The translations under genes and the position numbers were made by a program. A model generated the notes under the pieces. It saw only the letters and a list, made by a program, of their open reading frames with translations, ran no database searches and was not told where the DNA came from. 64,000 nt of DNA from Candidatus Latescibacterota bacterium (GTDB taxonomy: Bacteria; Latescibacterota; UBA2968; UBA8231): contig OZ241362.1 in the NCBI GenBank assembly GCA_965200315.1, positions 4,768,001-4,832,000 of the forward strand, written 5' to 3'. Positions 1-64,000 of this stretch are shown in pieces. Every line of letters starts with the position of its first letter. The first letter of the stretch is position 1.

Positions 1-1
1 G

Positions 2-724
2 TTCATCGATGCACCCGAACTGACTAGCTATTTCGACTTCTCGCGCGACGCGGTGCTGCGCTCGATTGAAGGGAGTTTAGCGCGGCTCAAAATGGATCGC
101 CTCGATATGGTGCTGATCCACGACCCGGACGAGGGGCGGAGCATTGAGCCGGATTGGAGGCCGGGCGAGCGGGGGTACTTCGACCAAGTGATGGCCGAAA
201 CGTATCCCGCGCTCGACGAGTTGCGCCAGCAAAAGGTAGTCAAGGCGATTGGCCTAGGGATGAACCAGTGGCAGATGTTAGCTGACTTCGCCCGCGCCGG
301 GGAATTCGACGCCTTTTTGTTGGCTGGCCGCTATACGCTACTGGAGCAGGAATCGCTGCGCGAGTTGTTGCCGCTGTGCTCGGAGAAGGGAGTGCGGATC
401 GTCATTGGCGGGCCGTACAATTCGGGGATTTTGGCTACCGGAGCGGTCGAAGGCGCGTATTACAACTACGCGCCCGCGTCGCAACAGGTGCTGGAAAAGG
501 TGCGCCGCATCGAAGCGGTCTGCGCCCGGCACGAGGTGCCCTTGTCGGCTGCGGCGCTGCAATTCCCCTTTGGACATCCGGCGGTGGCAACCGTCATTCC
601 CGGGGCGCGGACCGTGTCAGAAGTTGCCGCCAATGTGGATTGCCTAGCGCACGCGATTCCCGCCGACTATTGGGCCGAGCTCAAAGAGGAAGGGTTGATC
701 GACGCGGCGGCACCGACTCCTTAG
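2..724 (+). CDS. Aldo/keto reductase (D-threo-aldose dehydrogenase-like), 5' end outside window
   Basis: Frame open from base 2 (FIDAPELTSYFDFSRDAVLRSIEGSLARL); IHDPD, LLAGRYTLLEQ, GGPYNSGILA motifs. Confidence 0.88.
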   Translation, partial: FIDAPELTSYFDFSRDAVLRSIEGSLARLKMDRLDMVLIHDPDEGRSIEPDWRPGERGYFDQVMAETYPALDELRQQKVVKAIGLGMNQWQMLADFARAGEFDAFLLAGRYTLLEQESLRELLPLCSEKGVRIVIGGPYNSGILATGAVEGAYYNYAPASQQVLEKVRRIEAVCARHEVPLSAAALQFPFGHPAVATVIPGARTVSEVAANVDCLAHAIPADYWAELKEEGLIDAAAPTP

Positions 725-820
725 AGCCGCAGATGGCTGCCTCTCGCATCGTTCAATCATATAGGAGCCGCTACAATCCCCTTTTAGCCCAATCCCCATG
801 CACGCCAAGGAGTAATCACT

Positions 821-3304
821 ATGTCTAAGTGGCCGATGCTCAAGCACTACGATCGGGATCATCTCGCCAGCATTGCCATGCCCATTGGCGGCATAGGCAC
901 GGGCACAGTTTCACTCGGAGGGCGCGGGGATTTGCGCGACTGGGAGTTGATGAACCGCCCGGCCAAGGGGTTTATCCCAAAGCGCGAAGGGAGCCGAGAA
1001 GGTGGCCCATTTTTTGCCCTGTACGCCAAACCCGCTGGTGGCCCCTCCGTTACCCGCGCGCTCGAAGGGCCGGTAGATGTATCCGAATACCAAGGTTCGA
1101 GCGGCAGTGTGGCGGCCAATCACGGCTTGCCGCGCTTTGCACAATGTGAGTTTGCCGCGGCCTATCCACTTGCACAGGTCCAGCTGTCCGATCCACGAGT
1201 TCCGGTCGCGGTTTGTCTCGAAGCGTTTAACCCGCTTATTCCCGCCAACGCCGATGACAGCGGCATCCCCATCGCGGTGCTGCGCTATGCGCTGACCAAT
1301 CGGACCAACAAGCGCGTCACGGCCTCGGTGTGCGGCTCGCTGCCCAATTTCATTGGCAACGATGGCGTGGAAGAGCTGGCCCGGGCCAATCGCAATCGCT
1401 TTCGCAAAGCAACGCACTGTCAGGGCATTTTCATGGACAGCAAGGGGGTTGATCCCACTGCCATCAGTTATGGCACGATGGCCCTGACCACCCCGGCCAA
1501 AACGGGTATTACCTATCGCACGGCCTGGAAAAAAGCCGGGTGGGGCACGTCGCTGCTCGACTTTTGGGACGACTTTGCCGCCGATGGCCGGGTGGAAAAG
1601 CGCTCCGGTGAAGAGGTTGGCATGCCGAGTGCCTCGCTCGTAGTGCGCACCAACATTTTGCCCAAGCAACACAAGACCATCACCTTTTTGCTGACTTGGC
1701 ACTTTCCCAATCGGCACACGTGGTCGCCGGGCGACGATCCCTACATTGGCAACTACTATGCGACTCACTATGGAGATGCGTGGGATGTGGCCTGCAAAAC
1801 CGCGCCGAGGCTCAAAAAGCTCGAACAACAGACCGTGCGCTTTGTCCAAGCCTTCACAGCAAGCGACCTGCCCGAGGTAGTAAAGGAAGCCGCCCTTTTT
1901 AATCTCAGCACCCTGCGGACCCAAACGTGCTTCCGCACCCCCGATGGACGTTTATTTGGCTGGGAGGGATACAACGATCACAGTGGCTGCTGCATGGGCT
2001 CTTGTACGCATGTGTGGAATTACGAACAAAGTACGGCGTTCCTCTTTGGCGATCTAGCCCGCACGATGCGCGATACCGAATTCAATTGCGCCACCGACGA
2101 CCATGGCATGATGAACTTTCGCGTCCATCTGCCGCTAAGTCGCGCTCAAGAATTTGGCAAAGCCGCGGCCGATGGTCAGATGGGCTGTATTATGAAGGCC
2201 TATCGCGACTGGCAGCTTTGCGGCGACGATGCCTTCCTACAATCGATTTGGCCAAAGGTCAAAAAGGCCCTTGAGTTTTGCTGGATCGAAGGGGGGTGGG
2301 ACGGCGATGGCGACGGCGTTATGGAGGGCTGTCAGCACAATACCATGGATGTTGAGTACTACGGCCCTAATCCACAAATGGGGATCTGGTATCTGGGTGC
2401 TCTGCGCGCCGGCGAGGAAATGGCAGCTCATCTGGGCGAATCCGACTTGGCGCAAACCTGCCGGCGGCTCTACGAGGGGGGCCGCGCCTACATCGACGAG
2501 CAGTTGTTCAACGGCGAATACTATGAACATCGCATTGAGCCACCCAAAAAAGTGGCCGCATCGCTGCGGCTGGGCATGGGCGCGGCCGAACTCTCCGATC
2601 CCGATTACCAACTCGGCCGCGGTTGTCTGGTCGATCAGCTCGTTGGCCAGTTTTTCGCCCACGTCTGCGGCTTGGGCTATCTGACCAAACGCGCCCATGT
2701 GCGCCAAACCCTCAGGAGCATCCGCAAATACAACCACCGCCAGAAGCTGACGGATCACTTCAACTGCATGCGCTCTTATGCCTTGGGCGATGAGTCGGCC
2801 TTGCTCATGGCGAGCTATCCCCACGAGCGGCCCGACAACCCGTTTCCCTATTTCACGGAAGTGATGACCGGGTTTGAATACACGGCGGCCATTGGCATGC
2901 TCTACGAGGGGCAGCTCAAAAACGGTCTGCAAACCATGCGCGACATTCGCAATCGCTACGACGGGGCCAAACGCAGCCCCTTTGACGAAGCCGAATGCGG
3001 CCATCACTACGCCCGGGCCATGGTTGCTTGGGCCGGGGTGCTGGCGCTGACGGGGTTTAATTATTCGGGGGTTACAAAGTCCATCGCCTTTGCCGCAGAG
3101 CAAGGGACCTTTTTCTGGTCAAATGGCACTGCTTGGGGCACGGTGCGCATTGCCCAACGCCCGTCGGGCTACCGCATTGTCTTGGATGTTTTGTATGGGC
3201 AGATCAAAATTAAGCGCTTTCGGCTGACCGGCGTGGGAGAGCACACCTTTGACCGGCAGCTCGTGCTGCGCGAGAATAGCCAACGGACCTTTGTCTTGAG
3301 ATGA
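821..3304 (+). CDS. GH116 family glycoside hydrolase (non-lysosomal glucosylceramidase-like)
   Basis: PIGGIGTG N-terminal motif, GSCTHVWNY, QHNTMDVE, EAECGHHYARAM; RBS AAGGAG. Confidence 0.9.
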   Translation: MSKWPMLKHYDRDHLASIAMPIGGIGTGTVSLGGRGDLRDWELMNRPAKGFIPKREGSREGGPFFALYAKPAGGPSVTRALEGPVDVSEYQGSSGSVAANHGLPRFAQCEFAAAYPLAQVQLSDPRVPVAVCLEAFNPLIPANADDSGIPIAVLRYALTNRTNKRVTASVCGSLPNFIGNDGVEELARANRNRFRKATHCQGIFMDSKGVDPTAISYGTMALTTPAKTGITYRTAWKKAGWGTSLLDFWDDFAADGRVEKRSGEEVGMPSASLVVRTNILPKQHKTITFLLTWHFPNRHTWSPGDDPYIGNYYATHYGDAWDVACKTAPRLKKLEQQTVRFVQAFTASDLPEVVKEAALFNLSTLRTQTCFRTPDGRLFGWEGYNDHSGCCMGSCTHVWNYEQSTAFLFGDLARTMRDTEFNCATDDHGMMNFRVHLPLSRAQEFGKAAADGQMGCIMKAYRDWQLCGDDAFLQSIWPKVKKALEFCWIEGGWDGDGDGVMEGCQHNTMDVEYYGPNPQMGIWYLGALRAGEEMAAHLGESDLAQTCRRLYEGGRAYIDEQLFNGEYYEHRIEPPKKVAASLRLGMGAAELSDPDYQLGRGCLVDQLVGQFFAHVCGLGYLTKRAHVRQTLRSIRKYNHRQKLTDHFNCMRSYALGDESALLMASYPHERPDNPFPYFTEVMTGFEYTAAIGMLYEGQLKNGLQTMRDIRNRYDGAKRSPFDEAECGHHYARAMVAWAGVLALTGFNYSGVTKSIAFAAEQGTFFWSNGTAWGTVRIAQRPSGYRIVLDVLYGQIKIKRFRLTGVGEHTFDRQLVLRENSQRTFVLR

Positions 3305-3329
3305 TCATATCGAACAAGGAGCATACAAC

Positions 3330-4085
3330 ATGACGCGCTATACCCGCATTGGCCTGACCGGGGCTAACGGCACCATCGGCCGCGTACTGCTGGCCGGCTT
3401 GGGTGCTGAGTACGAGTTCAAGGCGTTCACGCGCCGCCCGGTCGATTTCCCTTCCACTATAGTCAATTTTGACCGCGCTTCAGAGGTCGAAGGGGCCTTT
3501 GAGGGCTTGGAGGCCGTCATTCATCTGGCGGCCGATCCCAGTCCAATGGCCCCTTGGGAGCGCGTACGGGATCACAACCTCGAAGGCATGTACCAGGTGC
3601 TGGAAGCGTGCCGCCGATCTGGGGTCAGACGCTTGGTCTTTGCTTCGACCAATCACACCCAACACGGCAATACTATTTTGACCACTCCTGAGACCTTGGA
3701 TTCGTCCAAGCGCATCCGCATGCGTTTGGACGAGCCGCCTAATCCCGACTCCATGTACGCGGTTTCCAAGCTCTTTGGCGAAAACATGGGCAAGCTGTAC
3801 AGTCAGCGATACGGCCTCGAATTCGTCGGTCTGCGCATCGGCTGGATCATTGCTGAAGACGATCCGACCACCATGCGCGGCACCCCGGCCGAGGGCTATA
3901 TGCGAGCCATGTTCCTCAGCCACCGCGATTGTATTGCAGCTCATCGCCGGGCCCTAGAAGTGGACACCCAGTACCTGCTGGCCTATGTGGTTAGTGGCAA
4001 TGGGCGGCGCGTTTTTGATCTAGAGGCGACCGGGCAGGGCCTCGGTTATGTACCGCAAGACGACGCCGAGGATTACTTTCGCTGA
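3330..4085 (+). CDS. NAD-dependent epimerase/dehydratase (uronate dehydrogenase-like SDR)
   Basis: TGANGTIG Rossmann motif, YAVSK (YxxxK), LRIGW; RBS AAGGAG. Confidence 0.88.
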   Translation: MTRYTRIGLTGANGTIGRVLLAGLGAEYEFKAFTRRPVDFPSTIVNFDRASEVEGAFEGLEAVIHLAADPSPMAPWERVRDHNLEGMYQVLEACRRSGVRRLVFASTNHTQHGNTILTTPETLDSSKRIRMRLDEPPNPDSMYAVSKLFGENMGKLYSQRYGLEFVGLRIGWIIAEDDPTTMRGTPAEGYMRAMFLSHRDCIAAHRRALEVDTQYLLAYVVSGNGRRVFDLEATGQGLGYVPQDDAEDYFR

Positions 4086-4169
4086 GTGGAGGGTCAGGAC
4101 TAGGCAAGTGCACAATGCGACGTTGGCCGCGGGCCGCGCCATCCCGAATGGTTTAACATGGTCTAATGA

Positions 4170-4797
4170 GCGAAGCTTATTACATGGGTATCCTTCGGCA
4201 GGGCGGAGGAAAAGCCCTGATCCCTGGAACCGCGAGCACTTTAGCAAGGCGTTCAAATACCGTAAGGGGGCGCACAGCGCGGCGGCCAAGCCACTTGCCC
4301 CGACGACGATGTTGTTGCTGTGGGGCAGAGTGGGGGCGAGCGGCGAACTCGTCCTTGAGCCGGCGTTTGTGGTCAACGCCCCGCCGGTGCTGCCGCAGAC
4401 GAGCGGTCCTTATTGGCTCATAGGTAAAGATGCCGACGGCAGCGAATTATTCGCTCTTAGCTTCGATATGGCCGCGAGCGCTGATGGGGACGGCGGCGCG
4501 GCCTTTGCTTTTGCCCTCCCAGTACAGCCGGAGTGGGCCGACGAGCTGGAGCGCATCACGCTTTCTGGTCCTAAAAGGGCGGTGACCATGGATGGCGACG
4601 GGCCTCGGTCCGTCGCCATCCTACAAGATTCCTCTACTGGGCGTGTACTAGGTATCCTGCGAGACTTAGACCCGAGGGGGCCTTTGCCGGCCGCACGGAA
4701 GGCGTTGCCGGAATCGGGTCTTGTCACCGTAAGCCGCGGCATCCCCACCCCAAGCTCGTGGATCGTTCTCTTGCCCGCCGAGGCTCCGACGCCTTGA
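4170..4797 (+). pseudogene. C-terminal remnant of a large secreted (M66-metalloprotease-associated type) protein
   Basis: LLLWG...LEPAFVVNAPP...ELFALSF...FAFALP...ITLSGP resembles, from memory, the C-terminal domain of such proteins; no credible start, signal peptide or HExxH; 5' limit approximate. Confidence 0.45.
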
Positions 4798-4946
4798 GCA
4801 GTATAGCTATCGGACGTATTTTAAGATGATGCCCAGCTCCTCGAGCTTGGCAAGTACCTCATCTCACCCCTCGGCCTCTAAGTTTGCTGTTTGCTGGATA
4901 ATTTTCTAGTCAAACTTGCTTGGGGACTTTATCAGAAAGGCATAGA

Positions 4947-5915
4947 ATGACCCCTTCCCCCCGCATCGCCAACTCGTGCCTAAGGATTCTGGACCAGAAA
5001 CTCATCCGGCACCTAACCCCCTTGCTCATCGTTGCCCTTAGTGCCCTGATGCCGCAGATGGCAGCGGCAGGTGCTTGGACGCTTGGAAAGGGCAACGTAT
5101 GGAGCAAAATCACCTACCTGTCGCAATCGACCAACGAGCATTACGATAATGACGGAAATGTTGGTGAAATTCCCGCTCGCTATAAGTCCCAGCAGGTCTA
5201 TCTCGACGTTTACTACGGTTTGAATGACCGGATCGACGTCGGCATACAGCTCCCGTATATCAGCAACGAGTTTGTAGATGTTAGCCCGGATCATCCTTTC
5301 TATGGAGCACCCGATAAAAAGGACTCGGGCTTGGGCGATATACGCGGATTCGCCAAAATCAACCTCGTCAATAGTGCCGACCTAGTGGGTACGCTGAAGT
5401 TGGGTCTCAAAGCTCCCATGGGCGAATACCGGGAAGTGCCCGAGGCCCTTTCTATAACCGGAGGTCAATGGGATTTCGACGTTGTCGCACAGCTTGGCCG
5501 GTCTTTTTACCCCGCGCCGGTGTATGCCAACGTCGATTTGGGGTATCGCCTGCGCGGAGAATACAAGGATTCCAACCCCGACGACGCCGGCGGCGTCGAC
5601 CGCACCTACACCCCGGGCGGAGAGTTCGTTTTTAATGCCGAGGCAGGCTATAACCCTATGGACAAGTTCCTCCTCGCCCTCAAGTACGAACGCATTGCAG
5701 GCGCGGAGTACGACACCATAAATAACCCCCCAGCAGGCAGTCAGGAAGAAACGCTTAACCAAAGCGTCTCCTACTTGGCTCCGACGGTCTTGGTCAACCT
5801 CCATCCCAGCCTGAGCGTCGAAGCCTCGGCGCGCACGGCGGTCAGCGGCAGCAGGTATTTCGCCGGCCAGATCTATACGGTGGGGGTTTCTTACAGCGGC
5901 AGTCTGATGCCGTAG
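4947..5915 (+). CDS. Putative outer-membrane beta-barrel protein (transporter/phenol-degradation-MetA-like)
   Basis: Signal peptide ending AAAGAWT, SGLGDI motif, amphipathic strands, terminal YTVGVSY; RBS GAAAGG. Confidence 0.65.
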   Translation: MTPSPRIANSCLRILDQKLIRHLTPLLIVALSALMPQMAAAGAWTLGKGNVWSKITYLSQSTNEHYDNDGNVGEIPARYKSQQVYLDVYYGLNDRIDVGIQLPYISNEFVDVSPDHPFYGAPDKKDSGLGDIRGFAKINLVNSADLVGTLKLGLKAPMGEYREVPEALSITGGQWDFDVVAQLGRSFYPAPVYANVDLGYRLRGEYKDSNPDDAGGVDRTYTPGGEFVFNAEAGYNPMDKFLLALKYERIAGAEYDTINNPPAGSQEETLNQSVSYLAPTVLVNLHPSLSVEASARTAVSGSRYFAGQIYTVGVSYSGSLMP

Positions 5916-5940
5916 CGCGAGTAGAAAGGCCGCGCCGTTT

Positions 5941-5970
5941 TCTGGTTCCCGCTTGCGCGGGCATGACGGC
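5941..5970. repeat. REP-like palindrome (GTCATnCCCGCG family)
   Basis: TCTGGTTCCCGCTTGCGCGGGCATGACGG downstream of a stop; related unit at 22225-22320. Confidence 0.55.
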
Positions 5971-5984
5971 GTGATGTAGTAATC

Positions 5985-6022
5985 ACAGGGGAAGGGGCTT
6001 TGGGGTCCTTTCCCCTGTTTTT
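5985..6022 (+). terminator. Intrinsic terminator
   Basis: ACAGGGGAAGGGG...CCTTTCCCCTGT stem followed by T-run. Confidence 0.65.
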
Positions 6023-6052
6023 CGTCTTTCATCTATACAAGGAGCCATCCGC

Positions 6053-6844
6053 ATGAACACACCGAACATTACCTTGGCCTCGGGCCACTCCATCCCGCAA
6101 TTGGGGCTGGGCACTTGGATGTTGCGCGGCCAGCCGTGCAAAGACGTGGTCAAAGAGGCCCTCGAACTGGGCTATACGCATTTGGATTCGGCTTGGATGT
6201 ACGAGAATCAGGACGCCATCGGCCAAGTCCTCAAGGAGGTCGGGGCGGACCGCGACAGCCTCTTCATCACCTCCAAGATTTGGCATTCGCACCTAAAGTA
6301 CGAAGCGACCTTGGAACAGATGGAGGAGATTTTGCGCGATCTGCAGACCGAATACGTCGATCTCCTGCTCATTCACCATCCTGGGCAGGGCGTGCCGGTG
6401 GAGCGCACCTTGGCTGCTTTTGAAAAAATCTACGAGGCTGGTCAGGCCAAGAGCATTGGCATCAGCAACTTCAGCATTGAGCAGACCGATCGGGCGCGGG
6501 CCGCCACCGGCTTGCCGATCTGCACCAATCAGGTGGAATACCACCTGCGCCACAACCGCGAAAGCCTGCGCCGCCATTGCCACGCCCACAACGTGGTGCT
6601 GACGGCGCACCGCCCGCTGGCCCAAGGCGAGCTGGCCGAGGACGAGGCCCTAAAACAGGTGGCCGCCGAGCACGGCAAGACCTTGGCCCAAGTGGCCCTG
6701 AAGTGGCTTGTGCAAAAGGATATGATCGTCGTCCCCAAGGCCAGCTCAACGGCCCATTTGCGCGACAATCTGGATTTGTTTGGCTGGCAGCTAGGAGACG
6801 AGGAGATGGCGCGTCTCGACGAGGTGGGGAGCGATCCCAACTAG
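6053..6844 (+). CDS. Aldo/keto reductase (AKR5/2,5-DKG reductase-like)
   Basis: GLGTW, DSAWMYENQ, FITSKIW, IGISNF, NQVEYH, VPKAS; RBS AAGGAG. Confidence 0.92.
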   Translation: MNTPNITLASGHSIPQLGLGTWMLRGQPCKDVVKEALELGYTHLDSAWMYENQDAIGQVLKEVGADRDSLFITSKIWHSHLKYEATLEQMEEILRDLQTEYVDLLLIHHPGQGVPVERTLAAFEKIYEAGQAKSIGISNFSIEQTDRARAATGLPICTNQVEYHLRHNRESLRRHCHAHNVVLTAHRPLAQGELAEDEALKQVAAEHGKTLAQVALKWLVQKDMIVVPKASSTAHLRDNLDLFGWQLGDEEMARLDEVGSDPN

Positions 6845-6859
6845 GTCGCTGCGGTTGGT

Positions 6860-8782
6860 TCAGTAATAGTAAAACGCATAGACCAGCGCTGCCCCGCCAA
6901 CGCCGACGCAGGTGCCCAAGATCAGGCCGATGAAGAAGGGCAGCAAGGTGCGGTAGAGCCGGATGCCGCCGTAGCGCAGGGCTAGGAGTTTGATCAGCCA
7001 AGCCAAGAAAATTCCGAACCAGTCGATAGAAACGGTGTTGGTCAGGGCGATGCCCAGCCCCACCGGGTGCAGAGGCCAGCCGGCGAAGCGGTACTGGGCC
7101 AGCGCGAGCAGCCCAGCGAGGCCAGCGCCGATGGCGAGGAACACGGCTACTAGCGGCTCGGCCGGATTGGGGTTGTTGATCGAATTGGCGACCCAAGACC
7201 AGTGGTATTGTGGTGAGCTGACGAAGTACCAGCCGTAGCCGTGGAGCAGTCCGTGGCGGTATCCCAGCCATATATAGCAGACCATGGTGGTTATGAGGCC
7301 GGCGATCATGGCCGCGGACAAAAAGAGTACCAGCTTGCGCCCGCTGATCTTGAGCCGAGCGGGTTCGCAGACCTTGAAGGCGTGGGCGAGGGTGCCCATC
7401 AAAAAGAGCTGCAGGTCGGCCGTCCAGACCATGCTCAGCCCCATCGCGCTCAGCCCTTGGGCCCCAAAAGGGGCGGTGCCCACGAGATTGGTCAAAATCG
7501 GCGGCACGGAGGCCGGAGCGCGCAGACGGCCGATCCCGGTCTGGGCCAACAGGCGGGCAATGCCAAAGAAGATCACCAGCGCGACCAGCAAAAAGACGAT
7601 GCTCCAGACCAAACTCAAGCCGCTGGCCCAAAGGAAGCCAGTCATGTACGTCAGCCCGACCAGTCCGAGCAGAGCGGCGACACGCGGCGAAATCGGGCTG
7701 TCGCGGCTTGGGGCACCGCCGATGATCAGCCGCCACTGGCGACGCAGGAAGTCGCGCGACATCCACAGCGAAATCCCGACGATGCACACAAGCGAGCCAA
7801 TTTGCTGATGGGCTAGCAGCACGTTGGGTGGTGAGTGGGGCTGGGCCGGTAGCGATAGGGCAACGCCTAGCCAGTTGAGCAGTGCGCCTTCGGCGGCGAT
7901 GAGTATGTGAAAAAACCAGACGCTGAACAGCACGTTGAGGCCGACCAGATAGCTCAAGCCCACGACCAGCAGGTCGGTGTTAAGCCCGTAACTAAGCCCG
8001 AACTGACGAATCTCAATGCGACCGCCGGGAATGCCGAAGCCGTGGATGATCTCGATATCTAACACTCGGTCGAGCATGTTGACGGTTGGCAATGCCCAAG
8101 CGATGAGAAACCCCAGCCACAATAGCTTGCTTTTGAGAACGGACGCGGTGGGGTTTTCCAAGCTCTCGAGGAGCATGTTGGGGACGGCGGCAAGGGGATA
8201 CACCAAGCGCTCTTGGCGCGACCACTGGTGATGGACGAGGCTGATTAGGGCGATGCTGACCAAGAAGAAGGCCAGCATGAAGAGGTCCCACCACACGAGC
8301 GGCCCGGCCCACAAGCCCCAAGGCACGGGTGCGGCGGCCTCAGTGCCTTCAAAAAGCTGGCGGATCGCTTCGAGGTCGCGGGGGACGGCCCAGTGGGGGA
8401 TGTGCGGCCAGAGCAGGTCGGACCAGTTGTTTTCTGGGGTGGCGTAGTAAAAGACACCGGCAATGAGCGGGATGAAATAGCCGCCAAAGCCCATGGAAGG
8501 CAGCACCACGGCGACCATGAGCGCGGCATAGACCAAGGCGAAATTGGCTGGCGAGAGGCGCAAGAGCGGGTGGAGCAGGCGCAGCGCGAGGGCGACGACC
8601 ACGAGCCAGAAAATTAGGAAGATGACGCCGACGGTGTTGAAGTGATCGGTCAGCCCAGTGTAGCTTCCATAGAGAACGTAGGTCCGCACACTGGTAAAGG
8701 TCATGCAGACGGTAAAGACTAGGACGAGGCCGAAGGAGAAGCAGGTGCCGAGGAAGGAAGTGGTTGTAGGGAGACGGGGCAT
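6860..8782 (-). CDS. DUF6785/DUF6784-type polytopic membrane protein (putative transporter)
   Basis: Many TM helices; YYATPENNW, QWSRQERLVYPL, WPLHPVG, LRYGG..LY...PFFIGL. Confidence 0.75.
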   Translation of the reverse strand: MPRLPTTTSFLGTCFSFGLVLVFTVCMTFTSVRTYVLYGSYTGLTDHFNTVGVIFLIFWLVVVALALRLLHPLLRLSPANFALVYAALMVAVVLPSMGFGGYFIPLIAGVFYYATPENNWSDLLWPHIPHWAVPRDLEAIRQLFEGTEAAAPVPWGLWAGPLVWWDLFMLAFFLVSIALISLVHHQWSRQERLVYPLAAVPNMLLESLENPTASVLKSKLLWLGFLIAWALPTVNMLDRVLDIEIIHGFGIPGGRIEIRQFGLSYGLNTDLLVVGLSYLVGLNVLFSVWFFHILIAAEGALLNWLGVALSLPAQPHSPPNVLLAHQQIGSLVCIVGISLWMSRDFLRRQWRLIIGGAPSRDSPISPRVAALLGLVGLTYMTGFLWASGLSLVWSIVFLLVALVIFFGIARLLAQTGIGRLRAPASVPPILTNLVGTAPFGAQGLSAMGLSMVWTADLQLFLMGTLAHAFKVCEPARLKISGRKLVLFLSAAMIAGLITTMVCYIWLGYRHGLLHGYGWYFVSSPQYHWSWVANSINNPNPAEPLVAVFLAIGAGLAGLLALAQYRFAGWPLHPVGLGIALTNTVSIDWFGIFLAWLIKLLALRYGGIRLYRTLLPFFIGLILGTCVGVGGAALVYAFYYY

Positions 8783-9119
8783 GGACGAATTGCGAGTTAA
8801 AATAAAAAAATGAGCTTCTTTATATCTTTAATTAAGAGAATAAATGAGGGGAGCGTAGGCAATGATGCACAGATACAGCATCTCGCCCCGCACTTGGCAA
8901 GCCTTAACACGGGCACAAAAAACGCTTGACTTGGAGGGATTCCCTATATGCAATTATCTAAATATACAGAAGTTATCCTAATACATAGCTGATTGTCGAG
9001 GCATTAGAGGCTTATAAACTCCTGATTCAAGACGCGCTCGATTTCTTAACGATTGTTGAGGCATGTCCAGCAAAGCCGTTATGAAACTGTATCGACTCCT
9101 TCACCCATAAGCAAAAGCC

Positions 9120-10526
9120 GTGAAGAGAAATTCTTTGCCAAGTATGTTACCTAGACCAGTCGGGCGGCAACGAGAGGTCTTGTACCTCCCAGCTGATGGC
9201 CATACAGTAGTGCTCGGTACCGCTGGGAGCGGCAAGACGACGCTCTCTATTCTCCGCGCTCTTTATTTGTCTGATCTGTCCACAGACCACGGTGGGCGGA
9301 CGCTGCTGGTGACGTTCAACCGATGTTTGGTCACCTATATGGAACATCTGGCTGGAACAATTCAGCGACCTGTGGACGTCCGAAATTATCATCGCTTTGC
9401 ATTGGGTTATCTCAACTACAGAGGCAAATTGCCACCGGAGAGCATCTGTAGCCCCGAAGAACGGTTGCGCTATATAAGGCTTGCAGTGAGCCAAGCGCGA
9501 GCCGATGGTGTCCAGAGTCCGATGCTACGACGTTCAGAGGAATTCCTCAATGAAGAGTTCCAATGGATTCAGCAGCATGGTATTGCGAGCAAGGAGGATT
9601 ATGTCGCGGCGGAACGTATAGGCCAGATGGCAACCCGAGTTACAAGAGATGAGCGCCCTTTACTATTCGATCTTTACAATCGATACTTGAATCAGCGGCA
9701 GCAAGGCGGCAAGTCGTACGACTGGGACGACCTCGCCAGTACCGTACTCCGAGAGCTTCAGTTCGACCAGAGTAAACGCCTCTATCGCCACGTAATTATT
9801 GACGAAGGCCAAGACTTCTCGCCCGAGATGCTGCGCTCACTCGCAGCAGCCATACCAGAAAACGGAAGTCTCACTTTCTTTGGTGATATTGCTCAGCAGA
9901 TATACGGGCACCGGATGTCTTGGCGAAGTGCTGGACTTACTGCGACGAATGTCTGGCTATTTAAGGAAAACTACCGCAACACCAAGCAGATTTCCCAACT
10001 CGCGCTCGCGCTCGCAGCCATGCCCAATTTTCCGGATGATCCGGACTTGGTCGAGCCAACGGCTCCGGTTGCCGACGGGCCATCTCCGGCACTTGTGCCG
10101 CTGGCAAGCGAGTCGGAAGAGCGAGAATTTGTCGTTTCGCGAGCGGCCGAATCAGCCCAGACGGGAACAGTTGCCATTTTGTTCAGGACGCGAGATCAAG
10201 AGAGGGCTTTTCTACAGCACCCCCCAAGCGAGGCGACGCGGTTCGATCGTGAACTGAAACAATGGCTAAGTGGTCCGGGGCTTTTCTATGGCACATATCA
10301 CGCAGCCAAGGGGCTGGAGTTTGATACAGTGTTCCTGCCGCTCCTGTCGGACAAATGTTGGCCCCATCCGCCCGACGTTGAACTTTTGGGGGAACAAGAA
10401 GCGGCGGCCCGAAACTCGCGCCTTCTTTACGTTGGGATCACGCGGGCCAGATCGACGCTCGTACTCACATACTCGGGGTGCAGGACGGCACTCTTACCGG
10501 AAACAACAGGGCTGTATCAAGAATGA
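9120..10526 (+). CDS. UvrD/Rep-like superfamily 1 helicase (compact)
   Basis: GTAGSGKTT, IIDEGQDF, FGDIAQQIY, ENYRNT, TYHAAKGLEFD, LYVGITRAR; alternative start ATG 9144. Confidence 0.92.
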   Translation: MKRNSLPSMLPRPVGRQREVLYLPADGHTVVLGTAGSGKTTLSILRALYLSDLSTDHGGRTLLVTFNRCLVTYMEHLAGTIQRPVDVRNYHRFALGYLNYRGKLPPESICSPEERLRYIRLAVSQARADGVQSPMLRRSEEFLNEEFQWIQQHGIASKEDYVAAERIGQMATRVTRDERPLLFDLYNRYLNQRQQGGKSYDWDDLASTVLRELQFDQSKRLYRHVIIDEGQDFSPEMLRSLAAAIPENGSLTFFGDIAQQIYGHRMSWRSAGLTATNVWLFKENYRNTKQISQLALALAAMPNFPDDPDLVEPTAPVADGPSPALVPLASESEEREFVVSRAAESAQTGTVAILFRTRDQERAFLQHPPSEATRFDRELKQWLSGPGLFYGTYHAAKGLEFDTVFLPLLSDKCWPHPPDVELLGEQEAAARNSRLLYVGITRARSTLVLTYSGCRTALLPETTGLYQE

Positions 10527-11233
10527 CCGAGACGATAGCTTCGATACAGGCCAGCGCGGTGTGCCGAGGAATCACACGCCTTTGCCATTTCACGCCTTCT
10601 CACAATCTTGGACACATCGCAGAGGATCGCGTAGGGATTCTCGCCTCGAAGCATCTTGGGGAGAATGAAAAGGCTGTCTTCAATCCGACGGACTCAGGGC
10701 GCCTAGATGGTTATCCAGACCATGTGTGCTGCTCGATCCAGTACCCGAACGCTTGGTACTTCAGAAAAGCTCGCAGTCGGGGACCGCTATTTCGAGATTG
10801 GGTCATACTTCTAATCAAGCCTCGATACCTGTGGCAGGCTGGCGCGAAGTTCTGTCCCCGCAATGCGGCGGCCGAGCACGGGAGGCTTGTCAATGAAGGT
10901 GCAAAGGCATTCGAGGAGTTATTTGCCGACACCGGCGAAAGTACTTGCACGTACAGGCGTGACCGTCTTCATCCTGATTTCCTTCCTACCGACGAACAAG
11001 CCGAGGTGTTGATTCCGGATCACATCCGACGGGTAGATGTGATCGGCATCGCTGTTTGCGATGACGCACAGGCCCAACGGGAAGTGGCTCGGCTGAAGCT
11101 ACTTGGCCAGAGTCTATCACCGATCTTGATTGTTCCCGAGTTTTTCGACCCGAATAAGCTCAGTCAATTGCTACGTGCTGGTCGGGTTCCGGTCGAGCGC
11201 GAGCATCAACAAGGAGACCCTCATGGCCGATAA
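10523..11233 (+). CDS. darT: DarT (DUF4433) DNA ADP-ribosyltransferase, DarT1-like
   Basis: RGITRLCHFTPSHNL, DSGRLDG..CCSIQYPN, WVIL, FCPRNAA, TDEQAEVLI catalytic Glu; ATGA overlap with helicase stop. Confidence 0.85.
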   Translation: MTETIASIQASAVCRGITRLCHFTPSHNLGHIAEDRVGILASKHLGENEKAVFNPTDSGRLDGYPDHVCCSIQYPNAWYFRKARSRGPLFRDWVILLIKPRYLWQAGAKFCPRNAAAEHGRLVNEGAKAFEELFADTGESTCTYRRDRLHPDFLPTDEQAEVLIPDHIRRVDVIGIAVCDDAQAQREVARLKLLGQSLSPILIVPEFFDPNKLSQLLRAGRVPVEREHQQGDPHGR

Positions 11234-12890
11234 CAGCGATAGCCAAGCGTACGAACCGATCTTGCCGTTGCAGGCCAAAGCCGAGGGTGCCTTTCTTGCG
11301 CTCGCTGCTGGCGACGCGCTGGGCTGGCCCCAAGAAATAGCTCGAAACGTCCAAGGCAACCCTAAGAACAAAGGGGCACATGTAGAGTTCAAGGGATGGA
11401 CCCGGCGCAGTGGTGGGCGATTACGATCCTATGAGGAAAATATCTACGCCGGAAACTACAGCGACGATACGCAACTTACTCTCGCGGTCGCACGGAGCAG
11501 AACGGACCATGGCCTTGAATGGTGGAAAGCGTTTACGAAGGTGGAACTTCCGCTCTGGACGCTGTACGAACGGGGCGGGGGTGGGGCCACGAAGCGCGCG
11601 GCTAAAGCATGGGGCGAAGGTACATCTCCTTGGATGTCGGACAAGAACAATGGTGTTCGCCGATACTTTGAGGCTGGCGGCAACGGGGTCGCCATGCGTG
11701 TCCTACCCCATGCCTTGTTTCTCGCTGGGCAGGAAGATCCCGCCGACCTTATGTACGATGTCATTCTCGACGGCTTGGCTACCCATGGCCATCCTCGCGC
11801 ACTCGTCGGAGCAACCGTATATGCCTATGCCGCGTGGGTGCTGACCCGCAGGAGTGGTACGCTCCGGTTTGGCGAATTACTAGATATGCTGATTGATGCG
11901 TCACCTATATGGAGCAAATTCCCCAAGTCGGATCGCGATGGCGGGACTTGGTTTCCGGCCGCTAAAGGTGCGATAGGCGATCGGTACGAGTTGATTTGGG
12001 ACCAAACGATTGAGGAGATGCGAGAGTTACTCGCGAAAGCGCAAAGAGGGGTCCAAGCTGGTGCGCTCGCGGACGACCATGTGGTCTTGAAAGAACTAGG
12101 ATGTTTTGGTCGTTCTAAGGGTGCAGGAACCGTTAGCGCGGCTGCCGCCGTGTACCTTGTCGCACGGCATGCAGCACAGCCGGTACAGGCGATACTCAGA
12201 GCTGCCTTTGAGCAGGGCGCGGACACAGACACACTCGCGGCCATGACCGGAGGGCTGATGGGATGCTTGGCGGGTGTCGAATGGCTGCCGGCACCGTGGC
12301 TAAAAGTCCAGGATTCCGAATACCTCCGGAACATCGCCAGCCAAATTGCCTTAGGGCCGGACGGCGCGTCCCAGCATCCTGTAGAACCTCTTGCAAACCC
12401 TCAAGCTATCTTCTCTGACCTTGCTCGGAACGGAGACCGCGAAGTAGTCCTTGGCGGCTTAGAACGAGTTCGGGCAACGCCTCTGCCGATCCCAAAGCCA
12501 ATTGCCCGATCAATCACGGTCCAAGCATGGCAGCTAAAAACTTCCGATGGCCAGACCATGTATGTCACCAAGGTGGACCATTTGCGGGACGACAGGGCGA
12601 GCCATACGCTGGAGCCAACCCGTCCTACAACTCCCAAGCCAGCCAGCGCGAACGAGGCGGTGGAATCCGTTGGGGTCTCAAAGAACGCGCTCTACGTTGA
12701 GTTTTGCCGACAACTGCAAAGCCATCTAGAATCTAGGGCAATGAAAACCAAAGAAATAGAGAGTGCTTTGGACCTCGTTCCAAGCCAAGTCAAAAAATGG
12801 CTGAGCCGAGCCGAACAGGATGGACGGATTCGACGGATATCCAAAAAGCCCGCAGAATTCGCGCTATGTGACCAGAAGTTCCTGCAGTAA
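11223..12890 (+). CDS. ADP-ribosylglycohydrolase (DraG/ARH family) with C-terminal extension and winged-helix domain
   Basis: AAGDALG, YSDDTQLT, GNGVAMR, THGHP, ADTDTLAAMTGGL; RBS AAGGAG; 11-bp overlap with darT. Confidence 0.9.
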   Translation: MADNSDSQAYEPILPLQAKAEGAFLALAAGDALGWPQEIARNVQGNPKNKGAHVEFKGWTRRSGGRLRSYEENIYAGNYSDDTQLTLAVARSRTDHGLEWWKAFTKVELPLWTLYERGGGGATKRAAKAWGEGTSPWMSDKNNGVRRYFEAGGNGVAMRVLPHALFLAGQEDPADLMYDVILDGLATHGHPRALVGATVYAYAAWVLTRRSGTLRFGELLDMLIDASPIWSKFPKSDRDGGTWFPAAKGAIGDRYELIWDQTIEEMRELLAKAQRGVQAGALADDHVVLKELGCFGRSKGAGTVSAAAAVYLVARHAAQPVQAILRAAFEQGADTDTLAAMTGGLMGCLAGVEWLPAPWLKVQDSEYLRNIASQIALGPDGASQHPVEPLANPQAIFSDLARNGDREVVLGGLERVRATPLPIPKPIARSITVQAWQLKTSDGQTMYVTKVDHLRDDRASHTLEPTRPTTPKPASANEAVESVGVSKNALYVEFCRQLQSHLESRAMKTKEIESALDLVPSQVKKWLSRAEQDGRIRRISKKPAEFALCDQKFLQ

Positions 12891-12934
12891 AGATGTCCTT
12901 CCGAGTAGCAGTCAACCGTCGTTAGGGCGGTAAC

Positions 12935-14749
12935 ATGCCCCGCTGCGTAGCTAATTTTCATACTCCATACCTCGGCTGGCTCGTCTTCGCCCTCGCCCTC
13001 GCGGTGCGGGTCGCCTATATCCTCGAAGCAGATGCAAGTCCGCTTTTTGCACATCCGGCGGTCGATGCCAAGACGTACACCCACCACGCCCAGCGCTTGG
13101 CGGCGGGCAACTGGTTGGGCGTCGGCGAGGGGCCGTTTTGGCAGCCGCCGCTGTACCCGTACTTCCTCGGGGCGGTAAAGAGTCTTTTTCCAGAGTCATT
13201 TTTTTACGCCGTGCGCTTTGTGCAGGCTTTGCTAGGGGCGCTGGTCTGCGCGATGAGCTGGTGGCTCGGCCGCGCCTTGTTCAATCCGATGGTGGGGTTG
13301 CTGGCCGGGATTGGCGCGGCGCTGTGCGGGCCGCTGATCTTTTTTGACGGCGAGCTGTTGCCGGCTTCACTGGCCGCTTTCGTCGATCTGCTGGCCCTAG
13401 TGGTGCTTTTGCGCGTCTGGCGTCGTCCGAGCCGTTGGGGTTTTTTGGGTGCCGGGGCGGTCTTTGGCGTTGGTGCGCTGGCCGTGCCGACGGTGCTGAC
13501 TTTTGCGGTCGCCGTGCCCGTTGTCCTCTTGTGGCGTGCTCCCCGTCGGCCGGGTTTGGTCTGGGCCGGTGCGTTCTCGCTCGGAGTGGTTTTGGCTATC
13601 GCGCCGGTAGCTTGGCGCAACTGGGCCATCGGCGGCGACGGGGTGGGGATTTCCTACAACGCGGGGATCAACCTGTACATCGGCAACAACCCCGACTATG
13701 CAGAGACCGTGGCCATCCGCCCGGGGTGGGAATGGGACGATTTGGTCACCCAACCGGCGCGGGAGGGGGTTGAACAGCCCTCAGCTAAGTCGGCTTATTT
13801 TGCCTCGCGGGCTTGGGACTACATCCGCGGCGATCCGATTGGCTGGCTGGGGTTGATGGGGCGCAAGTTAGGGGCGTTTTGGCACGGCGACGAGCGAGGG
13901 CGCAACCAGCCGATCTACTTCTGGCGCACGTACTCCAAGGTGCTGTCGGCGACTCTGTGGAAAGCGGGCATTGCTTTCCCCTTTGGCTTGGTGGCCCCCT
14001 TGGCGCTGTGGGGCATGCTGCTGAGCGTGCGGCGGATCGGGCCGACGTGGCCGCTGCTATACGTGCTGTGCTATTGTCTGGGGGTGGTGGCGTTTTTTGT
14101 GGCGGCGCGCTACCGGGTGCCGGTGTTGCCGGTGCTCATAGCTTTTGCCGCCTACGGGTTGTGGGTGCTGTGGGACTGGGGACGAGCGGGCTGTGGGCGC
14201 AGCTTGGGGCTGGGGTTGGTTGTCTGCGCGGCCTTTGCGGTGGCGGCCAACAGCCATCTAGCGCCAATGGACATGCAAGGGGATGCGGCCATCCACTACA
14301 ATCTGGGCAATGCGTATGCCGAGGCTGGCGACAAAGAGCGGGCACTGGCGGCGTTTGAGCGGGCGGTGGCTGAGGACCCGGAGTACTGGCAGGCGTGGGT
14401 AAATCTGGGGGGGGTCAAGGCGGCACTGGGCGATATAGAAAGCGGTGGTGCCATTTTTGCGCGGGTGGCGCAAAAGGCCCCGCGGCAAGTCGAGCCGTGG
14501 ATGAACTTGGCGCACGTGCGGATCATGCAGGGCGATGCAAAAGGGGCGATACCAGCCTACGAGGCCGCGCTCGCGGCCAATCCGCGCCTCCTACCGGCCT
14601 ATGCGGAGATGATGGTCCTGTATGGACGGCTAGGTGCGCCCGCCGAGGCCGCCCGAGTGCTCAACCGCGCCGTGGAGCACCTGCCCGCCGAGCGCGAGCG
14701 GTTGGAGCGGCTATACGGACGGCTGCTCAAGGCGGCTGGACGACCTTGA
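12935..14749 (+). CDS. GT-C fold (GT39/PMT_2-like) glycosyltransferase with C-terminal TPRs
   Basis: DAKTY, QPPLYPYFL, multiple TMs, NLYIGNNP, RYRVP, TPRs (HYNLGNAY). Confidence 0.82.
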   Translation: MPRCVANFHTPYLGWLVFALALAVRVAYILEADASPLFAHPAVDAKTYTHHAQRLAAGNWLGVGEGPFWQPPLYPYFLGAVKSLFPESFFYAVRFVQALLGALVCAMSWWLGRALFNPMVGLLAGIGAALCGPLIFFDGELLPASLAAFVDLLALVVLLRVWRRPSRWGFLGAGAVFGVGALAVPTVLTFAVAVPVVLLWRAPRRPGLVWAGAFSLGVVLAIAPVAWRNWAIGGDGVGISYNAGINLYIGNNPDYAETVAIRPGWEWDDLVTQPAREGVEQPSAKSAYFASRAWDYIRGDPIGWLGLMGRKLGAFWHGDERGRNQPIYFWRTYSKVLSATLWKAGIAFPFGLVAPLALWGMLLSVRRIGPTWPLLYVLCYCLGVVAFFVAARYRVPVLPVLIAFAAYGLWVLWDWGRAGCGRSLGLGLVVCAAFAVAANSHLAPMDMQGDAAIHYNLGNAYAEAGDKERALAAFERAVAEDPEYWQAWVNLGGVKAALGDIESGGAIFARVAQKAPRQVEPWMNLAHVRIMQGDAKGAIPAYEAALAANPRLLPAYAEMMVLYGRLGAPAEAARVLNRAVEHLPAERERLERLYGRLLKAAGRP

Positions 14750-15131
14750 GCAGAGGCAGGAGTCGTTGCGGCCTAGGAAGTCTCGCGGCCTGGGTTCTCA
14801 ATCTCAAGGCAAAGTTCAATGACAACTTCCAACTGCTGACGAACTTCCTCTGGCGTATCTCCATGACAACAGTTCCCGCCGGCAATTGGCGCGTAGCCGA
14901 TGAAGCACTCGTCTTCGTCTGACCAGTAAATACGATAGAGACATTCGCGTCCCTTTTTCTCAACCCTGCCATCTTCAATAGTCGCTGGGGATGGAGAACC
15001 TCGTTCATCGTTTGACCTTTCTGAGACTTAGTTTAATGTCTCTTTCTTGATAAGGTTTGGCGTCCGCTCCTCGTTGGCCGGAAATCGTCACGATGACTCT
15101 CAAATTCAAGGCGGCTGGACGACCTTGAGCA
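14727..15131. repeat. 26-bp perfect direct repeat (14727-14752 and 15106-15131) bracketing a 353-bp insert
   Basis: TCAAGGCGGCTGGACGACCTTGAGCA at both positions. Confidence 0.92.
14773..14979 (-). pseudogene. HicB-like antitoxin lacking a canonical start codon
   Basis: Manual translation YRIYWSDEDECFIGYAPIAGGNCCHGDTPEEVRQQLEVVIE; not in ORF track; nearest ATG (15008) is out of frame. Confidence 0.7.
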
Positions 15132-16734
15132 CTTGGTTGGCGGCGACCCGTTCCAGCGTCTGGTGCGTCCCGTCCGGCCAGTAGATTTCCACTTGGACGC
15201 TCGTGGCCGCGCCCAGTCCGAAGTGCAGGCGCGGGTCGTGGCTGGACAGATAGCTGCCGCCCGATTGCCGCTCCTGCACTTGGCGCACCCCGCCAGCCAC
15301 AACCTCCACCCGCGTGCCGAGGGCGTCGGGGTGGGTTTTCCCCACCAACAGGATTTGTAGCCAGTGGCGGGCATTGCCGCCGTCGTTGCGCAACAGGCGC
15401 GGCCGGGCTGCTACCGTGGTGACTAGGAGGTCGAGGTCGCCGTCGTCGTCATAGTCGGCGACAGCCGTGGCGCGGCCGGCGTTGGCCCGTTGGAAATCCG
15501 GCCCCAACGCGGCTGAGACGTCGGCAAAGCGGCGGCCCGCGTCGTTGCGGAACATCTGGTTGGGTTGCCGATAGGTCTGGCTCGAATCCACTTCGGCAAT
15601 GCGGTCAATGACGTGGCCATTGGCGGCGAACAAGTCGAGGTCGCCATCGTTGTCGTAGTCGAAAAATTTGGTGCCAAAGCCGAGGGGCCGGTACGAGGGA
15701 TCGGCCAGCCCTAGGCGCTGGGTGGCGACGGCGAATTGGCCTTGGCCGTCGTTGCGGTAGAGGGCGTTGGTCTCAAAGGCGAAGTTGGTGACAAAAAGGT
15801 CGGCGTCGCCATCGCGGTCGTAGTCGCCAAAATCGACGCCCATGCCGGCGTCGGCATGCCCGTGCTCGTTGTAGCGGGTGCCGGCAATTAAGCCTACTTC
15901 GGCGAAAGTGCTGTGCTGGTTGGCGTAGAGGAAGTTCATGGTGCCGTCGTTGGCCACGTAGATGTCGGTGTCGCCGTCGCGGTCGTAATCGGCCAGCGCG
16001 ACGCCCAGCCCCTTGCCCTTGAGCGCGATGCCGGTGGCCTCAGTGACATTGGCGAAGGTATTGCCGTCGTTGCGGTAGAGGAGGTCGCCGGTGGGGTCGT
16101 ACACGCTCGGCTCGCAGTACGAGCGCACTTGACCTTGTTGGCAGACGGCCTCGTCGTCGAGCCCGTAGCGCACGTAGTTGGCGACGAACAGGTCGAGATC
16201 GCCGTCGAGATCGTAGTCGAGGAAGCCGGCACTGGAGCCCCAGCGCGGGTCTGCTAGGCCGGCCGACGTTTTGGCAAAGGTGCCTTGGTCGTTGCGGTAG
16301 AGGGCGTTGGGGCCGTAGTTGGCGACGAAGAGGTCGGGGTCGCCGTCGGCATCGTAGTCTGCGGCCGCGACGCCAAAGCCGTAGCCGGGGTCAGCACTGC
16401 CGCTGTGGGCGGTGACGTCGGCGAAAGTGCCGACGCCCGCGTTGCGATAGAGGCGGTTGACCGGCGGCAGGTCTGGGGGATGGCCGGTTAGGTAGGTGCC
16501 GTTGGCGAGGTAGAGGTCGAGGCGGCCATCGCCGTCGTAGTCGAGGAAGGCGGCTCCGGCACCGAAGGTTTCGACGTAGTAGTAGGAGCCGGAAAAGCCG
16601 TTGTAGTGGACGAAGTCGATGCCAGCGGCGGCTCCGGCGGCGGCGAAATGCACGGGCGGTGCTGGGGGGTCTTGGGGGGCGCAGGCGCAGAGGGTGCTGG
16701 CGAGGGCGAGACCCCATATTTTGTAGTACTCAAT
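15106..16734 (-). CDS. CRTAC1-family FG-GAP/VCBS repeat protein with ASPIC/UnbV C-terminus, probable lipoprotein
   Basis: Repeated DYDxDGDxDLFV, SGGSYLSSHDPRLHFGLG; frame extends above GTG 16653 to a lipobox-like LCAC; start uncertain. Confidence 0.85.
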   Translation of the reverse strand: MEYYKIWGLALASTLCACAPQDPPAPPVHFAAAGAAAGIDFVHYNGFSGSYYYVETFGAGAAFLDYDGDGRLDLYLANGTYLTGHPPDLPPVNRLYRNAGVGTFADVTAHSGSADPGYGFGVAAADYDADGDPDLFVANYGPNALYRNDQGTFAKTSAGLADPRWGSSAGFLDYDLDGDLDLFVANYVRYGLDDEAVCQQGQVRSYCEPSVYDPTGDLLYRNDGNTFANVTEATGIALKGKGLGVALADYDRDGDTDIYVANDGTMNFLYANQHSTFAEVGLIAGTRYNEHGHADAGMGVDFGDYDRDGDADLFVTNFAFETNALYRNDGQGQFAVATQRLGLADPSYRPLGFGTKFFDYDNDGDLDLFAANGHVIDRIAEVDSSQTYRQPNQMFRNDAGRRFADVSAALGPDFQRANAGRATAVADYDDDGDLDLLVTTVAARPRLLRNDGGNARHWLQILLVGKTHPDALGTRVEVVAGGVRQVQERQSGGSYLSSHDPRLHFGLGAATSVQVEIYWPDGTHQTLERVAANQVLKVVQPP

Positions 16735-16961
16735 CAGGCGAATTCGATGACGTCGAGGGTTTGGGACTGGGCTAGTTCCTTGCTCTGCTGGAGGAGTCGA
16801 TCCAGCGTCTTAGCGGTCTGGGCCGTCATATAGGTTTGATGACAATGGCGGCAATGGACCACCGGAACCTTATCCACTAGGAACGTATCGTTTTTGGGAC
16901 CGCATACTGGCGTCTTGTAGCGCAGCTTTGCGCCGTCTTTACCGCAGTAGTCGCAAATCAT
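16734..16961 (-). CDS. YgiT-type zinc finger / MqsA-like antitoxin
   Basis: MICDYCG...VDKVPVVHCRHCHQTY; RBS GGAGAG. Confidence 0.8.
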   Translation of the reverse strand: MICDYCGKDGAKLRYKTPVCGPKNDTFLVDKVPVVHCRHCHQTYMTAQTAKTLDRLLQQSKELAQSQTLDVIEFA

Positions 16962-16964
16962 GCG

Positions 16965-17130
16965 GTTTCTCTCCATTTGTGTTCGCCCGAGGTCAAATCC
17001 CGCTGACGGCAACAATGCGCCCCGTGAGGATAATGTGTTCTCCATCTAAAATGCTCAGCTCGTCGTCCTGTAATTCCTCGTAGGAATGATCGGGAACAAT
17101 ATACTCATTGGCGCGAATTTTGTCGCGCAT
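16965..17130 (-). pseudogene. DUF4258-type toxin, frameshifted and truncated
   Basis: MRDKIRANEYIVPDHSYEELQDDELSILDGEHIILTGRIV then shifted RQRDLTSGEHKW; sits directly upstream of the YgiT gene. Confidence 0.7.
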
Positions 17131-17303
17131 CTGATGAAGGATGTGAGCCGTTCCTTTGCACGGGACCAACTATATAGACCGCCACGTTTTCTTGCTGTGC
17201 GGCGATTGCTTCGTTTGCAGACGGACGAGTCCTCCCGCTTGCGCGATGTGGTTGCGGATTATTTAATGGTGGCGGCACTAACCACTAAACAGGAGGATGG
17301 ACG

Positions 17304-17495
17304 ATGCCATTTATCAATGTGAAGATGCTCGCGGGGCGTTCCACCGAGCAGAAGCGGGCCTTAGTCGAAGCCCTGACCGAGGCCATAGTGGATACCTGCA
17401 ACGCGCGCCGGGAGGGGACGACGGTAGTGCTTGAAGAATGCGAGCACGAGGACTGGGCAGTCGGCGGGGTGCTGGTGGCGGACCGGCCGCAATAA
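17304..17495 (+). CDS. 4-oxalocrotonate tautomerase family protein
   Basis: Pro1 after Met, GRSTEQKRAL, WAVGG; RBS AGGAGG. Confidence 0.9.
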   Translation: MPFINVKMLAGRSTEQKRALVEALTEAIVDTCNARREGTTVVLEECEHEDWAVGGVLVADRPQ

Positions 17496-17500
17496 CGAGG

Positions 17501-19060
17501 CTACGGCATATAGGCCAAAGCGACGGCGATCAGCATACCGAACGAAACCCAGCCTAGCAGGGCCTCGGCAACAGCGAGGAGTTTGAGCTTGCCCGTCGCG
17601 TCCCAAGCTCGGGAGTTGACGTGGATGAAGGTGTAGATGCTGAAGACGATGCAGTCGGCGAGGGTGGGCTGGCCTGCGCCGGAGGGGGAGCGCATGGAGC
17701 CGGAAGCTGCGCGGTACGCCAAGCCGCAGAGGAGGACAATGGCGAGCATGAAGGCGATTACTCGCTGGGGGGCCATGCCGTAGTCTGCACCCAGCCGCCA
17801 CAGTTCTAGGCCCCAGCGCGCTGGCTCGTGCCAAGCACGTGCGAGGCGCTGGTGGTCCATGCGTTCGGCGTGGCAGGCTGCGGCGTCGCCGTTCAAGCCT
17901 TGGGCTAGGAATTGGTGGTACAGAGCGGCGTAGGTTGGGTCGAGGGTGGCGGCGTGGGTTGAGTCGGCTGTGGCGAGATGGCCGGCTAGCTGGGGCCAGT
18001 GCGCTTGGAGGCGGCCAAAGCGCGGCTGGTGCAAGTAGAGTTGGCTGCCTGTGGCGAAGGTCGAATCCGTCCCGGCCGACCGCAGGTCGATCAGGGCGAA
18101 GGCGGCGCGGCTCAGGTCGAGGGAGCGGTTGAAGAAGGCCCCGAGGCGGATGACGCGGCCCTCGCTCTCGCTGAAGTCGGCCTCTTGGCGGAAATAAGTG
18201 CCATCAAAGCGCGCTTGGCCAAAGGTTGCACTGCGAAAGTGCGCTGCCCGTGCGAATGTGAAGTCGGCGAAGGACGCCTCGCCGCTGAACCGCGCTCGGT
18301 CGAAGGATACTTCTCCGTCGGCGCGTCCACTGGCGAAGGACACGTCCTCGGCGAAGTGCGCATCCCAAAACAGGGCCCGGTCGGCGAAGCGGACCCCGGC
18401 GAAAGATAAAGGCTGCGCCCAAGCGGTTTCCTTGAAGGAGGCGATTCCGGCGAAGGCGGCGTCGGTGAAGATGGCTGGCGCGGCAAAGGCGGCCTGCTCG
18501 AAATAGGCGGCGTTGTCGAATTGGGTCTGGGCGAAGTGGGTGTGCTGGCCGGCAAAGCGCGCCCCGACGAACGAGGTGACTCCGGCGAAGCGGCTTGCGG
18601 TTAGGTCGGCGTCGCCGAGGAAGTGGGTCTTTTGGAAGGTTGCGTGTTTGGCCAGATGGCTTGCGTGCAGGGCGAAAGCGGCGGTAAAGCGCACTTCGGC
18701 GAAGGAGACGCCACCGGCGAAATGGGTGTGTGCAAAGCGCACCGGGGCGAGGAACGCGACTTGGCTGAAGGACACCTCGTCGAGAAAATACACGTCCACC
18801 AAATCGAGGGAGACGCGCACGGTGTCGAGTCCTGAAGTTGGTGCAAACAGGCGTCCGCCAAAGGCGACTTGTCGGTGGACGATGGGCGGGCCGTGGGCTG
18901 GGCGTTGTAGTTGGGCGATCAGCGTCTCAATGGGGAGCAAGGGCAGGGTTTGGCCGGCGATGGTGGTATCGGGCGCGGGCGTCTGGGCGCTCAAGGCGCT
19001 GCTCAAAAAGAGCAAGGCGGAAAAAAGGAGCTTGGGCAGCATACGGGGTGTTGCGTTCAA
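17501..19060 (-). CDS. Pentapeptide-repeat protein with C-terminal two-TM ion-channel-like domain
   Basis: Signal peptide, AxFxxAxF repeats, DYG, TM - pore-helix-like FSIYTF - TM (EALLGW). Confidence 0.75.
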   Translation of the reverse strand: MNATPRMLPKLLFSALLFLSSALSAQTPAPDTTIAGQTLPLLPIETLIAQLQRPAHGPPIVHRQVAFGGRLFAPTSGLDTVRVSLDLVDVYFLDEVSFSQVAFLAPVRFAHTHFAGGVSFAEVRFTAAFALHASHLAKHATFQKTHFLGDADLTASRFAGVTSFVGARFAGQHTHFAQTQFDNAAYFEQAAFAAPAIFTDAAFAGIASFKETAWAQPLSFAGVRFADRALFWDAHFAEDVSFASGRADGEVSFDRARFSGEASFADFTFARAAHFRSATFGQARFDGTYFRQEADFSESEGRVIRLGAFFNRSLDLSRAAFALIDLRSAGTDSTFATGSQLYLHQPRFGRLQAHWPQLAGHLATADSTHAATLDPTYAALYHQFLAQGLNGDAAACHAERMDHQRLARAWHEPARWGLELWRLGADYGMAPQRVIAFMLAIVLLCGLAYRAASGSMRSPSGAGQPTLADCIVFSIYTFIHVNSRAWDATGKLKLLAVAEALLGWVSFGMLIAVALAYMP

Positions 19061-19194
19061 AAGCGCAGCGTGGCACCGGCTGACAAGGGTCCGCTAGCAT
19101 TCGGCACCACGCCGACGGGGATGCGGTGGGCTTTGGGCTTCGACTTGCGCTCAGCCGCAAGGGGCTTATGCGACTGCGCGGACAGGATTTTCAT
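19057..19194 (-). CDS. Putative 45-aa basic small protein
   Basis: MKILSAQSHKPLAAERKSKPK...; RBS GGAAGG; stop overlaps TTG start of next gene (TTGA). Confidence 0.35.
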   Translation of the reverse strand: MKILSAQSHKPLAAERKSKPKAHRIPVGVVPNASGPLSAGATLRF

Positions 19195-19334
19195 AGATAG
19201 CCTTCCCGTATTGCGTTGCTAGCAGCGTCCTCTGTGGTTCGGCAACTAGCGCCGCTAACTATAGCAATCCTACATGACTTGCAAGCATGGAACGTTCATC
19301 GGTATCGTCTGCGCTGGTTCCCGGCCGTAGGCCA

Positions 19335-19442
19335 GCGGGCGAGACGCCCGCGCACCCAGCGATGCGCCGCATGGCCGAATGACCTTTGAATTTCATTATC
19401 TGAGACGCCCGCGCACCCAGCGATGCGGCGGATGGCACGAAT
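19335..19442. repeat. Tandem REP-like repeats
   Basis: GAGACGCCCGCGCACCCAGCGATGCG at 19341-19366 and 19402-19427; first copy within GCGGGC-GAGAC-GCCCGC hairpin. Confidence 0.75.
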
Positions 19443-19801
19443 AACGTAGGACTGCTATATAATGGAGTTTATAGATAGTAAGCTATTATCGAGTATCAGA
19501 GACAAAAAAGGCATACTACTTTGTGTAGTTTGAGGTGGTTGACATAATTCGGCGCAGTCGAGCACATTGAGCAGGCCGAGGGGCGCGGCGGACTTTAACG
19601 CGGGCGTCATGGTTGGGTATTGGGTAGGGGCGGACGACGGCCCTGTGGTTTAAGGCTGGGATACAAAGTACCGCACGCAAAACCGAAAATCAAAGAAAAA
19701 CATGTTCCCGCGGTGCCCATTGAGCTAGCTGGTGCGCCTCAGCCAAGAGCACCGCCCTCCTGCTTTTTGCCCATTCGCTTGCCGGCCTGTGCGCTGAATT
19801 C

Positions 19802-19830
19802 TTGACAAGTCTGGCGGAAAGGCGTAACAA
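19802..19830 (+). promoter_or_regulatory. Possible sigma70 promoter, possibly leaderless transcript
   Basis: TTGACA-17bp-TAACAA, 6 nt before ATG 19837, which lacks an obvious RBS. Confidence 0.3.
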
Positions 19831-19836
19831 ACAGCC

Positions 19837-22101
19837 ATGCAATATCCCTTTCTTTGCGCCGTTTTCCTCGCTGCCCTGAGCGTCCTGCCGGCTGCGGCCG
19901 ACACCATCGTCGTCGGTGCGAGCGGACTGGGCTGGCGCAGTGGGGGCGGCGCGATCCAAGCCAAGGTCATTCGCAGTGCCCAAAGCGTTGAGGGGACCAA
20001 CGCGCCCGGCGGCGTCATCGACTTTGCGCCTGCTGACTTTGCGGGCTGGATCTTCCCCCAGCGCGCCGATACCACCCTCAACATCGCCCTCGGGGCCAAC
20101 ACCGAGTCTCGCGGGGGTTCGATCACGTCGCCCAACAACCTCAACGTCCGCGGCGAACTGCCCAAGCTCATCGACGACGACGGCCAGAGCGGACTCGATC
20201 TGCGCTTGAGTGCCGGAGCCAAAAGTGCCCAAGTTTTGGGGCTGATCATCGACTTGGACTTGGGGGCGCGCTTTGGCGTTGATCGCTTCCGCTTTTTTCC
20301 GCGCAACGCCGCACCCGAATTCCCCGCGCCGAATTTTCCCTTCCAGAACGACTTTATGCGCAGCTTTGAGATTTTTATCAACGACGGCACGCCGGACACC
20401 CAGCGCGAGGGGGTGCCCATCCGCACGAGCGTGGCGCTGGAGGGCCAAAACGAAGAGGCCGTCGTCGATATCCGCATCCCGCCGCAATACGTGCGCTTCG
20501 TGCGGCTCAAATCCCTGACGGCGCTGGGGTTTGACATCGCCGAGTTGCAGGTCTTCGGCACGGGCTTTGTGCCCGAAGCCGTCTATATCTCCAACATCTT
20601 CGACTTTGGCGATCTGGCGCTGCTGGGCCATGTGCGCTGGGTGCAGGAGCAGGTCGGCGACCCGCAGCTTTCGCGGATTGCGGTGCATACGCGCACGGGC
20701 ATGGATCCCGAGCCGGTGGAATTCAACAAGGTGCGGCCCGGCGAGCAGATCTTCCGAGTGGGGGGAGGCAATGTGGGGTTGCAGTCCGATGGGGCTGGGG
20801 TCAGTAGCGGCACCGGAATCAGCAGCGGCCTCGGCACGGGCGAGGTTGGGGTGCCGTGGAAGTTCGCCAAAGACGTGGAAGACGAGGCCCTGCAAGCGCT
20901 GGTTGCGGAGGTGCTCGACAACGAGGAAGTGGATTTGCGCGACGCCGTGCAGGCGTTTAATGCGCTGTCGCAGGCGGAGCGGGAGCAGGTGACGTTGAGC
21001 GAGGCCGACTACAAGAAACTCCCGCGCGGCGACCGGGCGACGATCCGCAACGACGTGAGCAACTGGAGCGCGTGGTCGCCGCCCTATCCCGCGAGCAGCA
21101 TCGTCTCCTTGGCGGACTTGGGCACCGAAGGCGCGGGCGGCCCCATCGTCTCGCCAAACCCGCGGCGCTACTTCCAGTTTATGATCGAGTTCTTTAGCGA
21201 CGACTTTGAGGCGGCCACGGGCGTCGGGGGCCTTTCCTTTGACGTGCTGCCCTCGCCGTTTGCCGAGGAACTGATCGCCGAGATCGGCCCACGCAGCGCG
21301 GCTGTGGGTGAGCAGACGGACTTCACCTATGCGGTGCGGAGCAAATTCCGCCCCGGCGAGGACCGGGGTTTTAATCGCCTGCGGATCGCCACTCCGCTCC
21401 GGGTGGAACAGGTAGGCGCAGTGCGGATACAGCCGCCTGCGGGCGACGCGCTGGAGGCCGACTTCAGCGGCGCGGTGCTCGATGCGTTGCCCGTGGTGCG
21501 CGGCGACTTTGCGGTTGTAGAGGTGGCCGACGATGCCTTTGCCATTGAGTTTCCGACTGTGGGCGAAGACGACACCGAGTTGCGGGTGAGCTTTGCCAAC
21601 GCGGTCCTGCGCTTCGGCACCACGTTTAGCGGCCAAGTGTTTAACACCGCGTCTGAGGGCCAGTTGGGGCAGAGTGTGGTGGCCGGCAATGCGGCCGATT
21701 TGGGGGAGGGCGACCCGGACACGCAGGCACTGGGGACGCCTTTTGAGGGCAATCTGTCGGTGCAAGTACCCATCTCCGGCCAACTGCTGATCAACGTGCG
21801 TGCCCAGCCGCCGGTCTTTACTCCCAATGGAGACAGCGTCAACGACCGGGCCGAACTCCAATACGACTTGACCAATGTGGGCCGCCCCACGCGGCTGCGG
21901 GTTGCGATTTTCGATTTGGCCGGTCGGCCGGTGCGGCATCTGTACGACGCGCTGGATCAGAGTGGGCGCTTTGCCCGGCTTTGGGATGGGCGCGACGACG
22001 CGGGCCAGTTGGTGCCGCCGGGCAATTACGTGTTCAGCGTTGCGCTGGATGCCAAGACGGGGCGAGCTAGGGAGGTTGGGCTGGTTGCGGTGGTTTATTG
22101 A
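19837..22101 (+). CDS. Secreted protein with discoidin-like domain and C-terminal FlgD-Ig-like domain (paralog 1)
   Basis: Signal peptide; DLGARFGVDRFRFFPR, IAELQVFG, FTPNGD, WDGRD..G..VPPGNY, ends VAVVY. Confidence 0.8.
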   Translation: MQYPFLCAVFLAALSVLPAAADTIVVGASGLGWRSGGGAIQAKVIRSAQSVEGTNAPGGVIDFAPADFAGWIFPQRADTTLNIALGANTESRGGSITSPNNLNVRGELPKLIDDDGQSGLDLRLSAGAKSAQVLGLIIDLDLGARFGVDRFRFFPRNAAPEFPAPNFPFQNDFMRSFEIFINDGTPDTQREGVPIRTSVALEGQNEEAVVDIRIPPQYVRFVRLKSLTALGFDIAELQVFGTGFVPEAVYISNIFDFGDLALLGHVRWVQEQVGDPQLSRIAVHTRTGMDPEPVEFNKVRPGEQIFRVGGGNVGLQSDGAGVSSGTGISSGLGTGEVGVPWKFAKDVEDEALQALVAEVLDNEEVDLRDAVQAFNALSQAEREQVTLSEADYKKLPRGDRATIRNDVSNWSAWSPPYPASSIVSLADLGTEGAGGPIVSPNPRRYFQFMIEFFSDDFEAATGVGGLSFDVLPSPFAEELIAEIGPRSAAVGEQTDFTYAVRSKFRPGEDRGFNRLRIATPLRVEQVGAVRIQPPAGDALEADFSGAVLDALPVVRGDFAVVEVADDAFAIEFPTVGEDDTELRVSFANAVLRFGTTFSGQVFNTASEGQLGQSVVAGNAADLGEGDPDTQALGTPFEGNLSVQVPISGQLLINVRAQPPVFTPNGDSVNDRAELQYDLTNVGRPTRLRVAIFDLAGRPVRHLYDALDQSGRFARLWDGRDDAGQLVPPGNYVFSVALDAKTGRAREVGLVAVVY

Positions 22102-22177
22102 TGGGGTACTCGGGGTCGTCTTGGACGCGCCGCACTCGTCCGCAGGACGCAAAAAAACCGCAATTTTTGAATTACTG

Positions 22178-22341
22178 ACTGATGTTACGCAGCCTTATGC
22201 CGCATCTACTGCTTGCTAGCCACTCGTCGTCCTTCCCGCGCAAGAACGTCACCCCGTGCCCCGACACGGGGCGGGAATCCAGGCCAGCGCATGAGCCTCG
22301 AACTGCTTGCACAGGCATGACAATAGCTGCGTAACATCAGT
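22178..22341. mobile_element. MITE/REPIN-like 164-bp element
   Basis: Perfect 16-bp inverted repeats ACTGATGTTACGCAGC / GCTGCGTAACATCAGT enclosing REP-like palindromes (CCCCGTG..CACGGGG, GCGGGAATCCAG). Confidence 0.6.
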
Positions 22342-22417
22342 GAATTATAAAAATAATTGACACATTCAGTCCTAGTTCGGCTGGCCTCGCCCGGTGCTCT
22401 CTACAAGCGTGTGGGAA

Positions 22418-25207
22418 ATGCGTATGCTGAAAAATTACTTCGTCATCTTGGGGTTGGTATTGGTCGTGGGCGTCCCGGCTGGGGGCCAGACCGACGTCCA
22501 GCGCGGCGGGTCGGTCACTTTTGCGCCGACTGGTCCGGGCGTACTCTTTGGTGCGCTCGATCCGGCGGTCAAAAAGTGGTACGTGCCGCAGGAACTCTTC
22601 TTCGACTACGGCTGGCGCCAGTGGGAATACTCCAACTACGCCCGCACTCCGTATGAGCGCTACGTCAACACCACCCGCGAGGGCGACTATTTCTACGATG
22701 TGTACGGCAACTTCACCACGCGCGGTTGGCTGATCTACGACTGGCGTCAGTTCCAGCCGCAGCCCCTGGGCAGCGGCATCTTCCAGAGCACGCGCTTCAA
22801 CCGTTGGTTCAATGCGGTGACCATCAGCGGCGATTCGCAGGGGCAGTACAACTACGCGATCACGGTCGGCGACCGGATTCGCACGACGCTGACGCCGCTG
22901 ACCTTTTCCAAGCCGGACTTCAACGGGGTGCAGGTGGATTTTGCCGCGGACAAGTACCAAGCGACGATCCTCGCCTCGCGCATCAGCGAGCCGATCCGCG
23001 GCTCCACCCAGCTTTCGGGCGGGATTACCGAGCCGGTGACGCAGACCAACATCACCTCGTTGTTCGGCGGGCGGGCGACCTTTCAGGTAGGTGATTTCGT
23101 CGAGTTGGGCGCCCAAGTGATGGGCGCCAGCAACGGCAATACGCTGCTCGACATGTTCAACGGCGACCTGATCGCCGGCAGCCTCACCGCTGGGCAGAGC
23201 ACGGCACCGCTGACGGCGATTGCGGTGATTCTGAGCGACGACTCGCCCGACGACAACGAAGGGGGTGCGGCGCTGTTTAGCCACGACGTGCGGATTACCA
23301 GCCGCGACTTCGACACCGGCAAGGAGACGGTTACCACCTTGCGAGAAGTGGTCCGCCCCGGCTCGCAGTGGCCGATCATCTTCGGCGGGTTCCGGCGTCC
23401 GGGCTTTTTAGCGGCAGACGGCCCAGAGCGGATCATCGTCAACTACGACTTCAACGACCCGGCCTATGTTGGTCCAGACCCGACGACGATCGTCGGGGTG
23501 GATTTCAACTTTGTGCTGGCCAACGACTTCAAGGTCGAGATGTGGTCCGACCGCCAGACGGGGTTGCGCGGCGCACCGCCTGCGCCGTTGACCGCCGAGG
23601 TGATCGACGCGGCGCAACCTGCGTTGATTGTAGTGAGGCGGGCTGAGGGCAATGTCGCGGACATTACGAACTTGCAGCGGATTGAGTTTTCCTACGGCCT
23701 GCCGACGGCCAATTTGGTCGGCGGTTTCACCATTGAAGGCACCGGCGTCCTCGGCTTCGACTTCTACGGCGAGTGGGACCGCAACAAGCGCTATTTCCAG
23801 TTTCCCAATGCCGCGCTGTTCAACGAGGGCGAAGAGCACGCGATTTCCTCCGAGGGGTCCGACGCTTGGTACTTCAATGTCTCGCGCAATGTGTTCCCCT
23901 ATTTTTTCTACGGCGAAGCCTACTCCATAGACGAAGCCTATTCGACGACCGCCTTCTTGGTCAGTGCCACGGGCGATGTGCAATACGACAATACCCAGCG
24001 GCACCTCTACGAGTTCGTCGATGACAACGACGACCAAGACCGCTTCCCCGATTGGATTCGCTTTGGCTCGACCAACGACCGGGCGATTTTTCCCGGCTGG
24101 GACCAAAACAACGACTTCATCTCCGACTTCAACCAGAACGACAACGCCACCGCGGCCAATATTATCCCTGACTACGACGAGCCGTTTCTGCGCTACAATG
24201 TCGATCGGCCGGAGTTTCTCTTTGGCATTGATTTGAATAACAACAACTGGATCGACCGCTTTGAAGACGACGATCTGCCCGATTATCCGTACAAGCCAGA
24301 CCGGCGGGGATACAATGTTTTCGGCGGAGTTCACCTCGCGCCGGATATGCGGCTGACTATTGGCCGCACGGACGAAAAATCGCCGGCGACCGACGCGTTC
24401 AACGAGACCAATTACGCGATGTTCACGCTGGATCGGGACTACGCGGGCTCGGGGCACTTGCGGGTTTTCAACATGCTCAAACAGGCCCAAGACACCATTC
24501 CCGATGCCCGACGCGAGCCTACCCCGTTTGTGGGTGCGCCGATCCAGCCGGTGGTGCGCGACCTGTTGGCGGCACAGGACACTTGGGTCAATACCGCGTA
24601 CGCGCAGTTCGATTATCAGGGCATCAAAGGGCTAAACGTGGTCAACAAATTCAAGTGGGAGCGTTTCCAGCAAAACGCGCAAGACCCGCGCGACAGTATG
24701 GGTCGCCCATTGGAAGGTAGCGCGAGTTTCCTCGGGCTGATCAACAAGGTGGACTACATCTACGGCCTCGGTCGCTTTGACTTGCAGCCGAGGTGCAAGA
24801 GCGAGTTTTTGCGGCAGACGCCCTTTGTCGCCGACGAAGAGCGGCGCGAGGAATGGGCCCTGACCGTGCAGTTGATCGCCCGCCTACCAGTTATGAGGCG
24901 CACGGTTATCGAATCCGGCGTGGAGCAGTTGTGGTTTAGCGACCGAGTGCAGGACGAGGACGCGCTGCGGGCGGCGGGGCTTTTGCAAGACACCGGGGAT
25001 TGGCGCTCGACCCATATCGCAGTGCAGCTCTCGACGACTTCCGACTATCAGGGATACCGGCTGACCACGCAAGCGGGCCTGCGCTTTGGCCGCATCCTCA
25101 GCGAGCGGGTGATTGAGGACAGCGACCGGCCGGGCGTTTTCAAAACCGACGACAAGGGTAAGAATGAGACCACGACCTTTATCACGGTATTCGCCGGTCT
25201 GGAGTGA
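22418..25207 (+). CDS. Large exported, outer-membrane-like hypothetical protein (paralog A)
   Basis: Signal peptide, acidic DxNxD-type motifs, beta-rich C-terminus ending ITVFAGLE; clear paralog of 26892-29756. Confidence 0.75.
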   Translation: MRMLKNYFVILGLVLVVGVPAGGQTDVQRGGSVTFAPTGPGVLFGALDPAVKKWYVPQELFFDYGWRQWEYSNYARTPYERYVNTTREGDYFYDVYGNFTTRGWLIYDWRQFQPQPLGSGIFQSTRFNRWFNAVTISGDSQGQYNYAITVGDRIRTTLTPLTFSKPDFNGVQVDFAADKYQATILASRISEPIRGSTQLSGGITEPVTQTNITSLFGGRATFQVGDFVELGAQVMGASNGNTLLDMFNGDLIAGSLTAGQSTAPLTAIAVILSDDSPDDNEGGAALFSHDVRITSRDFDTGKETVTTLREVVRPGSQWPIIFGGFRRPGFLAADGPERIIVNYDFNDPAYVGPDPTTIVGVDFNFVLANDFKVEMWSDRQTGLRGAPPAPLTAEVIDAAQPALIVVRRAEGNVADITNLQRIEFSYGLPTANLVGGFTIEGTGVLGFDFYGEWDRNKRYFQFPNAALFNEGEEHAISSEGSDAWYFNVSRNVFPYFFYGEAYSIDEAYSTTAFLVSATGDVQYDNTQRHLYEFVDDNDDQDRFPDWIRFGSTNDRAIFPGWDQNNDFISDFNQNDNATAANIIPDYDEPFLRYNVDRPEFLFGIDLNNNNWIDRFEDDDLPDYPYKPDRRGYNVFGGVHLAPDMRLTIGRTDEKSPATDAFNETNYAMFTLDRDYAGSGHLRVFNMLKQAQDTIPDARREPTPFVGAPIQPVVRDLLAAQDTWVNTAYAQFDYQGIKGLNVVNKFKWERFQQNAQDPRDSMGRPLEGSASFLGLINKVDYIYGLGRFDLQPRCKSEFLRQTPFVADEERREEWALTVQLIARLPVMRRTVIESGVEQLWFSDRVQDEDALRAAGLLQDTGDWRSTHIAVQLSTTSDYQGYRLTTQAGLRFGRILSERVIEDSDRPGVFKTDDKGKNETTTFITVFAGLE

Positions 25208-25211
25208 GGCC

Positions 25212-26804
25212 GTGTGGCGCTTTTGCTTGCTGGTGATTGTGGCCTTGGGTTGCGCCCAAGAGCCTGAGGAGTTGGTGCTGGCCCGAGTGGATGGCGAGCC
25301 GATTACTGAGTCGGAGTTCAGGGGGTTTGACGCGCGGATTCCCGCGGGGATGAAAGAGGGAGGCCAGCGCCAAGTGCTCGAGAGCCTGATCGACAAAAAG
25401 CTGCTACTGAGCGAAGCGGACGCCGCCAATATGGCTGAAGACAGTTGGTTCAAAGGCGAACTAGCCCGCTTCAAACGCGCTCGGCTGATGGCGCTGTACA
25501 TAGAGCGCGAGGTCGTCGCCAAGATCGACATCACCCCCGAGGAAATAGAGAGGTACTACCGAAAGAGCGGCCGGCATCGCGCCCTGCGCTTGGGAGGCAT
25601 CATGGTCGGGAGTTTGGCGGAAGCACTCGCAATCACCGACCAGCTTGCCGCGGGGGCTGATTTCCACGAGTTGGCCAGTGCGCACTCGGTTCACGAGCGG
25701 ACTGCCGGGCGGGGTGGCGACACGGGCATCTACCAGACGCGCGATCAGATGTCGGAAGAGACGGTCGAGCAGGTGCTCGGGTTGGCGATAGGGGGTATTT
25801 CCGCGCCGGTGCGCGAAGTGTTCGGCCACGAGGACTTTTACGTGATCTACAAAGTCCTCGACGAGATTCCAGCGCCGCTTACTGCGTCGGAGCAGATCAT
25901 CGTCGAGGAGCTGACGGTGCAAAAGCGCGAGGAGCGATTGCAGGCACTCCGCGATTCGCTGGTGCAAGCGTACGCACCGATGCCGCGCCCGGCCGCGGTC
26001 CAGCGGCTCGTCGCGGACGGGGTCATGGCGGACCAAGCCGCGGTTCTCTGCACGTATCGGGGCGGCGAACTCACCGTCAGCGGTTTTTTGGCGGCGTACG
26101 AGCGTCTCGCCGGCCGGAGCTTACAGGCGGCCGACAGTGCGCACGTGGCTGAGGTGTTGCAGCGCCGAGTGCTGCCCGACCTGTTCGTGAGCGCCGAGAT
26201 TGAGGCGGCCGGTTTGGCAGAGGATGCGCGGTTTGAAGAGACTGTGGCGTTTAAGAGCGAGGAGTTGCTGCTCAGCGCATTGCGCCGGCGGGAGGTCGAC
26301 CAATACGTGAGTGTAACCGAAGCAGAAGCGCGCGACTTCTACGAAGCGCATCCCGAAAAATTCGCTCGGCCCGAGAGCACGACCATCGTCGAGATTTTGG
26401 TGGCGTCGGATTCGCTGGCTCAGCGCTTGGGGGACGAGCTGCGCACCGGGGGCGATGCGGCCGCGCTGGCCCAGCGGCATACCCGGCGCGAGGGCAGCTT
26501 GCACCACGGCGGCCAGATGCAACTCAATGCGTACACCCAAGGGTTGTTTCCCGTGCTGTCCGCTGCCGTGCAGGAAGTCGCCGTCGGCGAGGTGGGCGGG
26601 CCGTTGAAGACCGAGCAGGGCTATTCGGTCTTCAAGGTGCTGGAGCGTACGCGCGAGCAGATCTCGTACAACGCCGAATCACAGCGCCGCGCCCGCGCTT
26701 ATGTGCGGATCGACAAGTCGAAAAGGGCCTACGTGCGGTTCGTGCGCGAGTTGCGGAATAAGTACCCGGTGGAAATTGTCGAGGGTGGTTTGGAAAAGCT
26801 GTAA
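25212..26804 (+). CDS. PpiC/parvulin peptidyl-prolyl isomerase (SurA/PrsA-like) lipoprotein
   Basis: Lipobox ALGC, LARVDGEPIT, two rotamase-like repeats (GADFHELASAHS..GGDTG; GEVGGPLKTEQGYSVFKV). Confidence 0.85.
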   Translation: MWRFCLLVIVALGCAQEPEELVLARVDGEPITESEFRGFDARIPAGMKEGGQRQVLESLIDKKLLLSEADAANMAEDSWFKGELARFKRARLMALYIEREVVAKIDITPEEIERYYRKSGRHRALRLGGIMVGSLAEALAITDQLAAGADFHELASAHSVHERTAGRGGDTGIYQTRDQMSEETVEQVLGLAIGGISAPVREVFGHEDFYVIYKVLDEIPAPLTASEQIIVEELTVQKREERLQALRDSLVQAYAPMPRPAAVQRLVADGVMADQAAVLCTYRGGELTVSGFLAAYERLAGRSLQAADSAHVAEVLQRRVLPDLFVSAEIEAAGLAEDARFEETVAFKSEELLLSALRRREVDQYVSVTEAEARDFYEAHPEKFARPESTTIVEILVASDSLAQRLGDELRTGGDAAALAQRHTRREGSLHHGGQMQLNAYTQGLFPVLSAAVQEVAVGEVGGPLKTEQGYSVFKVLERTREQISYNAESQRRARAYVRIDKSKRAYVRFVRELRNKYPVEIVEGGLEKL

Positions 26805-26891
26805 ACCCCGGATACCCGTATGAGGATTTTTCGCTTCACACCCTTTTGCCGTCTGACGAATTCGCCAATCAACTTGGAAAAGCTCTGAACC

Positions 26892-29756
26892 GTGCGTTGG
26901 ATGGCTTACATAGCGTTGGTCTTGGCACTGGCCTGGCCGGCTGGAGCGCAGACGGATTACGGCTACCGCTTGGGATGGCAGGAAAGAGGCGAAGTCCGCT
27001 TCAATGCCCAAGGGCCAAGTGTGCTGATGGGGGCTTTAGACCCCACGGTCATGCGCTGGTACATGCCGCAGGAGCTGTTCGACGAGTACGGCCGCCGCCA
27101 GTGGCGCTACACCAACTACGCCAGCGAGCCGTACCGGCGCTACATCGACCGCAACCAAGAGGGCACGTATTTCTACGACACCTACGGCAAGCTGATCTCG
27201 CGCGGCTGGCTGGTGTACGACTGGCGACAGACTCAGGCGCGCACGGTCGAGAGCAGCGAGTTGACCAAAGAGCGGCGCTACGCCACTTGGTTCAACCGGC
27301 TGATTATCTCCTCGGATGCAAGCGGCGACTACAACTACTCGCTGATGATCGGCGACGAAATTTTCGCCACCCTGACGCCGATGACCTTTCGCAAGGTTGG
27401 CTTTAATGGGGTCGTAACGAGCCTTGATGCACGGCATTTGCGCTTCACCGGCTTGTTTTCGCGCCCGAGCCTGCCCATCGTCGAGATCGACCCGGACATT
27501 CCGACGGCCTCGCAGGACAACTTCACCAGTTTGATCGCCGGGCGTCTAGAGGCCGATTTGGGGGCCAACGCGACCTTGGGCCTGACGTTGGTCAATGCCC
27601 ACAACGGGGCCGGCAACCGCGAGAGCTTTGCGGGTAATCCGCTCAAAGGTGTGCTGACGACCGGGCAGTTAGGTAGAAGGCTCAACAAGCTGATCGTGCG
27701 GCTGTCCGACGATTCGCCCGCCGACGGCGAGGGCGGGCCGGTGTTGTTCGGCACACAGGTGGAGATCACCACAGCTCTTCAGCGCGAGGTGCCGGTCGCA
27801 GGCGGCGTACGGAAGGTCTTTAAGGACACCACGTTCACCGGCAGCAGCGTTGGCTTTGCGCCGGTGATAGAGGGTGGACAGGAGCGCGGCGGGTTTTTGC
27901 GGGCCGACGGGGCGGAGAGCATTGTGCTGCAGTACGCGTTGGCGGCCGAAGAGGGCGAAAGCGAGGAGGGCACCTTGCGCTTGGCCTTGCAGCGCCGGTT
28001 GGAGTTAGGGCTGGACGAGGCCGACGACGCCATCGCCCGCGTCAAAAACGTGCGTTTCCGCTTCGTGCTGGCCAATGACTACCGGATCGAAGTAGCCTCC
28101 GACCGGCAAAACAGCCGCATCGGCATCCCGGAGTTTTTGGTGGTGACGCGGGCGGCTGGCAACGTCAAAAATCAGCTCAATCCGTGCGAGGTGGTCTTTG
28201 ACTATGGCCTGCCGACCGCTGCGCAGATCGCCGGTATTACGGCCGAGGTGCGCGACTGGCAGGGCTTTGACTTTTATGGAGAATTCAACGTCAGTACCCA
28301 GTACCGCCAATTCCCCTCGACGACGCGCGAATCGCACCGCTCGTTTTCCGGGATCCAAGGCGACGAGCATGCCGTTGGCTGGCTGTTCAATCTCGTGCGG
28401 CAGGCCGGCCCTTGGCGCTTCGCTCTCGAAGGCTTTGGCATGGACGACGCCTACGCCACCAGCTTTAAGCCGGTGGATGGTCGCGGCTTGGTCGACTATG
28501 CGCCCGAAGCCACGGACCGGCTCTACGATTTCGTCGAAGACAACGACGATCAGGACCGCCACCCCGACCAGAAGCGGTTTTTCGAGGGCGGGTTGGTGCC
28601 GCCGCAATCGACTGCGCTGGGTGGCTTTCAGGTGCGCTCGGACGGTGTGCCCGACCCGGCGGTTTTTCCCGGATACGACGAAAACGGCGACTTCATCGCC
28701 GACCTCAATCAGAATAGAAACTTCTTCCCCGACTACGAAGAGCCTTTCCTGCGCCACCACTCGGACCGGCCGGAGTTCCTCTTTGGCATTGACTTAAACA
28801 ACAACGGCTGGGCCGAGCGCTTTGAAAACGACGATTTGCCCGACTATCCCTATAAGAAAGACCACTGGGGCTACAACGCCTACGCCAGCGTGGAGGTCAA
28901 CCCGGAAATCCGCCTCTCGGCCGGCTATCTGCGCCAGAACATGCGCCAGACCGACCGCAAAAATCACACGGCCTACGGGCTCATTACTTTTGAACGGGAT
29001 TGGCCCGGCCGCGGCCAAGTGCGGGTCTTCGACATGCTGAAGAAGGCCGCCGACACCATTCCCGATCCGCTGTCGCAGTGGATCGTGCCGACGCTCGAAT
29101 TCGGGGCGGCGGGGCAGACGAGCGGGCAGCACATTGCCGTGCCCGATTTGCTGGCGGCCGAGGACACTTGGATCAATGCGTTTTACGCTGAGTGGCAACA
29201 CGCCAGTCCACGGCGCTGGAAGACTAAGCACCGCTTCAAATGGGAGTGGTGGCACCAGCGCGACTCGCAACTTGGTGCGCTGGGGCCGTTGGGCCGCAAT
29301 GGCCGCGAGCGTTCAGGTTTTGTGGGGTTGATCGACAAGATCGACGGCGTCTTTACGTGGGGCGCGGTGGCGATTTTGCCCCGCCTTAAAAGCGAGTTTC
29401 TCAGTCAATCGCCCTTCTCCTTGGCCGAGCGTCGCCGCCGCTCTTGGGATGGGATCGGGTCGCTGTTGGTCCGCTTTCCGGTGATGCGGGACTCGGAGCT
29501 TGAGCTGGGGTTTGAGCAGCGGCTGTTCTTCGAGTTGCTGCGGGACGAAAAGCCGCTGGCGGAAAACGTGCTGACGGGCGATTTCCGCGGCACGGTGTGG
29601 GCGGCGCAATTGAGCAATCAGCGAGAGTATCTAGGCTACGGATTGACGACTCAGCTCGGGTTGCGCTTTGATCGGCGTTCTTTGGAAGTGGTCGGGCGAG
29701 AGCGCGAGACGCGGGTCGCTGGGCTGGCGTTTCTGTCGATATTTGCCAGTCTGTGA
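26892..29756 (+). CDS. Large exported, outer-membrane-like hypothetical protein (paralog B)
   Basis: Shares GALDP..WY.PQELF, RGWL.YDWRQ, DNDDQDR.PD, DRPEFLFGIDLNNN.W..RFE.DDLPDYPYK with paralog A; ends LSIFASL. Confidence 0.75.
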   Translation: MRWMAYIALVLALAWPAGAQTDYGYRLGWQERGEVRFNAQGPSVLMGALDPTVMRWYMPQELFDEYGRRQWRYTNYASEPYRRYIDRNQEGTYFYDTYGKLISRGWLVYDWRQTQARTVESSELTKERRYATWFNRLIISSDASGDYNYSLMIGDEIFATLTPMTFRKVGFNGVVTSLDARHLRFTGLFSRPSLPIVEIDPDIPTASQDNFTSLIAGRLEADLGANATLGLTLVNAHNGAGNRESFAGNPLKGVLTTGQLGRRLNKLIVRLSDDSPADGEGGPVLFGTQVEITTALQREVPVAGGVRKVFKDTTFTGSSVGFAPVIEGGQERGGFLRADGAESIVLQYALAAEEGESEEGTLRLALQRRLELGLDEADDAIARVKNVRFRFVLANDYRIEVASDRQNSRIGIPEFLVVTRAAGNVKNQLNPCEVVFDYGLPTAAQIAGITAEVRDWQGFDFYGEFNVSTQYRQFPSTTRESHRSFSGIQGDEHAVGWLFNLVRQAGPWRFALEGFGMDDAYATSFKPVDGRGLVDYAPEATDRLYDFVEDNDDQDRHPDQKRFFEGGLVPPQSTALGGFQVRSDGVPDPAVFPGYDENGDFIADLNQNRNFFPDYEEPFLRHHSDRPEFLFGIDLNNNGWAERFENDDLPDYPYKKDHWGYNAYASVEVNPEIRLSAGYLRQNMRQTDRKNHTAYGLITFERDWPGRGQVRVFDMLKKAADTIPDPLSQWIVPTLEFGAAGQTSGQHIAVPDLLAAEDTWINAFYAEWQHASPRRWKTKHRFKWEWWHQRDSQLGALGPLGRNGRERSGFVGLIDKIDGVFTWGAVAILPRLKSEFLSQSPFSLAERRRRSWDGIGSLLVRFPVMRDSELELGFEQRLFFELLRDEKPLAENVLTGDFRGTVWAAQLSNQREYLGYGLTTQLGLRFDRRSLEVVGRERETRVAGLAFLSIFASL

Positions 29757-29882
29757 GAGCGTCAGTTGTGGAACTGGAAGCAGAGGACGACAGCAAGCTG
29801 TTGATGTTTAGCTCTTTTCGCGCTTCCACGTCATTTGGATTACTACCGCCTATATCGCCAGAGGGCTATTAAAAAGGGCCTT

Positions 29883-31802
29883 ATGCTACTAAAGACCTGT
29901 ATCCGACTTGTGCTAGCGCTCGCTTGGCTGACTAGCGGCGCAGACGCGCTGACGATTTATCGGATCGGTGGTTCGTCGCTGCCGAAGCCGGAGTTGGCCG
30001 AGGGCGTGGAATTTGTGCAGCTCGAATGGGAGGGGGTGGAAGCGGCGCAGCACGGCGCGGTCGAATCCCTGAAAACTGATGCGGACTTTATCGAGCCAGA
30101 GCAACTGGACCCGTCGGTGAACTTGACGCCGCGCCTCAAGGAACGCGGTGGCCGGGTGCAGACGCTGGTCTGGCGAGGCTGGGAGCGAAGCGGCGACACG
30201 GAGGCCGTGCTCTGGGACGAAGATGTAGAGACCGCCTTCTTGGGCGACGGGCATTGGACCACCTCGGGCATTGGCGTACGCAACAAGAGCCTAATTTTCG
30301 AGTTCGGAGGCAACTTCACGGTCGAGCGCGTCAAATTCTATCCACGCGAGCGCTTTGAAGAAGAGCGCTTTTTGCAGCGCTTTATCATCGGCGTCAGCGA
30401 CGGCAACCCGCTCAAGGAAGGTACGCGCGAATATACTGCGGGCACGCGCGGTTCTTTATTTGACTTCGACATCGTGCATCAGGCCACCGAGAACACGACC
30501 TCAGTGGTCGAGCTTGAGCTGCCGCCAGTGCCGATTCGCCGCATGCTCTTTGAAGCGCATGAAAACACCCAAGGCATCTGGGAAATCGCCGAGTTTGAAA
30601 TCTACGGCAAGGGCTTTACGCCAACGGCGCGCTACGTATCCAATGTCCTCGATTTGGGCGGGCGGGCGGCGCTGGGCGAATTGAGCTGGAGCAGCCAAGT
30701 CGATCCCGGGGCGCAAATCGAGCTCAGTATGCGCGCTGGCGACGACAGCGATCCCAACACCTATTGGCGCAGCACGTTCCGCGGCGATGAGCGGACTCGG
30801 CTGGATACTCGGGGGCGGCCTTTGACTCTGCGGTCGTACAATCGGCTGGAGAGAGCACAGCAGGCCGGTATCTCGCCCGATACGGAAAACTGGGAGGGCT
30901 GGAGCGCGGCCTACGACTTGACGCGGAGCAGCGTACCCATGCAGGGGACGCAACCGCGGCAATTCGTGCAGGTCCGGGCCAACTTCCGCTCCACCGTAGA
31001 GGCCGGTGGCCGGCTGAACTTCGTGCAATTTGCCGTGTCTAGGCCGCCGATGGCTTCCTTGGTGTTGGCCGAGATTGCGCCCGTCTTGGCGACCACGGGC
31101 GTGGCGACCGAGTTCACCTACATGCTCCTGCCGCGCCTAGAAGCCGAGGATTTGGGGTTCGACACCATTGAGATTGACACGCCGACTCAGGCGGCGGGCA
31201 TTGACGCGGTGCGCTATAGCGGCGAAGAGGTTGCCTTTGAGGTGCAGCGGCTCGATGAGCACGGCTTTGCGGTCGGCGTTCCGCGGATAGACCAAGCGCG
31301 CGATGGCGAGCTGATAGAGGTGGTCTTTCGCTGTGAGGTTTTCAAGTTTGGAACGCTGTTTTCGGGCCGCGTGTACGACAGCACTCGGCCGCAGGAGGTG
31401 CGCCAAGTGGTGACGCCGGGCGAGGTGGTTGAGTTGGTCGAGGGCAATACGCTGAGCGTGGGGCTGACTAATATCGCCGGGCAGGTGGTCGGTGCGCTCA
31501 AGCTCGTGCCAGCGGCGTTTACGCCCAATGGCGACCAGATCAACGATGCCGTGCGGATCGAATACGACCTGTTGAATGTGATCGGGAATGCCGAGGTCGC
31601 GGTGGTGATCTACGATTTGCCGGGGACGCGGATCGGCGAGGTTTTTCGCGGCCCGGCGCAGAGCGGCCAGTTTGCCGCCGAGTGGGACGGTCGGGATGGA
31701 ACGGGTGCCTTGCTCGCGCCGGGATTGTACGTGCTGCGCCTCGAGGTCGAGACCGACGGCGGCACCAAGGCCCGCTCGCGCATCGTCTCGCTGGTGTATT
31801 AA
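29883..31802 (+). CDS. Secreted discoidin-like + FlgD-Ig-like protein (paralog 2)
   Basis: Signal peptide; IAEFEIYG.GF, AEIAP, FTPNGD, WDGRD, ends VSLVY. Confidence 0.8.
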   Translation: MLLKTCIRLVLALAWLTSGADALTIYRIGGSSLPKPELAEGVEFVQLEWEGVEAAQHGAVESLKTDADFIEPEQLDPSVNLTPRLKERGGRVQTLVWRGWERSGDTEAVLWDEDVETAFLGDGHWTTSGIGVRNKSLIFEFGGNFTVERVKFYPRERFEEERFLQRFIIGVSDGNPLKEGTREYTAGTRGSLFDFDIVHQATENTTSVVELELPPVPIRRMLFEAHENTQGIWEIAEFEIYGKGFTPTARYVSNVLDLGGRAALGELSWSSQVDPGAQIELSMRAGDDSDPNTYWRSTFRGDERTRLDTRGRPLTLRSYNRLERAQQAGISPDTENWEGWSAAYDLTRSSVPMQGTQPRQFVQVRANFRSTVEAGGRLNFVQFAVSRPPMASLVLAEIAPVLATTGVATEFTYMLLPRLEAEDLGFDTIEIDTPTQAAGIDAVRYSGEEVAFEVQRLDEHGFAVGVPRIDQARDGELIEVVFRCEVFKFGTLFSGRVYDSTRPQEVRQVVTPGEVVELVEGNTLSVGLTNIAGQVVGALKLVPAAFTPNGDQINDAVRIEYDLLNVIGNAEVAVVIYDLPGTRIGEVFRGPAQSGQFAAEWDGRDGTGALLAPGLYVLRLEVETDGGTKARSRIVSLVY

Positions 31803-31816
31803 GAGGAGAGGGCCTT

Positions 31817-34432
31817 ATGAGCTACATCGCCGTTGTGTTGCTGTGGACAGCCGCAGCCCATGCCCAAGGAGGCGGCTACCGGCTCACCGCGGACCAGCTC
31901 GTCATTGACCGCGCCGTGCATTGGCGCGCTTGGGAGTTTCCGGTGGGCACCCTGGCGATTGACGCAAGCGGTGCGGTGACGCCGTTTGAGTTGCGCCGCC
32001 ATACCGACGCAACCAAGGACATCGTCCACTTCTTGCGCCTGCATCCGCCCGAAGACCTCGGGCGGGCGAAGGCAGCCGAGGAAATCGCGCTCGCGGATGC
32101 GATAGAAGCGGGTTCCAACGCGCCCGGCGTGCTCCAAGTGCTCGACGGGGATTTGGCGACCTACTGGGAGCCTGAGCGGGTCGCAGATGCTGCGGAGTTG
32201 GGTTCGCAGTGGTGGTTTACAATCGACTTAGGTCGGCTGGTCATTGCCAAGCGCATCGTACTCAAGTTCGTTGAGGAAAATTTAGGCGATCCCTTCCTGC
32301 AGTACGATGTGCTTATTTCCGACGGCGAGGTGCCGGAGAAGTTCATCGCTTCGGAGGAGCCGGAGTTCGATGTGGTGTGGCGCACGTTGAAGCCGAACAA
32401 GACCGAGCGATTGCTGGAAATTTCTCTCGGCGAGCAGGCCGAGGCCGAGGAGCAGGAACTATCGGATCAGCCGATCAATGCCCCGCCGACTTCGGCTATC
32501 TCGGTGGCGCAGAAAGAGTTTTCTGGCACTGGCGTGCGCTTAGTGCAGGTGGTGGTGCGAGGGTCGGACTTTGAGCGCGGGTTTGAGGTCAGCCCAGAGG
32601 AATACGAAGCGCTGCCCGCGGCCGAGCGGGGCGCGGTCGTCTATTACAAACTACAGCGCGACGGGCGGCTGACCGAGGTCGATGAGGCCGACTACGCGCA
32701 GCTTGCCGCCGACCAGCAGGGCGGGATCGCCTACTACCGCTGGGAGCGGCCGCGGCTGGCCGAACTTGAGGTGTGGCACGAGGGCGACGACGCGATGATT
32801 GCCGCCTTGGCTCGGGGCGGCGACGTCTTTGCCTCACAGGGGCTGCCGGTGGGGCGGACCATCGACGGCAACGTGCAGACCTACGTAGACCTGATCTTCT
32901 CCTTCGACCGCCAGACCATTCCCGGCCCCGAAGGCCACCTGAGCTTTGATTTGGGTTCGACCTACTGGATCGACACCTTCCGCATTGCCTACGGCGGCCA
33001 AGCGATCCGCGACCGCTTCAGCTTTCCCTCCTACCGCCTTGACGCCTCAGACGGCGCGCTCAACGCCGACGGTAGCCTCAAGTGGACAACCGTGGCCAGT
33101 CGCCAGCAGTCGAGTACTCGCAAGGAATATGAGGGCCACGACTTTGCGCTGACCAAGACGCGCTTTTTCCGCCTAGTGTGGGAGCAAATCATCGTGCCCG
33201 TCGGCGGGCACCGGGGGTTTCCCGCTTCGGTGCAGCTCTACGGCCGGGGGTTCCAGCCCGAGGTCTGGCTTGAGTCGGGCTTGGTGCGGCTGGGCGGGCG
33301 GCGGAATCTGTTGTCGATAGAGTGGGACGCGGATACGCCGCCGGGCACTAGTGTGCTGGTGCAGACGCGCACGGGCAATACGTTGAGCGAGGTGCTGCAC
33401 TATTTCAAGAAGGACGGCACGGAGATTTCCGAGAAGGAATACAACAACCCGACGCTGTTGGACATCTTCAAGGGGCCGATTGTTGCCGAGGAGGTGGAAG
33501 GGGACGACTGGAGCGGCTGGAGCCAGCCCTACGAGGACCCTGCGGGTAGCGCGATTGCTTCGCCTAGTCCGCGCGAGTTCCTCAAGGTGCGGGCGACCCT
33601 GCTGTCTGAGGCCCCAGACATCAGGGCTGAGCTGCGTGCGATCCGCCTCAATTTTACCAGTCCGGTGGCCCAAGGGCTGACGGGCGAGATTGCGCCGTTT
33701 AGGGTCGATTCGCTGGGCGTGGAGCGTCCCTTTTCCCTGTACGTGCGGCCGCAATTCGACCGCCGCGATCCTGGCTTCGATCAGTTGTTGCTGGTCGCGC
33801 CAGCGGATATGACGCTTGGTTTTGCCGGGCTGTACGCGGACCAGCGCACGGTGGAGGGCGTTGAGGTCATGCCCACGGGCGCGGACAGCTTGCGGCTAGC
33901 CTTTGCCGAGCTCCGGCCTGAGGTCGTGCGCCTCGATTTTCGCACCGCGCTTTTTGGCATGGGGGCGGTGCTGCGTGCGTCCTTACAGCACAGTGCCGAG
34001 GGCGAGGGCACTTGGCAGCGGGTGGATCCGGGCAACGCGCTCGACGAGGTGGTGGGCAATACGACGACGCTGGTGGGCGATCCGACGCGCGGGGAGCTGC
34101 TAAGCGACGTGGTGGTGCGCCCTCCGGCGTTTACGCCCAATGGCGACGGCGTCCATGATCATGCGGTTTTTGCCTGCAAGGTTGTGCGCTTGGACGACGA
34201 TGGCCCGTTGGAAGTGGCCATCTACGATCTGAGCGGCCGGCTGATGCGCCTGCTCGCCGAGCAACGATCGACGAGCACGGGCCAGTACGAGATTGCTTGG
34301 GACGGCACGGACGAGCAGGGGATGCGCGTTCCGCCGGGCGTCTATTGCGCGTTACTTAGGGTGGCGGTTGACGCCGGAGGATTGAGCGCGGCACGGACCA
34401 AGGTGTTGCGCACGGTGGCAGTGGCTTATTGA
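31817..34432 (+). CDS. Secreted tandem discoidin-like + FlgD-Ig-like protein (paralog 3)
   Basis: RBS GAGGAG; signal AHA; two DLG..I blocks, WSGWSQPY, FTPNGD, WDGTD, ends VAVAY. Confidence 0.8.
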   Translation: MSYIAVVLLWTAAAHAQGGGYRLTADQLVIDRAVHWRAWEFPVGTLAIDASGAVTPFELRRHTDATKDIVHFLRLHPPEDLGRAKAAEEIALADAIEAGSNAPGVLQVLDGDLATYWEPERVADAAELGSQWWFTIDLGRLVIAKRIVLKFVEENLGDPFLQYDVLISDGEVPEKFIASEEPEFDVVWRTLKPNKTERLLEISLGEQAEAEEQELSDQPINAPPTSAISVAQKEFSGTGVRLVQVVVRGSDFERGFEVSPEEYEALPAAERGAVVYYKLQRDGRLTEVDEADYAQLAADQQGGIAYYRWERPRLAELEVWHEGDDAMIAALARGGDVFASQGLPVGRTIDGNVQTYVDLIFSFDRQTIPGPEGHLSFDLGSTYWIDTFRIAYGGQAIRDRFSFPSYRLDASDGALNADGSLKWTTVASRQQSSTRKEYEGHDFALTKTRFFRLVWEQIIVPVGGHRGFPASVQLYGRGFQPEVWLESGLVRLGGRRNLLSIEWDADTPPGTSVLVQTRTGNTLSEVLHYFKKDGTEISEKEYNNPTLLDIFKGPIVAEEVEGDDWSGWSQPYEDPAGSAIASPSPREFLKVRATLLSEAPDIRAELRAIRLNFTSPVAQGLTGEIAPFRVDSLGVERPFSLYVRPQFDRRDPGFDQLLLVAPADMTLGFAGLYADQRTVEGVEVMPTGADSLRLAFAELRPEVVRLDFRTALFGMGAVLRASLQHSAEGEGTWQRVDPGNALDEVVGNTTTLVGDPTRGELLSDVVVRPPAFTPNGDGVHDHAVFACKVVRLDDDGPLEVAIYDLSGRLMRLLAEQRSTSTGQYEIAWDGTDEQGMRVPPGVYCALLRVAVDAGGLSAARTKVLRTVAVAY

Positions 34433-35295
34433 AGGCATGACCATGCACTGCTTAACATCCGGCAAGTGCAATTAGTGCCTTCTGGAGTAAAGATAACATT
34501 CTGCCAACAGAAGTCTGCGATAATATGGGATACCGGTAACTTCAACACTGCTGATGACCGACGACAAAAATGGCTGAACGACAAGGCAGCTCGACCGTCC
34601 TGCAATGTGGCTGGCCAAGAGGCGGAACGCTATTCCGCTTCCAAGACTTCCGGCTCTAGTTGATACCAGAACACCTCGCCGGATTCCAAGTCCGGCTCCT
34701 CAAACGGCTCAAAGCCCCTAAGCTCGAGGGCGTCTCGCCCGCGCAAAACGCTTAACGCCAAGGCCACGGGCCCGCTCACACCAAGCAATCCAATGGGGGT
34801 TTTCAGACGGCTTCTAAGCGGGCTGTTTTCGCTTGCATTCGAGCAGATAAGTGAATGTTCGCTAACGGGAGGAATTTTCAAGGCATTGGGAGCTTGTTCT
34901 GCGCTGCCCCTTCGTGTGGAGGCGAGGACGGCAGGCGATTGATGGGCGTCGACTTGACATTTGACATAAGTGATTAATGGCGACACTCTAATCCGAGTTC
35001 ACTTGGGAAGATGATCACAGCGACATTAAATGTGCTTTGAAAGGTAATCCTGATGCTGCGGACAGTGAGAGCTTCATATCCGATCTGCATCGCATTTCCG
35101 GAGTGATAGTGGTGGGAAATGCATGCCTGGGAGCAGCGAGAAGGGCACCGATCAAACTGTTCAGAAACGGGAACAAGGAGATACCTAATTTTTTGCCTTT
35201 TCTCGGAGAAGAGCAGACATTAGGAAACCTGCTTTGATGACCCGAGCGATCGAAGCGAATTGGCAAGGGTCCCAAGATGTGAAAGGAGCCGTAAT

Positions 35296-35760
35296 ATGAC
35301 ACGGGAAAAGACGCGCAAAGACGATGCAAAACGTCTTTCCAAGGCGTTTCCTGATTCCTTAGTTGGTCTTAAACAAATCGCTGAAGATGCAATGAAAGAG
35401 GACTTACCGGTCCAACTCGCCAATGCCCTACGCGACCTTGACGAGTTAAACGACGAAGCGGCTGAAGAAGGAATTGAGCCACCTTCCGAATCGGCTATTG
35501 CCAATGCAAATCGTCTGCTGAGAGCGATATATGACATATTACCACGTCAATATCTGGTAGAGCTCCTACCGGAGGGGATTATTGCCATCACGGTGCCCGG
35601 TGGGTTTCGGCGTTCAGTTATGTTGCTGTGCGAATCCGACAGCGGTGCCCTGTGCTCAGTCAACATGAGCGGCAAACATCGACGCAAACGGTATGCACAC
35701 GCAGACCAACTACCGGATAGATTTCTGAGCGAAGCCTTGAGTGAACTGGGACGGGGGTAG
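35296..35760 (+). CDS. Hypothetical protein, candidate antitoxin/immunity protein
   Basis: RBS GAAAGGAG; EEGIEPPSESAIANA...LPEGIIAI; 5 bp upstream of next ORF. Confidence 0.6.
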   Translation: MTREKTRKDDAKRLSKAFPDSLVGLKQIAEDAMKEDLPVQLANALRDLDELNDEAAEEGIEPPSESAIANANRLLRAIYDILPRQYLVELLPEGIIAITVPGGFRRSVMLLCESDSGALCSVNMSGKHRRKRYAHADQLPDRFLSEALSELGRG

Positions 35761-35765
35761 AATAG

Positions 35766-36215
35766 TTGGACCGAATAAGCCTCCCTCGGAGTATTTCCTC
35801 GGACGAGACTTTGGGGCGGGGCGTATTTTCAAGCAAACAGGCACGTCAAGCTACAAACGGAACCGTGCCCCGCCGTGTATTTCTTGAACGGCATGGGGAA
35901 GTGAGTATCTCCGTTGACCGGCTTGATTTTGCGGAACCTGAAGAGATGGCGACACTTGGCGACAAAGTAGCAGTTGGCCGCAGTGTAGATCGTACGGTCT
36001 CATTTTATGGCTGGGCCGTCATTGCCGCGGAAGATGCCGGAAGCGATGAGCGGCAAGTGGTTGCCACTCCACAACCCGATAATCCATACCATACAGACAT
36101 TATCCTGCCCGACTCCACGGCGGAGGAGCGCGACGAACAAATTCGTCACGCCCAAGAGTTGGCGGATGCGTCCCGCTGGCGTGAACGCCCGGACTCCACG
36201 AAAATTGGCGAATGA
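35766..36215 (+). CDS. Hypothetical protein, candidate ART-fold (Tse2/RES-like) toxin
   Basis: ETLGRGVF, SISVDR, FYGWA, TPQPDNPYHTDI pattern. Confidence 0.5.
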   Translation: MDRISLPRSISSDETLGRGVFSSKQARQATNGTVPRRVFLERHGEVSISVDRLDFAEPEEMATLGDKVAVGRSVDRTVSFYGWAVIAAEDAGSDERQVVATPQPDNPYHTDIILPDSTAEERDEQIRHAQELADASRWRERPDSTKIGE

Positions 36216-36241
36216 ATCTTTTTATGGAGAAAGAAACAGCG

Positions 36242-36270
36242 ATGAGTAATAAACCTAATATTCTTTTTTT
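36242..36270 (+). pseudogene. Displaced 5' end of the sulfatase gene
   Basis: RBS GGAG then ATGAGTAATAAACCTAATATTCTTTTT = MSNKPNILF, joining LMADQ beyond the IS. Confidence 0.85.
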
Positions 36271-36293
36271 TCGGAATTTCCTAATTTAAGGTC

Positions 36294-36322
36294 TTGACTT
36301 TCCATTTTGCAACCCCTATTTT
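36294..36322 (+). promoter_or_regulatory. Inward sigma70 promoter for the R-M genes
   Basis: TTGACT-17bp-TATTTT at the inner edge of the left TIR. Confidence 0.55.
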
Positions 36323-36358
36323 ACGGGCTATCCGCTACGGCTAAACGAAAGGAAAATA

Positions 36359-37177
36359 ATGAAGTCCGACTGGATGAATGACGTTCATATCGGAAACTGC
36401 CTTGATGTTATGCAGGATTTCCCAGACGAAAGCATTGATCTTATCGTAACTTCTCCGCCCTATGCCGACGCGAGAAAACACACCTATGGAGGCGTCCACC
36501 CCGATCTCTATGTCGAATGGTTTCTTCCGATAGGAGAGCAGATGCTACGAGTGCTAAAGCCATCGGGTTCCTTTGTGCTGAACATCAAAGAAAGGGCCGC
36601 CAATGGAGAAAGACACCTCTACGTCTTAGACCTGATAAGTGCGCTCAAAAGAGAAGTCGGTTTCAGGTGGGTCGAGGAGTATATCTGGCACAAGACGACA
36701 TCGGCACCCGGCAAGTGGAAGTATCGGTTTCGAGATGGATGGGAAAGACTTTTGCATTTTTCCAAGACCAACGAGTTCAAAATGAACCAAGAAAACGTCA
36801 TGGTGCCAGCCGGAGAATGGACAAAAGCTCGACTAAAGAACATGGGTGAAAGAGATTACACACGTAATAATTCTGCGACCAAATCAGGGATTGGTCGCAA
36901 CATCTCCGCTTGGTCTGGTCGAGAAAAGGTGTATCCTAGCAACGTCCTACACAAAGCACCCGTCTGCCATAATACCGGTCATTCTGCGGCCTTTCCCGAA
37001 TGGCTACCAACCTTTTTTATCGAACTATTCACGGATCCCGGTGATGTTGTCCTAGATCCCTTTCTTGGATCAGGAACAACTTTTAGAGTTGCCCTGAAGC
37101 TCAATCGCACCCCTGTCGGCATTGAGCTAGAAGCCGAAAACGTAAAGGATACTGCATATGCTCCCTTGGGTTTCTGA
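36359..37177 (+). CDS. Beta-class amino DNA methyltransferase (N4-C likely)
   Basis: IVTSPPY motif IV preceding DPFLGSGTT motif I; HSAAFP. Confidence 0.93.
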   Translation: MKSDWMNDVHIGNCLDVMQDFPDESIDLIVTSPPYADARKHTYGGVHPDLYVEWFLPIGEQMLRVLKPSGSFVLNIKERAANGERHLYVLDLISALKREVGFRWVEEYIWHKTTSAPGKWKYRFRDGWERLLHFSKTNEFKMNQENVMVPAGEWTKARLKNMGERDYTRNNSATKSGIGRNISAWSGREKVYPSNVLHKAPVCHNTGHSAAFPEWLPTFFIELFTDPGDVVLDPFLGSGTTFRVALKLNRTPVGIELEAENVKDTAYAPLGF

Positions 37178-37793
37178 GGCTGACTTTGAGCGAGAACTTG
37201 AACGGCTGAAAACAAGCTACAAAGACGCACTCAATAAGGCGGAGGAGAGAAGAAAAAGGAATGTCGTTGATCCGTTTTCAAGTCTTATGATTGCAGAAAC
37301 ATTCGGAATGACGACAGCCGAAGAATTGAGCTTCTCACAAGACACTGAATCTGCCACGCGAGGATCGAGCAATGCAATAGGCCACTTTCACCAAGGGATA
37401 CTAGGGTCCGTAGCAGGGTGGGAAAACTATAATCGTGGCTATGATTTGAGGTCTGAAAAACAAAAGATGATTGTTGAGCTAAAGAATAAGCACAACACCT
37501 TGAATGATAACGACAAAAAAGGCACTATACGAAAACTGTCTAGCTCAATTAGCAGAGAACCGACTGACTGGACAGCCGCCCTTGTCTTAATCATTCCCAA
37601 AACGCCCATACGATACCAAACAACCATCGCACACAGAGTTATTGAGATGGAAGGCGCGAGCTTCTATCACTTAGTCACTGGACATCGTAATGCCATTCAC
37701 CAACTCTTTGAACATCTATCCAATAGATTATCTCCCTCCGATGAAATCAGACGATATTGCAAGGCTATTTTAGACCATTCATTGCCACCATGA
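37158..37793 (+). CDS. Eco47II-family type II restriction endonuclease
   Basis: NVVDPF, NAIGHFHQGILG, YDL...ELKNKHNT (PD-ExK); overlaps MTase by 20 bp. Confidence 0.8.
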   Translation: MLPWVSEADFERELERLKTSYKDALNKAEERRKRNVVDPFSSLMIAETFGMTTAEELSFSQDTESATRGSSNAIGHFHQGILGSVAGWENYNRGYDLRSEKQKMIVELKNKHNTLNDNDKKGTIRKLSSSISREPTDWTAALVLIIPKTPIRYQTTIAHRVIEMEGASFYHLVTGHRNAIHQLFEHLSNRLSPSDEIRRYCKAILDHSLPP

Positions 37794-37999
37794 AAAGTAG
37801 AGACAGGCGAAATAGGAGCCGCAGACAATGCGGAAACATCAGGGAAAACGGAAAGAGATGTGGAAATAGAACATCAAACTTTGAAGATGCCCTATATTGC
37901 CCGCGCTGTGATATAGCATTGATGCAAAAAGATCATCCTTTATTAGACGCCTTTGAATCCATTTTAGACAGCGAATCTTCTCGTTACTCAATCCTCTAA
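37790..37999 (+). CDS. Small Cys-rich basic protein (possible zinc binder)
   Basis: ATGA coupling to REase; CGNIRENGKRC...YCPRC. Confidence 0.5.
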   Translation: MKSRDRRNRSRRQCGNIRENGKRCGNRTSNFEDALYCPRCDIALMQKDHPLLDAFESILDSESSRYSIL

Positions 38000-38893
38000 C
38001 AATAACTCAAGTTGCTGCTCGCCCTTTGGAAGTGCTCGATTCAGATTACGCATAAAGATGTTCCAGTTAGACGATGCCTTCATCAAGGCAGCAACGGCGG
38101 CCAGATGCTCTTTGAGCTTGGGGTGGCCCAGATCGGGTGTGAACCACTGGTGGTGCGTGTTGCGGCGACCCTTGCCGCTGGGGAGCGTAGGATTGACACG
38201 CCGCAGCTCGTCGAGGACGCCCGGCGCTAGGCGACTGTACACAATGTCATTGGTGTAATGGCCTATTACGGACGGCCGCGCAACACCATTGGGGCCGGGC
38301 CAGCCCTTGAGGCGAAATATCTGATTGTAGAACTCGTAGGGAAATGTCTTGGTCCAAGGTTGAAACTCTTTGGCGATGAACTTCTCAAGAATGGTTGCAA
38401 GGGCGCGTTCTTCGCGTATGCGCTGGTAGCCCGTCGCCTCGTCCACAAGGGCAATTACGCCCACTGTGGCAAGGCTACGCATAAGTATCTCGGCCTGAAC
38501 TGCGACATGAGCTTGATTAGGTAGCAGCATATTAGCATCGCGGGCTTTGAGATACACTTCACAAACTTGGGGCAGTAGAATCGCATCATATCCAAGCGCA
38601 ATTCTTCCTCCTGTTGGGAGTCTAAATCTAACCGGAGTTAGCGACTTGCTTAAAGTATTGGAAATGAATGGTTTAAGGCGTTCAGAGCGCAAAAAAGCGG
38701 GCAAGTCTGCGACTTGCTGCTCTGCTCCGGGGCCTGTAGGCTTGGGAGAACGCCCTAGTGCCTCTGAAAATCCTGCTTGAGTAAGAACGCGCGTTTCATC
38801 TTCCAGCACATAGCAAGGTATTTCAACTTCGCCGATTACCAAAGGTCGATCTGGTGCTCCGGCGATTACTTTCAGCGGTTCCTGTTTGCTCAT
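37988..38893 (-). CDS. P63C domain protein
   Basis: IPCYVLED.TRVL, VGVIALVDEATGYQ, WTKTFP.EFY, HHQWFT..GHPKL. Confidence 0.88.
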   Translation of the reverse strand: MSKQEPLKVIAGAPDRPLVIGEVEIPCYVLEDETRVLTQAGFSEALGRSPKPTGPGAEQQVADLPAFLRSERLKPFISNTLSKSLTPVRFRLPTGGRIALGYDAILLPQVCEVYLKARDANMLLPNQAHVAVQAEILMRSLATVGVIALVDEATGYQRIREERALATILEKFIAKEFQPWTKTFPYEFYNQIFRLKGWPGPNGVARPSVIGHYTNDIVYSRLAPGVLDELRRVNPTLPSGKGRRNTHHQWFTPDLGHPKLKEHLAAVAALMKASSNWNIFMRNLNRALPKGEQQLELLLED

Positions 38894-38895
38894 CT

Positions 38896-39777
38896 TTACA
38901 CTCCCAATGCTCGATTGATCGTGAGGTTAAAAGCGAACTCAGGCGTTGCTCTGCGGAGGTTGTAGCGATAGCAAAACTCATCGACGTAGCGTTGTAGGTG
39001 TCGCCTCGATACACTGTGGAACTGGCCGAACATGCCACGCTTGAGCAGTGCCCAAAAACTCTCGATGGTGTTGGTGTGAACATCGCCGTCCACGTACCAA
39101 TCAGAATGGCGGATCACCGAATGAGGGAGCACCTTAGACATACCCATGTAGGCTTTGTACTCGTCGGTGTAGAGGCTCGATTCCTCGGTGTTGACGTGCT
39201 GGCGGACGAAAGCCCGCATATTGCGACCCTTCATGTTCTTCTTATCGACGGCTTTGGCCGCGACCGAGCCTTCACGCTCAACGGCTCCAATGACAGGGGC
39301 TTTCTTTGTGCCGCGACCGGGCTTATGCTTGCCATCTTTCCCATCGCCCTTAGTGCCTTTGCGGGGCTTACCTCCGATATAGGTTTCATCCATCTCGACG
39401 ATACCTTGCAAGATGTTGCGATGCTCGACTTGGTTCATCGCTTTACGAATTTGCATGTTCATTCGCCAAGCCGTGTTCTTGTTCACTTTTAGATCGCGGG
39501 AAAGTTGGAGCGCAGAGATTCCCTTCTTGGCATTAATCATCAGCATAATTGCCAAGAACCACTTTTGTAGGGGTAAATGAGTATGGTGAAAGATGGTGCC
39601 GACCGTTACACTAAACGAGGTTTTACAGTTGTAGCAACGGTGGCGATGTTCTGCGGGGGCCGTGCGCTCGCTCTGGCAATAGGGGCAAACAACCGTATCG
39701 CCCCAACGCACTTTTTCGAGATACTTGATGCAGGATTCTTGAGTAGGGAACTGCTCGAAAACTTCTAAGATGTTCAT
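38896..39777 (-). CDS. IS1595-family DDE transposase
   Basis: CPYC..CYNC zinc ribbon, VEMDETYIGG, YTDE, HTNTIESFWALLKR, YVDEFCYRYN. Confidence 0.95.
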   Translation of the reverse strand: MNILEVFEQFPTQESCIKYLEKVRWGDTVVCPYCQSERTAPAEHRHRCYNCKTSFSVTVGTIFHHTHLPLQKWFLAIMLMINAKKGISALQLSRDLKVNKNTAWRMNMQIRKAMNQVEHRNILQGIVEMDETYIGGKPRKGTKGDGKDGKHKPGRGTKKAPVIGAVEREGSVAAKAVDKKNMKGRNMRAFVRQHVNTEESSLYTDEYKAYMGMSKVLPHSVIRHSDWYVDGDVHTNTIESFWALLKRGMFGQFHSVSRRHLQRYVDEFCYRYNLRRATPEFAFNLTINRALGV

Positions 39778-39806
39778 GGCATCTTCTCCTATCATTAACT
39801 ACATAG

Positions 39807-39835
39807 AAGATACCAAAAACAGGCAAAGAAGTCAA
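39807..39835 (-). promoter_or_regulatory. Inward sigma70 promoter for the transposase
   Basis: TTGACT-17bp-TATCTT, followed by RBS AGGAG. Confidence 0.55.
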
Positions 39836-39866
39836 GAACTAAAAGACCTTAAAGTAGGAAATTCCG

Positions 39867-41296
39867 TTCTTTTTTTGATGGCCGACCAAATGCAGGCCCG
39901 CGTGCTCGATCTCGATCACGTCTGTCAAACTCCGCACTTGGATCGGCTGGCCGGGGAGGGTGTGCGTTTTACCCGCGCCTATACGCCGAATAATATCTGC
40001 TCGCCGACCCGGGCGAGCCTGATGACCGGGCTGATGCCGCACAACCACGGGGTGTTAGAGGTGCTTTATCCCAAGGTGCCGGATTTACATGCGCTGCGCA
40101 CCGATAAGGTACATTGGGCCGAGCGCATGGTAGATGCTGGTTATCGCACGGGATATTTCGGCAAGTGGCACATTGAGCGCGATAATGCGCTGGGCCGTTT
40201 CGGCTGGCAAGGCAACGGAGTCAGAGGCGGCGCACTCCACAATGAGTTGGTCGCCGAGGTGCTGGGCGATAAGCCGCTGCGGCCGGAGTGCGATCCAGCG
40301 CATTATCTCGAAGCGCCGCACGGCTATGGGCCTCATCTGCTCTATGGGGTGACCGATCGGCCAGCGGAAGAGCGCGGCATGGGGCTGACGACGACGCTGG
40401 CGCTGCGCTATTTAGAGGAAGTGGTACCAGGCGACGATCCGTGGTGTGCTTTCGTCAGCTTTGAGGAGCCGCACGATCCCTTTATTGCCGGTCGCCAATG
40501 GTACGAACACTATGCGGATCAAGAGCTGCCACCGCCGCCCAATGCCGATGATGATCTGGCGGACCGGCCGGGGCTTTATCGGCGGGCGCAGGGCATTTGG
40601 CGTCAGCTCAACGAGGAGCACAAGCGCGCGGCGCGGGCGTGTTATTTTGGGTCGATTAGCGAAATAGATGCCCAGTTTGGGCGGGTGATCGGCTTTCTCA
40701 AAGCGACGGGCAACCTCGACAATACAATCGTTGTAATGTGCGCTGACCACGGAGATTTGTTGGGAGCGCACGGTCTGTTCTTCAAGGATATTTCCGCTTT
40801 TGAAGAAGTGTATCAGGTGCCGCTTATTGTGAGTGGGCCTCGGGTTGCAAAGGGCGCTGTTTGCGAGGGCCGAGTTGGCTTGCACGATCTGTGCCCGACG
40901 TTGTTGGAACTGGCCGACTGCGAGCCTATTGATGGGGCCGATTCCCGCTCTTTTGTCGAGCTGTTGCGCGAACCAGCACAGGTCGCCGACGAATGGACCC
41001 GGGGTTATGCCGAATACTTCGGCAACCGCCACCGGCTGACGCAGCGGGTAGTGTGGGATGGGCCGTGGAAGTTTGTGTTTAACGGCTTTGATTTTGACGA
41101 GTTGTACCAGCTCGACGCAGACCCCTATGAAATGAAGAATCTGGCGCACGATCCGGCCTATGACGAGCAGGTCGAGAAAATGACGCGGCTCTATTGGCGC
41201 TATGCTCGCGATACCGGCGACACGCCGCTTTTTGAAACGCTCTATCCGGCGCTGCGTTTGGGTGCGGTGGGGCCGTTGGCGGCCGATGAAAATTAG
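39867..41296 (+). CDS. Formylglycine-dependent sulfatase, IS-interrupted at about codon 9
   Basis: LFLMADQ, CSPTRASLMTG (CxPxR), GKWH, PHDP, ADHGD; frame open from 39770 inside the IS. Confidence 0.88.
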
Positions 41297-41334
41297 GACT
41301 GAGGCGAGACCTCACAAAAATAGAGGAGCTATCG

Positions 41335-42495
41335 ATGGCACGAGATATCAAGATCACCCGCATCACTACGAAGCATTTCGACTACGAGATAGCCGATATG
41401 GAGCTAGAGGAGCGATTGGGCTTTGATACGGTCTATAGAAAAGGAGGTCGTCTGTCTCAGAGCGGCGGCTTCCTGACTATCGAGACCAGTGCCGGGGTCA
41501 GCGGCATCGCGCCCAACGGCATCGACGCCCGCACGGCGCGGTACTTGCTCGGCCGCAACCCGCTGGACCGCGAGATCATCTGGCACGATCTCAAGCGCTC
41601 GCGGCGCGGTCAAGACGGGACGCCACCCGGCGCGGCAGATGAGGCGCTGTGGGATTTTGCTGGCAAACTCTACGACGCGCCGATCTACGAGCTTTTGGGC
41701 GGGGGCTGGCGCAAGAAATTGCCAGCCTACGCCTCGACCTACCACGGCGACGAAAACGGCGGTTTGACGACGCCGGACGACTTCGCGCAATTTGCGCTGC
41801 GCTGCAAGGAGCAATACGGCTACCCGGCGTTTAAGATTCACGGCTGGGTCAATGGGCCGATTGACCGCGAGGTGGCGGCCGTGTTAGCCATCCGTGCGGC
41901 GGTGGGTGACGATATGGATTTGTTACTCGATCCGGCCGGTTGTTTTCCCACGTTTGAGGATGTGCTCAAGGTGGGTCGCGCCTGCGACGAGGCGCGCTAT
42001 ATGTGGTATGAAGATCCGTTTAGGGGCGGCGGGTTTTCGCGCTTTGCTCACGTCAAGCTGCGCGAGCTGATCAAGACGCCGATGCTGATGGGCGAACACG
42101 TGCGCGGGCTGGAGGCCAAGGCCGATACGATTACCGCCGGTGCCACCGACTTTGTGCGAGCCAATAGCAGCGTCGATGGCGGCATTACCGGGGTGATGAA
42201 GATCGCCGCTATGGCTGAGTCGCATGGGCTGGACGTGGAGTTACACGGCGGCGGCCTGGCGCATCGCCACATCATGGCGACCTTGCGCAATGCCAACTAT
42301 TACGAGTTGGGTTTGGTGCATCCTTTGGTCAACGATACCAAGCCGGCGGTTTACAGCGAGAGGCGCTGGCGCGACGAGTTGGATTCGGTGGACGAGAACG
42401 GCTGTGTGGAAGTGCCGGAGGGGCCGGGGTTGGGCGTGGAGGTGGACTGGGATTGGATCGAGGATCACAAGACCGGGGAGATGGTTTACGAGTAG
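41335..42495 (+). CDS. Enolase superfamily (mandelate racemase-like) dehydratase
   Basis: ALWD..GK, FKIH, LLDP, WYEDP, MGE, PEGPGLG. Confidence 0.88.
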   Translation: MARDIKITRITTKHFDYEIADMELEERLGFDTVYRKGGRLSQSGGFLTIETSAGVSGIAPNGIDARTARYLLGRNPLDREIIWHDLKRSRRGQDGTPPGAADEALWDFAGKLYDAPIYELLGGGWRKKLPAYASTYHGDENGGLTTPDDFAQFALRCKEQYGYPAFKIHGWVNGPIDREVAAVLAIRAAVGDDMDLLLDPAGCFPTFEDVLKVGRACDEARYMWYEDPFRGGGFSRFAHVKLRELIKTPMLMGEHVRGLEAKADTITAGATDFVRANSSVDGGITGVMKIAAMAESHGLDVELHGGGLAHRHIMATLRNANYYELGLVHPLVNDTKPAVYSERRWRDELDSVDENGCVEVPEGPGLGVEVDWDWIEDHKTGEMVYE

Positions 42496-42621
42496 CGCGG
42501 GTGGCGTAATAACCCGATGCGAGAAATGCCGGTATCGACGATATTTTGTTGGGCAAGCAACCGCTGAAGACGATATAGCTCTGTATGGGAATACTTATGG
42601 AGAATCTCAAGGAAGGGACGT

Positions 42622-43956
42622 ATGGACCTTGAGTTGAAAATTGAGAATTTTGGGCCAATCGACGAGGCGAATATCCAAGTTGGTCCGTTTACGGTATTCG
42701 CTGGGCCGAACAACACGGGCAAGACGTTCGTGGCGAAGATGCTCTATTCGATTATTCGTGCGAGGGACGCGAATCATGCGCTAGTATTTTTTGATGAGAC
42801 AGCCCGTCTCATAGAATCGGAGTTGCAACTTGCCGCGCTGAGCGGTCGAGTGGTAGGAGAAAGCCCCTTGTCCGCAATCAGACGGGGACTCCAAAAGATC
42901 GAATCTATTCTACGAGAGGCGTTCCCAAGTTATCCGCTCCAGAATGAACTTGACAAGCTCAATGCAGTGCAGCCTGAATTGATGGCTGCAGTCGAGGAGA
43001 TAAAGGTACATTTCCAAACTTTTAAAAACAGTGTTGGAAAGAAAGAAGAAGGGGACCCTTTTGGGGAATTATATATAGACATTCTAGAAGAATTCTTTAG
43101 GGATATGGTATCGGTGATTGAGTTGGGATGGAAGATCAAGGTTATACAAAACGCATGTAGGAATTTCCAAGCGTTTAGTATTTCACATCTCAAAAGGAGC
43201 GACGATTCCTACTTGTGTTTCAGCGTCGAAGAAGTGGGGAAATTACAGGAAAAAGAGGGTTCTTTTGAGTTTACTTTTTATCGGCAAATCATTCAGAATA
43301 TGCGGTCGTTTCCTGAGTCCTTCTATTTAGAGTCTCCATTCTATTGGAAACTGAAAAGTGCTTTGGAGTCGATTAAGCTCGATTCACACTATCCTTTCGG
43401 GAAGTCTTTGAACGGCGTCCCAGCTTACTTCTACGATATGGCCGTTGCCCTCAGAAGGAGGCGGATCGAACATCCTTTCTCTGGAATACACAAAAGTCTG
43501 CACGCTGCCATGGGCGGAAAGATTTCGTTGAGTGAAGCGGGCGATCTTGAATTTCAACAAAAAGGCAAGTCGATTCCGCTCTCTCTCACGTCGGCGGGGG
43601 TTGCAAATATGGGAATGCTGGCCTTGCTGATTGAGCGAGGGGCTTTAGAGCGAGGGTCTTTCCTTTTTATCGATGAACCCGAATCGAATCTTCATCCGGC
43701 TTGGCAAGTTGAGATGGCAGAGTTTCTCTTTGAGTTGGCCCGTCAAGGAGTCAATGTGGTGATCTCTACCCATAGCATGACAATCCTCAAGTGGCTTGAG
43801 GTACATGTAAAGGAAAAACCTGAAGACCGGGAACTCGTTAGGTTGAATAAGTTTCCGCCGGATGCTGAATGGAATGACGACATGGACGCGGTGATGGCAG
43901 AAGTCAAACAGTCATTGACTAAGCCGTTCTCTGATCTCTACATCAAAGGGCTGTAG
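42622..43956 (+). CDS. ABC-type ATPase (AAA_15/AAA_21, AbiEii/OLD-like)
   Basis: IENFGPI, GPNNTGKT, TSAG, FIDEPESNLHP, STHS. Confidence 0.9.
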   Translation: MDLELKIENFGPIDEANIQVGPFTVFAGPNNTGKTFVAKMLYSIIRARDANHALVFFDETARLIESELQLAALSGRVVGESPLSAIRRGLQKIESILREAFPSYPLQNELDKLNAVQPELMAAVEEIKVHFQTFKNSVGKKEEGDPFGELYIDILEEFFRDMVSVIELGWKIKVIQNACRNFQAFSISHLKRSDDSYLCFSVEEVGKLQEKEGSFEFTFYRQIIQNMRSFPESFYLESPFYWKLKSALESIKLDSHYPFGKSLNGVPAYFYDMAVALRRRRIEHPFSGIHKSLHAAMGGKISLSEAGDLEFQQKGKSIPLSLTSAGVANMGMLALLIERGALERGSFLFIDEPESNLHPAWQVEMAEFLFELARQGVNVVISTHSMTILKWLEVHVKEKPEDRELVRLNKFPPDAEWNDDMDAVMAEVKQSLTKPFSDLYIKGL

Positions 43957-43957
43957 A

Positions 43958-44512
43958 ATGCCCTTATCCCAATTCGCCGAGCCAATAGAGTCTGTCGGCA
44001 GAGCCTTCAAAGCGTATCGGATGGACAGCACGATGAGAGAGTCCGACATGCGTCGCGCCGCCGGACTTGGGACATGCGAATGCTGCGACTATGTAACGGT
44101 TAGTAAGGATGAACAAAGCGTCGTTTTTATAGAGGAAACCGACTTAGAGCGGAAGATAATTGATTTCAAAGAAAAATATCATTACCTCAACCACAAAGAC
44201 CAAGTTGACTTGCTTTACGACGAAGTTCTTAAAGAGCATCGGCTCAAACTTTACGGGTCGATGTTGGTTCTGTGCCGCCTGTCTTGTTCGCAGAACGAGG
44301 TGAAAGCCTTTTTACCTGACGATGAGTTTCAGTTCTGGCTTGTAACGACCTCGGCTTCGTCGGACTCCGTTATACTGATGGACCATCTGACAGACAATTT
44401 GAGAGGTTTTCTCAAAAGTCCATTAACCAAAGAGATGATGAATGTGGTCGATATTATTCCGTCAACTAAGCTGGCCAAAAAACTATTGAAAGAAGCCGTT
44501 GACATAGACTGA
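43958..44512 (+). CDS. Hypothetical partner of the ATPase, possible PD-(D/E)xK-like nuclease
   Basis: 1 bp after ATPase stop; CCDY...VFIEETD, KLYGS. Confidence 0.6.
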   Translation: MPLSQFAEPIESVGRAFKAYRMDSTMRESDMRRAAGLGTCECCDYVTVSKDEQSVVFIEETDLERKIIDFKEKYHYLNHKDQVDLLYDEVLKEHRLKLYGSMLVLCRLSCSQNEVKAFLPDDEFQFWLVTTSASSDSVILMDHLTDNLRGFLKSPLTKEMMNVVDIIPSTKLAKKLLKEAVDID

Positions 44513-44593
44513 ATTTTCTCGAACTGCATTCCACCCACTTCTGTTGGCGGGAACTCATGCAGAGTACGATAACATTCCCGATGCGAGAAAGGC

Positions 44594-44752
44594 ATGACCG
44601 TGCGCCGCTTAGAGCCTATTCGCACTGAAGCTAATCACGAATGGGCTATGGCCCGTATTGATGAACTGTGGGGGTCTCCCAAAGGCACTCCACAGGGGGA
44701 AGAATTAAAAGCCTTATTCCTGCTGAGTTCGCTATGGACCAAGCAGGGCTGA
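44594..44752 (+). pseudogene. Truncated HigA-like antitoxin (N-terminal part only)
   Basis: Manual translation PIRTEANHEWAMARIDELWGSPKGTPQGEEL; HTH missing. Confidence 0.7.
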
Positions 44753-44771
44753 CCTCAAAGGATGTGGAATA

Positions 44772-47669
44772 GTGAATGTCCAGACCTCCCGAACTAGCGA
44801 AATCGCCTTTAATGTCCGGCTTTGGGATGTGCTACAGACCAAGCATCCGCGTTGGCGCGATCATACCGGCGTGGAGCAACAGGGCGTCCTCCGCGAGAGG
44901 GCACTGCAGCCGGATATCGTCATTCGTCCGCCGGGCGGCATTCCGGTCGTCTTGGAGACGGAGTTTATGCCGGCACGCAGTGTCGAAGCGGATGCTCAAG
45001 CCCGCTTGGGGCAATTTTTGCAGTACAACGGCGATCGGATCGAACAGACTATCGCCGTCCGAATTCCGCAAGAACTGCGGGAGGTGCCCCAAGCCGATTT
45101 AGATCGGCACATTGCGGCGGCCGAGTTCCGCTATTGCACGTATTCGCTGCAAGAAGGGCGTTGGCCGGCCAGCGGCTGGCTCGTCGGCCGCATCGACGAT
45201 CTGGCTAGCTGCATTGAAAACGTCTCGCTGTCCGAGCGGCTACTCGCCGAGGGAACGCAAATTCTGGAGCAGAGTATTGGCGAGGCCGCTGGTAAGTTGC
45301 GCGAAACGGCTGGCATCCATGCGCTGGAGAATATGGCGCAGTCCCTCCACCAAGAGGATGGCGAGCAAACTTCACGCATGGCCATGGCCATCGTCGCTAA
45401 TGCGCTCGTTTTTCACACCGCTATTGTTGAAGCGCACGAGATTCCCACCATCGACCAATTGCGTATTCCGGGGCGCAACGACGTCAGCAAGAGCCGGTTG
45501 CTTGAATGCTGGCAGCATATCCTCGACAACATCAACTACTATCCGATCTTTCGCATTGCCTCCGATTTGCTCTTGCCGATCCCCGATGGCCCGGCAAATG
45601 CGGTCCTCAATCGCCTCGCGCAGGCGGCCAGCGACCTAGCAGGATTGGGGGCGACCACCTTGCACGACCTGTCTGGGCGCATGTTCCAACGGCTGATTGC
45701 CGACCGCAAGTTCCTCGCCACGTTTTACACGCTGCCGACCTCGGCGGCCCTGTTGGCTGAATTGGCAGTATCGCGGATCGACGCGGATTGGAGCGATGCG
45801 GACGCGCTCACCAGTCTCCAAGTCGCCGACCTTGCCTGCGGCACGGGTGCTCTAATTTCGGCGGCATATCGCGCTCTAGCAGTGCGCTATCGGCGGACTG
45901 GCGGCGACGATCAGGCGCTGCATCAGCCGATGATGGAACGCGCCCTTATCGCAGCGGACATTATGCCGGCCGCCACGCACCTTACCGCGTCCATGCTGTC
46001 GAGCGCCCATCCGGGGACGACTTTTGGCCGCACCCGCGTTCACACCTTGCCCTACGGACAGCAGAGTCAGGAAAAGCGGCATACGATGGCGTTGGGGGCA
46101 CTTGACTTGATTGAGGATGACGCGGCGCCGTCGCTGTTTGGCACTGGTGCCACAGTGGCGCACGGCACGGGCGAGGACGTGGAAACCGAGGGGAGCCAAG
46201 ATATGATCCTTCCCCGCGAAACGGCTGATCTGGTGATTATGAATCCGCCGTTTACGAGACCGACGAACCACGAGAAGGCCGAGGTGTCCGTGCCGTCATT
46301 TGCTGGGTTGGGCAAAAGTGGTGATGAACAGCAGGCCATGGCTAAACGACTCGCTGAAATCCGTCGGCGGTTAGCCAATCCAGTCGGTCATGGCAACGCC
46401 GGGCTAGCTTCTAATTTTATCGATCTAGGACATGTCAAGCTCAAGCCGGGCGGCGTCCTCGCGCTAGTGCTCCCGGCGTCGTGCGTGAGCGGCGGTTCTT
46501 GGGAGGACGTCCGTCGATTGTTGGAACGCGAGTACGAAGACTTGACCGTGCTGACCATTGCGGCCCACGGCGATACCGACCGGGCGTTTTCGGCCGATAC
46601 CGGCATGGCCGAGGCTCTCGTGGTGGCTACCAAGAAACACACCGGCCGAGCGGGATGCGCTGAAACGCTATTCGTCAATCTTCGCCATCGGCCGCGCAGC
46701 CTCGCGGAAGCCTTTGAGGTAGCGCGGGCGGTGAGGCACATTGCTCCCCAAGCTCGGCAAGGGCGGCTCTACGTGGGCGACCACGAGGCTATCGGCACGT
46801 TCATCCGCGCTCCTTTGAGCCAAGGCGGTTGCGCGTCCCTCCGCGAAACCACACTTGCCGACGCGGCCCTTGGATTATTGGAACAAACGCTCCGGCTGCC
46901 CCGAGGCTACTCCGCTCCGCTTGCCACGACTTGCCTCGGGGCTATTGGCGAGAAGGGGCTACTCCACCGCGACATTTCCGGAAAGACCAGCAATGGCGCA
47001 CCGCGAGGCCCGTTTGACATCGTGCCCATTCAGGGCATACCACAGTATCCGGCTTTGTGGGGTCACGACGCACCGCGTGAACGAAGTCTCGTCGTCCAGC
47101 CCGATAGCGAAGGCGAGGTGCGCCCCGGCTGCGACGCTCACGCCGTATCCGTCTGGAAGCGCACGGCATCGCGGCTGCACTTCAATCTCGATTTTCGGAT
47201 CAACTCGCAAAGCCTCACCGCTTGCCTCACGCCAGCCAAAGCGATTGGCGGCACAGCGTGGCCCAACTTCATTCCGTCTCAAGACGAGTGGATTCTACCT
47301 CTCGTCCTGTGGGCCAACACAACATTGGGACTCCTCACCTTCTGGTGGATCGGAACTCGGCAGCAACAAGGCCGCGCACGGCTCACGATCACTCAATTGC
47401 CCCGCCTGACGGTCTTGGACCCGCGTTCTCTCAGCCAAGAGCAGCTAGCCCACGCCGAAGAAATTTTTGCAACATTTAAGGGCGCGGAATTCCTGCCTGC
47501 CAATGAGGCGTATCGGGACGACGCTCGCCAAGCTCTCGACCGCGCCGTCTTGGTGGACCTGCTGCATCTTCCCCAAGCAGCCCTTGAACCGCTCGCCATT
47601 TTGCGCGACCAATGGTGCGCCGAGCCAAGCGTCCACGGCGGCAAGAAGACGCGGATTGATAACAGTTGA
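44772..47669 (+). CDS. Fused restriction-modification enzyme (type IIG-like)
   Basis: N-terminal QPDIVI..VLETEF, FYT, DLACGTG, IMNPPF (gamma-class N6-MTase order), C-terminal TRD-like region. Confidence 0.82.
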   Translation: MNVQTSRTSEIAFNVRLWDVLQTKHPRWRDHTGVEQQGVLRERALQPDIVIRPPGGIPVVLETEFMPARSVEADAQARLGQFLQYNGDRIEQTIAVRIPQELREVPQADLDRHIAAAEFRYCTYSLQEGRWPASGWLVGRIDDLASCIENVSLSERLLAEGTQILEQSIGEAAGKLRETAGIHALENMAQSLHQEDGEQTSRMAMAIVANALVFHTAIVEAHEIPTIDQLRIPGRNDVSKSRLLECWQHILDNINYYPIFRIASDLLLPIPDGPANAVLNRLAQAASDLAGLGATTLHDLSGRMFQRLIADRKFLATFYTLPTSAALLAELAVSRIDADWSDADALTSLQVADLACGTGALISAAYRALAVRYRRTGGDDQALHQPMMERALIAADIMPAATHLTASMLSSAHPGTTFGRTRVHTLPYGQQSQEKRHTMALGALDLIEDDAAPSLFGTGATVAHGTGEDVETEGSQDMILPRETADLVIMNPPFTRPTNHEKAEVSVPSFAGLGKSGDEQQAMAKRLAEIRRRLANPVGHGNAGLASNFIDLGHVKLKPGGVLALVLPASCVSGGSWEDVRRLLEREYEDLTVLTIAAHGDTDRAFSADTGMAEALVVATKKHTGRAGCAETLFVNLRHRPRSLAEAFEVARAVRHIAPQARQGRLYVGDHEAIGTFIRAPLSQGGCASLRETTLADAALGLLEQTLRLPRGYSAPLATTCLGAIGEKGLLHRDISGKTSNGAPRGPFDIVPIQGIPQYPALWGHDAPRERSLVVQPDSEGEVRPGCDAHAVSVWKRTASRLHFNLDFRINSQSLTACLTPAKAIGGTAWPNFIPSQDEWILPLVLWANTTLGLLTFWWIGTRQQQGRARLTITQLPRLTVLDPRSLSQEQLAHAEEIFATFKGAEFLPANEAYRDDARQALDRAVLVDLLHLPQAALEPLAILRDQWCAEPSVHGGKKTRIDNS

Positions 47670-47680
47670 GGGAGAAAAAA

Positions 47681-48346
47681 ATGATTGATCTGAGCAAGTA
47701 CCGCATTATCGACCTGTCGCACGAGATGATTCCCGGAGAGCAGAAAATCGACGGGCACTACCTGCACGGCGAGCCCTTTTTCGGCCGCTCGGTGGAGGTG
47801 CAGGAGTTTATGGCCTACGGGGCTCGGATGCACTTCATTCAGAGCCAGACGCACAATGGCACACACTGCGAAGGGGCCTACAAATACCTCGATGAAGGGC
47901 CGGACATGGCTCGCATGCCGTTGGCATCCTACATCGGCGAAGCCGTGGTCTGCGATTTGTCGCACAAAGGGATAGGAGAGGGAATCCGCGCCGACGAATT
48001 TCGCCGGGCAGGGGTGCAAAGCGGCGATATTGTGCTGGTGCGCACCAACCCCGAACACAGTGGAGAGCTACCCTACTTTGAGGCCGAAGTGCTGGATTTC
48101 TTTATTGAAACGCGGATCAAGTTGCTGGCCTCGGGCGGCAATTTGTACTACGGTCCATCCACGGTGCCCAACGCCCACATCGATGCCGAGCGTCGGCTGC
48201 TGCAAGAGGGCATTCCCATGGTGGACGCTCTCTTGGGATTGGATCAACTCACAAAGGATCGCGTCTTCTTCATCGCTCTGCCGCTCAAGATGCAGCGGGT
48301 CACAGCTAGTTGGACCCGAGCCATTGCCTTAGAAGAGATCGACTGA
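47681..48346 (+). CDS. Cyclase family (kynurenine formamidase-like) metal hydrolase
   Basis: IIDLSH, THNGTHCEG, GDIVLVRT, ALPLK...RAIA. Confidence 0.85.
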   Translation: MIDLSKYRIIDLSHEMIPGEQKIDGHYLHGEPFFGRSVEVQEFMAYGARMHFIQSQTHNGTHCEGAYKYLDEGPDMARMPLASYIGEAVVCDLSHKGIGEGIRADEFRRAGVQSGDIVLVRTNPEHSGELPYFEAEVLDFFIETRIKLLASGGNLYYGPSTVPNAHIDAERRLLQEGIPMVDALLGLDQLTKDRVFFIALPLKMQRVTASWTRAIALEEID

Positions 48347-48350
48347 GTAC

Positions 48351-49208
48351 TCAGCTCAGCGCGACGACTTCTTGTTTGACGATTTCCTTGGTGTGGGTAA
48401 AGGAGGCGGGTGCGGCTAGTTCCAAGGTCTCCGGCGAAAGCCGGGCCTTGACCTCCGGGGAGAACCGGTCCAGACCGCCGCGCACGCTTTCGTGCTGCTG
48501 CATGTAGCGCAGAGTGAGAAAGCGGCGATCGCGGTCTTGGGGCACCCAAGAGAGTGCGCCGTGGGTGACCAACTCGGAGATGATGACCACATCGCCGGCC
48601 TTGGGCGTTACATTGAACACGCCCTCGGGCACTTCGGTGCTGAAGAATTCCTCGTTGTACCCACCATCTGCCGTATAGCTTTCGGGATAGAAAAACGACC
48701 GCGGACAGTCGAAGTGGCTCTTGTGGCTACAAGGGAGAATAATAAGCCCGCCGTCGCCGGGATGGACGTCGGTTAGGTAGAAGAAGAAGACTAGGTCATT
48801 GCACTGGACTTTGCCGCCGATTGTGCTGTAGCGTCCCTGCTCTGGATTGAGGGCTGGTCCCCCGGGTACGCCCGCATGCAGGGGATGGAAGGGCTTGCCG
48901 TGGACATCGACCATCAGGTTGCCGCTGGTCAGGCGCGGCCGATCGTCGGTCAACTCCTTGAGGATGGGCCAAGTTTGGGGGTGTAGGGCCAGTGCTTCAA
49001 GGGCCTTGTCAAAGGCGAAGGCATTGATGTACCAGTTGAAATGCTCGCGCCCGAGATTGATTGCGAGGCCGTCGGGCACCTCCTCCGGGGGCGTGTCAAT
49101 GTAGCGCTGAGCCGCGCTTTGGGCTGCTTTTAATTCCGCTCCTTGCAACACGCCTTGGAGGTGGAGGTAGCCGGTCAGGTCAAAAAAGTAGCGCTGTTCG
49201 GGGGTCAT
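48351..49208 (-). CDS. Phytanoyl-CoA dioxygenase family Fe/2OG enzyme (paralog 1)
   Basis: FDLTGYL, PLHAG, DGGL..PCSHK, AGDVVI...THG. Confidence 0.85.
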   Translation of the reverse strand: MTPEQRYFFDLTGYLHLQGVLQGAELKAAQSAAQRYIDTPPEEVPDGLAINLGREHFNWYINAFAFDKALEALALHPQTWPILKELTDDRPRLTSGNLMVDVHGKPFHPLHAGVPGGPALNPEQGRYSTIGGKVQCNDLVFFFYLTDVHPGDGGLIILPCSHKSHFDCPRSFFYPESYTADGGYNEEFFSTEVPEGVFNVTPKAGDVVIISELVTHGALSWVPQDRDRRFLTLRYMQQHESVRGGLDRFSPEVKARLSPETLELAAPASFTHTKEIVKQEVVALS

Positions 49209-49344
49209 GCCGCACCTCTTTGTGCAACGATTTGGAAGGAATAGAGCCGGCTCTGGCGCAAGCTGAAATGCAGGCCCACCGGCTCCTTGATCTCTGCCAG
49301 TGTGCGGCCATTGCGCCACTGGACTTCGTGGGTTTTCCACTTTC

Positions 49345-49989
49345 CCTCAAAAACTAAAATTTGTTTCTTAATATTGCTTAGTTTGTGTTCTTTACGGTGC
49401 GCGATTTGTTAAATGATCTCTATCGGTCCGCAAAGGAACGGTTTGCTCTACAAAAATGCTGAGAATAATGAACCGACCTCACTCAATTTCTACGATCTGA
49501 ATATTGTTTCCGCAAGTATCATCGAAAATAGCAAAAATTGTTGTTCCTATATCAGTAGGTTCTACACTGAATTCGACTCCAAGGTTGATTAATCGCTCAT
49601 GTTCTTCCTGAACGTTTTCCACATTGAATTGGGTATATGGAAGCCCTGCATCAAATAAAGCTTTTTGATACGTTTTGGCGGGTCCAAAATGATTATCAGA
49701 TAATGGTTCTAACAAAAGTTCAGGCCCGTCTTGTTCTTCTTTTGATACTACTGTAAGCCATCTGTCACCATTTTCTAAGGGAATGTCCGTCTTCTTAACA
49801 AATCCCAACTTTTCAGTATAAAATTTTAACGCACTTTCCTGATCTTGAACAAAAATAGTGGTTATTCTAATTTTCATAATGTTATTTACCTCGAATTCGC
49901 CCAAGGAAGCAAACACGGCATTTTTCCCAGCCTTCCTTCACTTCCTCAAAACCTAAAATTTTTCCCTTAATAAGGCAAGGATTATGTTC
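49345..49989. repeat. Degenerate 46-bp direct repeat (49345-49390 and 49944-49989) flanking the VOC gene
   Basis: 35 of 46 ungapped identities by manual alignment. Confidence 0.55.
49479..49877 (-). CDS. VOC/glyoxalase family protein, AT-rich
   Basis: VQDQESALKFYTEKLGF, DRWLTV, FDDTCGNNIQI. Confidence 0.9.
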   Translation of the reverse strand: MKIRITTIFVQDQESALKFYTEKLGFVKKTDIPLENGDRWLTVVSKEEQDGPELLLEPLSDNHFGPAKTYQKALFDAGLPYTQFNVENVQEEHERLINLGVEFSVEPTDIGTTIFAIFDDTCGNNIQIVEIE

Positions 49990-50066
49990 ACCATCTCCAC
50001 GCTTTTTGAAACAATAATAGACTTACGTTTGAAACGTCCGAACCCATGCCGCATGAGGCAATTGCG
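49990..50066 (-). pseudogene. IS1-family transposase C-terminal relic
   Basis: Manual translation RNCLMRHGFGRFKRKSIIVSKSVEMV. Confidence 0.55.
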
Positions 50067-50125
50067 AAACTGTCCTATGGATCAACTATCGACGATGGGG
50101 GGCAGGCGTTCGACCAGCAGTTCGT

Positions 50126-50980
50126 TCATGTCAATTCTACTGTATCGCGCGTGGTGATTTCCTTGCGGTCGTTGAAGTCGCGCACGGCGATCAACTCCAA
50201 GGTTTCTGGCGACAATTGGGCCTTGACGCCGTCGGGCAAGGAGTCGGAGGGACCGATGTGCTGCACACCGTAGCGCAGGGTGAGAAAGCGGCGGTCCCGG
50301 TCTTTGGGCTCCCAGGAGAGCGCGCCGTGGGTGAGGTGTTCGGACATGATGACTACGTCGCCAGCTCTAGGCGTAAAATTGGTCACTCCTTCGGGCACTT
50401 CAGTGCTGAAATAATCGTCGTTGTATCCCCCGTCGGCGGTGTAGCTTTCTGGATAGAAGTAGTGGAGTTCGCGCAGGAAATTGGCCTTGTGCGAGCCGGG
50501 CACCACGATGAGCCCGCCGTCGCCGGGGAAAACGTCGGACAGATAAAAGAAAAACACCAAGTCGTTGTTGTATATTTTGCCGTCTTTGACAAAACTGCGA
50601 CGCCAGCCCGGCCGGCCTTTGCGCAGGTCTGATTCGAGTCCCGAATGCAGGGGATGAAAGGGTTTGCCGTGGACATCGACCATCATATTGCCGCCGCCTA
50701 GCCGGGGTTTGCCGCCGGTCAGTTCGAGCAGGATGGGCCAGGTTTGGGGGTGCATCGTCAGCCGTTCGAGGGCCTTGTCAAAGGCGAAGGCGTGGAGATA
50801 CCAGTTGAAGTGCTCGCGGTTGAGGTTGATGTGAAAGCCCTCTGGTAGCTGATCCGGCGGCGTGTCGATGTAGCGCTGGGCCGCGTCTTGGGCGGGGCGG
50901 AGTTCGCTCTCACTCAGAACGCCGGGCAAATGGAGGTAACCGGTTAGATCGAAAAAATAGCGCTGTTCGGGGGTCATCAT
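50126..50980 (-). CDS. Phytanoyl-CoA dioxygenase family Fe/2OG enzyme (paralog 2)
   Basis: Close paralog of 48351-49208; PLHSG, VPGSHK, LTHGAL. Confidence 0.85.
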   Translation of the reverse strand: MMTPEQRYFFDLTGYLHLPGVLSESELRPAQDAAQRYIDTPPDQLPEGFHINLNREHFNWYLHAFAFDKALERLTMHPQTWPILLELTGGKPRLGGGNMMVDVHGKPFHPLHSGLESDLRKGRPGWRRSFVKDGKIYNNDLVFFFYLSDVFPGDGGLIVVPGSHKANFLRELHYFYPESYTADGGYNDDYFSTEVPEGVTNFTPRAGDVVIMSEHLTHGALSWEPKDRDRRFLTLRYGVQHIGPSDSLPDGVKAQLSPETLELIAVRDFNDRKEITTRDTVELT

Positions 50981-51123
50981 TTCGTTTTCCTGTGCTCCTA
51001 GTGGCTGGCAGCTTATATTGACGGACGTAAGTATCACAAGTAACCAAATACGGCTCTGGACTTCAAGGGGTTGCAACTCAAAACGACCCTTGGCAGCCGG
51101 AGATTATCAGTAGGAGCCCGTTC

Positions 51124-52221
51124 ATGGCCCGCGTACGCATTGGTGTTTTGGGCTGTGGTGCCATAGCCCAGGTCCAGCACCTACCCAACCTGTTGGAACT
51201 CGACGAGGAATTTGCCGTTCCCCTCGTCTGCGATGTGTCGCCCGAGCAGGCGGCTTACGTCGCCAAGCGCTTTGCTATCCCCCGGCACGTCAGCACCCTC
51301 GACGACCTGCTAAGCGCTGATATCGACGCAGTTCTCCTCTGTCATGCCGATCCCAAAAGCGACGCGGCCATTGCGGCTTTTGCCGCCGGCAAACACGTGC
51401 TGATCGAAAAGCCCATCTGCGCGTCCCGGCAGGAAGCGGACGCCATGATTGCGGCCATGCAACAAGCCGGTACCGTGGGCCAGGCCGCCTATATGAAAGC
51501 CTACGACCCGGCCTTTGCGCTGGCCAAACGAGAGGTGGAGGGTTTGGATTACAGCTTTATCCAGATCAATCACCTGCACCCGAGCAATTATCTCCACCTC
51601 GACCACTTTAACGTGCAGTACGCGGGTTCACAGCGCCCGGCAATTGCCGCCCAACGCCAGCAGACGTATAGGGACACGCTGCGCCAGGCTTTTGGCGACC
51701 TTTTCGAGCAAGCTGCGCCGGTCTGCGGCATCACCTATGGCCTGATCCACGATCTCTACAGTTTGCGCACGATGGTGGGCTCGCCCCGCGCCGTGATTAG
51801 CACGGAAATCTGGAAGAACAACCGCTCGATTACCTCAGTGCTCGAATACGCCAATGGCGCGCGTTGTGTCATCAGCCGGGTTGACTTGGAAAAGCTGTGG
51901 GATTTTCGCGAGACGCTGGAAATCTACGGCGACGATAAGCGCGTGCTGCTCACCTATCCGACTGGTTTTTCGCGCCGCGTACTCTCTACCCTGACTGTCC
52001 AAGGCATTGACGAGCACGGCACCAGCTATCGCAAAGAGCCGGCCATTCCTTGGGAGAGTGCCTTCACCGCGGAATTGCGCCACTTCCACGCCTGTATCAC
52101 CGAGGGGGTGGAGTGCCGTACGCCGATCACTGAGGCGCGCCACGACGTGGAACTCATCATCGATATCACCAAAGCCTATATCACCGGCCAATCTGTGGAG
52201 AGGCACTATGCACGGCAATAA
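51124..52221 (+). CDS. Gfo/Idh/MocA oxidoreductase
   Basis: GCGAIA, GKHVLIEKP, IHDL. Confidence 0.9.
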   Translation: MARVRIGVLGCGAIAQVQHLPNLLELDEEFAVPLVCDVSPEQAAYVAKRFAIPRHVSTLDDLLSADIDAVLLCHADPKSDAAIAAFAAGKHVLIEKPICASRQEADAMIAAMQQAGTVGQAAYMKAYDPAFALAKREVEGLDYSFIQINHLHPSNYLHLDHFNVQYAGSQRPAIAAQRQQTYRDTLRQAFGDLFEQAAPVCGITYGLIHDLYSLRTMVGSPRAVISTEIWKNNRSITSVLEYANGARCVISRVDLEKLWDFRETLEIYGDDKRVLLTYPTGFSRRVLSTLTVQGIDEHGTSYRKEPAIPWESAFTAELRHFHACITEGVECRTPITEARHDVELIIDITKAYITGQSVERHYARQ

Positions 52222-53704
52222 TTTTTACGACCCGGGTTTGCATCTATTTCTCGACGACGAGGAAGTACAAGATCATCCCGGCTTTGTGCGCAAGGTGCAG
52301 CGGCCCGAGCGCGTACGGACGGAGCCGGTATTAAAATCCGACCGGCCTTGGGAGGGGAAAGCCGTGCAACTGTGGGGCTCGGTGCTCTACGACGACGACG
52401 AAAACTGCTTCAAGATGTGGTATTACTCGGTCAACAACGACCTGTACGAGCGCACCGGCCAAGGGCACTTTATGTGTTATGCGACCTCAAAGGACGGTAT
52501 CGCGTGGGAAAAGCCGGAACTGGGGGTCGTGGCCTGCGAAGGGTCCCGCGCCAACAATATCGTCTATCCGCCGCCGGGTGTTCACTACGGTCTGGATCCG
52601 TGGGGTGTGGTCAAAGACCCGCAGGAACAAGACCCGTCCAAACGGTATAAGATGGGTATGTACCAGCAGCGTCCCACTGCGGACGCTCCGCAGGAAACGC
52701 CCACGATGGACCGCCCAGCGCGCAATGCCCTGAGCAAAGTGCTCTTCGACAAAATTCGCGATCACCACGGCATGTACGCGGCCTTCTCGCCAGATGGCAT
52801 TCACTGGCGGCTGGACGACCGCAATTACGTGCCCCGTTCCGGCGATGCGGGCGCGCTGGTGTACGATCCCATGCAGCAGCGCTACCTAGCTACTTCGCGC
52901 CGTTATGAAACGCTGATGGACCACTTTGTGCTCGAATGGAAGCAGTATCGCCGCGTCATTGCCCTGTCCAGCAGCGAGGATTTCATCCACTGGACGCCAC
53001 TGAGAACTATTATCAAACCGGACGATTTCGACGATCCGAGGGATCAGCTATACGTGATGACGCCCTTTGTCTATGGCAACCAGTACATTGGTTTCATCGG
53101 CATGCTGCACTCGGCCACGGAGCTGGGGCCAGTGCAACTGGCTACGGCGCGGCATCTGGACCACTGGCAGCGGGTGGGCCGCCGCGAGGAATTTTTGCCG
53201 GTGGGCTCGCCGGGCACTTGGGACGGGGCTTGGTCTTCGCTGTCGGCCAATCCTCCTGCTCTTGTGGGGGATACGCTGTACATGTGGTATTCGGGCCGTC
53301 CCCAGGCCCACGGCACCGAGGGCAATTCCACTAGTTCGATTGGGCTAGTGACCCTGCGCCGGGATCGCTTTGTGGCGCTGCGCTGCGGCATCGGGGGCGG
53401 CGAATTGATGACTGAACCCATTGAAGTCGTTGGACCTAGGCTTGGGGTCAATGCCACCTGTTTATTTGGACACTTGCAGGTGCGCGTCATTGCGGAGGCC
53501 TCTGTGCCGGAGGGGTTTGACTTTGACTCGTGCAATGGGTTGGCACGGGGGGACGAGACGGATTGCGAGGTTACGTGGGGGCAGGAGCGGCGCGATCTGA
53601 CGCCTTTTTTCGGCCGGAATATCCGCTTGCACTTTCGCACGGACAATGCTACGAGCTTGTATGCCTATCGAACCGGGGACAGCTCTCGCGTTTTACGAGG
53701 ATGA
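52208..53704 (+). CDS. Five-bladed beta-propeller glycosidase-like protein (GH32/GH43-like)
   Basis: LFLDD, YATSKDGIAWEKP, SPDGIHW, SEDFIHW (Asp-boxes), LRRDRF. Confidence 0.72.
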   Translation: MHGNNFYDPGLHLFLDDEEVQDHPGFVRKVQRPERVRTEPVLKSDRPWEGKAVQLWGSVLYDDDENCFKMWYYSVNNDLYERTGQGHFMCYATSKDGIAWEKPELGVVACEGSRANNIVYPPPGVHYGLDPWGVVKDPQEQDPSKRYKMGMYQQRPTADAPQETPTMDRPARNALSKVLFDKIRDHHGMYAAFSPDGIHWRLDDRNYVPRSGDAGALVYDPMQQRYLATSRRYETLMDHFVLEWKQYRRVIALSSSEDFIHWTPLRTIIKPDDFDDPRDQLYVMTPFVYGNQYIGFIGMLHSATELGPVQLATARHLDHWQRVGRREEFLPVGSPGTWDGAWSSLSANPPALVGDTLYMWYSGRPQAHGTEGNSTSSIGLVTLRRDRFVALRCGIGGGELMTEPIEVVGPRLGVNATCLFGHLQVRVIAEASVPEGFDFDSCNGLARGDETDCEVTWGQERRDLTPFFGRNIRLHFRTDNATSLYAYRTGDSSRVLRG

Positions 53705-53717
53705 GGAGAACAGACAA

Positions 53718-54254
53718 ATGGACGAGTTACAGGCCCAAACCCTACCCGCGCTCGATTGGCATGGTATCTGGCCCGGCTACGTCAGCCACGACGACGAAGG
53801 CCTGTATTTCCCCCAGGATTTGCCCACCGGCATCCGCTTGGCCGTGCAGCAAGCCGAGTGCTCTGATCCGGTCATGGCGCGCCAAACGCGCTGGGAAGCC
53901 GGCAATATCCACTACCCGAGTTTGATAAAGGAAGGCGACCGCTATCGCCTGTGGTACTGCTGCTTTGCCGATCCCGACGACCCTTGGGTGAAGGCCGGCC
54001 ACGTGCCGGGCAAAGTACCTGGACTGTGGTGCTACGCCGAAATCGTCGACGGCAGTTTGCCCAATCGAACGAGTGCAGCTTTGGTTCCCGCTCTAGAAGG
54101 ATTCAGTTTTGCCGACTGCGACCGGCTGTCTGGGGACGAGTTGGCGGCCGTGGTGAGCTGGCGGGGCAAATCGGATCTGTCGGCGCTGAAGGGCCAGAAG
54201 ATTCATTTGCGATTTCGCCTGGCGCGCGCCCAGCTCTTTGCCGTTACCCTCTGA
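53718..54254 (+). pseudogene. Internally deleted paralog of the propeller glycosidase
   Basis: N-terminal blade (YRLWY..CYAE) joined in frame to C-terminal domain (EGFSFADC..GD..VSW..LRF). Confidence 0.65.
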
Positions 54255-54370
54255 TATAATGAACATAGATCGTCCATCCAGATAATCCGCAGATGGGCGC
54301 ACGTATTTACAAGACGATCCGCATCTCGAATCGTTTAGGTCATTCAGGCTTGCCATAGGAGACCAAAGCT

Positions 54371-55228
54371 ATGTTGGTGGGAATTGTCACTTTGAAATCG
54401 GCCCCTTGGGAATTGGAAGATAATTTCCAGCGGCTGGAAGCCTATGTGCGGGAGGCGGCCGGGCGTCGCGCCCAAGTGATTGTCGCGCCCGAGTCTGTGC
54501 TGGATGGGTATGTGTTTAACGCAGACCCCACGTCCGAGTTGGCGGATATGTTGGAAATTGCCCAGACCGTGCCGGATGGAGCCTATATCCAGCGGGCGGG
54601 CGCGTTGTGCAGAGAATTGGGGGTCTATCTGATATTCGGCTTGCTGGAACGGGAAGAGCGGACCCTGTTCAACGCCTGTGTCATGCTCGATCCGCAAGGC
54701 GAGGTGATCGCTCATTACCGCAAAATTACTACCGCGGGCGAGTATGCCATCACGCCCGGGCGAGCGCTACAGCCGTTCGATACGCCCTTGGGCCGGTTGG
54801 GCTTTCTGTTGTGTAGCGACCGCAGCGTAGATAATTGCGCGGTGCTGGGGGTCCAGGGGGCGCAGGTCATTTTTATCCCCATGGATGGCAGCGGCGGGCC
54901 GGAGAATACCGAGAAAATGCGCTGGCGGGCTCGGGACAACCACTGCTGGATTGTCATTGCCAACACTTGGAGCGCGGTAATCATCAGCCCTAGCGGGGAA
55001 TTGCACTTGGAGAAATACGAAACCGAATGCGTCAGCGTGCAATACGTTCACTTGCCGCAACAGGGCAAAAGTCAAGGACGGTCGCGCTTTGTTGCGCGCC
55101 GGCCCGATTTGTACGGTCCCCTAGTCGCCGGGCACGAGGACGGCTACTACGATGGGGAGGGCAAACTCACTCCAGAGGGCGAAGCGCGCCGACAGGCAAC
55201 GCGCCGGAAGGCAGTGGAGGGGTCGTGA
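54371..55228 (+). CDS. Carbon-nitrogen hydrolase (nitrilase superfamily)
   Basis: APE, YRK, LCSDR catalytic triad. Confidence 0.88.
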   Translation: MLVGIVTLKSAPWELEDNFQRLEAYVREAAGRRAQVIVAPESVLDGYVFNADPTSELADMLEIAQTVPDGAYIQRAGALCRELGVYLIFGLLEREERTLFNACVMLDPQGEVIAHYRKITTAGEYAITPGRALQPFDTPLGRLGFLLCSDRSVDNCAVLGVQGAQVIFIPMDGSGGPENTEKMRWRARDNHCWIVIANTWSAVIISPSGELHLEKYETECVSVQYVHLPQQGKSQGRSRFVARRPDLYGPLVAGHEDGYYDGEGKLTPEGEARRQATRRKAVEGS

Positions 55229-57519
55229 AAGACAATATCGTGGATATCCGCGACCGGATCGCCCGCCACGATCTGTGCTACGACGCGGTACCCTCTACGT
55301 ATTTCGAGGGATTTATTCTCGGCAACGGCGATCTGGGTGCCGTGCTGTGGTTTGAGGAGGATCGCATGGTGCTCAGCTTGGACAAGGCCGATGTCTGGGA
55401 GCGGCGCGCAGACCAGAGTTTGGAGCCGGGCATGGATTACCGCACCGCCTTGCAGCAAGCCCGCGACGGTAGCTTTGATCCCAACTGCCGAGTCTTCGAT
55501 CCGGTGCGGCCTCCCGACCGAGTATGGGGCAACAAGCTGCCGATCGGCCGCGTCGAATGGCCGCTTGGGCAGACGCCGACCGCACTGGAGGGCAAAATTT
55601 CGCTCTACGAGGCCGCTTTTTCGCTGGATTTGCAACTGGAGCAGGGGGCGCTGACTGTGTGGGGGTATTTGCACGCCTGCGAGAATATCGTCGAGCTCGA
55701 AATGGAGGCTCACGGCAATATCCCACTGCCCGCTTGCCGCGTCGCCCGCCGCTTGGACGAGCGCAGCGAGGAGATCATGCAGATATGGGATTATCCCGAG
55801 GCCGAGTATGGCGGTGAGGGGCCTGATCGCTACTTGGTGCAGGGATACAGCGGCGACGAGGAGTACGCGGTGTTCGTCCGCCAGTGTCTTGTAGCGAGCA
55901 ACCGCGCTCGCTGTGCTGGCACGGTGATCCGGGGTGCAGCCGGCGATGAGTTGCCGACTCGGGCGGCCGCTGCTGTGGAGGCTTGGCAGGGACGCGATGA
56001 CCGCTTTGACGAGCATCTGGCGTGGTGGGCGCGCTTTTGGACGCGCTCGCATTTACAAGTACCCGACGCGGCTCTGGAACGCTTGTGGTACGCGGAAATG
56101 TACAAGCTGGGCTGCAACGCGCGCGAGGATAAGTACCCGGTCACCATCATGGGCGTGTGGAACCCGGATACGCGCATTCCGCCTTGTTACGGCGACCTGC
56201 ACCACAATTTAGAGACCGAGATGAACTACTGGCCCATCTTCGCCGCCAACCGCCTCGAACTGGCCATGCCGCTCTACGACCTATTGGTGGACCAGTTGCC
56301 GCGCTTTGAGGAGAATTGCCGCACCTTCTTCGGCTGGAGCGGAGCCTACCTACCGGCCAATATGGATATCTACGGCCAAGGCGTGGGATTTATGTGGTTC
56401 CCGTGGAATTTGCAGGTCGGCGTGGGTGCTTGGCTGGCCCAGCATTTCTGGCTGCACTATTGCTACAGCGGCGATCGGGACTTTCTGCGCGGCAAAGCGT
56501 GGCTCTTCATGGAAGCTGTGGGCCGCTTCTGGCTGGGATTTCTCGAAGCCGACGAAGAGGGCGTGCTGCACGTGCCTTGGTCCTACTCGCCCGAGTACGA
56601 CGACATTGTGTGCAAGGGCCGGGATTCGGCGTTTGATCTGGCGCTGGTGCGCTATTTGTTCACCACGCTCATCAAAGCCGCACAGGACCTCGGATTGGGC
56701 GCGGAGGAGACGGCGTCTTATGGTCAGGTCCTAGCAAACCTAGCGCCGCTTCCCGTGGATGAGAACGGCATTCAGGTTTACGCTGGGGTGCCGTTGGAGC
56801 GCAGCCACCGCCATTTCTCCCACCTGATGGCTATTCACCCCCTCGGTTACGTCAATGTCGAAGGCGACGCTGGCGACCGGGATTTGATCGAGCGTTCGCT
56901 GGCTCACTTGCGCCACATCGGCACAGGCCACTGGTCGGGCTGGTCTTTCCCTTGGGCGGCGCTGATTGCCTGCCGCGCCCGGCGCACCAATATGGCCCAC
57001 TCCATGTTGCGCTTTTACACCGACCAAGTGGTGCTGGCAAACACCTTGCAGGTGAGCGTTGACTGGCGTCAGACCGGGTTCTACACGGCCGAACATGGTT
57101 TTATCAATACCTTGGAGGCAGGTACGGGTGCTGCCGCGGCGGTTATGGAGATGCTATTGCAGAGCTGGGGCGGCAAAATCCGCGTCTTTCCCTGCGTGCC
57201 GGATGCGTGGCCCGCGGCGTCTTTTGATTCTCTGCGCGCCGAGGGGGCGTTCTTGGTCGGCGCCTCGTATCGGGATAGGGTGGTAGAGTGGGTGTACATC
57301 ACCAGCGAAGTCGGCCATGACTGCGCCGTACATAATCCGTGGCCGCAAGGCGACGTGGTGCTGCGCGATCTGTGTACTGGTGCCGAGGTTTTGCTAAACG
57401 GGGAGGTGCTGACTTTTGCCACCGAGGCCGGTGGACAGTACGAGTTGATTGGAACGGTGGTAGGTCGGCGGCAAAGACCCGGAGCGACTTTCGCCGCCGG
57501 CCTGCCGCGCTGGGATTAA
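55225..57519 (+). CDS. GH95-like (alpha-L-fucosidase-like) glycoside hydrolase
   Basis: LGNGDLG, LHHNLETEMNYW, SYSPE, SHRHFSHL, EMLLQS, LRAEGAFLV; GTGA coupling. Confidence 0.85.
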   Translation: MKDNIVDIRDRIARHDLCYDAVPSTYFEGFILGNGDLGAVLWFEEDRMVLSLDKADVWERRADQSLEPGMDYRTALQQARDGSFDPNCRVFDPVRPPDRVWGNKLPIGRVEWPLGQTPTALEGKISLYEAAFSLDLQLEQGALTVWGYLHACENIVELEMEAHGNIPLPACRVARRLDERSEEIMQIWDYPEAEYGGEGPDRYLVQGYSGDEEYAVFVRQCLVASNRARCAGTVIRGAAGDELPTRAAAAVEAWQGRDDRFDEHLAWWARFWTRSHLQVPDAALERLWYAEMYKLGCNAREDKYPVTIMGVWNPDTRIPPCYGDLHHNLETEMNYWPIFAANRLELAMPLYDLLVDQLPRFEENCRTFFGWSGAYLPANMDIYGQGVGFMWFPWNLQVGVGAWLAQHFWLHYCYSGDRDFLRGKAWLFMEAVGRFWLGFLEADEEGVLHVPWSYSPEYDDIVCKGRDSAFDLALVRYLFTTLIKAAQDLGLGAEETASYGQVLANLAPLPVDENGIQVYAGVPLERSHRHFSHLMAIHPLGYVNVEGDAGDRDLIERSLAHLRHIGTGHWSGWSFPWAALIACRARRTNMAHSMLRFYTDQVVLANTLQVSVDWRQTGFYTAEHGFINTLEAGTGAAAAVMEMLLQSWGGKIRVFPCVPDAWPAASFDSLRAEGAFLVGASYRDRVVEWVYITSEVGHDCAVHNPWPQGDVVLRDLCTGAEVLLNGEVLTFATEAGGQYELIGTVVGRRQRPGATFAAGLPRWD

Positions 57520-57531
57520 ACGGGGTCGAGC

Positions 57532-58545
57532 ATGGACAATTCCTCAACAGCGCCGATCATTGACGCCCACGGCCATACCTTGGATCTGGCCTTTAAGTCG
57601 GGGTGCAAGCTGCACCAAGGTTTGGGTGGGCTGACCGATGTGCCCCTGATGTGCGCCGGTGGGGTCGCGGCTCAGCTAACCGCTTGTTGGGTGCCGGATG
57701 CGGAGATCGGCGGGCCTCACGGCAGTCGGCATCCCCTGCAGGAGGTCTTGCGGATCGTCGACTATCTGCATCGCCAACTCGAAGGCGAAGCTGGGGAATA
57801 CGCGGTGTTGGCCACTACTGCCGCTCACATCGAAGAAGCGCACAAGAGCGGGAAAGTCGCCTTTGTTTTGGGTCTGGAGGGCGGCGATGCGCTCAAGGGC
57901 GACCTGAGTGTATTGCGTACGCTCTATCGGCTGGGGTTGCGGCACCTCGGCTTGGTACACGAAGGACGCAATGCCTTAGGTACGGCGACGCAGGTGTGGA
58001 ACGGGCCGACCATGCGACTTTACGATAGCGAGGTCGATCCGCCGGGCCGGCTGACCGAGGCTGGCCGGCAGGTCATTGGCGAGATGAATCGGCTGGGCAT
58101 GCTCGTCGATATCACGCATCTAATTGAGGCTTGTTTTTGGGACGCGCTAAAAGTCGCCCGCGCGCCGGTCATTGCCACGCACGGCAATGCGCGGGCGCTG
58201 CGGGACACAGTGCGCTACTTGAGCGACGACCAACTCCGGGCGGTGGCCGCCACCGGGGGCCTGATTTGCCCTAGTCCGATGCCATTAGGGCCTCGGGGTG
58301 AAACAGCTAGTCTGGAGATGTTGCTGGACCACATTGATTACATAGTTGCGCTGGTTGGAGCTGCCCACGTCGGCTTTGGTACGGACCTGCTCGACCAGCT
58401 CAACGCTCGGCCGATTGGGTTGGAAGATATTGGCGAGAGCCAAAATATCGTCGAGGGCTTGCGGCAGCGCGGGCACCAAGCCGAGGCGATCAACGGGATT
58501 ATGGGCGGCAATTTTATTCGCGTTTTCAGAGAAGTAGCTGGCTAG
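57532..58545 (+). CDS. Membrane dipeptidase (M19) family amidohydrolase
   Basis: IDAH, LEG, EMNRLGMLVDITH, THGN, VGFGTD, MGGNF. Confidence 0.88.
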   Translation: MDNSSTAPIIDAHGHTLDLAFKSGCKLHQGLGGLTDVPLMCAGGVAAQLTACWVPDAEIGGPHGSRHPLQEVLRIVDYLHRQLEGEAGEYAVLATTAAHIEEAHKSGKVAFVLGLEGGDALKGDLSVLRTLYRLGLRHLGLVHEGRNALGTATQVWNGPTMRLYDSEVDPPGRLTEAGRQVIGEMNRLGMLVDITHLIEACFWDALKVARAPVIATHGNARALRDTVRYLSDDQLRAVAATGGLICPSPMPLGPRGETASLEMLLDHIDYIVALVGAAHVGFGTDLLDQLNARPIGLEDIGESQNIVEGLRQRGHQAEAINGIMGGNFIRVFREVAG

Positions 58546-58621
58546 GCTGCCGGCGTACGAGAGAGGGGAAAGAGCACTGATGCACCAACCATTTCTGGAG
58601 ACGAGTTCATCGGCCACTCTA

Positions 58622-59020
58622 TCATGCCCTTCCCGCCTCCGCCTCTGGAAACTCCCCTCGAACCCGTTCAAGCAGCACTTCGACGAGCGCGAGCACCCCT
58701 TCCCGATCTATCGCCTCAGTACTTGAGTCGATACCCTCATAGCGAAACTCGACAGCGTATGGGGTGTAGCCGATTAGCTGCTGGAAAGACTTCGTAGCAA
58801 CGCCTTGGTCGGCGAGGCGATCTAGCAGCAACTCCAGATTGTGCGTGAGAGGATACATCTCACCCCGCAGGGCGAGCCAGGCCTTGAACGACTTCGCGGC
58901 TGCTTGCTGCACGTGGAATCCAAACGCCTCTTCCGGCACACCAGCCGTCATGCCCCGGAGCGCGAGGAGGTCGCGCTCGGCGGCCTGAAACATCGCTCTT
59001 GCACATTTAACGTCGCTCAT
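58622..59020 (-). CDS. HEPN domain toxin
   Basis: FHVQQAAAKSFKAWL, THNL, YAVEFRY; overlaps MNT gene. Confidence 0.85.
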   Translation of the reverse strand: MSDVKCARAMFQAAERDLLALRGMTAGVPEEAFGFHVQQAAAKSFKAWLALRGEMYPLTHNLELLLDRLADQGVATKSFQQLIGYTPYAVEFRYEGIDSSTEAIDREGVLALVEVLLERVRGEFPEAEAGRA

Positions 59021-59342
59021 AAAGCACCTTCCCCTCTCGCAGTGCTCGCGCCAGAACGTGGTTGAGGGAATCGCGCCAGTAGGCGACGTCTTCACGGGAA
59101 TAGACCAAGACATCGGCCGGGACGAAAAATCCCGCTAGCGCGTGGTAGAGTCGGACCATCTCTTGGTGGCGACTGCGCCCCGGCCCGAACGGTTCGGCTT
59201 CCACGACGATCAGATCGACGTCCGAATCTTCCCGCTCGTCGCCCCGGCCGCGGGAGCCGAACAGGATCACCTGCTCGGGATCGACTTCGGCGACGATGGC
59301 TTGGACCATCTGCTCGATGAGTGTGTCGGTGACTTGGGGCAC
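59007..59342 (-). CDS. Minimal nucleotidyltransferase (MNT) antitoxin
   Basis: ILFGSRGRG...SDVDL (GSx10DxD), EGKVLY. Confidence 0.9.
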   Translation of the reverse strand: MPQVTDTLIEQMVQAIVAEVDPEQVILFGSRGRGDEREDSDVDLIVVEAEPFGPGRSRHQEMVRLYHALAGFFVPADVLVYSREDVAYWRDSLNHVLARALREGKVLYERR

Positions 59343-59848
59343 GGCGGTGTCGCATTCATCAGATGGGATTGACGCCAGCGCGGTCGAAGAGCATCGCGAC
59401 CGACGCGAAGACCAAAAGGGCGATAGCATGCACAACGGGTCTCTTCTTTGATATGATAGTTGGATCACCACCAAAACGAAAGCTCCGAGGGGACTTAATC
59501 AGAGATTCCTTTATTTTTTTATGGCTGAGAGCAGCCTAAAGAGCCGCCCGCGTAAAAGCCGATCGCGTTGTACCTGTTTTTTCGCGGAATGAGCATTCAT
59601 TCCGAAGAAATTTAAATGGTCTGCTGTAGGGTGGCCCTCGTCCCGTTCAATGGGATGTGGGGGACGCTTCGGCAGAGGCCAAACGTGAAACCGGATGGGG
59701 CCGGGCGCGGTGCAAGGCCGGGCAAAGCTGATGTTATGGCAGTAAAATGCGGCCGTATACGCCGATTGAGCGGCAAAAGCTATCAAAATAGCAGATAAGC
59801 AGGGCAGAGACGCGGAGGTGCCAAGCTGCGCTGGACACCGGCGCAGAC

Positions 59849-60709
59849 CTACTGGGCGACGGTGGCGAGGAATTCGTCGGTTTGCTGCGCGATGCGCACC
59901 GGGGTCAGGGGTTTGATTTCGAGTACTGCATCCCCCTGAAAATCGACTTCCTTTAGGGCGTCGAGCAGGTAGCGCCAATCCGCTGCGGGTATTTTGCCGG
60001 TGCCCGGCACGGTGTGCAGGCGGCCGATGCCCACATCATCGCCCAAAGCATCGCTGATATGCAGGTGGCAGATGCGGTCTTGCAGCCGATCGACGTACTC
60101 TTTGAGGGGAAAGCGTTTGAATTTTTGCACGTGGGTCGTGTCGAGGCAGATTCCAAGGTCGGCAAAGCGCGCCAGTGCCCGCTGCAAAATGGACAGGTTC
60201 CACAGCTCAGGGTCTTCTTCTCGCTCGCCTTCGGAGGCGTTTTCCAGCGCGATTTTGACGTTGTGCTGGCGCGCGTACTCCAGCACTTGGGCGGCAAAAT
60301 CGAAATCGGGATCGGGGCCATCGAGATAGAGATTGGCCGCGTGTACTACTAGCACCTGACTGCCCACCTGTGCCACCGTGTCGATTTGGCGGTGGTAGCT
60401 CTCCATGGTATTGTCGCCGCCCGTGTGCCAACTCGAGCGCACGCCGCGCAGGATTTGCGCCAGCCGAGGCCGGTGCTCCTCGGCGTAGAGATCGAATTGT
60501 TGAGACACCAGAGCTTCCCGGGCGAGGCTCGTCCACTCCCAACTGACCCATTTGGGCCACAACTCAACGCCGTAGCCCGCGGCGGCCACTTCGTCGACGA
60601 CTTTTGCCAGACTGTCCAAGCCGCCGTCTAGGGCGAAGCTGGTGCCGCCTTTTCGCAAGGGGAAATAGTGAATGTAGTTCCACAGGCTGATGGAGATATT
60701 CAGTTGCAT
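59849..60709 (-). CDS. Sugar phosphate isomerase/epimerase (AP endonuclease 2 TIM barrel)
   Basis: ALEN, CLDTTH, HLHISD, H..PG.G.I, VLE. Confidence 0.85.
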   Translation of the reverse strand: MQLNISISLWNYIHYFPLRKGGTSFALDGGLDSLAKVVDEVAAAGYGVELWPKWVSWEWTSLAREALVSQQFDLYAEEHRPRLAQILRGVRSSWHTGGDNTMESYHRQIDTVAQVGSQVLVVHAANLYLDGPDPDFDFAAQVLEYARQHNVKIALENASEGEREEDPELWNLSILQRALARFADLGICLDTTHVQKFKRFPLKEYVDRLQDRICHLHISDALGDDVGIGRLHTVPGTGKIPAADWRYLLDALKEVDFQGDAVLEIKPLTPVRIAQQTDEFLATVAQ

Positions 60710-60748
60710 GGGGCCTCTTTTCTCAAGTTGGTTTGCGGTGGTTAGCTA

Positions 60749-62689
60749 TTACCATCCGTGCATGCGGTGTCCCTCGGCCGGGAACCAGATCAGATCCACT
60801 ACCATGGAAAAAATTACTCCAACCACATAACCGATGGCTAGGCCGTAGAACAGGGGTTTGCCGGCGATGTAGGCCTTGGTCCCGCCGTAGCGCAGCAGGA
60901 TTATTTTGACAATCCACACGATGAACAGACTGAACCAGTAGAGGCGGAGACCGAACGTGTGCTGGAAGGCCAGACCGATGGGATGGAGGGGGAACCAGTG
61001 GAAATAGCCGCGCAGCAGGGCGATGAGCGCGGCCTCGCCAAAGCCAAAGAACCACACCGCCCACTTGTTCAGGTCGGGCAGCATGGGATTGTTGAGCAGA
61101 TAGACCATATCTTCGAAGATCCAGTTGGCCTTGCCGCCGAGGAAAATCAGGCCACCCCCTTCATAGGCCAAGCTGATTGTCTCGACGGCCAATACGACGA
61201 ATCCGATGGGAAAGGCGATTAGGACCATCGCCGTCAGCCGTCCGGGCTGTCGCTCTAGGGAAAACAGGCGAAAGCAGTGGGGCAGCGCTGGCCAGGCCGG
61301 AATGCGGAAGGTGCCGAAGAAGGCATTGCTGGTGAACACCTTAAACGCCACTAGGCTGCGCGGCGACTGGAAGGCCGAACCGACTAGCTCGATGAGGAAG
61401 GAATCGCCTTTGATATGGGGCTTGTTGGGCAAGAGATAGGCAAAGCCAGTGGCGGCGACGAGTTTGGCTACGACGAAGTAGGTCAGCGTCATCAGCAGGA
61501 AACCGCCAATAGCCACGGGCAAGCTCATGCCCAGTTGCACTCCCCAGCCGATGACGCTGAGTGCCGACAGAATTAGGCCAGCCAAGGCCAGCCGGTAGAG
61601 CGCGACTTGGCGTGGCTCGCCCTCACCGCTGCACACTTGGTGCCACACTTGGCGCAAATGGCGTCGGGCCAGATAGATGGACCACAGGCCGATGAAGACT
61701 AGGGCGCCGTAGCTCTCCATGTAGATGATGTTTTGCGCCTCGGGTTGCTGGCCAGCGGCACCCACGGCAAAGCCACCGATGGAAAAGCCGGTCCGCTTCA
61801 TTAGGGCTATCTTGAGCGCGGCCAGCAAGTGGAAGAAAATCATGCTGCCGAGGATATCTACTGGACACAGATAGGTCACGGCCATGATCAGCGGCAGAAT
61901 GCGCACGGTCAGAAAAAAGTCCGGCGTCAAGTTAAGATCGTAGAATTTCCAGTAGAATTCGATGGGTGGCAGGCCTAGGGCGAAATAGGTGGCGATATTG
62001 TAGAGGATGGGCAGGAAAACCAAGGCGAAGCCAATCCAGAAGACGGGCTTGCGAAATAGCTCGGGCCGTTGCTTGTCCTCAAAGCCTTGAGTCAGGTCTA
62101 AGGGCATTTGCGCCAGCGGAAAGGTCAGCTTCTCGGCCTCGACCCACTGTTTGTGGAAAAGGGCCATTAGGCAGAAGCCAAAGACTACCATGCCCATAGA
62201 AACGCCGAGCCACTGGCCGATGGCTCCGATCCATCCGTCCCAAGGAATGGACGCCCCTTCGGACAGGCCAAACCAAAACGGATCGACTACCCGGGGAGAG
62301 GCATTGGCAAAGACGTGCCAGGGAAGGTAGGAGAAGAAGGTCTCATCCCACTGGTTCTCGGCCGTGGCGAAGTAACTTGGTGCCCCCACAATTGAGGTCC
62401 AGTAGGTCATCCAGCCCAACTGCGGAATCGTACCCACCACCCAGAGCATGGAGAACAGGGTCAGCAATTCGCCGCGGCTGAGTGCCAAGCGCGGCCAGAG
62501 TGCCCTGAGTGCCATATTGAGAAAGAGCCACAGCACAAAGGGCATGAAAGTGGCCATGGGGAATTGCGAGTGGACGTAGCTGCCTATGCCTAGGCGCTGG
62601 CCAACGTTGACTATGTAGTAGAAGTTGGCGGCTATGGTCAGGGCACCGAGGACAATAGCGTGCGCAGTGATCTGTGGCGGACCGCTCAT
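60749..62689 (-). CDS. DUF6785/DUF6784-type polytopic membrane protein (second paralog)
   Basis: YFATAENQW, QWVEAEKLTFPL, WFPLHPIG, LRYGG..Y...PLFYGL. Confidence 0.75.
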   Translation of the reverse strand: MSGPPQITAHAIVLGALTIAANFYYIVNVGQRLGIGSYVHSQFPMATFMPFVLWLFLNMALRALWPRLALSRGELLTLFSMLWVVGTIPQLGWMTYWTSIVGAPSYFATAENQWDETFFSYLPWHVFANASPRVVDPFWFGLSEGASIPWDGWIGAIGQWLGVSMGMVVFGFCLMALFHKQWVEAEKLTFPLAQMPLDLTQGFEDKQRPELFRKPVFWIGFALVFLPILYNIATYFALGLPPIEFYWKFYDLNLTPDFFLTVRILPLIMAVTYLCPVDILGSMIFFHLLAALKIALMKRTGFSIGGFAVGAAGQQPEAQNIIYMESYGALVFIGLWSIYLARRHLRQVWHQVCSGEGEPRQVALYRLALAGLILSALSVIGWGVQLGMSLPVAIGGFLLMTLTYFVVAKLVAATGFAYLLPNKPHIKGDSFLIELVGSAFQSPRSLVAFKVFTSNAFFGTFRIPAWPALPHCFRLFSLERQPGRLTAMVLIAFPIGFVVLAVETISLAYEGGGLIFLGGKANWIFEDMVYLLNNPMLPDLNKWAVWFFGFGEAALIALLRGYFHWFPLHPIGLAFQHTFGLRLYWFSLFIVWIVKIILLRYGGTKAYIAGKPLFYGLAIGYVVGVIFSMVVDLIWFPAEGHRMHGW

Positions 62690-62816
62690 GGGCTACAGGG
62701 CTGTTGAAAATAGTAGGACATCAGTGCTTCAAATTGGTATAAAACCTGTGTTGTGGGAAGAAAGAATCTGTTTTAGAGTTAGCTGCTGTATTGCTGCTTC
62801 CCGAATCGCATAGAAT

Positions 62817-63968
62817 ATGGCTCGCTTGGTTCTTTTTTTTCTTCTCGCTGCCCCCACCAGCGCCCACGCTCAGGCTAAGGACGCTGCCGGGGCGGCCGCT
62901 ATTGCCCATCACAGCGCCAAGGTGCTCTTTGAGAAAGGCGACTTGGAGGGCGCGGTGCCGTTCTATCGCCGCGCCGTTGAACTCGACCCTCAGCGCCTCT
63001 CCGCCCACCTTGAACTGGGCGTCGCCCTCTTTCAACTCGGCGATGCGGACGGTGCGCTAACAGCATTCCGCACGGTCTTGCGCCTCGATCCCAAACACGC
63101 GCTGGCGCACAGCTACCTAGGCAATGTGCTGTACAGTCGCCGGGATGTCGAGGGTGCGGTGCGGTCCTATCGCCGCGCCATTGAACTCGACCCCGCGTTG
63201 GCCCAGGCCCACAGCGACCTAGGGGCCATCCTCTACGGACTGGGCGATGTGGAAGGGGCCATCGCCGCGTGCAGCCGGGCGATCGAACTTGAGCACGACC
63301 ACGTACAGGCGCTTTACAATCTAGGCTTGGCCCGCAAAAAAAAAGGCGATTCGGAGCAAGCGGCCCAATCCTTGCGGCGCGCCATTCAGGCTGATTCTAC
63401 TTATGTTCCAGCCCGCTACAGTCTGGCCTTGCTGCTTTATGAGCAGGGACATGCAGCAGAGGTTATTGCCCAGTACCGCCATATCATCTCCCTAGACCCC
63501 AAGCACAGTCGCGCCCACAACAATCTAGGTCACATCCTCTATAGCCGCGGTGATGTCATCGGTGCTATAGCACTCTTGCAACGCGCCCTCGAACTAAACC
63601 CCGACTATGCTCAAGCCCACTTCAATCTGGGTCTGGCCTACAAAAAGCAGGGGCGGATCGACGAGGCAGTGCAGGCGTTCGGTGCTGCTCTGCGCCTGCG
63701 CCCGGGCCATGTCCGCGCCTACAGCCACCTAGGTGCCGCGCTCTACGCCCGCGGCGATAGGGGTGCTGCGGTCCAAGTCTATCAGCAGGCCATCCGTCTC
63801 AAGCCCGACTTTGCTGGCCCGCGCTTTGGGTTAGCCACCATCCTGCAGGAGCAGGGCAATGAGGCAGCCGCCATCCAGCAGTACCGCGCCATTATCGACA
63901 TGGGCGACGATGAGCACTTGCAGCGCATGGCGCAACAAATCCTCCGCGCTATGGGAGAAAAACCATAG
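62817..63968 (+). CDS. Exported tetratricopeptide repeat protein
   Basis: Signal peptide AHA, about 10 TPRs (AHNNLG, AHFNLG). Confidence 0.9.
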   Translation: MARLVLFFLLAAPTSAHAQAKDAAGAAAIAHHSAKVLFEKGDLEGAVPFYRRAVELDPQRLSAHLELGVALFQLGDADGALTAFRTVLRLDPKHALAHSYLGNVLYSRRDVEGAVRSYRRAIELDPALAQAHSDLGAILYGLGDVEGAIAACSRAIELEHDHVQALYNLGLARKKKGDSEQAAQSLRRAIQADSTYVPARYSLALLLYEQGHAAEVIAQYRHIISLDPKHSRAHNNLGHILYSRGDVIGAIALLQRALELNPDYAQAHFNLGLAYKKQGRIDEAVQAFGAALRLRPGHVRAYSHLGAALYARGDRGAAVQVYQQAIRLKPDFAGPRFGLATILQEQGNEAAAIQQYRAIIDMGDDEHLQRMAQQILRAMGEKP

Positions 63969-64000
63969 GTTCAGTGCTTTACAGTGGCAATGTCTCGCCC

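Follow-up and report, generated by a model that had tools for sequence, protein, structure and literature searches.

What does the three-gene row at positions 9120 to 12890 of this Candidatus Latescibacterota window (the whole stretch of 64,000 nucleotides that was analysed) encode, and is it a candidate new DarTG-type defence system, as the first-pass annotation had proposed? The reading we favour, and hold to be quite probable, is that of a tripartite toxin-antitoxin and anti-phage operon of the DarHTG type. Three overlapping open reading frames lie on the + strand: a GTG-started gene (9120-10526) for a DarH-like SF1 helicase of the UvrD/PcrA type, 468 residues long; an ATG-started gene (10523-11233) for a DarT-family ADP-ribosyltransferase of 236 residues, the toxin; and an ATG-started gene (11223-12890) for a predicted DarG3-like antitoxin of 555 residues, which combines an ADP-ribosylhydrolase (ARH) with two extra domains. 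The coupling described in the first-pass annotation was read directly in the sequence: the helicase gene and darT share the four bases ATGA at 10523-10526, darT and the ARH gene share 11 bases at 11223-11233, and a GGAGA stands 6 bases 5' of the ARH gene start. Its remark on base composition also holds, the binned GC of the operon being 0.51-0.59 against 0.60-0.66 in the flanks, with 0.458 in the leader bin 8750-9249. The HMM search it had suggested recovered all three expected families, and the motifs it had called intact are so, as detailed below for each protein.

The helicase matches the Pfam families UvrD-helicase (5.5e-15) and UvrD_C (8.1e-19), and a GSGKT Walker A motif and a DEGQD box are visible in its sequence. 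Residues 15-363 align to residues 12-362 of E. coli UvrD and residues 362-455 to UvrD 532-618, UvrD 363-531 having no counterpart in this alignment; the protein is thus predicted to lack the 2B domain. The best PADLOC models are NERD+UvrD (2.2e-24, matched over the UvrD part only) and then GajB (2e-18), and the likeness to Gabija GajB and other defence-linked UvrD-like helicases extends to many GajB models, at 2e-18 and below. Despite these matches, Gabija was rejected, no GajA-like nuclease being present in the operon or in the ten flanking genes scanned.

The second protein matches DarT PF14487 at 6.9e-15 and 55.7 bits, where the cut-off is 22.5; the PADLOC DarT model gives only 22.5 bits. 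Its sole match among solved structures is the DarT1 of E. coli C7 (PDB 8baq), at 4.4e-23 with the single protein and 2.4e-29 with a profile, and this profile matched no DarT2 chain among the solved structures, even at E<=10. Across 32 homologues the motifs HFT, D..R.DG, SIQYPN, RNAA and QAE show little or no variation, and H22-F23-T24 and the catalytic E161 show none. When the 8baq alignment is mapped onto the residues described in PMC11543638, DarT1 H17/F18/T19, R52, D54, S63 and F72 correspond to H22/F23/T24, R60, D62, S71 and F80, and N104, Q150 and E152 to N114, Q159 and E161; most of these counterparts are invariant in the 32 homologues. Three DarT1 residues are without equivalent: M71 is replaced by Tyr, K74 by a variable position and Y75 by Ala. 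Since K74 and Y75 read the O6/N7 edge of guanine in DarT1, according to PMC11543638, the guanine specificity of the window DarT is not assured. The DarT1-like character that had been deduced from the D..R.DG, C.SI.YPN and NAA pattern agrees with the match to 8baq and with most residues, M71, K74 and Y75 being the exceptions; on sequence grounds, the protein appears closer to DarT1, which is guanine-specific, than to DarT2.

The nearest solved relative of this toxin, with most catalytic and base-coordinating residues matched, thus belongs to DarTG1. The operon differs from DarTG1 by the three changed residues, by a helicase gene and by an ARH in the place of NADAR, and it is this identity of the gene downstream of darT that led us to reject a DarTG1 with a NADAR (PF22397) antitoxin; a PF22397 search of the genome found no NADAR, and gave none in the control genomes either. 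With DarTG2 the operon shares a toxin of the DNA ADP-ribosylating kind and an enzymatic antitoxin with an extra C-terminal part; DarTG2 was rejected in view of the unmatched DarT2 chains and of an operon free of macrodomains, the single Macro match of the genome lying at 2.78 Mb, about 2 Mb from the operon at 4.78 Mb. The first-pass annotation, too, had recognised neither a NADAR nor a macrodomain partner in the window.

The eraser is indeed of the ARH/DraG type, as had been claimed. The protein matches ADP_ribosyl_GH (PF03747, 5.1e-37), its best sequence match among solved structures is DraG (1.1e-12), and its AlphaFold2 model (mean pLDDT 86, pTM 0.78) contains an ARH/DraG-fold domain at residues 16-376 (11268-12350, + strand), for which the best Foldseek matches are ARH3 (E 1.4e-09, TM 0.71 over target), MJ1187, Tri1 (6dre) and DraG. 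Among 32 homologues there is no variation in SDD(T), GGNG and DTDT, nor in the metal-site motifs D31, S80-D81-D82-T83 and D334-T335-D336-T337. The hydrolase fold and the di-metal site are shared with DraT/DraG and with the ARH family (ARH1, ARH3, Tri1, MJ1187); the differences are the partner, which is DarT and not DraT or Tre1, and 170 additional C-terminal residues. The DraG equivalog of NCBIfam, TIGR02662, gives 65.3 bits where the cut-off is 337 and the Tri1 equivalog 20 where it is 490, none of the PADLOC models extends over the ARH domain, and a DraT/DraG pair was rejected on the TIGR02662 score, the DarT partner and an operon containing no DraT-like gene.

The C-terminal extension would be made of two modules. 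The one, at residues 395-453 (12405-12581, + strand), is modelled as a small helix plus four-strand beta domain with a pLDDT of 84-94 per block; W436, G443 and Q444 within it hardly vary among 32 homologues, tblastn finds it in 47 of 60 related loci, and Foldseek returned no structural match for it. The other, behind a disordered linker (457-486), is a predicted winged helix-turn-helix at residues 487-548 (12681-12866, + strand), with weak but consistent Foldseek matches to ArsR/SmtB, MarR and Z-alpha winged helices (E 7e-3 to 5e-2) and a PADLOC PsyrA match at residues 468-544 (2.4e-07). This C-terminal module is swappable: the winged helix is present in 25 of the 60 loci and a Glyoxalase/VOC-like domain takes its place in 28.

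These 60 loci were retrieved by two exact DarT peptides of the window's own subfamily, a search that excludes divergent branches by design. The ARH gene directly follows darT in 59 of them, the sixtieth stopping at a contig edge, and a helicase gene lies upstream of darT in 59, so that the linkage of helicase, DarT and ARH is not due to chance. The conservation of the triad elsewhere, on which the first-pass annotation had made its proposal depend, was thus found: in 50 of 60 loci all three genes are intact and in the same order, the helicase gene being directly upstream of darT on the same strand. In nine loci the helicase gene is frameshifted, interrupted, truncated or absent while the ARH gene is still there. 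An indispensable helicase would be hard to reconcile with these nine, except where a copy is decaying or the assembly is in error. The loci span Latescibacterota, Acidobacteriota, Pseudomonadota, Cyanobacteriota, Planctomycetota, Chloroflexota, Spirochaetota and other phyla. Eleven of 34 plasmid matches were examined: four have the row of three genes (the first gene of the Streptomyces sp. NBC_01220 row being known by its annotation alone, '3'-5' exonuclease'), and all six two-gene neighbourhoods have a NADAR-DarT1 partner, so that the window DarT retrieves relatives of the DarT1 type and not of the DarT2 type. Integrase, HigBA and transposase genes stand beside triad copies on plasmids. The DarT phylogeny that had also been suggested, an unrooted tree built without a DarT2 row, sets 36 helicase-linked DarTs apart by a branch with support 99/95, and the six NADAR-linked DarTs by another (99/98). 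It departs from taxonomy, which implies that transfer between phyla would have occurred.

In the genus of the host, the cassette is an insertion at a single site, present in some genomes and absent from others. Only five of 24 other genomes of the genus carry a close orthologue of the triad, and in five related genomes the cassette occupies the same syntenic site, with 81-89% identity for the triad proteins and 64-95% for the flank proteins. Three complete genomes of the genus (L064, L065 and L066) have an empty site: their flanks align up to window position 8758 and from 12974 on, with 93 bases in between and different first codons for both flanking genes. The variable segment, cassette plus leader, extends from 8759 to 12973 and has no strand of its own. 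The patchy distribution, the empty site, the lower GC and the disagreement between tree and taxonomy together establish that the cassette is mobile.

The claim of a new system has to be retired. The same architecture is in print as Liu-DS3 / TgaH-DarTG (bioRxiv 10.64898/2025.12.08.692795, 8 Dec 2025) and has been named DarHTG, with its components DarH, DarT and DarG3, by Liu et al. (Nucleic Acids Res, 8 Apr 2026, PMC13069673), where it is validated in E. coli. As described in that article, DarHTG consists of a UvrD-like helicase lacking 2B, a DarT and an ADP-ribosylglycohydrolase-like DarG3, it protects E. coli against T4, T5, T7 and SSL_2009a, and its defence needs the DarT active site and the ATP site of the helicase. 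The window operon shares with it the co-oriented order of helicase, DarT and hydrolase, a UvrD-like helicase without 2B in the alignment, a DarT with intact active-site residues and its 55.7-bit PF14487 match, and a predicted antitoxin with the ADP-ribosylglycohydrolase fold in place of a macrodomain or NADAR. The host differs, a Latescibacterota here and E. coli for the prototype, and the two are likened by architecture and not by sequence: a blastn search with the operon gave no match in 5,426 E. coli genomes, and Escherichia is absent from the 34 plasmid matches. Common descent with DarHTG is accordingly proposed from the shared architecture.

In the model we propose, DarT would be the toxin, which attaches ADP-ribose in an NAD+-dependent manner to a base of single-stranded DNA (guanine being the likeliest, by the example of DarT1) and thereby blocks replication. 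The ARH protein would be an antitoxin of the DarG3 type that removes the mark by hydrolysis as long as the cell is uninfected; DNA binding is probable for its winged-helix end, either for the autoregulation of the operon or for holding the enzyme on DNA. The 2B-less helicase would act on DNA at the expense of ATP, would be needed for defence, and would expose single-stranded DNA for DarT or sense phage replication intermediates. PMC11543638 reports that DarT1 acts on single-stranded DNA, with no activity detected on double-stranded DNA, which provides a rationale for the helicase. Could the ARH be a true DNA-base de-ADP-ribosylase that removes a DarT1-type mark from guanine N2, its C-terminal module and beta domain forming the switch that releases DarT while the helicase feeds single-stranded DNA? 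This fuller scheme is tentative, and we lean slightly against it. The resemblance of the arginine guanidino nitrogen to guanine N2, invoked in the first-pass annotation, would make the swap of erasers plausible. The substrates known for ARH enzymes are proteins with ADP-ribose on arginine or serine and nucleic acids with a phosphate-linked ADP-ribose at an end, and we know of no ARH-fold enzyme for which the removal of base-linked, guanine-N2-type ADP-ribose has been shown. The ARH-fold enzymes tested failed to remove guanosine-linked ADP-ribose from RNA, and ARH1 and ARH3 are inactive or marginal on the thymidine-linked form.

This substrate range would suit a transferase that marks a protein, for example the helicase on an arginine as in DraT/DraG, or an RNA or DNA end, with the ARH reversing the modification; the DraG sequence match and the loss of the guanine-edge K74 and Y75 point in the same direction. 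We nevertheless think it unlikely, because the counterparts of the base-coordinating N104, the proton-relay R52 and D54 and the catalytic Glu are invariant, as is that of Q150, which contacts the phosphate of the target nucleotide (PMC11543638), the sole solved relative is the DNA-modifying DarT1, and neither the DraG model score nor the gene content of the operon favours a DraT/DraG pair. Improbable to the same degree is an independent assembly from DarT, ARH and a UvrD-like helicase, which would make the window family a separate unnamed variant that resembles E. coli DarHTG. It could account for the missing sequence link to E. coli, for the contrast between a DarHTG commonest in Thermodesulfobacteriota and Bacteroidota (PMC13069673) and 60 loci with no Bacteroidota record, and for a Nostoc plasmid in which DarT-ARH goes with another NTPase (an AAA protein plus DarT fusion, followed by ARH). 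On the other hand, the 60 loci come from the two-peptide search, which left divergent branches out, a triad DarT of S. tsukubensis lies with the helicase-linked DarTs in the tree despite an identity of only 28.6%, and four of the four architectural features of DarHTG are found in the window.

The same three enzymes could also serve growth or replication control, by reversible DNA ADP-ribosylation under stress, a role reported for DarTG in mycobacteria (PMC12170906). Flanks devoid of defence genes, the shared syntenic site in five related genomes and an unusual conservation of the family (every one of the best 120 DarT homologues listed reaches at least 62% identity) would agree with such a function; it is rendered a shade less likely still than the two preceding alternatives by the patchy occurrence in the genus with its empty site, the integrase, HigBA and transposase neighbours of the plasmid triads, the transfer between phyla that the tree implies, and the phage defence that the similarly built DarHTG confers on E. 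coli (PMC13069673). With the DarHTG-type defence operon retained as the preferred reading, our observations add that its family is large, spread over many phyla and unusually conserved, and that its DarTs group apart from the NADAR-linked DarT1. They also point to a three-part antitoxin with two alternative C-terminal modules; the small beta domain and the swappable module, as modelled, appear to go beyond the published description, the available part of PMC13069673 not reporting extra domains, the biochemistry of the mark or the substrate of the eraser. If an ARH-fold enzyme does erase base-linked ADP-ribose, the chemistry of the ARH superfamily would be extended.

The flanking genes, ten of which were scanned, are GH116, epimerase, aldo-keto reductase, DUF6785, PMT_2/TPR and FG-GAP genes, none of them defence genes; the flanks contain no integrase and window positions 1-30000 no tRNA. 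The AT-rich leader (8783-9119, + strand) separates the helicase gene from the divergent DUF6785 gene; searches in it for a sigma-70-like site on the + strand and for an Rfam family were negative. It aligns to the leaders of four related triad loci (L001-L004) and to a genome without the triad (L063), where the stretch holds an intact ORF of 93 amino acids; in L003 the ORF has 113 amino acids and runs into the helicase start, and in the window its frame stops after about 14 codons. The leader is thus the decayed remnant of a small ORF.

The three co-oriented genes at 9120-12890 are a newly found example of the very recently described DarHTG kind (helicase DarH, transferase DarT, antitoxin DarG3), and very probably constitute a toxin-antitoxin defence module of that type. 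The helicase gene (9120-10526, + strand, 468 aa, GTG start), the DarT gene (10523-11233, + strand, 236 aa, ATG start) and the gene of the ADP-ribosylglycohydrolase-fold protein, ARH (11223-12890, + strand, 555 aa, ATG start), overlap one another in the ORF reading of the window, and inspection of the sequence reproduced both overlaps reported by the first-pass annotation, the ATGA at 10523-10526 and the one of 11 bases at 11223-11233. The three-gene operon it had described is confirmed by the ORFs, the overlaps, the base composition (GC 0.458 in the leader bin, and 0.51-0.59 within the operon against 0.60-0.66 in its flanks) and the Pfam domains; the HMM search proposed there matched UvrD-helicase, UvrD_C, DarT and ADP_ribosyl_GH. 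None of the three proteins reaches the cut-off of any NCBIfam model. A search of the leader's + strand gave no sigma-70-like promoter, terminator-like sites did not exceed their frequency in shuffled sequence, no Rfam family was matched, and a tRNA search of window positions 1-30000 found none.

The prototype of the kind, Liu-DS3, is the DarHTG system described in Nucleic Acids Res 2026;54(6):gkag308 (PMC13069673) and named TgaH-DarTG in a preprint of 8 Dec 2025 (bioRxiv 10.64898/2025.12.08.692795). All four of its architectural features (the co-oriented gene order, a UvrD-like helicase devoid of the 2B domain, a DarT with its active site and an antitoxin of the ARH fold) are found in the window operon; the likeness is one of architecture. 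The main text of PMC13069673 and the preprint give no accession for Liu-DS3; the operon had no match among all complete E. coli genomes (blastn, distant mode), none was found in E. coli K-12, and none of the 34 plasmid records matching DarT by tblastn comes from Escherichia. PMC13069673 reports that DarHTG homologues are commonest in Thermodesulfobacteriota and Bacteroidota, and that the ATP site of the helicase is essential in E. coli. The idea of a candidate new DarTG-type system has thus been overtaken by print, since the same architecture is that of DarHTG in PMC13069673. PADLOC-DB 2.0.0 (2023) holds no model for the system, and a limited literature collection yielded no description of the triad beyond the paper and its preprint; the apparent names 'DarT3' and 'DarG3' in a Vibrio cholerae preprint were rejected, being citation superscripts.

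The helicase (Pfam UvrD-helicase 5.5e-15, UvrD_C 8.1e-19) aligns with E. coli UvrD as two contiguous pieces only, residues 15-363 to UvrD 12-362 and 362-455 to UvrD 532-618, which leaves UvrD 363-531 without a counterpart. According to the published description this region is the 2B domain, and the alignment thus indicates a helicase without it.

The transferase matches the Pfam DarT profile at 6.9e-15 over 200 of its 201 positions. Among all PDB chains, only DarT1 of E. coli C7 was matched, at 4.4e-23 with the protein alone and at 2.4e-29 with a 17-sequence profile, and none of the DarT2 chains in the PDB matched that profile even at E<=10. When the single-protein alignment is mapped onto the residues named in PMC11543638 (the chain numbering being that of the paper plus one), H17, F18 and T19 of DarT1 correspond to H22, F23 and T24, R52 to R60, D54 to D62, S63 to S71, F72 to F80, Q150 to Q159, the base-coordinating N104 to N114 and the catalytic E152 to E161, most of these counterparts being invariant among 32 DarT homologues. 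Three positions are not kept: M71 gives way to Tyr and Y75 to Ala, and the K74 position varies among homologues. Because K74 and Y75 of DarT1 read the O6/N7 edge of guanine, as PMC11543638 describes, guanine would be the best guess for the target base rather than a certainty. The first-pass reading of a DarT1-like toxin, a putative ARH eraser and a helicase proves largely right, by domains, motifs and the match to DarT1. A search for DarT homologues returned 960 at E<=1e-3 out of 1530 candidates, and each of the best 120 listed is at least 62% identical.

The ARH protein (ADP_ribosyl_GH 5.1e-37) is modelled, with 32 homologues, in four parts (mean pLDDT 86, pTM 0.78). The ARH domain proper (residues 16-376), whose best structural matches are ARH3, MJ1187, Tri1 and DraG, has invariant metal-site motifs, and is followed by a small domain of a helix and four strands (395-453) bearing a nearly invariant W...GQ signature, a disordered linker (457-486) and a winged helix (487-548). 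Foldseek gave no match for the beta domain; with the last 170 residues modelled separately it returned nothing at E<=0.001, and the weaker matches, confined to the winged helix, are without exception to winged helices of the ArsR/SmtB, MarR or Z-alpha kind. Residues 468-544 are recognised by the PsyrA model of PADLOC (2.4e-07). No model of PADLOC-DB 2.0.0 (2023) covers the ARH domain, whether of the window protein or of three further ARH proteins scanned. Full-length ARH partners range from 466 to 866 aa across the related loci. With representative modules as tblastn queries, the beta domain was detected in 47 of 60 loci and the winged-helix end of the window in 25; a differing end occurs in 28, identified by Pfam as Glyoxalase/VOC (PF00903) in the 4/4 such proteins scanned, and the other seven carry neither module, two of them stopping at contig edges and one having its own type. 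The modelled winged helix suggests a possible role in autoregulating the operon or in tethering to DNA, and the VOC end suggests a variant that may sense a ligand. When the ARH protein and DarT were modelled as a complex, without controls, the score was 0.00, which neither supports nor opposes binding. At L016:7701-10301, one of the related loci, the ARH gene is an ORF of 866 aa that exceeds the others by about 300 aa, and Pfam finds the ARH domain only in it.

In the most likely mechanism, DarT would mark ssDNA, the ARH protein would remove this mark in healthy cells, and the helicase would provide the ssDNA or sense phage DNA. A role in supplying ssDNA would make sense in view of PMC11543638, which reports that no DarT1 activity was detected on dsDNA. 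Since tests on base-linked ADP-ribose in PMC11833690 and PMC12879935 gave negative or marginal results for other ARH enzymes, either the window ARH would have a new specificity or DarT would mark something else.

Related loci were collected by scanning one genome per species with two conserved DarT peptides, which gave 60 distinct loci whose genes were counted by tblastn of the window proteins. The gene-neighbourhood survey proposed in the first-pass annotation shows the triad to be conserved: the ARH gene lies directly 3' of DarT in 59 of the 60 loci, the 60th stopping at a contig edge, and this recurrence rules out a chance neighbourhood of three genes. A DraT/DraG nitrogenase switch was rejected, the NCBIfam models all scoring below cut-off, as was a Gabija fragment, no GajA-like protein being present in the operon or in the ten flanking genes scanned. 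The helicase gene is directly upstream in 59/60 loci and intact in 50; it is frameshifted in L002 and L014, stopped in L025 and L052, interrupted in L027 and L035, truncated in L030 and L034 and absent from L038 (nine in total), and in one more (L044) it is cut by the contig end. The ARH gene is intact in L027, L034, L035, L038 and L052 despite the damage to, or loss of, the helicase gene there, and DarT is N-terminally short in L034 and L038. Decay of the helicase with retention of ARH is what would be expected were the toxin-antitoxin pair, but not the helicase, addictive. Additional copies beside the triad comprise a second helicase and a DarT fragment (L029:3573-5213), a second helicase (L058:10010-11389) and a second ARH (L021:13622-14704).

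The hosts of the 60 loci belong to Latescibacterota, Acidobacteriota, Pseudomonadota, Cyanobacteriota, Planctomycetota, Chloroflexota, Spirochaetota, Lentisphaerota and Myxococcota, together with one Nitrosopumilaceae bin. In the latter, a 99-kb archaeal MAG contig (L037), the triad proteins are 69-73% identical to those of the window, with DarT divided between two frames; the find reflects either cross-domain transfer or a binning error. Of the 34 plasmid records, 11 were examined: four carry the three-gene row (a Ralstonia megaplasmid, Streptomyces sp. NBC_01220, whose first gene is taken as a helicase from its annotation, Rhodococcus sp. WAY2 and S. tsukubensis), and six pair DarT with a NADAR-DarT1 antitoxin. 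The remaining one, the Nostoc sp. C052 plasmid pC052_C (NZ_CP040275.1, L075), shows a different DarT-ARH architecture, in which genes for a large protein with an AAA domain, a protein of 531 aa ending in DarT and a 505-aa ARH lie directly upstream of BREX pglZ. On a plasmid of Deinococcus sp. QL22 (L076), an 846-aa protein with a C-terminal DarT lies between the genes of an N-6 DNA methylase and a NADAR-DarT1 antitoxin. In a maximum-likelihood DarT tree of 43 rows, unrooted, without a DarT2 row and with several long branches (S. tsukubensis 5.67), one branch (support 99/95) sets off the 36 helicase-linked DarTs and another (99/98) the six NADAR-linked ones, with the Nostoc DarT between both sets; taxonomy is not mirrored in the branching.

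The host genome, a single contig of 5.36 Mb, contains one DarT and one ARH match, both inside the operon, and one Macro match 2 Mb away; the NADAR-DarT1 model gives no match in it, nor in the control genomes. No defence genes were seen among the ten flanking genes scanned. The triad occupies the same site, between a DUF6785 gene and a PMT_2/TPR gene, in five Latescibacterota genomes, and five of the 24 further genomes of the genus have a close orthologue (81-87% identity). Three complete genomes lack the triad; in these the flanking genes abut, 93 bases standing for window 8759-12973. In genome G011, also without the triad, the region L063:3569-4211, at the same site as window 8783-12934, holds a copy of the leader at 77% identity. 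In this copy an ORF of 93 aa, which belongs to no known family, is intact, and next comes the gene of a retropepsin-like aspartyl protease of 144 aa (PF13975 1.8e-10). Since this copy holds the intact ORF, the AT-rich leader of the window (8783-9119) is a decayed piece of it. Within one genus the insertion site thus takes at least three states, which makes it a small variable spot. The DUF6785/DUF6784 membrane protein gene that adjoins the operon (window 6860-8782, - strand) belongs to a hugely expanded family: at E<=1e-50, each of five related genomes (L063-L067) yielded between 25 and 53 matches.
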